DNA of 64,000 nt from Pecten maximus (lineage: Eukaryota), in the NCBI RefSeq assembly GCF_902652985.1, contig NC_047019.1, forward strand, positions 25,110,001 to 25,174,000, in the 5' to 3' direction. Made by a program: the position numbers and the translations under genes. Of this stretch, positions 1 through 64,000 are shown one piece after another (positions within the stretch are counted from its first letter, which is position 1; each line of letters starts with the position of its first letter). The notes beneath the pieces were generated by a model. That model saw only the letters and a list, made by a program, of their open reading frames with translations. It did not search any database and was not told the origin of the DNA.

Positions 1-1719
1 GTACTAAATATTTTTCACACGTGGGTTTATTAACGTATATACATTATTTTTGTCGTAAAATCGTTAAAATTAATTTGCATGAACCTGTTATCGCGCATCG
101 ATACAGAATTTAGTGTTGTAACCTATTCAAACATCGCTTGAAGAACCAATGTGCTGAACGTTAAACAAGTAGGAAAGTGATATTATATGCTTGGCTATAA
201 AAGTGATTGGATATATTAAACATCAGTTTTCATTCGATTCTTTAAAACGTGTCATAAACCACATCATATTGTCTGGCAGCACTTGTATCTAGCGCCAGCC
301 GCCTGGCGCACCACACTTTATTATACGACGATCATGGTCAGACTAGTGCTTCTTGTCAATAGATTACATTGACTAGTATACAAACATACGAGTGATTTGG
401 ACAGTATACTTCCGTAATATAAACACCCTTATTCAGACTTGATGACGACAGTGACCAACTACTAAAATATATACATGACAATGCGATTGTAACTGGCTGC
501 CACATTTTGTATTCATACAATGACCGAATCCCTGCAAACTGTAGTATACAGTCTCATATACATACATTGCAATTGGGTTTGATAAACATGCATGTCAGCA
601 ATGATCAATTTGATAAAATTTTCATGCAAACAAATCATCTCACTCTCTCTCAAGGTCTCATTTGTATCTGTAATATCACACGATCATCTCATTTTATTAT
701 GGATGTTGCTGGTGGATGATTAAATACAAACAAAATGGAAACGAGGTTGTTAATTATATACAAATATGATAGGAACGAGCAGATGAACCCAGATCACACT
801 GATCTCAGACAGCAGTAATATTTAATTTATACACGTACCCACCATTAAATAACCAGTTATAGATTATACCAATGATGACGAGTAGTAATCTAATTGCTGC
901 CGCCCCCACCCAAATATCCATCACACAAGACACATTGAAAGTACAGACGAGCGGGGGCAGCGACACGGCGGTACAAGAGTCAGATATACTTCTCAATGAC
1001 CGGCTTTTGATGCAGAGGAGAAAACAATTGACGAGGCTTTTGTCGTCGGCGGTTCTACCAAAAGGTTACAGTTTCCTCTCAACCATCAGGCTTTTAATTA
1101 GTGTCTAGCAGCCAAATTCAATATTATGACTTCTGGTAACGAAGTTGGTCGAGTCGCGTCTGGTTTCGCATTTCGTTCCTCACCTTGGCCGCAACGATGT
1201 GGCTTCATCTAACCCAGCCTCTATATTTCTGCTCATAATAATCAATTTTAATACTCTACTGCCCTGAGTGGCTATTAAAACAGACAGAAGGACATTTACA
1301 TTAGCATATGTAAAACAGATGATATGATGATTACAGTGACTATTTAAAGTACAAAAAAATGTACTTCGTTTACAGAAGCCCTCTGCAAAAGATAGATGTA
1401 TATCTATAACAGTGCCACTCTGTAAGAGAAAAAAAGTATGGCATGGTGTTTACAGCGACATTCTGTAAAAGATGGATGTATATATATATAACAGTGCCAC
1501 TCTGTAAGAGAAAAGCATGGCACGGTATTGACAGTGGTACTCCGTAGAAGACATATGATCTATCTATTACAGTGACATACTGTAATGTGTGCAGGTAGCA
1601 CGTAAGAATTGTTTGTAACTCCTACCCCCTCCTACTCCCATGCATGAAGTTACTTTATAATCTTTGTTTTTCTTTTCTATACTTTCTGAACAACTATCTT
1701 TATAATATCTCTATGGACA

Positions 1720-2220
1720 CTGTTTCGTATTTGGCCTTTAGTTGAGCGTTTGCACTTATGAGAGAGGCGTTGCGTTCTGTCCCCGGCCGAGACATACCCG
1801 AGTCTATAAAATGGTAGTTGCTACTCTCGTTGAACTCTCAGCAGTTGAGGAACAGAACGACTGGCTTAGTTATCATTATAATATGACCGGGAGTTGTTGA
1901 GTGTATTCGACGGTATGCATTAGTGAGATAGCACTATGGGGCACAGGCGCTTGCATAGAAAATGCGATTTTCAAAAAAAAAAAAAAAAAAAAAAATTTGA
2001 TACGACAGTGGTATGTGTAATCTGATAAGCTCAAGGAGCTTAACAGATTACACATACCACTGTCATATCATTTTTTTTGGTTTTTGTTTTTGTTTTTGAA
2101 AATCGCATTTTCTATGCAAGCGCCTGTGCTATGGTGTTGACATCAGTTTCGCGCTATCACAAGGAGACAAACACGAATATACCATCCGTAAGTGGCTGTT
2201 GTTTAGGGGTCTGTAATGTC
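1720..2220 (+). mobile_element. Degraded tRNA-derived SINE with V-domain-like core (V-SINE/RUDI-like), interrupted by a MITE
   Basis: tRNA-like head (ggcctttagttgagcg...gttctgtccccggccg) followed by gagacatacccgagtctataaaatggtagttgct...ctcagca, which resembles the V-SINE core. Related copies at about 27995-28065 (-) and 63475-63850 (+). Boundaries approximate. Confidence 0.65.
1942..2128. mobile_element. Palindromic (foldback) MITE with 8-bp target site duplication
   Basis: Almost the whole element is an inverted repeat (cacaggcgcttgcatagaaaatgcgattttcaaaa...ttttgaaaatcgcattttctatgcaagcgcctgtg). It is flanked by ctatgggg (1934-1941) and ctatggtg (2129-2136), and SINE sequence resumes on both sides. 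Confidence 0.85.
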
Positions 2221-2660
2221 CTTGATTTCAAGTCACATGATAGTTCGACTGACGTGGTCACTAAAGTGATTGCTATTTTAAGATGATATATCTATCGTCT
2301 TGTAGTACCTTTAGGTGACATTGACGAACTTTGTCAATGTCTCTCTTCAGTTTTAATCAGCCTCGACTATAGAATGACCAACAAGGGACCACAGTTTGTT
2401 CCAATGAGTATGTTACTATTCTGTTGGAAGATCTTAGCTCAAAAGGATGTTATCAATGATAATCTTCAATTTTTTTTTTACTATTTCACCTTCTTTGTAT
2501 ACTTTCTATGGTCGTATGTTTAACTATACGTACTAATATATTTTGTTCCTAAAGTTTGGAATGGTAGTATAAGAGTGGAAAAATCAATTTTACATTTCAC
2601 AGCATACACAAGGAACATAATTCCCTAAACAATATCAATGGACATTATGGGACACAAATA

Positions 2661-3197
2661 CGAGGGCTGATTGATAAGGTGTGAGCCTCGTTTTGAAAGG
2701 ATAGTCCTACTATTATCTGACCATATAGGGCCGTGTATCCAAGGACTTGTCTCATTTGGTTAGTTTATATCGACGAGGTAGCGACGAGGTAGCACTCTAA
2801 AGTAAACAAGACAAGCGGCTTTTGCAAAATGGACAAAATCGGTAAGGGTTAGGGTTAGGGTGAAATAGTCTGTCATTGCCATGTAACCATTCACGATTGT
2901 GGCTTTAAATTGATCGAGCATCTGCCTTATTGACGTGATCTCGCTCCATCAGACTTTCATGTATTTCCAAAAATGAAAACGGCTATTTCAGGCACTCTAA
3001 CCCTAACCCTAACATGCTGTGGATGACTTTCTGAACAGCCAAGACAAGGAGTTCCATAAATGTGGCATTGAGGCCTTTAAACATCGCTGGCAAAATTGTA
3101 TAGATACTGAAGGGGTTTATGTTGAAAAATAATACAATATGTCCGGCAAAATTCATATCCTTCAATATGAGGCTCATAACTTATCAATCAGCCCTCG
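2661..3197 (+). mobile_element. Non-autonomous Tc1/mariner element, copy 1
   Basis: TIRs cgagggctgattgataag.../...cttatcaatcagccctcg, with TA on the left and CA on the right. Remnant transposase: start MDKI, a degenerate PY-PDLAPSDF motif and the C-terminal KHRWQ-CIDTEG-YVEK*. Confidence 0.9.
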
Positions 3198-6100
3198 CAA
3201 AAGGACAATACAAACCTGAGACATTTGAGGGATGAAATATATTTTTTTTTATTTCTAAAACAAGACAAAAGAATTAGTGATAAGTGAGATGATGTCTCCT
3301 ATATATAGATGAACTGGTCACCAAACAGTCATGATACAAATGAATATTTGATATTCTATGTCTGTTATTTGTATTTGTCAATAAAAAAAAAAACCCACAA
3401 AAAACCCATTTTAAATCTTAAATTGAATAACATGCATACATTACATACATAACTAGACTGTTTGAGAAGGTACAGCGATCTTACTGAAATCATGAACATA
3501 AATCATAGGAAAGCTCAATTGAATTTCACGAATGTAAAATATCGAAACAAAATGTGACCAAACATGATAGCATATCGCCGAGATCGTGTGAGGACAGAGA
3601 TGTTAAACGTGGTGATTTCTTCTGAATGATAAGTTCTGCTGCCAAATCGAATTTCTGCAGATAAGCGTACCTGTCGTCCCATCATCACCATAATGGGCGT
3701 CAAACTTTGTCGAGATCTGTACACAACAGCTACGCACTCTAGCTATCTATCCTAACCTATCAAGATTTGATCAGTCGAACGAGGGTATGGTTGAATACCT
3801 CGACATGTCCGTTTATAAGGGGTGTCTTCTTGATTTATACCATACGTCATCTTACGAACATTAACTGTTTATCATTTTTACAATCCATTACAATGCCCAC
3901 CAAATATAGCACGGTCGTAACTCTTTACATGAAACGTATTGAAAGAGGATTTAAAAACGACTGGTTATCGTTAGTATATCTTTGGTACAGGTTGTCACAT
4001 CTAGACATATCAACATTTACATGACTCGGCTAAGGACTGCATTCAACCAAGCATTCAAAACTGACAGGAAGGCCGTGTTTCTAACCAACGATATGTACTA
4101 CTATTCAACCATACGAATGCATGGTATATGTTATGACTAAAATCCCCCCTATCAGATACTGACGGGAGTAAACTTATCATATCTCACACTTCTCTTATTG
4201 GATTATTTGGACCAATAGCAGAGTTAAGTCAATCATCATTGTTTGTCATGGACATAATTTCTCTATCAAGTCATTCATATTAAGATGTGGCGCACTGTCG
4301 CTCTTCGCTTGGCGGGGACGCCAGTACCACATGGCCGAAATCAGCCACCATACATTCTGCAGTCAACATGGGATCGTATTTTTCAATTTTTCGTCCAATA
4401 CAATAGGCAATGTCTTAGCCATATGATTTTCTTGCGACTGTCCTTCTCTGTACCTCCAGTTCTGTACTATATTTGCTAGGTCTTTGATAGAGGGCCCAGT
4501 ATAAATGGTATGATCTGCAAAGAGAGAGCAACTCCTAGATCTGTACCATTCTAAATATCTCCATTGATGATATCACTGTATATAGTTTCGGACCAATGCT
4601 CGTCAAGCGACCATAAGAGAGGTCATCCTGTGACACACAGATTCAGAAAAAAAATCTGCATTGTTAGGAATTTTCTCTATATGTTTCTGTCCCCTGTGTG
4701 TTGTTTTGACATTCAGTTGAAATGATATTTTCCTCCGATATATAATTCCGTATCAGCTCACATTAAAAAAAAGTTTTCATACCGGTGGTGGTCTCCACCC
4801 TTACCTACAATTGTACTTGGCCAAGATTACAGCGTTTACTTCTACATGATAACAAGGGTACATTTCCTCGCCTTGGTATGGATCGCCATTACTACGTTAG
4901 ATGGCTGTATCTTTCTGATTCCCACTCCCTCGATGTGATTTGGGATGATCCAACTAGATGATGTATACCTCCATGACTTGATAAAATGGTTGTACCTTTC
5001 TGATCTCTTCCTGTAATTAAGAAAGCCCCACCTGGAAGGTGTTTATATCCATAACATAATGACGTATCTGCAGGTGAACTATGATATTAACTGTGTAATA
5101 ACTGTGGTATTAACAATCGTTGATTGTCGATTCCCTTGATACTAATTTGTTCGCTTTGCTGCCCTTTTCAGAATCACAAGAAACCTTATCTACTGTCGGG
5201 ATCAAGATATGCCTACCTGACACTTAATCTATTTATGTAGGCGCACGGAAATACAAAGGAGTGTCATATACACCAATATAAAAGGACACACTATATACAA
5301 TATATAGAGGATATCTAACAGTTTCTAATTGTGGCTAATAATTTGATATTTTTCACGAGTCCATAGCACGGCGTTTACCAAGACTTATTACAGACCCACG
5401 GAGTTCCTCTCTAACGTAATTGTATGAATGCATCTTTGTTACCAACATATTAGTACATGTTGTTAAATGGAATATTTGTGTATATATGTGTCTTGTTTGT
5501 AAATTTGTCGTAGTATATTCATTCACAACGTCTTAACATCGAAAACGACCACAGTTTTGCAAACCAGATGTAGGATTTTAGTATGTTAATCAAAACGAAA
5601 CATTCAGACAGATATATTTAAAAGTCACCTCTGACTTCGAAGCGGTTGCCGATATTACTAAAAAAGAGGAAATGTTCAAATATGATCTTAAATGAGTATT
5701 CATTTCATATTGGGTTTTATGATAAGAGTCTTAGAAGTTTTTATTTTAGACATGCCTTTGTGTTATTACATTACGTAGAAAACCTACATTTTGACAGGTT
5801 TAAAGCGAAAATGTGGAGGTTAAAATCAAACGGAGGTATTGGATAACAGGCCGATTGTGTGGTAAACTTTGACAAAGCATAGCTAACGATGTTTATTAAA
5901 TCCGGTATCGAGTCTCTTTTAAATTAATTTTATCGGCAAAAGTACCCCCGGCAGTAAACAATCATCACACCACAACTGTGCGTGTTCTTTGATTTAAAAA
6001 CTAGCGTTTAGCGGGGGAGTTCTTTTTGATAAAACAAAGGTTCATCTGTTTATTTCACCAATGATATATCAGATTGAATTATTCTGCGGTATATAGAACA

Positions 6101-7573
6101 TAATGGCACATCAATCGATATGTACGACCTGGATACAACCAAAATGACATGCATTATTGATGTTGAATACATGTGTTTACTTTGTATTGTTACGGGGTTC
6201 TGAAAACCATCGACAAAATGTTCGTCAGTGAGAAGGCGTCTCTAGAGGGACATTTAATATACAGTCAGGCAACCAATATCATGCTCTGAAACCATACATA
6301 TCGAATAACAGTTGTTAATCTGACATAATTATCGATTACTTAAATGCCCCGGATTTATTTCACGAACTCGTTATTGGATTAACTTTCAGAGTCTTATATC
6401 CATATTTTTACGAAAACTATTCCCTCTATAGGATTCCACGATTGTGTAATGAACAAAAAAATGTAACGTGCCTGCTTCATGTTGCCCACATAATGATTCT
6501 AGTACAATGACATATTCAACGATTTGAGTGATGTGAGGCAGCATAGATTTTAAAATATCTTGCACGAAAATTCCAAACCATGTAGTGATAGTGTTGAAAG
6601 TGTTAGCCAATCAGCAAATGATAGACGTGATTCCAAACTCGTAAATGACACATCTCTAAAGTCATGGTAACAAAGCGCAGATTGTTAGTGATGATCTTGA
6701 AATTGACCACATATTAGTTAATTGGCAGAAATTTTGAGATGCAGCCAGCAGTTTTCCTTCCTAATTACGTGCATGTACCACACCTAAATAACCCATCTCC
6801 GAATGGAACCTGTAGCAATGCTGCATTTATTACTCTTCCTTTATCTGGGATGAATTAACATGTGTAAATCTTTTGCGAATAGATATCTACTCGAATTTAA
6901 ACTAATGCAAAGCAAGTATATCTCGTGTTGGATTTTGAATAAAGTGAGTGTGCTACTTTTATTCTCAATTAGACATATTAAATACAATATTGAAATATGA
7001 AAATAATAAATATAATAAATGCGTCTCGAGAAAATAGTTCGGGACGGACAAAATTGCTATCAGACTCCAAGCCAAACCATTATAATGAAATATATCACAA
7101 AGTCAAACACACTACGTCTGTATTCGAAGTACGAATACTCGCATACTGTATTGTCTGTATGATGACAATCCCATTGATGTTAGAGACATCAATCATATGT
7201 CTGTTTCGTACTTCTAATACTTATCAGTGATGTTAAGGACATCATACAATTATTTCATACCTCATCTACTCGTCAGTGATGTTAAGGGCGTAAATAGGCC
7301 GAAAAAATATCGATAATTTGGTGAACTGAAAATGTCTATAGTGGAAGTTATGTTAGGACTCATAACATACACGTTACTCGCCATGAACATTATCACTGGC
7401 TCTTTCGATAATCCTGATATCGCAAACTGTCTACACGAAAATTAGTATCTTGGAACATATATATCTACCCAGGTTATGCAGATAGATATGTAACAAGAGC
7501 AACATTAATCAACATGTATGTTGGTGTCGTCTTAATCAATATACCCCGAGGTTATTTACTAATGTTTCATTCA

Positions 7574-8222
7574 GGTAGCAGTGTACAGTAAAAATGCCAA
7601 ATTCTGAAAAATATGGCACATGCTTTAGATATGTAAACATTGCCAGTTAACCTTACATATAACCTCTAATAAAGTATATATATTTGAAATCTGTACAACA
7701 TTTGCAATTTTAATAGAGCTCTGAAGGATAAGTAAACTGATATTTTCTGTGATTTTTAGAGCTGTGAATACCATGGTAACAGCTTAAAAAATTCTCAAAA
7801 ATTGCAAAATATTATGATATTTGACCCAAAATGGCACAATTCTCTACACAATTTTTTTTCTGAAACCTATTTAAAATTAAATATCTCTATCCCAAAGACA
7901 GAATTAATCTTGTTTGGACATATGTTGTAAATTAAGTTTTTCCGCTATCTTACCTTTTCTGTGGGCTTCCATTTTGCGCTGTAGGCGAAACTAAATTTCC
8001 TGTGTAAACACACGTTCGGAAAATCCGGATATTTAAAATCCGGAACCAATTTATTGATTTTTGTTTTAATAAATGTGAAGCCTGTATGTACTACTTCATA
8101 CTGGATATACCAATTATAGTGTACATTTATTTTTTCATTTTTTATACATATCATAATACAGGAGTTATTTGCTTAACAAAAAAATTGCCCATGGCCAGGC
8201 TGTCTTACTGTGGTGTGCTACC
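7574..8222. mobile_element. Non-autonomous DNA transposon with short TIRs and 3-bp TSD (PIF/Harbinger-like), copy A
   Basis: Ends ggtagca...tgctacc, flanked by tca/tca. A near-identical copy lies at 37197-38211. Superfamily inferred only from the GG..CC ends and 3-bp TSD. Confidence 0.8.
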
Positions 8223-9832
8223 TCAGATATATCCTATACGATATCAACACTTCGGATATACCGTTACTGCCACCTGCTAACATTGTCGGTATCAATTTTC
8301 TTTCATCATTCATATGGATGTGTCCTCTTGCCGTTCTGCTATGTTAATGTCTATTTAGGTGTATCTAGTACTTTTTCTGGATTACAACGTAGCCCCTAGT
8401 ATCACCCAAGAACAAAAGAATTGTATAATGCAATTTGAACCCTTATTCGTCAATACGTCTGCTACTACGTGTGTATCTAAATGCATAATGTTTTGATATT
8501 AGTAATAAACTGCCGTTTGCATGCCACATTGTATAAATTCTAGGAAAAGCGATGTCGATTAAGAATATATACACTTAATTTAATGAATTTGAAACTCTTT
8601 GAATTATTTATAGAATTGTAAAAAGAATATACATAATTGAAAATCACATTTAAAATGCATTCGGTATCAGAAACAGTATACGCCTGATATAGAACATACA
8701 GCATATACATATGCAGGTCTTGTAGGAGTTATCACTTGTAATAGAAGTCAGGAGAAACAAAGAAATAAAATGAACAAAATCGGTCTAATTAAGGTTTGAA
8801 CTACACTCAAACGTCACGTGACCGCTTAAAATTGATTAATTGACGAATATATGAGATATTGGATAGCCTTAAAAGATCCTGAAATACACGTGCAAATAAT
8901 GAAATAGTATTTATAAGAATTGTAAGACATGGTATATGCAGGGTAAGGGCCAGTCTTGGGAACTTAAGCTTCGCCAGTTTTTCATAGCCTTAACATTTTG
9001 GTAACTAGTGCACATCATAAAATACTTTTTGTTATTTTTCGATATATTACCGGCTGTATTTCGATACTTTTGGTCGTACTGCAGAGTACCAAAAGAACGA
9101 CATTTGAACGCTGCACTTTCATTCAGAGCATATTGCATCCATATAACGAAGTGGCTTTCCCATGCGCGTGATTTCTGCTTTGTTATGATACAAATATAAG
9201 TTATTTTTTAATGTCCAAATGTACAAAAGTGCTATGTACTTATGTTTTTGTCATGGGGAATTACAACATTGTGATACTTTATATCTCTTTTATTAGCTGT
9301 CATTAGAATACACATACTTGTCTTTCCTGAATTCCAACGAACCATGTACTGAATAGATAAACATCATCGTGAAAGTAAAACATAAGTGACTTTTTGATAA
9401 GATATTCCTATTAAGGTTTGTGATATTCATGATAACATTTCTTAGAATAACAGGGATTATTTCAGAAAGATCCATGTATGCTGTTGGAAAAAGGTATATC
9501 AGCACAGAATGGTTATTATTTTTAATTATTTATAATGAAATGTTGGAAACTGCTATAAAGTATTAATGTGTAGGATTAAATTGGAGAATACATATGCTAT
9601 GATAATTCTATAAACAATAAAGTACAAACTCTCAAATGACATTAAGCCGTAGAAAAAGTGATTGTATAGGTCATTTGAGAACCACAATCAGTTGGTCTCA
9701 AATAACATCGATTGTCAGTTTGAAATAAGTAAATTAATATAATACGCCATACACATGCCATGGCAAAACAAATAGCATTACGGCCCGTGATCGATTCCTG
9801 CTATGAGCGTTAAGTTTTTAGATATGTTTTGT

Positions 9833-10110
9833 TCCGGGACTGTAACTCATTGTTTTCTGCAGGACTGTCACTCTTTTTATGTCCCGGCATTGTAACTCAT
9901 TGTTTGCCTCGGGACTGTAACTCATTATTTGCCCCGGGACTGTAACTGGTTGTTTGCCCCGGGACTGTAACTGGTTGTTTGCCCCGGGACTATAACTGAT
10001 TCTTTGCCCCGTGACTTAAACTGGTTGTTTGGCCCGTGCCTTAATCAAATTCGCCTCGGTTCTCTATCTCAATGTGTGCCCCGGGACTTTAACTGATTCG
10101 TTGCCTCGGG
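9833..10110. repeat. Minisatellite, about 29-30-bp unit (ccgggactgtaactggttgtttgccc-like)
   Basis: Repeated ccgggactgtaact...tgtttgcc units visible directly, degenerating toward the right. Confidence 0.8.
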
Positions 10111-11319
10111 AAAGTAACAAATTGAGTGTGAAACTCAGTTGTTAACTAACTTTTGCGATTCCAAATGCCCGTATGTATTACTAACGGGTTGCTTCAATTA
10201 TGATGCCCCTCAGTTATATTTATGATGAATACATGTTTCACCTGCCAGAGTACAGGTCGTGACCTATAAATCAACATTACATCGATCTTGATCGCATGGG
10301 GAAAAGGTTAAAAATCAAATATAAAATGATATACTGCATTGCGTGGTCGTCGTAGTTTGCTTTAATACATCATCTTTGCATTTAAATCCAGTTACATATA
10401 AATATTCAGAGAATCGTCCGGCAGATATTATCAATTATAAAACATCATAAATACGTTTACATTTTCTTCAACTCAAATTACTACCGGAAAATGGGTATAC
10501 TGGTAACCTATATGGACTTTTCTAAAATTTTACATGATTTATCCATAGCGAAAGTGCTGATTCAATTTACCGCATGTTGTTCATAGTTACACAGAAGTTG
10601 TACGGTAATCAGTAATCCCAGAAGTAAACACGTGGTAAACATGTGTTGAATGACTCAAAATAACATTAGTTAGCATGTTTGTGGTTATTTTTATATTGTT
10701 TATAAACCAACTCTGTTTACTATTCATATTTTAATCAAATATATACAATAACATTCATCATGTAACACCTCTGGTCGACATTCACATCTTGCTTTTGTTT
10801 AAATTGTAGTTTTATGAATGAGAAAACCATATACAGCTCACTATAGTAATCATCACACATCTACTCGGTAATTAAAATGTCACCTACGATGTTAACGTTT
10901 GGACAACACCATGGAATGACTGCCAATCTACTCTGGGAGTGGTAATGAAATTACATTTACAGCTCGATCAGCCAAATAGGGATTTCTGGCAAAGGGATAT
11001 GACAGTATTAGTGCAACAATCGCGTTAAATATATAAAATAAATAAATACAAATATGGGATGAATGTACTAGTATGTCTCGATTAACGTTTGTTGAAATCC
11101 AAAATGTTGTTTTAATTTCCACTCAACTGTACTTTTACAGAACCAAACATGGTATTTTGCTTGATAAAGAAGTCAGTAATTTGAATCTAAATACTGCAGG
11201 GAACGTTAAAATTGCAGTAATGGAGAAAAATGATTCATTATATAACGTCAATATAACTACGGTAAAGTTACCACAAAATATTATAATCGACTCACAACAT
11301 ATCTGAACCTTAGCACTAG

Positions 11320-12130
11320 TATTGGTTGGTTTGTTTGCTGGGTTTATCACCCCGTTGACAGGCGGATTCCTCTTGTAGAGGGAGGCCCGTCGCATGCTTT
11401 CTCGAGCGAAAAGGGTAAAGTGACTTGCCCATGGACACAACCAAGACAGCACAGACCGGTGTTATACTTAAAATGTACCTCCTGCATAAAAAGTACCCGG
11501 ATACTTTTTATACTCCTACCAAAACGTACTCCTTGCATAAAAAGTACCCCCTATCAAATATCTTTGATATTAACGTTATCAACCTAAAATAGTCAGTTAC
11601 AATGTTTCTGACCCCACCCTACCAAATCCCCGCCCCAGAGCCAAAAAACAGATTTTTTTATCCAACCTCCAAATATGACTAAGGATCAACATAGGGAACC
11701 TTCATATGCATATAAAAGACATCTCGACCCCCCCCCCCCCCCCCCCCCTATAAAGGTTTCCTATGTTGATCCTTAGTCATATTTGAAAGTTTGGAAAAAA
11801 AAAAGAACATTTTTTGGCCCCGGGGTGGGGATTTGGTGGAGTGGGATCAGAAACATTGTAAATGAACCCCCCCACCTTATGTTGTTTATTCATATCTTCA
11901 CTATTTTAGATTGAGATTGATAAAGTTAAAAACAAAACATTTTGGTAGGGGGTAAATTTTATGCAAGGGGGTTACATTTTATGCAGGAATAAAAAGTATC
12001 CAGATACCTTTTGGTAGGGGGGAGGGGGGGGGGGGGGGGGAGGGGGCATATTATACAAACTGACATGGGTAGGGAAACGTCGAACCACACACCTCGGATG
12101 TCCAACTGAGTTTACGTGGCCTTAGCTCTT
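11320..12130 (-). mobile_element. SINE remnant with CORE-like motif, split by a foldback element
   Basis: ttggttggtttgtttg tail-like sequence at about 11322. gggtaaagtgacttgcccatggacacaac resembles the CORE/MIR consensus. A tRNA B-box-like tcgaacc resumes at about 12080. Confidence 0.45.
11456..12065. mobile_element. Composite foldback element (outer and inner long inverted repeats, poly-C/poly-G tracts)
   Basis: Outer arms about 11470-11593 vs 11900-12020 (tgcataaaaagtacccc / ggggtaaattttatgca). Inner arms about 11594-11702 vs 11752-11865 (aaatatgactaaggatcaacatagg / cctatgttgatccttagtcatattt). Confidence 0.75.
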
Positions 12131-15100
12131 AATAAATATCACAATGGTATTAAAGTTCTTCTCTAGCTGAAGATATTGACTAAAATTTACATTTCCTTCT
12201 TACTTATAAATGAATGCTTATTGGTTTCATACATTGGATTACTGTAAAGTGTAGGAATATGACCAAGGACATGGAGTTTATTTTCGATTACCGCTTCAGT
12301 GAGACATAGCCGCATATTTTGTTTGATGTTGACACATAAACGTGGTCTCCCTCGCATTTCTTGTTGACATATACATACAAATGTAATTTCATTAAAGCAT
12401 CAATAAATAACGTTACCTTTGGTAATGTTTTAAGAAAACTGCACATCATTTCACATGATCATATAATATGGTGATTGAACTAAATTTTGTCGTGTTAATG
12501 GTGGTATGAACGCAAAGAGATAAAGAAATATTTTGTGCAGCGAAAGCAAAAGTTGCACACTTTGTACACGCGTGTAAAGCTAATTGTCTGTACTATGATA
12601 AGTTAGTTAACCTGAAAATACTGAACAGATAGTTTCTCAATTATCTAGCAGTTTTCGTTTGCTTCTAATTAGAACCTTTGCAATTTGTTTTGAAACCAGA
12701 CCCAAGGGTAATTCGCAGTGATGTAGGATATCCATTTAATTTGAAACCTAAGTTTAACACAAATCCATAAACAAGGAGTTATTAGTGCATTCTGGTCAAT
12801 GTACGCTCTACAAGATACATCAGTGAGTACTGTTACTCTCAGCGCCGAAGTCAGTGTGGAGTGCTTCCTGTTGGAATGCATAGTATGATGACTGATGACG
12901 CAACAAAAGGTGCTGTTACATATGACTCCCACGATGTATTTTGAATGTATTCTTATCATTCCTTCTTAAAATCAATCTTCCTTCTGATAGCAACTTCTAT
13001 GACACGCTATGCAATTTCACAGCCGACTTAACAAAAGTGACATTTGCTATAGAAAAAAGCCATTCATGAATCTTTTCGAAAAAAAATTCTAAAGAATGGG
13101 CAACATGTTTGTCACTTTTGTTCCATTCTCGTGGAAACACGATATCATTCACAGCATAGGTCAAAAACTTATTTTCTGCACCGACGTATTACCGGATGAA
13201 ATACCTTGATATTTCATCGGTCCGACAACATTTTCTTAAATCATCTTTAAGCAAATTCCACTAGGCTTTCCTAACACAACCAAGCACATCGATTATAGCG
13301 CAATAACCCAATAGTCTAAAACATCAATTCTTAAATAACACCTGTTTCCTCCACTTACTGTCGCGATCCTGATTAAAGACAAAAACCAAATAATCCTCCT
13401 TCAGAAATGGCTATCACACTAACGTTATAAGACTCGTCAAATGATTAATGGTGCATTTATATACATTACCTGGAAACGCCTAAAGGCTCAGAGAGACAAG
13501 AAACAATCGCTCAGATTGTAAATTGCATGGATATAAAACAATTGAAGAGAAAGAAATGAAATAGACATTCATTAATACATGATGGATGCCCTCAAAGTCC
13601 TTATATCTAAAGTAAATTCGTTAGTCTGTCGGCTCCTTAGTCAGTTTATATTAAGCATAACTATTTTCACCTGCGCCCTCATATCAACTTACATGTACTC
13701 ATTTGTTTCGGTACCGGACAAATGTTTATTTCAACAAAGATCATGTATAATTAATTTCCTATCTGAAAAGAGAAAAGCGAAAAGATCCTGAAATAGGTGA
13801 AAGAGTTGGCAGAACTCTCCAAATCGCAGGCAGAACAATTCGATTTATGTATATATCATGTAGTAACATTCGATGTATAAAATAGACCTTCTTGTGTATC
13901 GTTTTGTATCTATTGATGTGATGGATTTTATTGATTTATTAGTATTCACGTGGACTAATCAACATCAGTTGGCCACACGTACTTTATAAAGTCATGGACA
14001 ATTGCTGTAATACACTGTACATACATGAGTGGTAATGGAAATAGCTTCCGGTTTACTGTAAATTACGAGTAACCTCTATATTAAACTTTTGTATTGTCGT
14101 ATGATGATCAACCTTATCTACATCTGTGTAATGAGATAGGTAACAAAGGTAGCAGGATTTATGTGAAAAAATATTAAAATGGAGACATTGATGTGTATGA
14201 CGGTATTGTGAAATACGATATAAATCATCTGGTATATAGATGTATGATAAAGAAAATGATAGAAAGGCTGACAGAGTGTTATGATCCAGTATGTATGTAC
14301 TCCATATAGTAAATACACTTAATAACCCCTCACACCACACACTAGTTCACATCTCTAGTTATTACTGTAATAGGAGGACGACCACGCATACTAATTATAC
14401 ATAAACAATTGTTTTGTAAACAAGAATGTCAATTGTCGGTATTGTTGCCCTAACTCTGAAATCTATATATTTATATGGTGGCTTTACACAAGATGTAAAC
14501 TCATGGAAAATCTATGGAAGGCATCAGGAAGTGACATTTGGTTGTGGGAATGGTACAATTAGATTGACGTCATCATACATTGAAATCCTAAACCGAATTT
14601 TAGACATAGCTTCTGAACAGGATACAAAATCAGCTCGAGTCAAAACGTACCCATCCTCCAACCACCTACCTAATGACTCGATATAGTCAAATTGACGTGA
14701 TGTCCTGTTGGGCTACTTTCTGTTACTGTTGTGGTAATGACATCATATCTGTGTATGGTATTTACCGGTAATAATGCCATCACATTAATGTAACTCATTA
14801 TTCGGTCAGTAATGTCCGTGCACTAAAATACACCGGGTAAGTCAGATGTACAAGTCAAGAGGCATTTTTGAAAATAAAAATAACACCAGCGAATAGCATC
14901 TTAAGATATATACTTCGCGATAACATTAGTATATGTCCTATAATGAACAAACATTCCATCATACTGATGTTTCGCCTTTCAAGCAATGTTTAATTATAAT
15001 GTGTGAAAATCCACCGGGGAAATCCAAATGGTCATAACAAATAGTTTTCGGTAGGAAAAGGAGGTGCATTACCCCCCATTTTAATCCGACCAACGCACAT

Positions 15101-16577
15101 GTAAACCTGGCGATTTTCTATATTTCTATGAACTGACAGCGACTAACCAAAGTACTGTTTAATTTCATTGAAGAACTCTCGCAACAAAACAAGGTAAAAA
15201 TCGTAAGTTCTTTTTTATACCAGTGCTAAAATATTTCATTTGTAACTGTTCAAGTACTCTCATTTTATTTACTGTTTTACATAGCAAACTTAATGTAACA
15301 ATCAAGTAAATACTAGCGATGTCAATAATTATATGGATGCAACGAACAATCCTTCTTTTGCTATAAGCTATCTACTTGAAAACCGTCGGCGGCCATATTG
15401 CATTTTTAAAACCCGTGCTTCTGACTGTAAAGAATATCTCGAAATATATTTGCGCACCCTTTCGCTAATTAATGTCCAATGGCGACAGTACACGTTTATG
15501 ATATCGATTACTTTCACTGTCTTGTTGTCTAACGTCATATACATACGATGTCAAAGATCATGCTACTAATTTTTATGATTATTTGATACATCCATAATTT
15601 GTCACCATATTTCGGCGTTTAAACCTAACAGATCAATTTATTTTATTTTTAAAAGAACGTAACGACATTTTTCTAATGAACTATCAAACAGGAAGTTATT
15701 AAATATCATCAATATGTACGATAACTCTGGCATACTGAGTTTCACGATAGTAACCTTGTATACACCGAAGTATGAACACGGAGTATCGCTATATTGAAAT
15801 CGTAGATACAGTAACTGTTGTACACTATGATCCCTAGCAGTAACATAATACACACGATTAGAAGGGCAGGGCATTCCATCATACATGGCAATACCGTTAT
15901 CATGTTGAATTTCTGTTCCATAAAAATATCTAATAACTCTCTTCCGCAGGGATACAACTACATCAGAATGGCGGGATTGTTTAGATTAGAAAGCACCATT
16001 GGGGAAACATTGAAACGCTGATTACAATCGCTAACGTACGACATATTTCAACACCAACAATACGCATGTCCCTGTCAAACACGCTGATTGCCGAGTGATT
16101 CCTGACTATTGATTACAGGAAATTGATATGAACAATTCCAAGGAAAAAAGTGTATATATATATCCATATGCTTTATACATCCTAATCGGGGATTGTCATA
16201 GGATTGAGGTGAAAATCTATTGGTTGTAGAGCCAGCAGTGATTACCGATAGGTCTATCCTCCGCTGATCGATTGTTCCAATGGTGTGGCCCGCAACACTA
16301 CCCGCTATATCTCTCTGACGTTGCTTCATCACATATATCCGGCTCAGATTGCCATCCCGTCACATGTTTCTTTCAATAGGCCGATTTTCCGGGTAGCCGT
16401 ATTTTAAATATATACATATTGTATTGTTCACATGAACAACGTCGTAACAATATTTTAATGTATGCCGTTAATTGACGAAACGAATACATACGACATTAAC
16501 GGTGGTCTGGCAGGGATAGGGTGTCAGAGAATACTACGACAACTTCGCGATAGGGATAGGTGGGTGTCGGTAGTGCT

Positions 16578-16612
16578 TATAACCAATGTGGCATAACAAG
16601 TGTCCTCACAAC
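16578..16612 (+). promoter_or_regulatory. Candidate core promoter (TATAA plus initiator) of the LDLa ligand gene
   Basis: TATAA at 16578 and a pyrimidine-flanked CA (ctCAca, A at 16608) 30 nt downstream, about 110 nt before the ATG at 16721. Confidence 0.35.
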
Positions 16613-16720
16613 TAGACATCTGCTTGACCAACGGAGAGCCGTGCGTGACTACAGTCCGATGCCTACCAACCCTGTGGGTTTGTGATGTGACTTTGTGCGT
16701 TTTAAGAATTCCTCAGTGTG

Positions 16721-16991
16721 ATGAATACGTCTTACTTTTCTATTAGTTTTTACTTAGTACTTGTGTTTCTGCAGGGGGCAATATACGGTGCTATGGCCTA
16801 TAGACAGCGACACCAAAAACGAGTGTCTTGGAGACTCACACTTCTGAGAAAAATTTATAAACAGTTCGATAATGCTGAGAACCTTCTCAGAATTAATGAC
16901 AGAAGGCATTCATTACAGTATTCTGAAAATCCAGACAATAAAGCGAAGATGTATTTTGATAGTTACTCCGACAACCATTTACCCAGTATAG
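16721..16991 (+). CDS. Jelly belly/HEN-1-like secreted LDLa protein, coding exon 1 (signal peptide and pro-region)
   Basis: ATG opens MNTSYFSISFYLVLVFLQGAIYGAMA (hydrophobic signal-like), then YRQRHQKR...NDRR...HLPSI. Ends at a strong donor tatag|gtaagt in phase 1 (271 nt), matching the phase-1 LDLa exon. The link to exon 2 is inferred from phase and architecture. Confidence 0.7.
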
Positions 16992-17179
16992 GTAAGTGTC
17001 ATTTATTTAATTTACACAGACAACCAGTTATAGTATCGTGATCTGTAAAGGATGTACGTAAACATGCTATCTTTGTTTTTATTGTTACATATCGTCTCTC
17101 TCGTCATATTGGTGATGTTAAATAAATATAATATACAATTATGTTTAACGCTGATCACCCAGCGAGTAATAATTACGCG

Positions 17180-18140
17180 TGAAAGATTGTGTGCTGTAAT
17201 TTATGGAAGATAGATATTGAAGTAATTGAGGCATTGTATGGTGTAATAGGCGAAGAAGATAAGTGTTGTATGATGTAACATGTTAGGAAGATTAATGTTG
17301 TATGATATAACATGCGTGGAAGATTAATGTTGTATGGTGTAATATTCGTGGAAGATTAATGTTGTGTGGTGTAATATGCGAGGAAGATAACTGTTGTATG
17401 GTGTAACATGTTAGGAAGATTAATGTTGTATGATATAACATGCATGGAAGATTAATGTTGTGTGGTGTAATATGCGTGGAATATTCATGTTGTATTGTGT
17501 AACATGCGTGGAAGATTAATGTTGTGTGGTGTAATATGCGAGGAAGATAACTGTTGTATGGTGTAATATGCGTGGAAGATTCATGTTATATTGTGTAACA
17601 TGCGTGGACGATAAATGTTGTATGGTGTAATATGCGTGGAAGATTCATGTTATATTGTGTAACATGCGTGGACGATAAATGTTGTATTGTGTAACATGCG
17701 TGGAAGATTTATGTTGTGTAGTGTAACATGCGTGGAAGATTAATGTTGTATTGTGTAACATGCGTGGAAGATTAATGTTGTGTAGTGTAACATGCGTGGA
17801 AGATTAATGTTGTATGGTGTAATATGCGTGGACGAATAATGCTGTATTCTGTAACCTGCGTGGAAGATGAACATTGTATGGTGTAAAGTGCTTGGAATAT
17901 TAACTTAATTTGTTGTCACAATGGCGTAAGTTGAATGTTGTATGGTGTAACATGCGTGGAATATTAATGTTGTATTGTGTAACATGCGTGGAAGATTAAT
18001 GTTGTATTGTGTTACATGCTTGGACAATAAATGTTGCATGGTATAACATGCGTGGACGATAGATGTTGTATTGTGTAACATGCTTGAAAGATTACTGCTG
18101 TATGGTGTTGCAAGTGTGGAATATAAATAATGTATTGCAA
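17180..18140. repeat. Intronic minisatellite, 32-bp unit gaagattaatgttgtatggtgtaacatgcgtg
   Basis: Roughly 25-30 imperfect tandem copies seen directly. Confidence 0.9.
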
Positions 18141-21100
18141 CTATTTAGGAAGAAATTATTTTGTTTCAATATTTCAGAAAGACAAAATTTGACAGCAGGT
18201 TATGTCCGGAAAATAAATGCCGTGTTGTGATATGTCAGAAAGATAATTTTGTCCGTCTGTTAAACTCAATTGGTTGTTAAAGGTATACCCTATATAAATG
18301 CACCTTCATGGTTTTATAGTAGCTGAAAAATAAGCAATATGTTGTTGTATACATATTGTTGTTTAGCGTCGTTTCATTTCAAGTAGCACTGTCACCTACA
18401 CCATATACTTTGTCCAATAGACCGTGTTTAAAAGATGAGTTGACAACAAAATAATCGAATTCCATTCCTTGGGGAGTTAGTCTTGAGTCTGAAAGCCTAA
18501 TTAGACGGCAATGTTAAACTTTTTCTGCTGAAAATCATACATACTGCATATTTATTTCCAATGGTGTCATTAATAAGTGACAGTGAATTGGTGTAAACAG
18601 GTACATATCAGTCTTTTGATGATATGACTGGTGCTTCAGATTGTTGATTTAGTCAGGATGTGGCCAAGTGACGAATTAGAGCGCGTCTTCATGTCCAAAA
18701 CACGTCTATAAAATACCCCTTTCATTTGAGATTTGAGATCATATTTATAATATGACCCAATATACCACTCTTCCAAAAGACTAACGAAGACTTCAACATA
18801 GAAAATAGTCTTTCGATGAAAGAATATCAAAGTAACAAAGCCCAGTTTTGTGTAAGGAGCTCTGTTAAAAGCACTTAATAAGAGAGGGCTCACTCAAATA
18901 TATCAAACGTACTGACTATAGTAGTGAGAGTTCAATAGTGATGTGTTAGCTTTATGCTGTCAAACGCTTGATACCGTCCCGGTTTGAATATTATTGATAG
19001 ATTATGTATCTGATGACCAATTTTCGACATCTCCAATCTTGCTAGTATTATTATCCCAACAAGCTTTATCGGGAATTTGCCGAAGGTTAAGAAAAAATAT
19101 GACGGAAATCAAGTTATTTCCTTCGTAATATGTTATTTTAGTCTCAGATATATCGCTAGATACACGAAAAGTAAAGTCAAGATTGTGTCTCTGAATGGGT
19201 ATTATCCATGTGTAGGAGGACAATCAGAGATATCTTGCAACAGCTCGACCTGTAATTTAGTTTGTGACTGATATACAAATACAGCCCATTCCATATATGA
19301 GATGCGTGGGTAATACGCTGAGCAGGGAACGTCGTATCACTGATAATCTGACGTATTCTCGTTACTCTCACAAGAACCCTCAAACAAATTCCATCAACGC
19401 TTCAGCGAAAATAGAATAGAACGTTGTCACACACTGTCAGTTAGGTTGCTTGTAAGACAAAACCATGACACCAATTTTGAATCCTGATCAATATGTCTGT
19501 AGTAAGGGGGATAAGTAGATACACCCTGTCCCTATCACGTGTCTGTTAGAATCTTCTTTCGGTAATGCAGTTATACCAAAGCGTGACTGATACGACAACA
19601 CAAGGCACACGGTTAGGGACAATACAAGGAACATAGTTTGGCGAAAATACAAGGAACTCGGCTTCAGGGCAATAAAAAGGAACACGTCCTCAGGACAATA
19701 GCAGAAAAAAGGGGTTTTGGAACTGTACAGGACGATACACGAAACACGACTCGGGAACAATTAAACAGCTTTGGAACAATATAAGGGATGGATGCTTCAG
19801 GACAATACAAGAAGGGGGGGGGGGGGGGGGGGGGCAATTTAAGGGACCTGACTTGGAGACACACCACAGGGTATATAAGGTTCTTGAACATGGAATAGAG
19901 ACAATACACCTGGACATGGTTATGTGATAATAATCATGGACATGGCTAACCGTCAAATCTTTTTAGAGGCCACTATTTTGGGACTTATTCGTGGGAAAAT
20001 CAATGAAGAATTAACCCGAACTTGGTTTATGGCCAATTATCTGCAAACTTTAGGGGCAAATATCTGTAACACATTGAAGGGCTTAAGACAGAAACTATAT
20101 CACTAATTGCACAGTAACGATGTCAGAGATTTGGGATAGAACTTTTTTTTTAATGAGAATCTGAAGGAAACGCATTTTTTACATGGACTGCAAACTATTG
20201 GTGATTATATATAGATGATAGTTATAGTGAGAGTCCCTTTTATATAGCATCTTTGGTTAAAAAAATGTGATTGAATCTTTTTAACAACCAACGCTGTCAG
20301 CTCTACTGTCGAAAATATCCCCATAGTACCTCCTTATTTATCTATCTGTTGCATGCGAGACAAAAATAGAAACTTTTAATAGTGAAGTAATGCTGTTATC
20401 GTATTTAACTGAGAAAAAACAACTCTCTATGCAGAAACTATTTATACAAACCTTTCACCTCACTTTTTTATATTGTGACTCAATCATTGAACTGAACACC
20501 ATAGCATAGGCAATGTTATAACACAACAACCCACACATAGACGTCGCTAATTCCTTTCTGCTTGGTTACTGAAGTGTTAATTATTTACAGACTCTCTTAT
20601 GTCAATCGGAATTCCATGACAATTACCCATATTGACAGATTAAAATCGATTAATACAAATAGAATATACTATTATATGTAGTGTTCAGGTCATGTTTCAT
20701 TATTAACTTTCTGACAATATTTAATTGTGTTTTGCACAATAACGTTTAATGTATAGACTCCCACGCAAAGCTTAAACAAAGGTCTATATCTGTCCAAACA
20801 CTACATAAATGCTGCCAACATTTAAATATCAATATCTATAAACCCAAATTGAAATAAAATGTTTAGCACAAGTAGGTTATTTTCTGAGTACCTCAAGATC
20901 GATGATGCTCGATACACGACATCCAAGCATTGATGAAAACTACAGATTCTACAGCTTTAATATATAGTTTATTCAAGGCCGGGAAATGCTTATACCTCCT
21001 CAATGGAATAAAGCTGGTAATGATGTATACGAATCGGATAAAATGTATATTAGCTTATTAGTACTATATAAAAATAAAGGTATAGAGAAAAAAGTATCTT

Positions 21101-21292
21101 TATATTCTGTAGCTTGATCAATATGCAATGTTATTTGCGTGTTCTATGCCGATAAACATTCAGGAGAAAACCAGCTGAAATCAAGTTTATAAGTTAGGCT
21201 GTAGATGTTTATATGTAATTGTAGCGGTGAACCTACACGTCAAACAATATGTTACAAAAATGTTTTCTTAAGCTTTGCTCGAGATTTTGAAA

Positions 21293-21680
21293 CTTCACAG
21301 GATAGATACCCGATTCCGGTATAGATAGTTTTTAAATTACATGAAATCTTTCCTTTTTGATTAACGTTGATCCACATTTAAATGTTGCATACCTCTAAAA
21401 AAAAAATCCCATTTAAAAGAAAATGATGGTTTAACACAAATTAAGCATTGGCTATCTTAGCATATGGTTATTCCCATTTCTAAGGAATCTTATCTAATAC
21501 TGAAATTTACAAGTTTTCCCCAATTAATATAGGAGCCTGCTGATGATCTTAAAATTAGACGAGTCAGACAAGCCATCCATTTATGATCAAATGAAGCTTC
21601 ACAGGATAGAGACCCGATCCCGGTATAGATAGTTTTTAAATTTCATAAAATCTTTCCTTCTCAATTTATGTTGATATACA
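21293..21680 (+). repeat. About 80-bp direct repeat pair (21293-21375 and 21597-21680)
   Basis: cttcacaggataga(t/g)acccgat(t/c)ccggtatagatagtttttaaatt...aaatctttcctt occurs twice, 304 bp apart. Confidence 0.8.
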
Positions 21681-23259
21681 AGTAATTCATTTTCCCTATT
21701 GTTCATATTAACGAGCTTCATGACCTGGTCTCCATTATTTGTTTTACAAGTAACTCGTAGTTTTGATCCTTTAAATAGTGTACAATAAACATACTTGTTT
21801 TGGCGAACACAGATTTTAGCGCATAACCGGATCAAAACAAATTACAGATGAAATGGCGCTGTCACAATTCTTAACACAGACAACATTGTACAGAAATTGA
21901 AATTGGTGAAGCCGTTTGCAGCATTAATACATTTTTTCTCCTAAGCGAGATGACTTTTTTAATTTATATATTTATTTTATGTGCTATTGTGATGTTGTCT
22001 GTCGACCATTTACCTTTCCTTTATGTGAATGTTTGGTTTAGGTTCGAAGTACTGAACGTGACATCAACATTATAAAATAGTTTAACGAGGCCAACATAAG
22101 GTCCGCTGTAACGTGCCATTCCAATGACATATTGATATATTGGCATGCCATTTCTCCATTGTCTATTATTCTGCTTATATGTGCATCCCTGTCATTGTCT
22201 AATGTCAAGCATAGGGCATCGAGTCCAATTTTGCTAACAGACGAATAATACGGGCAAGTGTTAACAGAAACATAGGGAAGAAAAAGAGAGAAAAAAAAGA
22301 AGTTTTTTTCGAAGAGAAGATATAAAAACACTTATCATCTAATGGGAAAAACAATTCTTACGCCATTCCTGTCGGGCAAACAAGAATAAAAAATCAAACC
22401 ACGAAATAAGGATGGCATGATTTTGATATACGGCATGTAAATAAAGTGTGTTGTATAAATCAAACATTACAGCTCCTGACAATGATAAAATATATTTTAC
22501 CCCAATATCTACATCGCTAACGATTTGTCGAAGCCGAACCCTCTCTTCTTGTAAATGTCATTTGATTCACTTGATGTCGCCTAATGCCCATCGGAACAGG
22601 AAACCGAGAAACACTATCATCTCATTACCGATATCTTCTAGTAATGTCGACAGTCCGGGAAGCCCTATGCCTTATTTTATATGGATTCAGTGCCTAACAA
22701 GCACGGTTTCCACTTATCCGTTAGCTTACATGCAGTCATCTAAATGCCATATCCTATTTTGAACATATTGTTGTCAGAATGTTAGTTACTGAGATTTTAT
22801 CAGTATACGTCGGCCTGCTCGTGTTACAAAGGGCTATGGAATTAACTTAAATACAGTTTTCCTTTTAGGCTATCTTTCGTTTGGTAAATAGTTTAAAACA
22901 TTTTTGTAATTATATTTGTAGTTGCCGCATACTGGCTAAAGGCTTATCTAAAACGTGATGATCGTAGCTGACAACTGATGTAGGGATTACGGAAGCGTGT
23001 TAGCCTCACGATTTTTGATTGTGAAAGCATTGTATCTGACGGTCTGTTATACAATTTTTTTAACGAAATATCACCGTCCACTCTATTTCTTTTCCAAAAT
23101 GTATAGAATAAAACAATGTAACATGAAATGTTTACAAAATTCTACTGCATGTAGCTGTTTTTGTTGGTACATTAATTTTGTACCTCTACTATGTATATAC
23201 TGTCATAACAGTGTATGCTTGTTTTAATGTTGGTATTCAACATTATTCTTGTATGTAAA

Positions 23260-23530
23260 TACCATGCACTATTTATGGATAGTGTCAGTGCCAATGTACT
23301 AATTATAGATAGTATCGGTACCAATGTACTAATTATAGATAGTATCAGTACCAATGTACTAATTATAGATAGTATCAATACCAATGTACTATTTATTGAT
23401 AGTATCAGTACCAATGTACTATTTATAGATAGTATCAGTACCAATGTACTATTTATAGATAGTATCAGTACCAATGTACTATTTATAGATAGCATTGGCA
23501 CCAATGTAATAACGGTATTTATAGAAGTCA
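23260..23530. repeat. Minisatellite, 30-bp unit ccaatgtactatttatagatagtatcagta
   Basis: About 8-9 tandem copies ending about 30 nt before the LDLa exon acceptor. Accounts for the repetitive ORFs 23172-23531 and 23215-23712. Confidence 0.9.
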
Positions 23531-23559
23531 TTTATAATGATATTGTTGATATTATTCAG

Positions 23560-23708
23560 AATGTGCTGATGAGACCCAGATACCTTGTCCAACGCCTACA
23601 ACAGGAAATATCTATTACTGTATTAGCCGGACAGCCTTTTGTGATAGCAGATTTAACTGCCCCTATGGTGAAGACGAAAATCCTATTGCATGCATGTTCT
23701 ACAAACTG
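23560..23708 (+). CDS. Jelly belly/HEN-1-like secreted LDLa protein, coding exon 2 (LDL-receptor class A module)
   Basis: Acceptor ttattcag| and donor ctg|gtaagt, phase 1 to 0. Translation (E)CADETQIPCPTPTTGNIYYCISRTAFCDSRFNCPYGEDENPIACMFYKL has six Cys with the CD..CPxGEDE..C LDLa signature and the CPTP and CMFYK motifs I recall from Jeb/HEN-1. Confidence 0.92.
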
Positions 23709-25012
23709 GTAAGTATCATTCGTCCTATTGTCCTATTGTTCTCTGAATAAAGAGAAAATAAATCTTTGAATTGCACCAATAATCGAATAATTGTATACTG
23801 ATTTATCAATTTAACAGGGGTTTAAATTAACAATCTATAACCTTTCCTTTTCGTTTCCTTTGTATACCCAAATGTTTAATATGTGTTATTCCTTCAATTA
23901 TGCTACATTTCGCCACTGTATTCATTTTGCTGTTCTCATATTGATAGGTATCTATGATATATGGTCTACTCGTTCCAAAGTTTCCCTCGATATTGCCCAG
24001 TGCTGCTTTCTTACAGATCTATAGGAATTTAAACACTGTATCATTGATGTAATTTGGTTTTCTTTTTCTTTACATTTCCTGTGTTTTTACCCTGATAAGG
24101 GCAATTCATACAAATTTGGGATATATTTTTCGTCATATCAAATGTAATTCATTTTCATTTTCCGTTTTCTTCCATTGTTCAATAGATTTGAAAGTAAAAG
24201 ATGATGCTCTTTGTTCTTGTTTTCCCTTTTCTCCAATACTTTCTAATAGACATTAAATTATAAATATGTTGCTAATTTAATTGATTGCTATTTTGAATTT
24301 CATAGATAATTAAATGTTAAAGATAATACGGCGAAGTAATTAACTTAATTTATGTTAATAACGGCACAGCAAGCATTAATTGTGCTCATTAGGGTTATGC
24401 AAGGACTGGTCACTGATTGGCCAGCTAAGGTCCATGTTCCCTTTCATATGTAGCAGCCATCTTGGTATATCTTAGATAGCATCAGAAGCCCCAAAATGTT
24501 GTCAGTTCTTTCAAAAACCACCCACAACCTACCCGTTCTTAGCTGATTTTAGCGTCTCCTTTCAGTTTTAGCATTTCTATGAATGTTATGATATTAAATA
24601 ATATGTTATGGCGATTTACCTGAAATTGATCTTCGGTTATTGTACTTATGTAGTAGTTGCTTCTATTGTTTTTGGCGATTTTAGCACAGTAGGTTGGCTT
24701 TATGTTTTTTTTATTTTATAACGATTAACGTTTAGAAATACACACAAAAGTAACAATATAACAATGTATATTTGATTCACTTTTACGTTATCGACGATAG
24801 ATATAAAAGTATAGGCTATGATTTCTTGTTTCTACTTTTTTCTGACAGAAAAGTATAAATTTAAACTGATTTTTGGTTATATTTTATTCAAATTAAGACA
24901 TACAGTATACATGTATATTTCATGCTAGTAATAGTATAGATACGATGCTGTGATATATTAAACGTATATGTTGCTGTTTCCCTTTTCTCAATTTTTACGT
25001 TTTGGCTTACAG

Positions 25013-25081
25013 ATAGACATGAAAGTTAAAGATATTGATGACGTCCTCATGGCAATGCAGGAAACGCATGATACTAGCTGA
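25013..25081 (+). CDS. Jelly belly/HEN-1-like secreted LDLa protein, terminal coding exon
   Basis: Long polypyrimidine acceptor ...ttttggcttacag|. Phase 0 reads IDMKVKDIDDVLMAMQETHDTS*, an amphipathic helix like the post-LDLa tail of Jeb/HEN-1. AATAAA downstream at about 25514 and 25768. Confidence 0.8.
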   Translation: MDMKVKDIDDVLMAMQETHDTS

Positions 25082-26399
25082 CGGCATTCCAAACGTGACC
25101 GAACTGGGCCTGTGCAATGTGTCCGATAATATGTGATTGTCTATGTCGACACCAGTCTGATGTATATGTTATCTGGAAACCGTAAATCACGTGATTCTTC
25201 GCCGTCTTGTGATTGGTTATCTGACATAAAAGAAAAATATAATGACATACCTCAATATGCTTCCATTGAATAATGGAATGTTTGGTGTGAAAGGCTCCAT
25301 AGATGAATCAGTCCAAAACAGTCTCACTCAGACAACCAAGTGATGCTTATATCATCAAACTGATTAACTATTCACTAAAACGAAATTAATTTGGATGATG
25401 AAAGTTAATCGATGAAATATTCAGACGAATATAATCTAATGAAAATATCATGAAATAGCTTTGTTCCCGTTACACTACCATTCCTATTGTTTTTGAATTA
25501 TTCTTCTTACTGAAATAAATTGTTGGAAATTCTGTAGAACAACCTATTGTAACTTCAGGCTCATCAACAGTTTTGTTTTGTTACAAATGTATAATGAACT
25601 GATGAAATGTTTATGTTGCGTGAGAGTGTTTGTGATAGAAAAGTCTCTATTGTGCCCTTCAGAGGCAGCCAAGTGAGTAGCATATGCTGTACCGTATGTA
25701 ACTAGGTGTAACAACGTGATCAATGAAATTGTCGGATATACATCTCAAACATATTTTTTCCTGGTTGAATAAAGATAATGCCGTTATCAATGGAACATGG
25801 TGTTTTGTTTATCGTATTCTGTACACGGTTAACTGATTCTAATCGGGAATGAGCGAAACCGACCGAAGAAATCTAAAATACACCCAAAAGCCTAACTGAC
25901 GTGATTTATCTTTACCGTTGTGATTTTTCCGCCATTTACCGATTTTATCCTATTTTTCCCGTTAACGATTGCAGACGTTAACCCTTTGAATTGCGAGTGA
26001 TGTAACAATATTTATCGAGAACAGTTTAAAAATTTGAAGAAATCAGGAAATACAACAGAAACAAGTTTAAACAGTCTTAATCACATTCAAGTATTTTTTT
26101 CTTTTCTTACGTCCATGCACGTTTATTAATCTTCTGTCACGCCAAGATTGCATCCTTTTGGCGATCCTGCGACGTCCAGAAAAAAACATATACTTGACAA
26201 TTTGGGGTCGCCTAGAACACTATCTGATAGCCTGTACTTTGAGCGTGCACAAAGTACACGTCGTTGTTTTCCGTTCTGATATGCACGCAATAGGAACCGT
26301 GTGACATACTTCTCCTATAGCGCCACAAAAGTGCCATGGGCGTGCACAGAGGGCGCACGTGATCGCAGTGCAGACGACCTGGTTGTCAGTGGCTCTTGC

Positions 26400-26715
26400 A
26401 CGGAGACTCATGGAGACCTACGACGGAGACCTCACGACGGAGACCTCGCGGAGACCTCAAGACGGAGACTCCGCGGAGACCTCACGAAGGAGGCCTCGTG
26501 GAGACGTCACGACAGAGACTTCGCGGAGACCTCGCAGAGTCCTCACGACTGGTACCTCACAAAAGAGACCCCACGAAGGAAACCTCGCGGAGACATCACG
26601 ACGGAGACTTCACAACGAGACCTCAAGACGAAGACATCACGAAGGAGAATTCGTGGAGTCCTCATGACGGAGACCTCACGGAGACCTCACGGAGACCTCA
26701 CGGAGACCTTGCGGA
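26400..26715. repeat. GC-rich short-unit repeat (cggagacctca[cga], 11/14-bp units), probably the interior of a non-autonomous DNA transposon
   Basis: Direct reading of repeated ggagacctca units. Explains the overlapping TETSRR-type ORFs in all three frames. Confidence 0.75.
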
Positions 26716-27994
26716 GTAGCACTTGGAAAATTTCACTGCGTCTCCCTTGGGAGCTGACATGGCACTCATTGGTCTCCCACAGCGCTTCTACCTCTTACAT
26801 CAGCAATCAGTGTTGGTAAGGCGTCTAAAAATGATTCCTCAGATCCGTAACCCCTTAACATTCTTGGTGTAATAAATACATAATTACAAAATGTAACGTT
26901 CTCTAAAAGAATAATGCAAAATACAAATGGACAGGACAGGGATATACCACCGTGTCCTGCAGCAGTTAGCGTTACACGTAACGGTTAATTTGGTTTTGTT
27001 TAAAGTCCCATCAAAAGATAATGTCACTTATTTAAGTGTCATCTATATATGACAGTGATGTTGATTATCTAAAACCGAGAAAATACACATACAGTTACAT
27101 AAACCTAATAGTGTTACATGCTAAAATGTTTTTCTACACATGCAGCTTTTCAAAATAATCTATAACTTGTTGTAGATGCTGACAGATTCTACTGGAGAGG
27201 TACTTTGTGGTAAGATGTAACAGCGAACATTTACAATTCACAAAAACAATTAAGCTGCAACATAACAATTCCGCTATGCTCACAAATGACTATTACGTAT
27301 AATAAGAGCATTTGTTTGACTTTGATTTCAATTATATATATGTATAAAGACTTATTTTGTTTTGACCAAAAAATGCAGATGGCGGCTATAAATAAAATCA
27401 CACAAATATGGCACAGAGGAATGCATTTCAGTTAATAACACAATTCTTTTGGCTGTTTTTAAGACCTCTGATCATAATAAGGAGGATGTATACAAGGCAA
27501 GATAGAATCAGTGCTTACATTTATATAAAGTCAATCTGGTCAAACCAATGCTCCTACTTGTACGCTTTACACACTTGTGAGCATGATGGTATGGCTATTT
27601 GTGCCATATATGATTTCTAATGTTTTGTCGGCCTTTTAAAAATCCGATATGGACCAACATACATCAGAACTCATGCCATATTGTAAACGGCGTAGCAAAT
27701 AACATGTCTACAGCAAGTCCCACGGGTAGTCACGATATATACTGTCACTTAGGACATCATCCCCTGTATGTGAGATGCATGCGTGTGGTGAATGTATGTG
27801 TCTTGGAGACCGCGGTATGTTCATGTTTATCTCGTTGTGGTTGCGCAAAGCTGATGCCGACTTTATAGTGCCACCTCTCTGGATCATGCTGCCGGAAGAA
27901 CGCCCAGAAGTACGCATCACCCGGTAACAATATATTGACAACGGCCGAAGCAGTCATGCCGCTCACAAAAATGATTAGTGCTTAACAGAAGTAG

Positions 27995-28065
27995 CATATC
28001 TCGGCCAGGGGACAGAACCCAAAGCCTTCCATACAGGGACGAACGCTCAACTAAAGGCTAAAAGG
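27995..28065 (-). mobile_element. SINE head fragment (same family as 1720-2220)
   Basis: Reverse complement reads ttagcctttagttgagcgttcgtccctgtatggaaggctttgggttctgtcccctggccgagatatg, which aligns to the head at about 1731-1797. Confidence 0.7.
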
Positions 28066-28682
28066 ACACGTAAATGAGTTACCTTCAACATATCACACAT
28101 ATTACAATAATCAATTACAGACATGTTACATGTACATTAACAAGTACAAAGAATTAAGTTTAGTTTTCAATTACGCCTCTTGGTGACAAGATGCTTATTC
28201 TGAAATTGCTTTAAAATGGACATATTGAAATAAAGTCGAACTCGTCTTTAACGTCAATGTACATGTATTACCTATTCTGTTTCTGATATTATGATATCTA
28301 CCAACTTCTATATTCATCTTACGAAAAGCAATATACATTTGGGTAACATGTATGCTGATATTTATTTTTCTATGTGTCTACGTAGATAGAGTTGAACACA
28401 ATTATTATCAATTCAATGATGATACAATGGACCTTTTGCTGAATCAGATTCCTAAGATAGTGTATGTTGTTTGGTCATATTAATCAATCTGTGTTCTGTT
28501 ATTTTAAAAGTAAATTATCTAGTAGGACCGTCACTAACTTACATGATCCTTTATGATACATTTAACATCAACAGGAAGATACAACAACACAATCAATGAT
28601 TGCGAGAGCTCACCGGTGGCAGCAATTACACTATGCATTCATTGTTTATGTATGTATAAGCATGTCATTTTGAAATTGTACG

Positions 28683-29022
28683 TCACATAATATCGTTCCT
28701 AGACCCCAAATAGATGTATAAACCAAATAAGAAGTGTGTAGACTTACAAGCTTTCCAAAATTTTACCCCCAAATCCTTAAAGTGAGTTTTGGTGCCACAA
28801 AAAGTCCACAAAATGGTAAAATGCGACAAAATCACAATTTTTTCTGCATGATTTTGCCACAACATCACTCCTAGACCTCTAATGAATGTATAAACCAAAT
28901 TAGAAGGGTGTGAGGTGTACACTTTTGGCCTTAGAAGCTTTCCAAAAACTGACCCCAAAAACTGACGCTGACGCCGGGGGTACAGCATTAGCTCACGGTT
29001 ACTCGTTACCGATGAGCTAATA
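28683..29022 (+). mobile_element. Helentron-associated non-autonomous element (HINE/DINE-1-like) fragment
   Basis: Two internal subrepeats (tagacc...atgtataaaccaaat..gaag.gtgt), a gacgct/gacgcc microsatellite and a terminal hairpin ttagctcacggttactcgttaccgatgagctaa. Confidence 0.6.
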
Positions 29023-29339
29023 ATTGTATGTACAGTAGTCTGTCTGACCGCTGATACCTGGTTTTAATTAATAATAGTGTCCCCCACTACTATAACTAGT
29101 GCTTGACTAATAACAAATATTTGCTAGTCCTTGCCTATGACTATTGACTCGGCCCGTACTAATTACAACTTTACTGGTCGCCGGTCTGTGTGACCACTTA
29201 CATGGAGTTAGTGAATGTAGTTAATAGTGACTAGCAATATATACCATCTGTCATGATCTGACGCTCTGACTGTTACAATCTATAGTTATCTGTCACTTTA
29301 CCCCTGGTGTTTGCTGCTAACCTATGGCTAATTAGTTGT

Positions 29340-29490
29340 TGACCGTCAACTCTACTTACAGCATTGTCGTTGACATGCCTGCCGACTACATTGTAGTCAC
29401 TGACATGCCCGCCGACTACCTTGTAGTCGCTGACTTGACCGTCGACTACCTTATGCTTGTAGTCGCCAACTACCTTGCAGTCACTAACCT
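29340..29490. repeat. Short degenerate about 30-bp tandem repeat (gccgactaccttgtagtcactgac-like)
   Basis: 4-5 imperfect copies. Explains the repeated ADYxVV pattern in ORF 29336-29668. Confidence 0.65.
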
Positions 29491-32400
29491 CTCAAGCTTC
29501 TGTCAAACAATCTACATACAAGGAGAAGATCGTGGTCACATCTATCTTTCAACCAACTATTTACCTTTTCATTGGTGCATCTCCGCTTCTGCCCTGTTCT
29601 GTCGGCATTTATTTATCTATTTAATGGGTTTTACGTTCTCTATTACGGCCTTGCGGCCATTCAGCTGACGAGAACAGAGTGAAAGAGGAGAGTGGGATTT
29701 AAACTTAAGCAAAGGGATTCATAACAACATGATCATTTACATTGAATGACCAAAGCCGAATTTGCCTGATAATTGTTGTTTCTGTAAACTATGACTACAA
29801 TTAATGATGCTATGGACATGTAGCAGATGTTCCGTATAATAGTTTTTTATGTTCCTCAAACTTAAAAATAACAAAATACATATAGACATTGAAATGGCCA
29901 CTATAAGTGACATTTTAATAATAATTCTAGAATAGTTAAAACAATTACATAACAAAGCATAAATTCAAAGTAAAGTTTTTCCCCCCACAAGTAAGTTACA
30001 TTTCGCCTTAGTAGGGATGTACAACTCCGCCATAACTAACACACAAGTTAATTCATTTATACACAACACTAAAGTTATGTATATTGAATGGATTGGCAAG
30101 TGGGTGGGTTAATAAAATTGACTAACAGGCACTAAATTGATGAAAAACTGATGACGATCAAATTGGCGTAAACAAAGGATTTCTCTTTTCTTTATATGAA
30201 TGCGCATACGGCGAAGGCTGTAACATTGAGCTATGATTTTAGACCAATCGGATTAGCAAGAATCATGTACCCTTTTGTTTACAAATATCTCATGTTAAAG
30301 ATGCTTAACCCATACATTTGTGGCAAATCAGTAAACAAATTAGAACTGGTGCATCATTACATTATACATCAAACTAATAATATTAATCTCGAGTGTATCA
30401 ATAAGTTAGTATTCTTAGTTTTTGTAAGCATGAATTAAGCTAAATAATTAGCTGCCCTTTATTTCCCTCAAATTTAAAAATAACAAAATACATATAGACA
30501 TTGAAATGACCACCATAAGTGACATTTTGATAATAATTCTAGAACAGTTAAAACAATTACATACCAAAGCATCAATTCAAAGTAAAGTTTTTTCCCACAA
30601 GTAAGTTATATTACATTTCGCCTTAGTAGGGATGTGAAAATCCGCCACAAAAGTGTGTTTATCTGTATAACAGATAAACACAACTTTCCCCATGGACATG
30701 TAGCAGATGTTCCATATAATAGTTTTTCAATCGGGTCTTTCTAATCAGATTATAATCTGGCATAACAAGTTACATATAAGAGTAGTTATGCATATGGAGA
30801 TGAACATTGTATGATCAGTCAGCTGTTTGTACATATATATTATCACTATCTAACAAAGAGACAAAATTACCAGATTTCAGTTTAATTTTTAGCAGCACAA
30901 ACACCCACCAAGTTGGCCCCGGTTCCGCCATTGAAGACATTACATTTCTGGCATTTAGGCCACATAACTTTCTTTCCCTTAATCAAGCATGCCGGTATAC
31001 CTCCTTCTTTCTGCAGATTTTCCTCTACCCAGGCCCAAAGTTTCTATGATATCTGGAATGTTTGATTGATATATCAAATAGGTGTAAATGGAATATCTAT
31101 ATGTTGTGAACATAAATTGTGGTGAATTTTCTCACTAAATTTGACATAGATACAAAAGAGTACAATTGTTTAGATAACATATCTAATTAAACGATACAAT
31201 GAATTAAATATTCATATTCACTGACATATTACGTAAAGGTGGGGTCAGCATTTGGACCCTGCATCAATTTCTTTCATATTTTCCTCATATGTAAATATAT
31301 GAAAATAAACCATAACCCCATAAAGGATTAGTCATTATCACTACGGATAGTCATACTGGACCTCCTTGCACAAAACGCTAGATATTTGTCACAGGTGAAT
31401 GTTAATTTTCCAATAACTGATACCATTGTATAGTGTATAAATTATAATACTTATTATTTGAAATGATCTTCAGAGGTTATAACATTAGAAATATGCTTTT
31501 TGTAAAAGTCATCTATCCTCTAAACAGGCTACCTTAAGGCTGACAGTTATTGTGATACCAAATATGTTATATTGGCAAACCCGAAGTAAGCGCAGTGACA
31601 CCTTTACTTAAAAAAAAATATGCGCATTTTTCTTAAAACTAAATATACATCCAACATTGTCAACATGATTTTGTATGGTTTTAATCACAGTCTACCTTTT
31701 ATACTTTGATACTAAAAAAACTTTCGACATATTATGCTGTATACAGACAAAAAATAATCTAATTTCAAAACCGGTAAGATGCTTTTTTGAGCACGCCAAA
31801 CATGCCCTTTGCATCAATACCAATAATCATGAAGATTTGTCTATTAGGTTATTTATTTAAATACTACTATTTTTCTATTTTTATGACATACTAAACCACG
31901 TCAATTATATTGCTTATGATTTGAAATGATCTTCAGAGGTTATGAAATTAGAAATATGCTTTTTGCAAAAGTAATATACCCTCTGAACAGCAAAATTGAA
32001 GAAAAGAAATTGATAAATATCTATCAACATGTTAATTATCTTTCCATTTTGCTTTATTAAATAAAACATGAATGGATATTGATAAATTTCATATTTCTAA
32101 TTACCCCCTATAAGATAAAGTGAGAAATGATAACCTTATCTGACACCTGACACAAGCTATGTTCTCAACATATGTATATAAACTCTGAAGCTTACATTTA
32201 TGGGAGACATTCTTAATTCAATTTCAACAACTTCATATATCTCATTAAGTTCACTTACTAAAGACCTATGTCAGATAAGATAAATTTACCAGTTTTCAAT
32301 TCTTTTCATGAATCATATATCATCAATCATACATTGTGTTGCTGAAAGATATCATTAGCAGCCAACTTTTAACCAAGTATAAAAGGTAAACTAGTGATGG

Positions 32401-33169
32401 AACTATGCAAATTCAGTTGTCCAACATGGGACTTTTCTTATTTGTAATGGAGTTTTGCAAGGATTTTTGATTAAATTCCCCTTGAAATATCGTAATATTT
32501 GGTATCAATATGTTCATTTAATATATTATGAACACAATAATGAAATAATTTTAAGGTAATTGTGTCATATAATACTCTGGGGGAATTATATATCAGCACC
32601 TCAGACAGTGACACAGATGTTAGTCAAGGAGGTCCCATTTTTCTCAGAATTAATTCTGAAACGAACTTTTACAGCTTAAAGCTTCTCATACCCATACCTT
32701 TTTGTATTTAACATGTTTTGAAAATCCAAGCGGGGCCGATGCTAATGTTAAATCTCCATATATGTTGACCACCACACCTTTGTACACGAGCTCACTAATA
32801 ACTAATCATATTAATTGGTAATATAACAGCAAACACCTTTTAGCTATAGACAGGCCAAATTTTGTTTTAAATGTTGAAAGGATCACATTCAGTGTATTAA
32901 CAGAGAAAAGAGTGTACATGCCCAATACTAAAATCGCAATTCTAACTGTGTAAAAACAAGTCTGAAAAACTAACAGAACGGCATATTGTTTACAACTATA
33001 TACTTGTAAATTGTAATGTTGATTACAGATCGACTAGTGTATATGTCGACACTGAAAATTTGAGAAAAAAAAACAACAAAACAAACACATGTTGCCATAA
33101 CCAATTCATGCAGGTTACTTAAAACGGGATTTGATTACTAATACATGCAATGTTTACTTACTGATCCAA

Positions 33170-34950
33170 TTAGCGTATTATAATGCCATGAAACGTTGGC
33201 ATTATAATAAATCCGTTCCTATATGGTAGACACACAACTTTTCTTGTCAATGTCTCCTGTTCCACAACAAGCTGCCGGACATCTCTGTGCATGGACCTCT
33301 CATTCACAACAGCAATGTTGATTAGTTTTGAGTTACATGGTGTTGTGAAGGAATTTTCCAGTTTATTTATACTGTGGACATCACATAGATACTTCGAGCC
33401 GTGTTGTTTACTCCGCACACTTACAAATGACTCATTGTCTAAGAGGAAACAGTTGTCTTTCTTTCTTGGGAGAAATCGCGGACGACTTGGTGTCATCTTA
33501 ACTTTGCAGCTATCAATATCTTAGATTCGTTTAGCCAGCTGAGCAATGGGATTCTTGGAATTCCGTTTTTTTAGTTCATGCAAAAACTTTTCAAACTGGA
33601 ATGCACATACATCGTTAAATGAGGAATTGAAATGTTTATCATCTTCTGTAAGGTGTGTTAATGCATATACATTATAGGAGACAAATGTTTGGGTGTACAG
33701 ATCGCTAGAAAGTTGCACATAATAACAAAGCAGTTCTTCTGAATAGTCAAGGTTAATAAAATCTATTACCTGTAAGTGATCTCGATAACTTACAGGTAAT
33801 ATATTCTTTTACTCGCACCTCTTACAAAAATGTACATATATCTAGTTGTGTAATAACAACCCATCTATATATGTGTTTAGAGTGTAAGAGTATCCCGTCT
33901 GGGGCCTCTCGGTTCAAAGCCGATTAACCACTTCATCTGCGCTTCGAATTCAGTCCTTTCGCGTGAAAATATAGTTCGGTTATATCAAAGAAGAAAAACA
34001 ATGATCAATCGGTACATTTTATTTTAATGATAAACAACAACCAACCAAACAATGCATAGTAATTGAATTCATGACAAAAACAGTTTGAATGCACAAATCG
34101 AGAGTGTTACGTCACTTGCGCGGATGAATACATGAATGGGTTAAAATTCCGCCAAAACTCACGTAAAGGTACCAGACAGATCGGACGAGATAGAAAAATC
34201 TAGCACTGGGTATCACGTGAGATTTCCCTGTCCGAGGTGCGAGAAAAGTATTTCTGGATTTTGTGATGGAATCCATAAGGATTGACATGGCAACGGAAGG
34301 GAAAGAAAATGACTATAAACGTTATGGGGCAAAATGGATCGCAATACCTCGGACCAGTATATAACACGAACTGACGATATTCTGTTGCTTTCCATTTGTC
34401 CATTTCATAGAGAGACCTTGGTTGTCGTGCAAACTCTTGAGGCATTTCCCCATTCAATGACAGCATCTTTTTAGATACCTGTCTCTGCGACAACTTGCAT
34501 TGTCTAGGGCCTTGCTTTAAGGAGGTGAGAAGACGCTTGACAATTTCAAGGCACACTTAATGCATGTAGTCCAATGCAAATGCATGTATACAAGACAAAC
34601 CAGCGGCAATCAATGGAGTTTGCTTAATGTTCAGTACGGGGCGATTCTGTTAAATTCGTCTTCACTACGGGGCGATTCTGATGTATTCCTCATTGAGTTA
34701 AAGACGACTCTCACATCCCATTGCCCTTTTCATATACACCTCTAGCAACTGAAGTAGGCATTATGACCTTTCATGCACTTCAGGAAGGATCTTGCAAGCG
34801 CATCACCTACAAAGGCATGGATATCCTTGTTTCCAAATTGAATATTAGCTCCCTTTAATTTCTTTATGTCTGCTAGGAAATCAATGAGGAAGTCTTCGAC
34901 AGAATTTGGCTTACTTGTTTCACAAAATAATTCTACAATAAAAAGGTCAA
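33170..34950 (-). pseudogene. Decayed EnSpm/CACTA (CMC)-type transposase
   Basis: Minus-strand motifs in the expected order: AFVGDALARSFLKCMKGHNAYFSC*RC, LDYMH*VCL, EFARQPRSLYEMDKWKATEYRQFVLYTGP, FVSYNVYALTHLTED...CAFQFEKFLHELKK...NPIAQLAKRI. In-frame stops, frameshifts and an internal insertion at about 33757-34200. Confidence 0.88.
33928..34140. mobile_element. Possible piggyBac-like MITE inside the EnSpm pseudogene
   Basis: Flanked by TTAA on both sides. Imperfect TIRs ccacttcatctgcgc and gcgcggatgaatacatgaatggg. Confidence 0.4.
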
Positions 34951-35749
34951 ATTACAGCGGTGTATATAGGTGTTATTGTGAGGTATGAGAGGTGAGCCCA
35001 ATGATTGGTTGATTGTGTCACATTGACCCATATGACCCTATACCCGTCGACGTGGAAAACCTTATATTTAAATACAGTATCATAGTCTCGTTTGGTGTCA
35101 GTCCTCGTTTGTCACACTCAGGTCATGCATTAATTCTAGATAGGGTTGTTTTCCTTCATATTAACAGCATAACCAAATAAAATGCATAGAATGTTATCGT
35201 TTTATTGCATTTTATTTAGTATCTACCGTTTGTTTTGTGGGAAAAAGTCCATTTTCTGGTGAAATTTCAAGCAATCTTCTCTCGCTTGTCGTCAGTCTGC
35301 CATCACGTTTGATTCAATAATCACAGTAGTGTCTACCTTTTCCTTTTTGGAGTACATGCGGCTACAGAACAAAATAGGTCCAAATCTGATTTGGGCACGT
35401 GACCTAGCTGAATCTTCTATTTTGCAAGATCCTCCCTCTGGTGTTATCAGACACCAATCATGATGTTTCGGGTTTCCGCATGTTTTTTTAAACCTACCTT
35501 TGCCAATAAATGACATAAAGCACAGAGGCAGAAACCAGAAGAAAAATACCTTTTTTTTTTTTTTTTTTTTTACATCAATATCGTATGTTGGCTATAAAAT
35601 ATTGCTTACAAAAAACACAAAACAAAACATAACAACATATTCTTTAATAGTGTATAAATCACGATCAACACGTAATTTCGTGTTTTCTCAACGTTCAAGT
35701 ATTATATAATGTGCCTGGCATTTGTCGGTTTGTGCGTGTACCTATAAGT

Positions 35750-36445
35750 TGTGACCCGGGTACAGATACATCTGGACGTGACCCCGGGTACGGATACACC
35801 CGCCCGTGACCCCGGGTACGGATACACCCGGAAGTGACCCCGGGTACGGGATACACCCGGACGTGACCCCGGATATGGATACATCCGGACGTGACCCGGG
35901 TGCGAATACACCTGGACGTGACCCCGGGTACTGATACACCATGACGTGACCCGGGTACGGATACACCATCACGTGACCCTGGGTACGGATACACCATGAC
36001 ATGATCCCGAGTACGGATACACCCGGACGTGACCCCGGGTACGGATACATCCGGACGTGACCCCGGGTACGGATACACCTGGACGTGATCCCGGATACGG
36101 ATACACCTGGACGTGACCTCGGGTACGGATACACCCGGACGTGACCCCGGGTACGGAAACACCCGGACGTGACCCCGGGTACGGATACACCTGGACGTGA
36201 CCCCGGGTACGGATACACCCGGACGTGACCCCGGGTACGGATACACCAGGACGTGTCCCCGGCTACGGATACACCTGAAAATGACCCCGGGTACGAATAC
36301 ACCAAGACGTGACCCGGTACGGATACACCCGGACGTGATCCCGGGTACGGATACACCAGGACGTGTCCCCGGATACGGATACACCTGAAAGTGGCCCCGG
36401 GTACGGATACACCCGGACGTGACCCCGGTACGGGTACACCCGAGT
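35750..36445. repeat. GC/CpG-rich minisatellite, 28-bp unit gtgaccccgggtacggatacacccggac
   Basis: About 25 tandem copies with occasional 27-bp units. Source of the long YPYPGSRPGVSVPG ORFs. Confidence 0.95.
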
Positions 36446-36994
36446 ATTTTCCCGCATATCTGCTGTATAACTCATATAGATCTATATTTATCTATCTGAA
36501 TTTACAGTCTTTTACATTACAATGACAATATACTGTACAAAAAGTCATCTTACATGTGAATAAAAAAACCCTGCACAGTACGTTACGTTTCTACGTTCAA
36601 AAAACGATTAAAGCCATTTTAACCCTGTTCTGCAAATTGTTTCTGTTTGAAACTGTCAACGATTTCTATATTAAGATAATTGAATTTCAATGATTCATTA
36701 AAACAAAGATTTTCATTTTTATCGACATTGACCTCCAAGTTCCAATTTACAGATCATGTAGTGAATTTAACACACATTACAAACATTATGGAGGATATAT
36801 ATTAGCATTATCTAAAAAATGCTTATAGAGGATAAAGTACCGACATGTAAGATAATATGACACCTGGCTCATTCGGCTGTTTACTTAATAATTGATTACG
36901 TAATAATCAATAAAACCAAATGCTTTTCGAAACCCCATTTAAACAACAACAAAGTCGCTCCCTATGTTGAGGACTTGTAATCTATTCACTCTTT

Positions 36995-37196
36995 GAATGG
37001 TACATCTGAGAGGCCGTCTGTAGGACGTGGAAGTGGGTTTGAGCAAACCACATTAAACGACACGTGAGCCATCTTTATCGTCCCATTTTACCGTGACTGT
37101 CCTTATGCATGTCCACAGGTACCGGATGATGCAGATGTTGTGAACCTCATTCGGGGACGAAGACGGAGGAGAGCACGAGGGCTTGGGAGGCTCTAG
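36995..37196 (+). pseudogene. Possible remnant of a hAT transposase C-terminal dimerisation domain
   Basis: Frameshifted fragments TSER..., LMHVHR and DADVVNLIRGRRRR resemble the hATC tail (ERSFS...LALMHVHR..D...V...F..RR). Heavily degraded. Confidence 0.35.
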
Positions 37197-38211
37197 GATA
37201 GCAGTGAACAGTAAAAATGCCAAATTCTGAAAAATATGGCACATGTTTTAGATATGTAAACATTGCCAGTTAACCTTACATATAAACTCTAATAAAGTAT
37301 ATATATTTGTAATCTGTACAACATTTGCAATTTTAATAGAGCTCTGAAGGATAAGTAAACTGATATTTTCCGTGATTTTTAGAGCTGTGAATACCATGGT
37401 AACAACTTAAAAAATTCTCAAAAATTGCAAAATATTATGATATTTGACCCAAAATGGCACAATTCTCTACACAATTTTTTTTCTGAAACCTATGGTGGCT
37501 CGTTAGGGCCAAGTATCAAATCTCGCATTCTCGCACTCTCGACCTTAGGTCGAGAACGCGAGAATGCGAAAACGCGACGGCGAGGGAGCGAAAACGCGAG
37601 ATTGCGAAAGAGCGAAAACGCGAGAATGCGAAAACTCGACGGCGAGAATGCGAAAACGCGACGGCGAAAACGAGAGATTAATCTCGCACTCTCGCCGTCG
37701 CGATTTCGCTCCCTCGCCGTCGCTCTTTCGCAATCTCGCGTTTTCGCTCCCTCGCCGTCGCGTTTTCGCATTCTCGCGTTCTCGACCTAAGGTCGAGAGT
37801 GCGAGAATGCGAGATTTGATACTTGGCCCTAACGAGCCACCATAGAAACCTATTTAAAATTAAATATCTCTATCCCAAAGACAGAATTAATCTTGTTTGG
37901 ACATATTTTGTAAATTAAGTTTTTCCGCCATCTTACCTTTTCTGTGGGCTTCCATTTTTCGCTGTAGGCAAAACTAAATTTCCTGTGTAAAAACACACGT
38001 TCGGAAAATCCGGATATTTGAAATCCGGAACCAATTTATTAATTTTTGTTTAAATAAATGTGAAGCCTGTATGTACTACTTCATACTGAATATACCAATT
38101 ATAGTGTACATTTATTTTTTCTTCATTTTTTTATGCATATCATAATACATGAGTTATTTGCTTAACAAAAAAAATTGCCATGGCCAGGCTGTCTTACTGT
38201 GGTGTGCTACC
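37197..38211. mobile_element. Non-autonomous DNA transposon (PIF/Harbinger-like), copy B, carrying a nested MITE
   Basis: Nearly identical to 7574-8222 once 37490-37845 is removed. Ends gatagca...tgctacc, flanked by tag/tag. Confidence 0.85.
37490..37845. mobile_element. Near-perfect palindromic MITE with internal cgagaatgcgaaaacg subrepeats
   Basis: ctatggtggctcgttagggccaagtatcaaatctcgc.../...gcgagatttgatacttggccctaacgagccaccatag. TSD is aaac (or gaaacc), confirmed against the empty site in copy A at about 7862. Confidence 0.92.
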
Positions 38212-38744
38212 TAGGTACATCAGTGTCTGGACGCCAGCAGAAGATTGAAGCATAGTCATAATCATCAGCAAGACAACAACTTATGATGCTGTTTCTACAC
38301 TGGTCACCCAGTGACAACTCCTGGCGTCGTAAGCACTCTAGGAGACCGAAGTCAATCGGCAAATTAAAATTCACGGGAACGAGGTAGCACCCAACGGGAG
38401 CTCCCCTCAGTCACCGCAATGACACCCTGACATTCCTACTTTGTTCACAATTTCAATAGAGTGGAATGGTTTCAGAATTTTCCTGTGATCCCTACAGGCG
38501 CTGTGCCAACTCCGCGGAAACGCGGTAGAGTGTGACAGTGATTGTTTTACCATTGCCCATATTGTACGTTGAAGACGTCACAATAAACGTTTAAAGGTCT
38601 AGAATCTTGGTGTTCTAACCCCTCAGGTTACACAATGCAGAATAAGATTTTTGTCCCATCTATTTCAATAATGATGTATATATACCTGGATTATTTCGCT
38701 AATGTAACAGATTACATAATTGTGTACAAATGCTATTGAAGTGA

Positions 38745-41700
38745 GTATCTGTGTACTGATGTTACTGACGTGATTATCTGTGTACTGATGTTACTGACGT
38801 GATTATCTGTGAACTGATGTTACTGACGTGATTATCTGTGTACTGATGTTACTGACGTGATTATCTGTGTACAGATGTTACTGACGTGATTATCTGTGTA
38901 GTAGTGTTACTGATGTGATTATCTGTGTACTGATGTTACTGACGTGATTATCTGTGTAGTAATGTTACTGACATGATTATCTGTGTACTGATGTTACTGA
39001 CGTGATTATCTGTGTACTGATGTTATTGACATGATTATCTGTGTAGTAGTGTTACTGATGTGATTATCTGTGTACTGATGTTACTGACGTGATTATCTGT
39101 AAAGTAATGTTACTGACGTGATTATCTGTGTACTGATGTTACTGACGTGATTATCTGTGTACTGATGTTACTGACGTGATTATCTGTGTAGTGATGTTAT
39201 TGACGTGATTATCTGTGTACTGATGTTACTGAGGTGATTATCTGTGTACTGATGTTACTGACGTGATTATCTGTGTACTGATGTTACTGACGTGATTATC
39301 TGTGTAGTAGTGTTACTGACGTGATTATCTGTGTAGTAATGTTACTGACGTGATTATCTGTGTACTGATGTTACTGACGTGATTATCTGTGTAGTAATGT
39401 TACTGACGTGATTATCTGTGTACTGATGTTACTGACGTGATTATCTGTGTAGTGATGTTACTGACATGATTATCTGTGAACTGGTGTTACTGACGTGATT
39501 ATCTGTATACTGAAGTTATTGACGTGATTATCTGTGTACTGATGTTACTGACGTGATTATCTGTGTACTGATGTTACTGACGTGATTATCTGTGTACTGA
39601 TGTTACTGACGTGATTATCTGTGTACTGATGTTACTGACGTGATTATCTGTGTAGTAATGTTACTGACGTGATTATCTGTGTACTGATGTTACTGACGTG
39701 ATTATCTGTGTACTGATGTTACTGACGTGATTATCTGTGTAGTAATGTTACTGACGTGATTATCTGTATAGTAATGTTACTGTCGTGATTATCTGTGTAC
39801 TTATGTTACTGACGTGATTATCTGTGTACTGATGTTACTGACGTAATTATCTGTGTACTGATGTTACTGACGTGATTATCTGTGTAGTAATGTTACTGAC
39901 GTGATTATCTGTACTAGTATGTTACTGACGTGATTATCTGTGTAGTAATGTTAATGACGTGATTATCTGTGTAGTAATGTTACTGACGTGATTATCTGTG
40001 TACTGATGTTACTGACGTGATTATCTGTGTACTGATGTTACTGACGTGATTATCTGTGTACTGATGTTACTGACGTGATTATCTGTGTAGTAGTGTTACT
40101 GACGTGATTATCTGTGTACTGATGTTACTGACGTGATTATCTGTATACTGATGTTACTGACGTGATTATCTGTGTACTGATGCTACTGACGTGATTATCT
40201 GTGTAGTAGTGTTACTGACGTGATTATCTGTGTACTGATGTTACTGACGTGATTATCTGTGTAGTAATGTTACTGACGTGATTATCTGTGTACTGATGTT
40301 ACTGACGTGATTATCTGTGTAGTAATGTTACTGACGTGATTATCTGTGTACTGATGTTACTGACGTGATTATCTGTGTAGTAATGTTACTGACGTGATTA
40401 TCTGTGTACGGATGTTACTGACGTGATTATCTGTGTACTGATGTTACTGACGTGATTATCTGTGTAGTAATGTTACTGACGTGATTATCTGTGTAGTAAT
40501 GTTACTGACGTGATTATCTGTGTAGTAATGTTACTGACGTGATTATCTGTGTACTGATGTTACTGACGTGATTATCTGTGTACTGATGTTACTGACGTGA
40601 TTATCTGTGTACTGATGTTACTGACGTGATTATCTGTGTAGTAATGTTACTGACGTGATTATCTGTGTAGTAATGTTACTGACGTGATTATCTGTGTACT
40701 GATGTTACTGACGTGATTATCTGTGTACTGATGTTACTGACGTGATTATCTGTATAGTTGTGTTACTGGCGTGAGTATCTGTGAACTGATGTTACTGACG
40801 TGATTATCTGTGTACTGATGTTACTGACATGATTATCTGTGTACTGATGTTACTGACGTGATTATCTGTGTAGTAATGTTACTGACGTGATTATCTGTGT
40901 AGTAATGTTACTGACGTGATTATCTGTGTACTGATGTTACTGACGTGATTATCTGTGTAGTAATGTTACTGACGTGATTATCTGTGTAGTAGTGTTACTG
41001 ACGTGATTATCTGTGTACTGATGTTACTGACGTGATTATCTGTATACTGATGTTACTGACGTGATTATCTGTGTAGTAATGTTACTGACGTGATTATCTG
41101 TGTACTGATGTTACTGACGGGATTATCTGTGTACTGATGTTACTGACGTGATTATCTGTGTAGTAATGTTACTGACGTGATTATCTGTGTAGTAATGTTA
41201 CTGACGTGATTATCTGTGTAGTAATGTTACTGACGTGATGATCTGTGTAGTGATGTTACTGACGTGATTATCTGTGTAGTAATGTTACTGACGTGATTAT
41301 CTGTGTAGTAGTGTTACTGACGTGATTATCTGTGTAGTAATGTTACTGACGTGAGTATCTGTGTAGTAATGTTACCGACGTGATTATCTGTTTAGTAGTG
41401 TTACTGACGTGATTATCTGTGTAGTAATGTTACTGACGTGATTATCTGTGTACTGATGTTACTGGCGTGATTATCTGTGTACTGATGTTACTGACGTGAT
41501 TATCTGTGTAGTAATGTTACTGACGTGATTATCTGTATAGTAATGTTACTGACGTGATTATCTGTGTACTGATGTTACTGACGTGATTATCTGTATAGTT
41601 GTGTTACTGACGTGATTATCTGTGTACTGATGTTACTGACGTGATTATCTGTGTAGTAATGTTACTGACGTGATTATCTGTGTAGTAATGTTACTGACGT

Positions 41701-42530
41701 GATTATCTGTATAGTAATGTTACTGACGTGATTATCTGTGTACTGATGTTACTGACGTGATTATCTGTGTACTGATGTTACTGACGTGATTATCTGTGTA
41801 CTGATGTTACTGACGTGATTATCTGTGTACTAAAGTTACTGGCGTGATTATCTGTGTACTGATGTTACTGACGTGATTATCTGTGTACTGATGTTACTGA
41901 CGTGATTATCTGTGTACTGATGTTACTGACGTGATTATCTGTGTAGTAGTGTTACTGGCGTGATTATCTGTGTAGTGATGTTACTGACGTGATTATCTGT
42001 ATACCTATGTTACTGACGTGATTATCTGTGTACTTATGTTACTGACGTGATTATCTGTGTACTGATGTTACTGACGTGATTATCTGTGTAGTAGTGTTAC
42101 TGGCGTGATTATCTGTGTAGTGATGTTACTGACGTGATTATCTGTGTAGTAATGTTACTGACGTGATTATCTGTGTAGTAGTGTTACTGACGTGATTATC
42201 TGTGTAGTAGTGTTACTGACGTGATTATCTGTGTACTGATGTTACTGACGTGATTATCTGTGTAGTAGTGTTACTGGCGTGATTATCTGTGTAGTAGTGT
42301 TACTGGCGTGATTATCTGTGTACTGATGTTACTGACGTGATTATCTGTGTACTGATGTTACTGACGTGATTATCTGTGTACTTATGTTACTGACGTGATT
42401 ATCTGTGTAGTAGTGTTACTGACGTGATTATCTGTGTAGTAGTGTTACTGGCGTGATTATCTTTGTAGTGATGTTACTGACGTGATTATCTGTATAGTAA
42501 TGTTACTGACGTACTAATCGGTATAGTAAT
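38745..42530. repeat. Satellite/minisatellite array, 29-bp unit tgacgtgattatctgtgtactgatgttac, about 130 copies
   Basis: Period of 29 read directly. Highly homogeneous, with a few recurrent variants (actgat/agtaat/agtagt/agtgat). Confidence 0.97.
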
Positions 42531-42539
42531 GTTAGTTAC

Positions 42540-43075
42540 TTGATACCCTGATGACCGTCTCAGGATCATCACTGACATGTTTCAACTAAATTCCATCGGT
42601 GGAACTGGAGAAGTTGAAAATGATATTTTCGAAAGTATTTGTCTGCCTCCCTTCCTAAATATGTCCTCCAATTCTTATCTCAATCCAACCATGCAGAGGA
42701 ACTTGATGGGAGTTTTTTTTTACAAGATGGCTGACATGGTGGCCATCTTTGATTTCGGATTAACTTAAAAATAACAACACTTGACCAGGGCCATCTCAGG
42801 ATCGATTCAGGCTAGTTTGAACTGAATCCCACTGGGTGAACATTACTAATGTGTCTTAAAATTATTCCAATAATGTGTGGGTGTTTAATAATGTTTCAAA
42901 ATAGCCGCCACCGTAGCACTTCCTTATTCCCTTGGCATAATCAACAATGTTCGGTTAAATCTCCACAGTCGGGCTTGTGGTTTTCAAGATGGCCGCCATG
43001 GCCATGTTAGATTTGGGACGACCAGAATATAACAACGCTTATTCAACATCATCTCAGAGTCAGATGACCTGATAG
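42540..43075 (+). mobile_element. HINE/Helentron-type element remnant with caagatggc..ccat-containing subrepeats
   Basis: Repeated tcaagatggc(t/c)g(a/c)catgg..gccat.tt.gattt.gga...aataacaac modules and a terminal tcagatgacct motif, resembling bivalve Helentron-derived repeats as I recall them. Confidence 0.55.
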
Positions 43076-46000
43076 CTAGTAAACAAAAACAGGCGTGGTA
43101 TCTGTTTTTCACGTTTCAAGTAATTTGACATTATTTTGAGATGTTTAAATCGTCTGTTCATCTGATGACGTACGGTATATAGCGACAGAATATCGACTTG
43201 TTTACAGACACGACACACTCTAGTATTGCCTCACCTATCCATGACAGGTGTAGTGTGATGACGTACATGTATATGTAGACAGTTACGTGACACTAACAGT
43301 GATCAGGTAGTGGGTAACTGACGTGGCAGTACACGTGTACAAATCACTTGTTAAATCGTTATCACTCTACAGTCCACCGTGCAGCTGAGCTTGCTACGAA
43401 AAACAAAATGAATTAAATTATCTGGTATTAATATACATTTAATCATAGCTGTAAACAAATTAGTATTCAATACTGATGACGAATGTTACTACAAATGTTT
43501 AAAACCCATATAATTCTCAAAATGGAGGCCGAGGACACTGTTATAGTACAATCTGTTGGGGATTTCCCTTAGCTAGCATAGAGAGCGAGGATTCGATGTT
43601 TCGAGAACCAGCAGGGATTTTATTCTGAATACTCTGCGCTATTGCATCAAAGTATTGTTATAAACAATTGTATCGTTTTGTATAATCCTTAAGCCACGAT
43701 ATCACATGAATTTTTATTTAGAACTCAATCATGGACAATGATAATGAGACACTAACTAACAATCTATATATAAGTGTAATATAGACGAGTGATGTTACGC
43801 AATGTTTAGAAGGACTTGGTAGGGTAGTACACACTTTACACTTAACACAATATTAATACTAGTGACGAGTTAAATTGATTGGACTATTGTTGGCCTTTTT
43901 CTTTCAAGTATCCTCCGTTTATCTTTATCTAATCCCGTATTAAGTCCTTAGTTACAACACATCAAAGAACGTCAGTGTCATTATTAAAGAGTGATGATAT
44001 ATCGCATAACCTGTCAAAACTCTAGATACGGATCTCTATATCAAAATCCTGATATTTCGCATTTTTTCTACCTTATATCATAATAGTTAAAATCTAGCTC
44101 ACCAGATTAATTTTGAAAACCGTCGTTGTATTTTATTCTATTTTATTTTTGAACAACCACTTTTTATCTAATATCAAATTTCTGTTGGAACTCTGTAAAA
44201 TAACAAGTCTGCTTTACGCTGACGTCAAACGGTAAAATACAGCTGATTTTGATTGCAAAATATCCATAGTAAATATCAATGTAAATTAAAAACCAATACC
44301 ATAAGTGTTATATTATGCATACCATGGACAAATTATATGAGCATTGCTTAAAAATATTTCTTGTAGTGTTTAAATGAATGTTGCACCGTTCCGTACACAC
44401 AGATATATGCAATGATGACGTCTGTCGATTCCCCATAAACCGGGTACATTCTTAAACCGACAAAACAAGGGCGATAACTCTTTCAGGTTTAGCGGATTTA
44501 TCGCCAATCATGACATCACTACTGTAATTACACACAGCACGATTCATCTGAGCTATGTAACACGATAAAGCTATCCTAACACACGATAATGTTACCCTAT
44601 TATATAATTACAGCCCAACTGTCATTTAATCTATCACGTTTATATTCCCTGGGTGATATGTATCAGGGTTTTATTATCGTTTAACAATAGTATAATGGCT
44701 GGTCGATTCACCAGAAGTCCTTAAATTGAAAAAAAATCTACGGGGAAAAAAATTACAGGAAAGCATTACAGAATTTAAAGAACGCCTTTAAATAATGTCC
44801 CTTAATTTACCAAGAAGTTTTCCTTAATTCCTATACCATACAGAAGTTTAAGTTTATAAATTTCTTTAAAAATGATAAATCGCTGACAAAGAGTAATTTT
44901 GATAGAATGAAAACAAGAATAGGCCGTTACATATCCTTTATACAAATCCAAAAGTAACACACTTGAAGCTATTACCACCAAATCAGGTTTGGCTCCTTAT
45001 TTTATCTGTTAGATTTAGATTTTATAAACTATCGTGTTCTGTCACTATAGTGTATGTCACATTCGGTCTTAACGCGACCGATTTTCTTTGTTGTTGTTTA
45101 TAAGATACATTTCTCTACCAAGGGTGCCATTTGGTAGAAACAATGTATACAGTGTCGACAATGTAGAATTTGTAAGAAACGCTGATAAGACATCTTGGTT
45201 AAAACACTGGAATTCACCAAACAGTCGGCTAGACCTGCAGGAGTTATCTCTCTTGGTTTTGAATGTGATCAGCTGATTATTTCTGTTCATCGGCTGTTTG
45301 CAACATCTTCGTCTCGAATGAACGTTAGAATTACAGTAAAGCATTTCTTAACTGAATGTCACTTGTACAGAAATAATTGACCGGCTTAGACTACATACAT
45401 CTAAATATAAAAAAAACACACGGAATGTCACCGTAATGTAATCCATTTTCATGTGTTATTCATTAAAGTGATATATTATATACCAATAAATAACATTTCG
45501 AAGAGGACAGGTTGACACATGGATGCTGAGACACACATAAGTCATACATGCAATTGATAAAATCTATAAATATGTAGACAAACTTATAGAAATTACAAAG
45601 TAAATAAGCGCAAAAATGTTAAGATTTTAGTGTTAACGCGTTTATATTGCCGTATATAGCAACCGGGTATACATGCATGTGTAACATTTCGATGACTAGA
45701 ATGACAATTTCACCAGGGAAGCGTTTGAATGTATCACATCGAAAGGTTATTTAGGTTACATGATATATGTATGAAAACTGGGTAGTTAAATTGTCTGTTA
45801 AAAAATCTGACTGAAGTTGTGCAAAAGTCTATGCGCCCCCTCGTCCGGATTTTGAAATAGCTCTTCTACAACATTTGAGAAAGTTGCTCTTTTTATTACC
45901 CCATCAGTGTTAATAAGTGCAGCCGAATCGACTTTCGTGGATATTTGCACTTTTTACAATAACTATAACAAAAATAAATACAGGCAGGTCGTTGTAAACA

Positions 46001-47819
46001 TAATATAATGACTGCTTTGCAAGTAAACAAACAAATGGTTCAATGTATTGCCAATTATATTTTGGACATCTCAAATCACCTAACTCAAATAAAAGGAAAT
46101 CAGGTATCATTAACACAACAGAACGCAGAAGTTCCCCAATTTTGGAGTGAGGAATGGTTGTACAGGAGGAACAGGTACAGGTGAAATGTTCTTAAATACA
46201 AATATATTATGTTGTAAAGATGCTTAATGTTATCACAGCACTGCAAAATCCACTTTCTATTAATTCCTACTTTGATTAATATTGCTGTATTTATCTCTGA
46301 CTTGTTCTGATGATAATTATATACATTGAGAAGTGAATGTCTACGTTGGTCTGCTTCCTGAAGGGCTTACTCCCGTCAATACCTGATTGCAAATAGTCAA
46401 CATATAATTGGGTACGTGCCTCTCCTTTTTCAGCTGGTTAAGATTTGTCTATCCTCACCTACATGTATGAAGGGAACACTCCAAATTCTAATGCTCGCAG
46501 AAGAATACTTGACACATAAGGATAAGGAAATTTGAATGACTTGATTGGCCTTAGCCAAGCGGAACATCGACTTAACGTTGTTAATTACGGATTCTTATGG
46601 GATCTAGGAATAACATATGCTTAAGGTATGTCCCCAGACTTACCATCTGCCGACATTCTAAAAGGTTGTTGTGTATAAGGCGTGATTAAAGTAGCTGAAT
46701 ACCAGTCTTTCTAAAAATGTGAAAATATCTAGGCAGCCAGAAATACAATATTGTTCGTAGGGATTTAAGAAAGGTTTTAAAACATGCTTTTAACTCATTG
46801 TCTTTATCCTCAACTCTAAGGCATGCTAAGCAACAATTATGTATTTCAAAAACCTGAAAATGCGCACGTAAGGTAATTTTGGTATGTGGCAAGCACACTT
46901 CGCTTTTGGAAACAGGACTTGTTATAACGTTACAGACAAGTGGTCAGCATTAGTACCTATATTGGCAAGCAACACAGACTCGTCTTCATTTTTATTTTAT
47001 TTTGACTTCAAGTTGATAGTTCTTTATAATGCGGAGGTTTTTCTTAGTTCGGAATTTGGTATGGTATTGTAAAGAGAGGAAACGAAAAGTCTGAATAGAG
47101 GATAAACTTTGAGAAAAGGATTTTCAATATTGACTTAAGGATATTCGAAATTCACAATCCACTAAGTGCAGTTTCTCAGTACACAATGTCACATTTCCTG
47201 TTGTTTACGATTTGGGTTTCCGGTGTTAATTTCAAGTAGCTTAAAATAAAGCCATTCCTTTGATAACTAAGAACGTAATATATTTTACCAGCTTTTAAAG
47301 AAAAATCAAAACTTATCTTAGTAAAGTGTCTTGATAAAAATCGTTGCTGGATAATAGTGTCTTAACACCCAACCCTGATAAATAAATGTCAATTACATTA
47401 GAAATTTTCAGTTTATATTCAAAGGAAAGACATAAGTTCGAGATTCCAAACGCCGAGGCATTTCATGTCTTTGTTCATAACACAGTTACTTCTTTGATAT
47501 CTATATATGCACGTGTGCTTAACCAAATATCTATAATACATATCAACGTGGGAATCAAACAGGCATGTTCATTGCCGACCCCGCCCGGGTACGGTCAAGC
47601 CAAAATCAGTTTTTAGGAATCCTCACAAACAAATAGTCATTATTGTCCTAACAAAACAGATATTGATAAGAATCAGATGACCTATCCATCCTCATCTTTA
47701 TCCGTTTTTGAATGATACGTGCTTTAGATACGGTTTCAGGTTGATTCTAGCGTACTCAATTTCTAACACACGCATACTTTTATATCATATTGAGATGCCG
47801 AATACTTCATGTTGCCCGG

Positions 47820-48330
47820 AGTAGGCTAATATATGAGTTATATAATACAAACAAGATGAGTAGGCTGGTATATGTATATGAGTTATATAATACAAACAAG
47901 AGGAGTAGGGTGATATTTGATATGATACAAACAAGAGGAGTAGGCTGATATCTGAGTTATATAATACAAACAAGAGGAGTAGGCTGATATATGAGTTATA
48001 TAATACAAACAAGAGGAGTAGGCTGATATATGAGTTATATAATACAAACAATAGGAGTAGGCTGATATATGAGTTATATAATACAAACAAGATGAGTAGG
48101 CTGATATATGAGTTATATAATACAAACAAGAGGAGTAGGCTGATATATGAGTTATATAATACAAACAAGAGGAGTAAGCTGATACATGAGTTATATAATA
48201 CAAACAAGATGAGTAGACTGATATCTGAGTTATATAATACAAACAAGAGGAGTAGACTGATATCTGAGTTATATAATACAAACAAGAGGAGTAGGCTAAT
48301 ACATGAGTTACAATGTATATAACACAAACA
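47820..48330. repeat. Minisatellite, 39-bp unit gagtaggctgatatatgagttatataatacaaacaagag
   Basis: About 12 tandem copies. Explains the 13-aa-periodic ORFs. Confidence 0.93.
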
Positions 48331-48984
48331 ATAGTAGATTGATCGTAACCATTAACAAGAAATGATGTACACGAACCTTCGACACGTTCAGTACCTGTGC
48401 CTCCTTGTTCAGACAAGACTACTTGAATATTTGTAAAGATTGTTTGCATGGCTTGTGAATATAGGGACAAGTCATGACATACGGCAACATTTAACGTAAA
48501 TAGGGCTTTGCTTCTGGACTTGCTGACTGAAGCGTTCTTGCAGGTACTGCATCTATTACTAAATTCCTATGTAAAGGTGCTACTTATATTACAAGTATGT
48601 GACGTTTGTACATTCCTGGAAATCACTTAAATTTGTTTATGAATCCTTGTATATGTTAATAGTAAAAAAAAAAAATTAAAAAAAAACCCACCTCAAAACA
48701 TAGCCAGTATCCGAAATGCATCATATTCATTGAACTAACGGCGTTAGTGTATATGGCTAGAGTGATTATGTAGCTAAACATTCCTAAACTTCCGTGCTTT
48801 TGTCCTTAAGACACTAAGCATTACAGAGAAGAAAAAAATAGTTAGCCGTATGATGCAGTAATAAAAAAATATAACAAATGTTTTATATAACAATTATGTG
48901 ATATGATATTTATCAATTAGATGATATTGTAATTTGTTCGTGATATAATAGTTATACATACACCTACCCTGTTGTGGTTAAACT

Positions 48985-49450
48985 AATTGTATGATTAACG
49001 TAACAATTGTACTACAAATATAACAATTGGATAACAAATGTAACAATTGTATTTAAAATGTAAAAGATAAAATATCATAAATATAACGATTGTGTTATTG
49101 TACACTGCATTAAATATGTAACAGTTGTACTACAATTATACAACTGGTATTTTAAATGCAACAAATGCAGCATAAATGTAAGAATTGTATGGCAAATGTT
49201 ACAATTGTATGGCAAATGCAACAATTGTATGGCAAATGCAACAATTGTATGGCAAATGTTACAATTGTATGGCAAATGAAACAATTGTATGGCAAATGTT
49301 ACAATTGTATGGCAAATGAAACAATTGTATGGCAAATGTAACACTTGTATGGCAAATGTAACAATTGTATGGCAAATGTAACAACTGTATGGCAAATGTA
49401 TGGCAAATGTAAAAACTGTATTATCAATGTAACAATTGTATGGCAAATGT
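48985..49450. repeat. Minisatellite, 20-bp unit acaattgtatggcaaatgta
   Basis: Homogeneous core at about 49180-49450 with a degenerate left flank. Confidence 0.9.
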
Positions 49451-50689
49451 TAACAGCCCTATTGAGGATGTGAAAATGTACACGTATATTTGTGTACGGA
49501 AATGTAAAAAAAAAGAAATGTTTAATAAATATCAAAGTGCAAACTAATTAAATGTACCAATGGTATAACAGAAAAAACGACATTTTATCATTGATTAACA
49601 AAAATATATCTAATAAATGGAAAATGAAATCAATCAGAATAAAATAACAAGTCCACACAGCTCGCCAATCTTTGGAGTAATACAATTCATCAATTAATGG
49701 CTTCATCAGGACGATAGGGGATATATCGTTAGTTACATATTTGATTTTAAATAAAGAAAATGAATGAAGATACTTGATAGTTGTTGCGGTTCAGGTGCGC
49801 CACACTCGCCAAAGGATGACTGTGTTGGGAAGGAAAGGTGTGATATTAGAGTACAGAAGTTGTTCAGTAGTGGGATTAGACCTCAAGATAGAAATATCGT
49901 CTCAGTTACAAAAATACTACTGCACTTAAGATAATAGTGAACTACGAAATCGGTCGAGTGCGAAAATATAAACGGGATATAACAGTTGTAGTTATTTACG
50001 GGCTGAGTTCGATTCGGGGTGGCTATTCTCTATCACACAAATGAGGTATAATGGCAATCTTTTTTTGTCTTTGTAGACCCCTGCGGATCACGTGATAGCT
50101 TAACAAAGAGTTTTATTTCTATTTACAATGTTGAGTGTAACCTACAGGTAAGTCACGGAAGTTAATATTGAACTACCTGTGTACTACAATCACATCGATC
50201 TTAACTGCCATTCATAGCTTTCGACTATTCCCTTATGCGTGTGAGTGTTTATGATTATCGCACTATTTATCTTGCTTTAACATATTCACCTATGGTATTT
50301 AAACTCATTCACAAATTCCCTCGTGTTGTAATCCTATTAGCGCACTCCGTTGACCGATCTTACCGGGGGGCTCGCCCACCAAGGCTTCTCTGACTGTACA
50401 TGGGGTAACAGACACCCTCATAACGTGGCGAGGTTGTGTCGGGGAGGTCCTGCCTGCTACATCTCCTTATCTCTAATCTATTTCCTAACCTATATTTATT
50501 TATATTACATGAAGTAAATCAGCAATTCATCATTGATATTAAGTCTTCTTCATTTTTTTTCACGAGCAAATAAACGATCATACTATATCGAAGCGTTTAC
50601 AGAGTACACCAAAACTGAATGACACAAAACCTTAAACCTGACTATATTCGACACCTAGTTTTCAACGAACAGCACATTATTATATAATA

Positions 50690-50995
50690 TGACACATTCT
50701 CGTCAACAACAAACATGCTATCACTCGGTACGACACCTTCTGGTCAACAATCAACATTTTATCACACAGTACGACACCTTCTGATCAACAACAAACATGT
50801 TATCACTCGGTACGACACCTTCTGGTCAACAACCAACATTTTATAACTCGATACGACACCTTCTGGTTAACAATCAACATTTTATAACTCGATACGACAC
50901 CTTCTGATCAACAACAAACATTTTATAACTCGATACGACATCTTCTGATCAACAATCAACATGTAATCACTCGGTACGACACATCCTGGTCAACC
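50690..50995. repeat. Minisatellite, 41-bp unit cgacaccttctggtcaacaatcaacattttatcactcggta
   Basis: About 7 tandem copies, period 41. Confidence 0.88.
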
Positions 50996-53900
50996 AAGCG
51001 ATATGAGATATTTCACACAACACGACATATTATTTTCACTACACTTGAGGCAGCTATCACTTCACGTTCACACGGATTTCTAGCCGTCTTTTACCAGATA
51101 TATTTCCATTCATGTTAATCAGTTATGTTTCATAGCGCTCACAAAAATACAAGAATCACGTAAGATTCAGCTTTCATTATATATGGGAGATTTAACCTTA
51201 CGATAACGACTGAACTGGAAGCGACCACGTGGAGATGCTTTGCGGTGTGTAGCTTTACCATGTTAAAATACGCTGTAAGGGAAATCAGAAAATGTTTTTC
51301 AGTTGTGATATCTATAATTGGATATACTTCACAAGAAGTTGTGTTATAGATTTAATGAGATGAACTAACGACAACAGCACCATCCTTTCCTTTTTGAATG
51401 TAAGGCTTATTATTTTTGGAGTTACAAATTCACAAAGGTGAAGTTTTAAATGAAGCTTCAACACAACAGTAGACTGAAGATTTCGTTGAAAACTCGGAAG
51501 ACTTGAGGTTTCCTGTAATTGTGTGAGAACTATAATGAGACTCTCAGGGAACCCTAACGATAATAGGTTTTATCCTATTGTTGGCGAAGGATAAACGTTT
51601 TGTTGTTGTTTTTAATATAAAAAGTTCGTCCACATTGTAGATGGATTATAATGAGTTTACTTTAGATATAAGAGGTTTTGAAACTCGAACAAAAATATCG
51701 GCTTCCTATTTTATACCGCAGTGTATATCCTCGTCAACAAGACGATGTCAATAAAATAATATCAACAAATCATACTGTATTGAATGGGAGGTAAATCAAT
51801 CATATACCATACTATATGTGGTAAATTTAATAATTGTATACCTTGTTTTATTTGAAAAAGCAATAAAAACACATTAGAATGACAAATAAACACGACTTTA
51901 ATCCTCAATACAGCATATCCCGGATAATGAAAAAAACCCAATATAGAGCTGTTTCGTCCTCTTAAGTGATGCTTGGCCCAAAGTATGAAGATACAGAAAG
52001 GAAGTAAAGAAAATTATGATCGGTCTAAAGCAATACCGACCTATAGAGATGCATCGATACTAACCTATGTTATAAATGTCTGATAGTGAAGGATATGAAA
52101 AGCAAGATAATATATCGACAAATATTTTCATATTTTCCTTATTGTCACTATATCATCTTACCACATCGTATGTTTAATATATTTCCATTGGTGTAGTAAT
52201 ATAAAAAACAATGTTCGTGACGTCTTCCTAAATGAAGTCGTTCTGTCTGATATCACTATATTCAGTGTGTTTTTGAGGTCACGAAAATTCGGGCTGCCGG
52301 ATTAAAATACGCGATGGATCGATGCAACTTGCAATAATAGAAATAGTTATAATGTTTAAAAGGTGGTTATCAACATGGTGGAATATATCGATTAAAATAT
52401 TGAGAAGTTTCATTGATGATTTTGTGCCTTATTCCACCAATTGTAGCTTTTGCTGAGAACGGCCGTGTATGTTTGTGACGTCACAAAAGAGGTCCCACTG
52501 ACAGCGAAATCGAATTTTGCAATGTGTTATCACTTTTACAGGTTGAATATAAGACAAACGTTTATTAAAAAAAAACCTAAAATATAAGTAATAAACTTTT
52601 TTTTTTGGAAACGTATTGTCCTATAATTCTCATAGGATTGAAGATGAATTAATCTTAGCTCGTTATTTCAATTTGTCTGCAATGTTGTGACAATTATAGG
52701 ACAATTACACGCCAAAGAAGGCAGTTCAATACCCAATTACAAGTATACGAAACGTATATCAAACTTAGAATCGATATAAAGCGCACAAAATATGAAGAGA
52801 TTGTAGATTAACAGAGAGACCCCCGCACGTAAATATTCCAAACTGGTGCGATTGTAAGTAAGAATCGTGACATCCGCCACGAGAGCAAACGAAACAGCAA
52901 TGTGAAAGAATTGAACGACACACAAGAGTTATTGTATTATGACGACATATTGTATTGTTTGTTACGACGTCTTGTGTTTCTGTTTTATGTTGTTGAGGTG
53001 CTACAGGGCTGCTCGGTTCATTTTTTGTTATTTTTAGACTTTTGATCTATTTAGGGTTTCAATAGTCCTTAAGCATCATTACTTTACACTTGATTTGTAC
53101 CAAGCATTGTTGTCTCTTTGTAGTACCCAAGAGGAGCGGGCTAACATGGCAATGAATACATAATAATATATTAGAGACACCAACGTACATTTTTGATAGT
53201 TAGGTCACCCTGCTTCAGAACCTCGTTAGTCATTAGGACAACGCTTACATATTTGTGGTAGTTAGGCGTTATAGTGAGTGGGGATGTGCTCTATCATAGC
53301 TAATAAGAAATGGTATGTCCTTCACTCTTTAAAATGTTTATCTTCATCAGTACACCCCAGTTATAGTTTACGGTGAAATAATATAATATAGTTGTAGACT
53401 AATAGAATATTACATGCGGATGATATATCCCTGTCAACGGTACAAGCCTATGATTTTTTAGTTTTCTCACATACTTTTTAAAAAAGTAGAATATTTTAGA
53501 GGTGTGATTTTTGTTATCGCACTATCATCATTGTCCTTAAGATGTGTTATTTTGTTACGTTTTTAAGCAACATAAAATATTGATGTTACGCTATTGTGAG
53601 TGACGTCATAGCGCGAGTGACCTGTATTTTCTATGGTCAGAGTTATTTTTCTATACCAAAAAACAGAGACTCGTCTGTGAAGAATGGGAGAAAAAATATA
53701 TCGGACAAAACTGCAAAATACAATGATCATGCCTTGATGCGACCTACTTTTTCCGAACTGACAAGTCACTTTCTTCAGCATTAACTGAAATATATATAAT
53801 ATCTACATTATTTTAGCAGTCTGTCTACTAGTGTTTCATGTTTATCATCCAATTGATTCGGTTATAGATAAGTAGTGCATCATTCCTTATATTATATTTC

Positions 53901-56900
53901 AGATATTGACAACTTAGTTCCGATATCAATCTTGTTATTATACTAATAACTTCTTTTTAGCAATTGATACAGACATAAATCTTAATGTTCTATTTCCTAT
54001 TTTACCAATAAACATTTAACTCATTAGTTAGGATAACAATCTCAATAATTCATTCTATATTTTACCAATTAATTCTGATATCACTTTTAATAATCCATTC
54101 TGTATTTTAACAATTAATTCTTATATCAATATTTTTCAAACATCGTAATTCCGATATCAATCTTTATCTGTTGATTCTGATTTGATTTTCAATCATGTAA
54201 CTGATATCTGACATATTCATTATGATATATTTCTTGATCAATTCTGTTTCATATGCCGATAAATATATTGAGATATCAATCTTATTGTCAATTATATATT
54301 TCACTAATACTTTTTATAAACATTTACATTTACATATTAAGTTACCAACCTTTACCAGTAATATAAGCGTGGACCTCTTAAGTCTATAATAATGCCATAT
54401 CAAATATTTCATGTGTTTACCAATTAATCCTTTTTAATAGTTGATGTGCTTACCGACAATTCTGATATCAAACATCAAACTATATTGAATGGATTGGAAT
54501 GTTATCTGTGGAGTAAGGAAAGACAGCTGTATACAATTTACAAATGAAAGTGAATGTTATTATCATTCAAATTGCGATCACTTCCTTCGTTCAGTAAAAT
54601 ATCAATCCTCAAAAATCTCCAACCATTCCTTGACACAACCATTCTTCAATGCATTCCTGTGGTAATTCGACCATGTAAGTAGTGCTTCTGTGGTGTTAGG
54701 TACCAATAGGCGCACACCTGGCCATTGTGTCGACACACACTCATCCCTTACGGGAACACAGGTATGCTGATGTCGCCGATTTCCTAAAAATAAAAGATAA
54801 AAAAGAATGTGAAATGCACCTCATGCACTTGACGCATTATAATAACAGGTTCCATGATTTACATGTTTATCTATCAAAGTAAACGTATGTTGATGCGTGC
54901 ATTTCCTAAAAATATAGAATTATCGTGAAGTTCGTTTGTAGCGTGCATTCCTCATGCACCCAAACAACCAGAATGCACAAATTAAATACATTTTTTTTTA
55001 AAATTTCAGACCAAATAGAGCTGTGGCAACCTGGTGCGGAAATGACAGATTTACCCTCGGTTATCATTGTGAATGACAAAGTGACTTAGATATCGGCGAG
55101 AATGTCAATGTTACCTCCGGGTATTATAGAGAATGAGTTATTTCAGGTATTTTTTTTTTATTTGGAGACGACGTAATGAACTTTGTGGCTAAGGATTTAT
55201 TTTATAATAAATATCAATAAATGATAAGTTATTTTGGATAAAGAATGTTCACCTTATAGCGTCTATATAAGGTATTTGCTTTTTGTCATAATTAATCTGA
55301 ATAGAGTTTGAATAACCAGTCGATTAGTAATTGAATCCGATTAAACTAAATGTATCCAATACAAATATGTTCAAAATATGACACAAATTCAAAGGGGATT
55401 AGATGGTCGATGCCTACCATAAACCTTTTATTACATTTTGATTGAAGTTAAATATTCTTTTTGTGTCACAGTTTGAATAAAAACAAAAGACCTATTACCA
55501 TTCGAACAAATAGAATCACTAAGAGTTTTTTCTTCAGTTTTGTAATTAGTTGATCCAGATCAAGATAGGCCACTTAATTCGATAATATTAGACAAAAGGT
55601 ACATACATTTATTTCTTTAACATGCTGTATATATGTTATTTATGCTAAGATACAAATAGTTTTGTTCAAGTGAAAGATTCGCTAAAAGTCGGGTCATACA
55701 CTTGCATGAAAATATCCCTAAATACTCGTCCTTCTGGTGAGCATTGTTTAATTTTATATTATACAACACAGGAGGTTAATAGAAATGATCAGAAAGCTTT
55801 TCCACATTGTAGCAAGTCTCAGATTACACAATACTTACAATTACATTAATATAACCTTGGGAGCAGCTAATTAAACATTGTGACATCCGTATTGTGAAAT
55901 TAACTAGCACGTGAGGACCACCAGTTGCACTTAATGAATCTTTGTAGATATGGGATACCGCGATGTCCCCAAGAGATCTCACTAATATTATCTGTTTAAA
56001 CCTATTTACCTTAGGTATATAAAAGAATATATGATCAAAGACGTCTATTTACCACAAAATAGTTAATATCTTCAAGGAGGATTCGTAATAGTCTTTCAGA
56101 CCTCATCTCAAATACAATTATAATCAGATATCACAGATGATTAAGTATGCTGCTGCTCGAAAATTTGGCAACATCATCAACGCGTTGATGTCATCTAGAT
56201 AAGTTTTTATTTATACACATCAAAGACTATATGATCTGTTTTTATAAGTTAACAGCGTAAAAGTCGCATTGCTGTTTTGTTACAGTATGACATAGCATTT
56301 GTGTCCTATCGGGTAAAAATAGACAGTACTAAGTCACCCAGTGCACGGCCTTTCACCCAATTACTTACCTGTAACATTCGGCACAACTATGCACGGTGCG
56401 ACCTACATATTGTTTAAAGGTTTTCGTTAGAATTGAACATTAACTACAATTTACATCGACGTATACAAAGGTTGTATATCTTATGTTTACTTAAGTGTCA
56501 ATATAGAAAGTGTAACAGTAGCAGGGGGCGAATACACATGACGATATGTTATTTATAGACGGATAAACAGGTCATAGCTACCACATAGCTACGCCCACCA
56601 CTAACACAGTTTCATTCATCTGTTTCAACAGGGTCGGAAGTAGTATACTACTGTAGTATATTTCTTTGTAGCCTTAGGGGTGTTCAAGGCATTTTTTCTG
56701 CAGTTCTTTGTAAAGAGGACAATCCCTTATAACACTCTCAAATGTTTTACCTTGGGAATCTGATGGAGATTAAAACAAAATATATTAAGGATTACATTGT
56801 TAAAAGCTGTTCTTATTCTAGGGTGACTGATTAAAAAGGAAAGAATTTATTGGTACATACTTAACTATTTCCGTTATTTACATTTTTATAACACAGTGGT

Positions 56901-58279
56901 TCTGGTCGATATGAAGACCCCCTTAAAACGTTATCCCACGCAGGAGCATATATGTTATGTAATCTTGAATATGTAATCATCTTGAAACCTTACATTGTTC
57001 GGTATTGAAAAAAAAATTCCTTGACATTACAGACGTATTGTTCATAGAAAGGGGGGCTTTAGAAAACAAAATTATCTTAAAAAGCGCCCTTTAATGACTT
57101 TTTGCGAAGATTCAGTTTTAAAATTAGGTATACCAAACTTCAAAATGAATTTTTAGATTGTATGAGTAAGCATGTAGTGACCTTTTTCCATAGACGATAT
57201 ATTAACCTGTTTACATTCGTTCTATGGCTTGTACTTGAAATATTTCGAAATACAATATCTGCCAAACCGAGAAAACGAATTTTTCAAAAGTTAGTGCTTT
57301 TGATAAAGATTTATTGATCACGGTTGCAATAGTGTAATATAAACTAATGATAATAAAGCTTTATCTAACAAAAGGACATAGGTAAAATGTATGGTTTCAG
57401 TAAAGATGGCTTGATATAAAGAAATATTAATAAAACAATATGTAACTTGTCTCAATTTGCATCACTAATGTGGAACTAAAATTATTCCCAAAATGCAATG
57501 CGTGTAAGGCAGTTGTCTTAAAGCACGAAACACTAGCTGATCCAATATCAATATTCTGAGATAAAAATCAGAGTAAGGATTGCAATAATCGGATAACAAA
57601 AAAATCAAAACATAGAAGATATATATTTTTTCATATCTAGATGGTTATCATAAAAGCTACCACAATTTCCTCTATTAATAACACTTTCAAGGTCGATGTG
57701 TCTATTTCCACTGATCATATTCATCTTCGAAAATAGCAACTATCTGGACTTATTGAAATAGCCACTTTAATTCAAGTATCCGATAATAATCTAGGTTTTC
57801 GTTATAACTTTTCCGAATCAGCGAATATTAACATAGGCTAGATGTTTGTCAGTAACAATAATATTTTATTTTCTTTAATTTAAATGAAGTGATAATGTTT
57901 GCATTGTTTCTTTTTCATAATAAATAACTGCTTAAAAAGACTACAGGGAAAGGTTTATACATAACAACAGTCGATGTTGATTATGTTTTAATACAAGCTT
58001 TCGTCGTAACACGATAATCCTATAAAACGTATCAATATACACAGATTAGTGAGAAGGGTTCATTCATGACCAACCGTTCAAACATTTTGCACACAACTAA
58101 ATTTCTTTTCAAACTTCAATATAGCTCCATTATAATATTATATTGTATGACCTCCAGTGAGGCGCATGCCAAGTACATATCACACAGGACGGGGTCACTC
58201 GAGCGACTAAAGCACCACGCGACGAACGAATGAATAATTTCTATTGAATACTTATACCACTCCCTGGACCCTCTAAACA

Positions 58280-58316
58280 TATAAAAATGGTACTTTTGGT
58301 TGTTCTTTTCATACAG
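58280..58316 (+). promoter_or_regulatory. TATA box and initiator of the orphan secreted-protein gene
   Basis: TATAAAA at 58280-58286 and tCAtac with A at 58311, so TATA is at -31. The ATG follows 64 nt later. The same tract (ttcttttcatacag) is also a good splice acceptor. Confidence 0.55.
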
Positions 58317-58374
58317 CCTCTGACACCACGACGAGCGACAACCTCCCAATACCACTACAGACAGGGGACTAACT

Positions 58375-58441
58375 ATGAGGAATTTATGCGTAGTAATACT
58401 ATTTATATTGTTGGTGATCCCGACAAAGGCCAATGAGTGTA
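58375..58441 (+). CDS. Orphan secreted prohormone-like protein (100 aa), coding exon 1: signal peptide
   Basis: MRNLCVVILFILLVIPTKA-NEC is a classic n/h/c signal peptide. Donor gta|gtaagt, phase 1. Confidence 0.82.
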
Positions 58442-58931
58442 GTAAGTACCACGTGTATTCACAACAAATAAAGTTATTATATATATATAAATATTTGAAT
58501 GATAGAAAATATCGCTAAAAACAAAGCTCTTTACACGTCAAATTTTCAGATTAATACCTTGAATCTTATTTTATTTTTTTTAATTTAAATTGAGTTGCTT
58601 GCTCTGGTTCCTATGGCGAGATATACGCTAGCGTCGCCATGTAACCATTGTGTCGTCGTGTACAATATTGCATAATCAATTGATGTAATGTGGCGGATAG
58701 CTCTGTTTAGTAATGTGTGCTGATATATGATTGATGTATTATTCTTTTAATCAAAGGTTTATTTTATATCCACACGAAATTATTTGCGTTAACATTAGAT
58801 ACAACACGTTTGATTTAAAAATGAATTATTTTTGTCAAATCTCAAAGCAATTTTAAATCGATTTTCATATAATAATCATACGCTTGTTTCAGTACTAATA
58901 GTTGTTTTATACATTATATTTTTTGTTTTAG

Positions 58932-59029
58932 ATGATATAAACCTCGACTTCGCAGAGCTTACAGATGTAGTCCAAACCAGAAGAAATGATCGATTTTTGT
59001 TGCGCAATTTACCAAGAGTGCTAGATAAG
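58932..59029 (+). CDS. Orphan secreted prohormone-like protein, coding exon 2
   Basis: Acceptor ttttgttttag| and donor aag|gtatgt, 98 nt, phase 1 to 0. Reads (N)DINLDFAELTDVVQTRRNDRFLLRNLPRVLDK. Confidence 0.85.
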
Positions 59030-60394
59030 GTATGTATACAGTATAATAGATTAAAAAGGAAATGCCTTCGTTTTCTTACTTGTTTACGAAGAACGCCGAC
59101 AAGAAATATTCCTATTAAAATCTCAGACTTAAACAAACAGAAGCTTAAAGAAGTCGACTGTCTAAGATTGGTAAATGAAATACACAAAACCCGTTAATTA
59201 AATTGTAGTAAAATAAGAAACATTTTAATATTCTTTTTAGTATATAGTATATATTGCACCCATCAATACTTAGTTATAAATAGTGGAATAAAAAACATCG
59301 AGTATACAAGTATCCGTATTAGGCACATTTTTAAACGAAGTAATAATGTGTATATTAGAATAAAGTATATATTAACATTATAAAATTGTACTTAACTACC
59401 CCAGAAACGCAAAAGTCGTTTTGGGACAAAATCAGTTTAGATATACACCGAACCTCTATCTTTAGGGACATTATCAGTGAAACCTGCAAAAATCTGGATC
59501 GAGTAACGTGTACCTACCTAGAACTAGTAGAGGTCAAACAGATGCAATTTTATAGTAAAGAATAAGACAAAAATTCAAGAAATGCGTAAATATTAGTTTA
59601 GAAATTAGAAAGTCTATAAATAAGATTAGAACCGATTTCAATTGTTAACAATGACGAGGCTTTTAGTGTACAATAAGGTTTAAGTGACTTTTGACATTGA
59701 CTGTATATATACTTTAGAAACCATGTAGAATTTCTAGAGGTGTCAATGGACTTGGTGGTAAGCGTATAAATCATTATTTATCGTAAAGATTCTTAGATAT
59801 GTCAAACATCAAAATTGATTAGAACAAGAATCATTATCCTTTGATATATTAAAAAAAATATATCAACCAGTTTTAATAATGAGGATAGTTGAAACAGCGC
59901 ACTTGCAAATTTAGCATAAAAACGATGATCGATATTTTTATATCAATATTATATTACATAATATGCACACTGCTAGCTACTGCTTAATATAGACTTATAT
60001 ATTGTCTTTCTTAACTGAATAAACTATATTTCATATGTAATATATGAAAAGGAATCAGTCACGATTTTACACACTATCAAAGAATAATCTAGAAAAGAAA
60101 TTAAAATTGGGACCCATTTCAACTAAATAATATTAATTGATTCAACGAACGTTAAGCATTATCAAAAACATTATATGAGGTTATGAATTGACTCATTCAT
60201 GTCTCCACCTTTTTTTTAAATGGACATTTGTATAGTCATGTCCATTACTATTTCAACATCTACACGATGGAGTATTGACAGTCAACACATTAAGGTTCGC
60301 CTACATAAAACTAACATAATGATATCCAAGGTATCTCATCCTCACCACACCGTGACAACAGTGTATCACTTTTTTTCTCTGTTGGTTTTTACAG

Positions 60395-60532
60395 ATACGG
60401 TGTTTAGATATGAAGCTGAACTATCTGGTCGAGGAGGTAGAATCAATGCAGCGAAATCGAAGGTCATCGAACCATCCACTGCAAAGGTCAACAAGTACAA
60501 GGAAATTTATACACAGGAGGAACCGCTACTGA
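60395..60532 (+). CDS. Orphan secreted prohormone-like protein, terminal coding exon
   Basis: Acceptor ggtttttacag|. Phase 0 reads IRCLDMKLNYLVEEVESMQRNRRSSNHPLQRSTSTRKFIHRRNRY*. Confidence 0.8.
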   Translation: MRCLDMKLNYLVEEVESMQRNRRSSNHPLQRSTSTRKFIHRRNRY

Positions 60533-61094
60533 GTGAATGTTGCAGTGTTGTCGTTGATATATGTCTGTACGTATAAACGGAACTTTATATACAAAGGAAC
60601 CGCTAAGATGTAAATGCTGTGTGAAGGAACTGCTATGATTTAAATCGTTTAGTGTTAGCGTTTTTACGATTTTATGTGTGTATGTTTGCAGAAATCGCTT
60701 AAATGAAAATGATGCAATAATCTTGTTGAAGTTATAATCTCCGCAATGTAGAGTATGTGTAGTGTATGTGTACAGAACCGCTAAAATGGAACTGATATGA
60801 TGTAAATGATACAGTGATCAGCGTTAAGATGTTGTGTAACGTAAATGATCTAGTGTAATCGTTGATATGAGTAGTGTAAGCGTTTACATAGTGTATGTGT
60901 GTAGGAACCGCTGTAATATAAATGTGGTAGTGTTAGTGTTAGCGAATAATGGAGTGTCAGCAATGTTAAATGTATGCGTGTTGTGTCTGGTTATACACAA
61001 GATGATGGCTATACAATGAATTTTAACTTTAATGTATGTATGTTTGTGTATGCTTACGTAAGCTACTTAATTTATTGTGAGACCGTAGAAATCG

Positions 61095-61100
61095 AATAAA
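61095..61100 (+). terminator. Candidate polyadenylation signal AATAAA of the orphan gene
   Basis: AATAAA about 560 nt after the stop, followed by T/GT-rich sequence. Confidence 0.5.
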
Positions 61101-61311
61101 TGTTTGTGATGCTATTGTTTATAAAAATTACTATGCAATATTTTTTATAAATTCATCAAACAGGCGATTTTATATCTCTATTTTTTACAAATTGTTATAT
61201 GAAATATTGTTTTCAATTAAAACTATTTTTAACACACGCATATTTTTTTTTCTTTTTTTTATGACTTGCTTAGGCAATTACTATAACAGCTCTTACCGTT
61301 TATATAACATA

Positions 61312-61837
61312 CGAGGGCTGATTGATAAGTTGTGAGCCTTATATTGAAGGATTTTAATTTTGCCTGATATATTGTATTATTTTTCAATACAATCCCCTTC
61401 CGTATCTATACACTTTTGCCAACGGTGTTTAAAGGTCTCAACGCCACTTTTACAGAACTCCTTTTCTGGCTTTTCAGAAAGTCATCCACTGCATGTTAGG
61501 GTTAGGGTTGGGGTGCCTGAAATAGCTGTTTTCAGTTTTGAAAAAAAATCTGATGGAGCGATATCAGGTGAATAAGGTGGATGCTCAATCAAGTTAAAGC
61601 CACACTCGTGAATGGCAGCCATGACAATGACAGACTCTTTCACCCTAACCCTAACCGATTTTGTCCATTTTGCAAAAGCTGCTTGTCTTGTTTACTTTAG
61701 AGTGCTAACTCGTCGATATAAACTAACCAAATGAGACCATTCCTTGGGTACACGGCCCTATGTAATAGTAGGACTTAAAAGAACATCTTTGAGTACCTCA
61801 TTCAATATGAGACTCACAACTTATCAATCAGCCATTG
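61312..61837 (-). mobile_element. Non-autonomous Tc1/mariner element, copy 2 (inverted relative to copy 1)
   Basis: TA-flanked TIRs cgagggctgattgataag. The minus strand encodes AAIHECGFNLIEHPPYSPDIAPSDF and KHRWQKCIDTEGDCIEK*. Same internal deletions as copy 1. Confidence 0.9.
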
Positions 61838-61940
61838 TACTAAACATCAAACGTTTTAATGTAAACTAGTCTCTCCTACTTTCTCCCTGTCCGTATTTTG
61901 GCATTTTTGTTTTGCCTCGTTTCGTTTTTGTCGTCTCCTT

Positions 61941-61990
61941 TGCCGTTACTGACGAGTCCTAGAAGGACAAAACAATTGTATGGTGCAGTT
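61941..61990 (+). ncRNA. Decayed minimal hammerhead ribozyme of Penelope-like retroelement type
   Basis: CTGACGA-gtcct-aga-aggac-AAAAC-aatt-GTA: CUGANGA box, 5-bp stem II, the GAAA box mutated to AAAA and a palindromic short stem III (acaattgt). Confidence 0.55.
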
Positions 61991-63474
61991 TAATCCATTT
62001 TGGCTCCACTGTATGAAACTCTTAATTCTTTTGAAAGGAGTTACTATCATGTGTTTTTGTGTACTTGTTACAAAGCGATAGTATTTTAATACATTGATGT
62101 TAATGACCTGCAATACCTATTTCACCTCTATAGTAAATGTTGGTATTTCCTAGAGATTTTGCTTTTCATTAGATTCGAGTGTAAGATAAAATCGTGAATA
62201 AACAATTGCTTTGAAACCCACTCCCCCATAAACAAAAACAAAAAAAAACAAAAAACGGCCCATCATAAAAGTATGTATTCTTGTTTTGCTACAACCGTTT
62301 GAAACATTATTACATGACCATGCGTTTACTTACTTGCTAATCTCTATAAAACATATCTTATATGTGTCAAAAAACATTAGATAATTAGATGCATGATATA
62401 ATATACAAAACAGTAGATACCGACATTAAAACAAAACCGTGATACTACCTCAAAATCGGCTAAACGAAGCCAAACTATAAAAAAACTATAGAATTGTACA
62501 AGTGAGGAGATCATTAAAAGAACACGGATAATAAGACGGGGTGTTTCGGAATAGAGAAAGCATCACCAGCTTCATCAACAACAACCGCCATAATTATATA
62601 GTACAAATTTAAAGAATTGTTTATAAATTTGTGAAAATTTTGTGTAGATTCCAATCGAAAGTCATTTCTAAAAATTAGAGCCAGGCTGGTGACAACGGAT
62701 GACCAAACATCCATATGGAGAGAGATAAAAAAAACACACATTCAAACTATATACACATATTGTAGTATATCCTTATATTGCTTGGAAATAGATTGATGGT
62801 AGATAAAACACAAAGACTATTTCAGTCTATACATATCATAAAATCATATGCTAATTACTGAAAGTAACATATTTAAAACGAGATTTGGTGTCTTGAATTT
62901 TCAGGCTATTTATTGCGACCTTTCGGAATTATAGTAATGGTTTAAGAGAAAGAAGATGCTTAATCTGATAGATGCAAAATGTACAGAAAAGATAGACAGA
63001 CGAAACCGCAATCCTTACTCAAAAGGCATAACACTACGGGGAAAATCAACATAACCGTTCACAAACGGAAAAAGTAAAAGGGAAACTTTGATCAATCTGG
63101 TAATTTTTCTTTTGTTTAGCACTTGCGTAAATATCAGTATCATGTGTTATCTTCATATATTGATAGTAGTAGGTTGATCTTATTTTCAGAGAAAACAAAA
63201 CATTTAAAGTGAAACGAGAAGAATTCAATAAGAATATATATGAGAATAAAAACATTTTTTTATATGTAGCTCTCTGCAACCATGTTTAACAGGACGTTCA
63301 TTATTCGTCAAAACATTTATATCCATAGCAGAAAATATTAACATACGAGAATAATTAGTGATTTTTAGATTGCATAAATGTGAATTGTGAATAGTAACGA
63401 GGGATTAAATGTGATCTTACCTTTTCTCCTTTTCTAGCAACTTCTTTTTTTCCCCTAATGTCTCCCTTGATACT

Positions 63475-63850
63475 TCCTCGCTTTTGGTCTTTAATTTAGC
63501 ATTTGTCCTTATAAGGAAGGCTTTTGGCACTGTCCACTAACCGATACATACCAGAGTATATAAAAATGTAAGGTGCTGCCCCCTATAGCATTTTTGGGAG
63601 TGGGACGACTGGTTAGCCCGTTATTTGTATAATGTGACCGGGTGGGTTGTTCTGCTGGGTGTCTTCGGCAGTATGCTTCAATGAGGTAGCACTATAAAGT
63701 CGGCATTAGTTCCGTGCAAACAAGAACATGCCACTGCCTCCCAAAACACACACACTTACTATTAACATGCATCTCCCACCAACGGGAGCCGTCGTCAATG
63801 ACCATAGCTATTGAGAGGACGTTAAACAGTATAAACAAACTAAACCAAAC
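63475..63850 (+). mobile_element. V-SINE-like element, near full-length degraded copy with (aaac)n tail
   Basis: Degraded head and core align with the 1720-2220 copy (acgactgg...ataatgtgaccggg...gtagcactat). Ends ggacgttaaac...aaacaaactaaaccaaac. Confidence 0.7.
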
Positions 63851-64000
63851 TTAAGTACACACTTATGGTGATGTAATGAGCCATATTTTGATTAATTTTG
63901 AGTGTTTTCATCGTTAACGTTTAAATACTTAGTAGTTTACACAGTGAATTACTTGTCCTCAAGACCTAATGATGCATCATTTACAATTTTCTTTGAAAAA

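Follow-up and report, generated by a model that had tools for sequence, protein, structure and literature searches.

A two-gene family of small, predicted secreted proteins with a heptad repeat in scallops

What kind of protein does a small, orphan, prohormone-like gene of the scallop Pecten maximus encode? The original prediction, made for a window of 64 kb (the whole stretch of DNA analysed), joined a signal-peptide exon to two further in-phase exons, placed a TATA/initiator promoter in front of them and proposed that cleavage at paired basic residues would yield a disulfide-linked, two-chain helical hormone. We find that the gene is genuine and spliced, and that it belongs to a two-gene family of small scallop proteins of a predicted secreted type, undescribed but of a familiar general kind. 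Two features are new here: an invariant heptad repeat, which the original prediction overlooked, and a divergent tandem paralog.

A spliced gene and its putative promoter

The joined exons, all on the forward strand, encode a protein of 100 residues. Coding exon 1 (58375-58441) specifies a predicted signal peptide (residues 1-19) plus residues 20-22, the last of which is Cys22, and ends in a phase-1 donor. Exon 2 (58932-59029) encodes an acidic, predicted short helix (residues ~25-37), a turn carrying RR 39-40 (58979-58984) and the start of a long helix, and ends in a phase-0 donor. Coding exon 3 (60395-60532) encodes Cys58 (60401-60403), the heptad helix to residue 74, an RNRR furin-type site (60452-60463), a basic tail (60464-60529) and the stop codon. 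The two introns, 490 nt (58442-58931) and 1365 nt (59030-60394) long and bounded by GT..AG, are both missing from joined contigs in three of the four runs compared, X2, X7 and X8, each of a different study. The runs, none of them recorded as RNA, are guessed to be RNA. The first exon joint in X8 has a short side of just 20 letters, and X1 contigs contained exon 3 and intron pieces only. Because the genome holds no intronless copy, its matches being the three exons alone, the joined contigs are best read as mRNA. The three in-phase exons of the original prediction thus stand as drawn. Part of the stretch was found in 11 of the 24 run rows listed (six studies, their kind again guessed).

The 3' untranslated region (60533-61164) contains AATAAA at 61095, and contigs end at 61110-61164. 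One X8 contig (at 60495) carries nine letter differences across exon 3 and the 3' untranslated region, one of which changes Ser89 to Asn in the tail, the sole coding variant listed among the four runs. Just 3' of the untranslated region lies a high-copy repeat (61310-61985), very deeply covered by contigs. Its inverted arms are 42 nt long (61310-61351 and 61798-61839) and enclose short, telomere-like arms of TTAGGG; it looks like a non-autonomous DNA transposon.

The promoter was upheld in part. A TATA box, TATAAAAA (58280-58287), lies 31 nt upstream of an A at 58311 within an initiator-like site (58309-58314), and this A is the likely +1. Three observations support the assignment: the promoter elements lie 64-95 nt upstream of the ATG, the match of an X7 contig begins at 58311 and the TATA box of the paralog described below is similarly placed. 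Against it, an X2 contig extends to 58263, upstream of the likely +1, and similar pairs are not rare: 125 TATAWAWR sites occur on both strands of the window, and 6 of them have YCA(+1)NW 29-32 nt downstream, about one per 20 kb. The TATA box and initiator-like A are therefore a plausible promoter, contigs being incapable of proving a transcription start.

Orthologs, conserved residues and the heptad repeat

The protein corresponds to an uncharacterized RefSeq entry (XP_033740588, LOC117327635), being of equal length and identical over exon 3. A profile search returned four proteins among 922 candidates, all from scallops (Pecten, Ylistrum, Mizuhopecten and Argopecten). The orthologs, XP_021361565/OWF46511 of Mizuhopecten yessoensis (LOC110455644), XP_060071636 of Ylistrum balloti and protein P0006 of Argopecten irradians, are 69-74% identical in the alignment; all are unnamed and have no Pfam domain. 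An exhaustive HMMER search over 1.84 billion representatives returned only this ortholog cluster. Short diverged proteins are easily missed, and by these sequence comparisons the family appears restricted to scallops at the sensitivity used.

As predicted, no named family claims the gene. Neither the exons nor the full proteins matched Pfam at its cut-off; a PDB sequence search gave two matches (best E 1.1); the ESM Atlas returned no usable feature match and structure rows below the bar; and a weak search for longer protein forms scored none of 7993 candidates. The gene and ortholog accessions appeared in no paper in a search of main-text literature. Motifs and accessions were also absent from the portions covered of the supplements to the Yesso scallop ganglion precursor catalogue (PMC5996578), of those to PMC6425005 (one file in part; its single match was unrelated) and of those to PMC8557429, PMC8398477 and PMC6410316. 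Four neuropeptide catalogues pointed to no family. The cuttlefish pheromone precursors, as described in the part of PMC3484142 covered, are larger and unrelated.

The residues on which the original prediction was built are present and conserved. The N-terminus has the hydropathy of a signal peptide (GRAVY 1.9 for residues 1-19, a basic N-terminus and Ala at -1), which fits the secreted type that had been claimed. Apart from Cys5 in the signal, the protein has exactly two cysteines, Cys22, 17 residues before RR 39-40, and Cys58, 18 residues after it. Further basic sites are RNRR 75-78, RK 91-92 and RR 96-97, and residues 78-100 carry a net charge of about +7, in keeping with the furin-type site and basic tail first described. 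Residues 20-38 are acidic (about -5), whereas residues 41-77 are mildly basic. All four orthologs share the cysteine pair, RR and RxRR. Mean pairwise identity among the four is 0.43 in the signal, the least conserved segment, 0.60 in residues 20-38, 0.86 in the core (41-74), 0.88 in RNRR, 0.46 in the linker (79-87) and 0.83 in the tail end (88-100). The mature region contains no glycine that could serve for amidation, and neither P4 nor P6, upstream of the internal RR, is basic.

The core of the protein carries a heptad repeat. Between residues 45 and 73, positions 45, 49, 52, 56, 59, 63, 66, 70 and 73 are each L, I, V or M and invariant across all four orthologs, giving an a/d fraction of 1.0 that was equalled in 0.03% of 20,000 shuffles (P ~0.0003), for a stretch picked after the helix had been seen. 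The strongest period in hydropathy is 3.5 (1.70), ahead of 3.6 (1.42), although single amphipathic hormone helices likewise give a period near 3.6. Because the repeat is invariant, the core is likely to be a coiled coil, judged by its residue pattern. The RhxxhE sequence is a trimerisation motif (PMC5940361, in the part covered). Here the canonical form is absent, and a conservative variant, KhxxhD, is found instead: K-I-x-x-h-D occupies positions g-a-b-c-d-e in all five sequences, the four orthologs and the paralog.

AlphaFold2 predicted two helices, at 29-37 and 42-79, the second being the most confident part and the tail being of low confidence, in a model that is weak overall (mean pLDDT 65, pTM 0.37, from a four-row alignment). 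The short helix has a hydrophobic stripe of its own (22, 25, 29, 32 and 36). Given this stripe and the near-equal spacing of the cysteines from RR, the predicted hairpin would bring Cys22 and Cys58 together; alternatively, the two cysteines could join separate chains. With the predicted model, Foldseek gave four rows, none at E<=0.001, and VIA-align gave a best Z of 5.4 to generic helices, with 0 of 48,161 at Z>=8 for this low-confidence model.

A divergent tandem paralog

A profile scan of 264 kb around the gene found one further match (14.2 bits, E 0.024 among 11,574 frames), which turned out to be exon 3 of a tandem paralog. This paralog lies past the end of the window on the same strand (G000:C5:25184095-25188500, L014:95-4500), its ATG lying 13,563 bases past the stop codon of the first gene. 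It has a TATA box at L014:25 and exons at L014:95-161, 2169-2272 and 4231 onward, and, as in the first gene, its coding exon 1 is 67 nt long and its introns are in phases 1 and 0. A tandem repeat with a unit of about 37 bases (by eye) occupies most of its second intron (L014 ~2480-3760). The joined paralog scored 37.1 bits against the ortholog profile, compared with 15.1 for the best of 2000 shuffles, and identity is 33-39% over 54-55 columns of the core. It retains both cysteines, D-F-x-E, V-L-x-K-I-x-C-x-D-x-K and K-I-x-C-h-D, and eight of its nine heptad positions are hydrophobic. It has neither a basic pair between the cysteines nor RxRR.

The frame of the paralog stops after 82 codons. 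Beyond the stop, 63 further codons of this frame are open, and they close with a homologous basic tail. Of 11,574 open-frame ends, none but that of the first gene itself matches the ortholog tails better (26.5 compared with 18.75 for the next). Because of this match, the tail would be an old, kept part of the family. The open stretch has 42% GC, compared with 31-37% in the introns, and its chance of remaining open is about 0.05. Three readings of the product remain: an 82-residue protein, a 92-residue protein in which a 162-nt GT..AG intron (L014:4305-4466) adds the tail, or a longer frame interrupted by a recent nonsense change. Given the stop before its tail, the paralog may be a decaying copy. 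Contigs containing its third exon came from none of the four runs (X1, X2, X7 and X8), which is uninformative either way. The HMMER search did not return the paralog, although its score extrapolates to E ~3e-4 in that database; it may therefore be unannotated.

Comparison of the two genes suggests that the constants of the family are the predicted signal peptide, the cysteine pair, the helix and the basic tail motif. The internal RR would not be among them, because the paralog lacks it. No third copy was upheld: a degenerate exon-3 pattern gave six genome matches, two of which are the known genes, and three of the other four stop within nine codons. The fourth, at C6:38956220 (10 bits), had no matching exon 1 or 2 in the 30 kb upstream and was rejected as likely chance. 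A separate match, at C5:13319407 (E 9.6), belongs to a frame that is retroelement-like.

Possible roles: hairpin signal, hormone or structural protein

In the reading that we prefer, with a probability of roughly 0.4, the protein would be secreted as a helical hairpin closed by a disulfide and would oligomerise; its basic tail would tether it until furin set it free as a short-range signal. The signal peptide would be cleaved after Ala19, and the short acidic helix would fold back onto the long helix, held there by a Cys22-Cys58 disulfide. The long helices would self-associate as a coiled coil, perhaps a trimer, as the KhxxhD variant in all five sequences suggests. The basic tail would hold the oligomer near its source through polyanions such as heparan sulfate until a furin-type convertase cut RNRR and freed the 59-residue core. 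The internal RR would sit in an exposed turn, where it may be nicked in the ortholog group with the fold unchanged. Several points weigh against this hairpin: the AlphaFold2 model is weak and the protein is known from sequence and prediction alone, the heptad stretch was chosen after the helix, the motif departs from canonical RhxxhE, the invariance of the internal RR fits genuine cleavage there, and the basic tail could equally be the active product.

The two-chain hormone first proposed is a possibility that we hold to be doubtful. After cleavage at RR and RNRR, an acidic chain of 19 residues would stay linked through a single disulfide to a helical chain of 34-37 residues. The joint conservation of RR, both cysteines and RxRR speaks for it, as do the opposite charges of the two would-be chains and the position of RR, which separates the predicted helices, and the spacing of the cysteines suits a hairpin with RR in its turn. 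However, the paralog lacks both RR and RxRR, the internal RR has no basic P4 or P6, there is no amidation glycine, and RR borders a core conserved at 86%, so that two invariant residues are expected there anyway. If the paralog is decaying, the argument from its lost sites is weakened. Two chains are compatible with the same hairpin fold; the invariant RR favours them, yet the family does not need it.

It is unlikely that the active product, whether antimicrobial or signalling, is the cationic C-terminal peptide, with the acidic hairpin and coiled coil serving as a pro-region to mask and store it. The tail has the charge for this role (about +7 in 23 residues), its last 13 residues are 83% conserved and recognisable in the paralog, and RxRR, the best-formed site, would release it. 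Even so, the pro-region would be more conserved than the whole peptide (0.86 compared with 0.68), RK and RR within the conserved part would fragment it, and the paralog has no RxRR to free it.

A structural, non-signalling coiled-coil protein of extracellular material (shell matrix, byssus, egg or sperm coat, or mucus), its assembly controlled by furin trimming, seems to us a poor prospect. Restriction to one bivalve family and absence from the ganglion and neuropeptide catalogues would suit such a protein, and heptads, cysteines and a basic tail fit polymer assembly. The protein nevertheless has no repeats or low-complexity sequence and just one close copy, and tightly conserved surface positions such as Tyr65 suggest a partner protein.

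A far-diverged ligand of class-B receptors (ELH/DH44/CRF or PDF/cerebrin) with a gained C-terminal extension is highly improbable. By eye, exon 2 begins with I-N-x-D and is roughly as long as ELH, Asn comes first after RR and L-x-N-L-P is common to Yesso scallop cerebrin. However, when the four orthologs were compared with the genome's two ELH peptides, none of the eight tests reached P<0.05 (0.06-0.75), hhalign gave a probability of 0.1%, the Pfam ELH profile finds the true ELH on contig C18 and the CRF profile finds nothing here, there is no Gly-basic amidation signal and the paralog lacks the NLP motif as well as RR.

Known systems offer likenesses of form. The protein matched neither PF02323 nor PF00473, nor the ELH peptides of the species itself, and was rejected as a member of the ELH/DH44/CRF group. 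Molluscan ELH (PF02323) resembles it in being a helical peptide of 35-40 residues between basic sites; it differs in that there is no significant similarity or amidation here and in that the true ELH gene lies on another contig. That scallop ELH precursor (L003 1186-1803, reverse strand, G000:C18) has two ELH-like peptides in one exon, both ending in Gly-basic. The two-chain califins of Aplysia, in which a single disulfide ties a helical chain to a short acidic one, are a precedent for such a form. The part of PMC8735849 covered names califin in a list only. PDF and cerebrin (PF06324) share the Asn after a dibasic site and L-x-N-L-P. However, cerebrin ends a few residues past this motif in Gly-Arg, whereas in the present protein the helix continues for some 25 more residues and passes through a cysteine; with no 17-18-residue amidated C-terminal peptide and no glycine in the mature region, membership was rejected. 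Cerebrin of the Yesso scallop has a precursor of its own, distinct from this protein. PF06324 had no match anywhere in the genome, so this profile would also miss a scallop cerebrin. Insulin- and relaxin-like two-chain hormones have six cysteines and a B-C-A order. Membership among them was rejected, the mature region having only two cysteines and no Pfam match.

Two further systems are functional parallels only. In PDGF-B, a C-terminal retention motif binds heparan sulfate and proteolysis gives the soluble form, according to the part of PMC8308020 covered. The scallop basic tail follows RxRR, and both heparan binding and cleavage are predictions here; the scallop protein has no cystine knot and no relation to PDGF-B in sequence or fold. 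The ovulin of Drosophila (Acp26Aa) has a coiled coil. It is lineage-restricted, secreted, sequentially cleaved, self-interacting and prohormone-like, as described in the part of PMC12452909 covered. Ovulin is seminal and very fast-evolving, whereas the scallop core is 86% conserved across four genera.

Catalogues of scallop neuropeptides rest on homology and on de novo prediction from ganglia, and the gene pair is missing from those searched. As a signal, the protein would give farmed species a conserved ligand that is confined to one family and short enough to be synthesised and tested, and the paralog would serve as a natural control in judging the importance of each cleavage site; as a structural component, it would be another lineage-specific secreted protein. 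An extended proposal, which we think unlikely, is a scallop-specific hormone family of trimeric, disulfide-closed hairpins, in which one paralog would be furin-released and diffusible (possibly two-chain) and the other uncleaved, a retained and released pair acting on an orphan receptor in some process peculiar to scallops, for example in spawning, swimming muscle, the eye or shell growth. Any bearing on a long-standing open question awaits tissue and activity.

The surrounding sequence yielded some minor observations. Neighbouring exons (in L015-L016, L018, L022, L027 and L032, by eye), which we take to encode a GMC oxidoreductase, an FLVCR-like transporter, a TPM-domain secreted protein, a ribosomal S6 kinase and a Tctex-type dynein light chain, are usable as synteny anchors. 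A reverse-strand frame at L012 266-472, presumably like the first exon of an arginine kinase, lies beside a retroelement-like frame. Within the window, a forward-strand exon at 16721-16993 has a signal-peptide-like start, followed by about 70 residues that include KR and RR pairs, and a GTAAGT donor at its end. It matches Pfam GD_N weakly (E 0.009, under the cut-off), has one clear copy in the genome and is predicted to be the first exon of another secreted protein.
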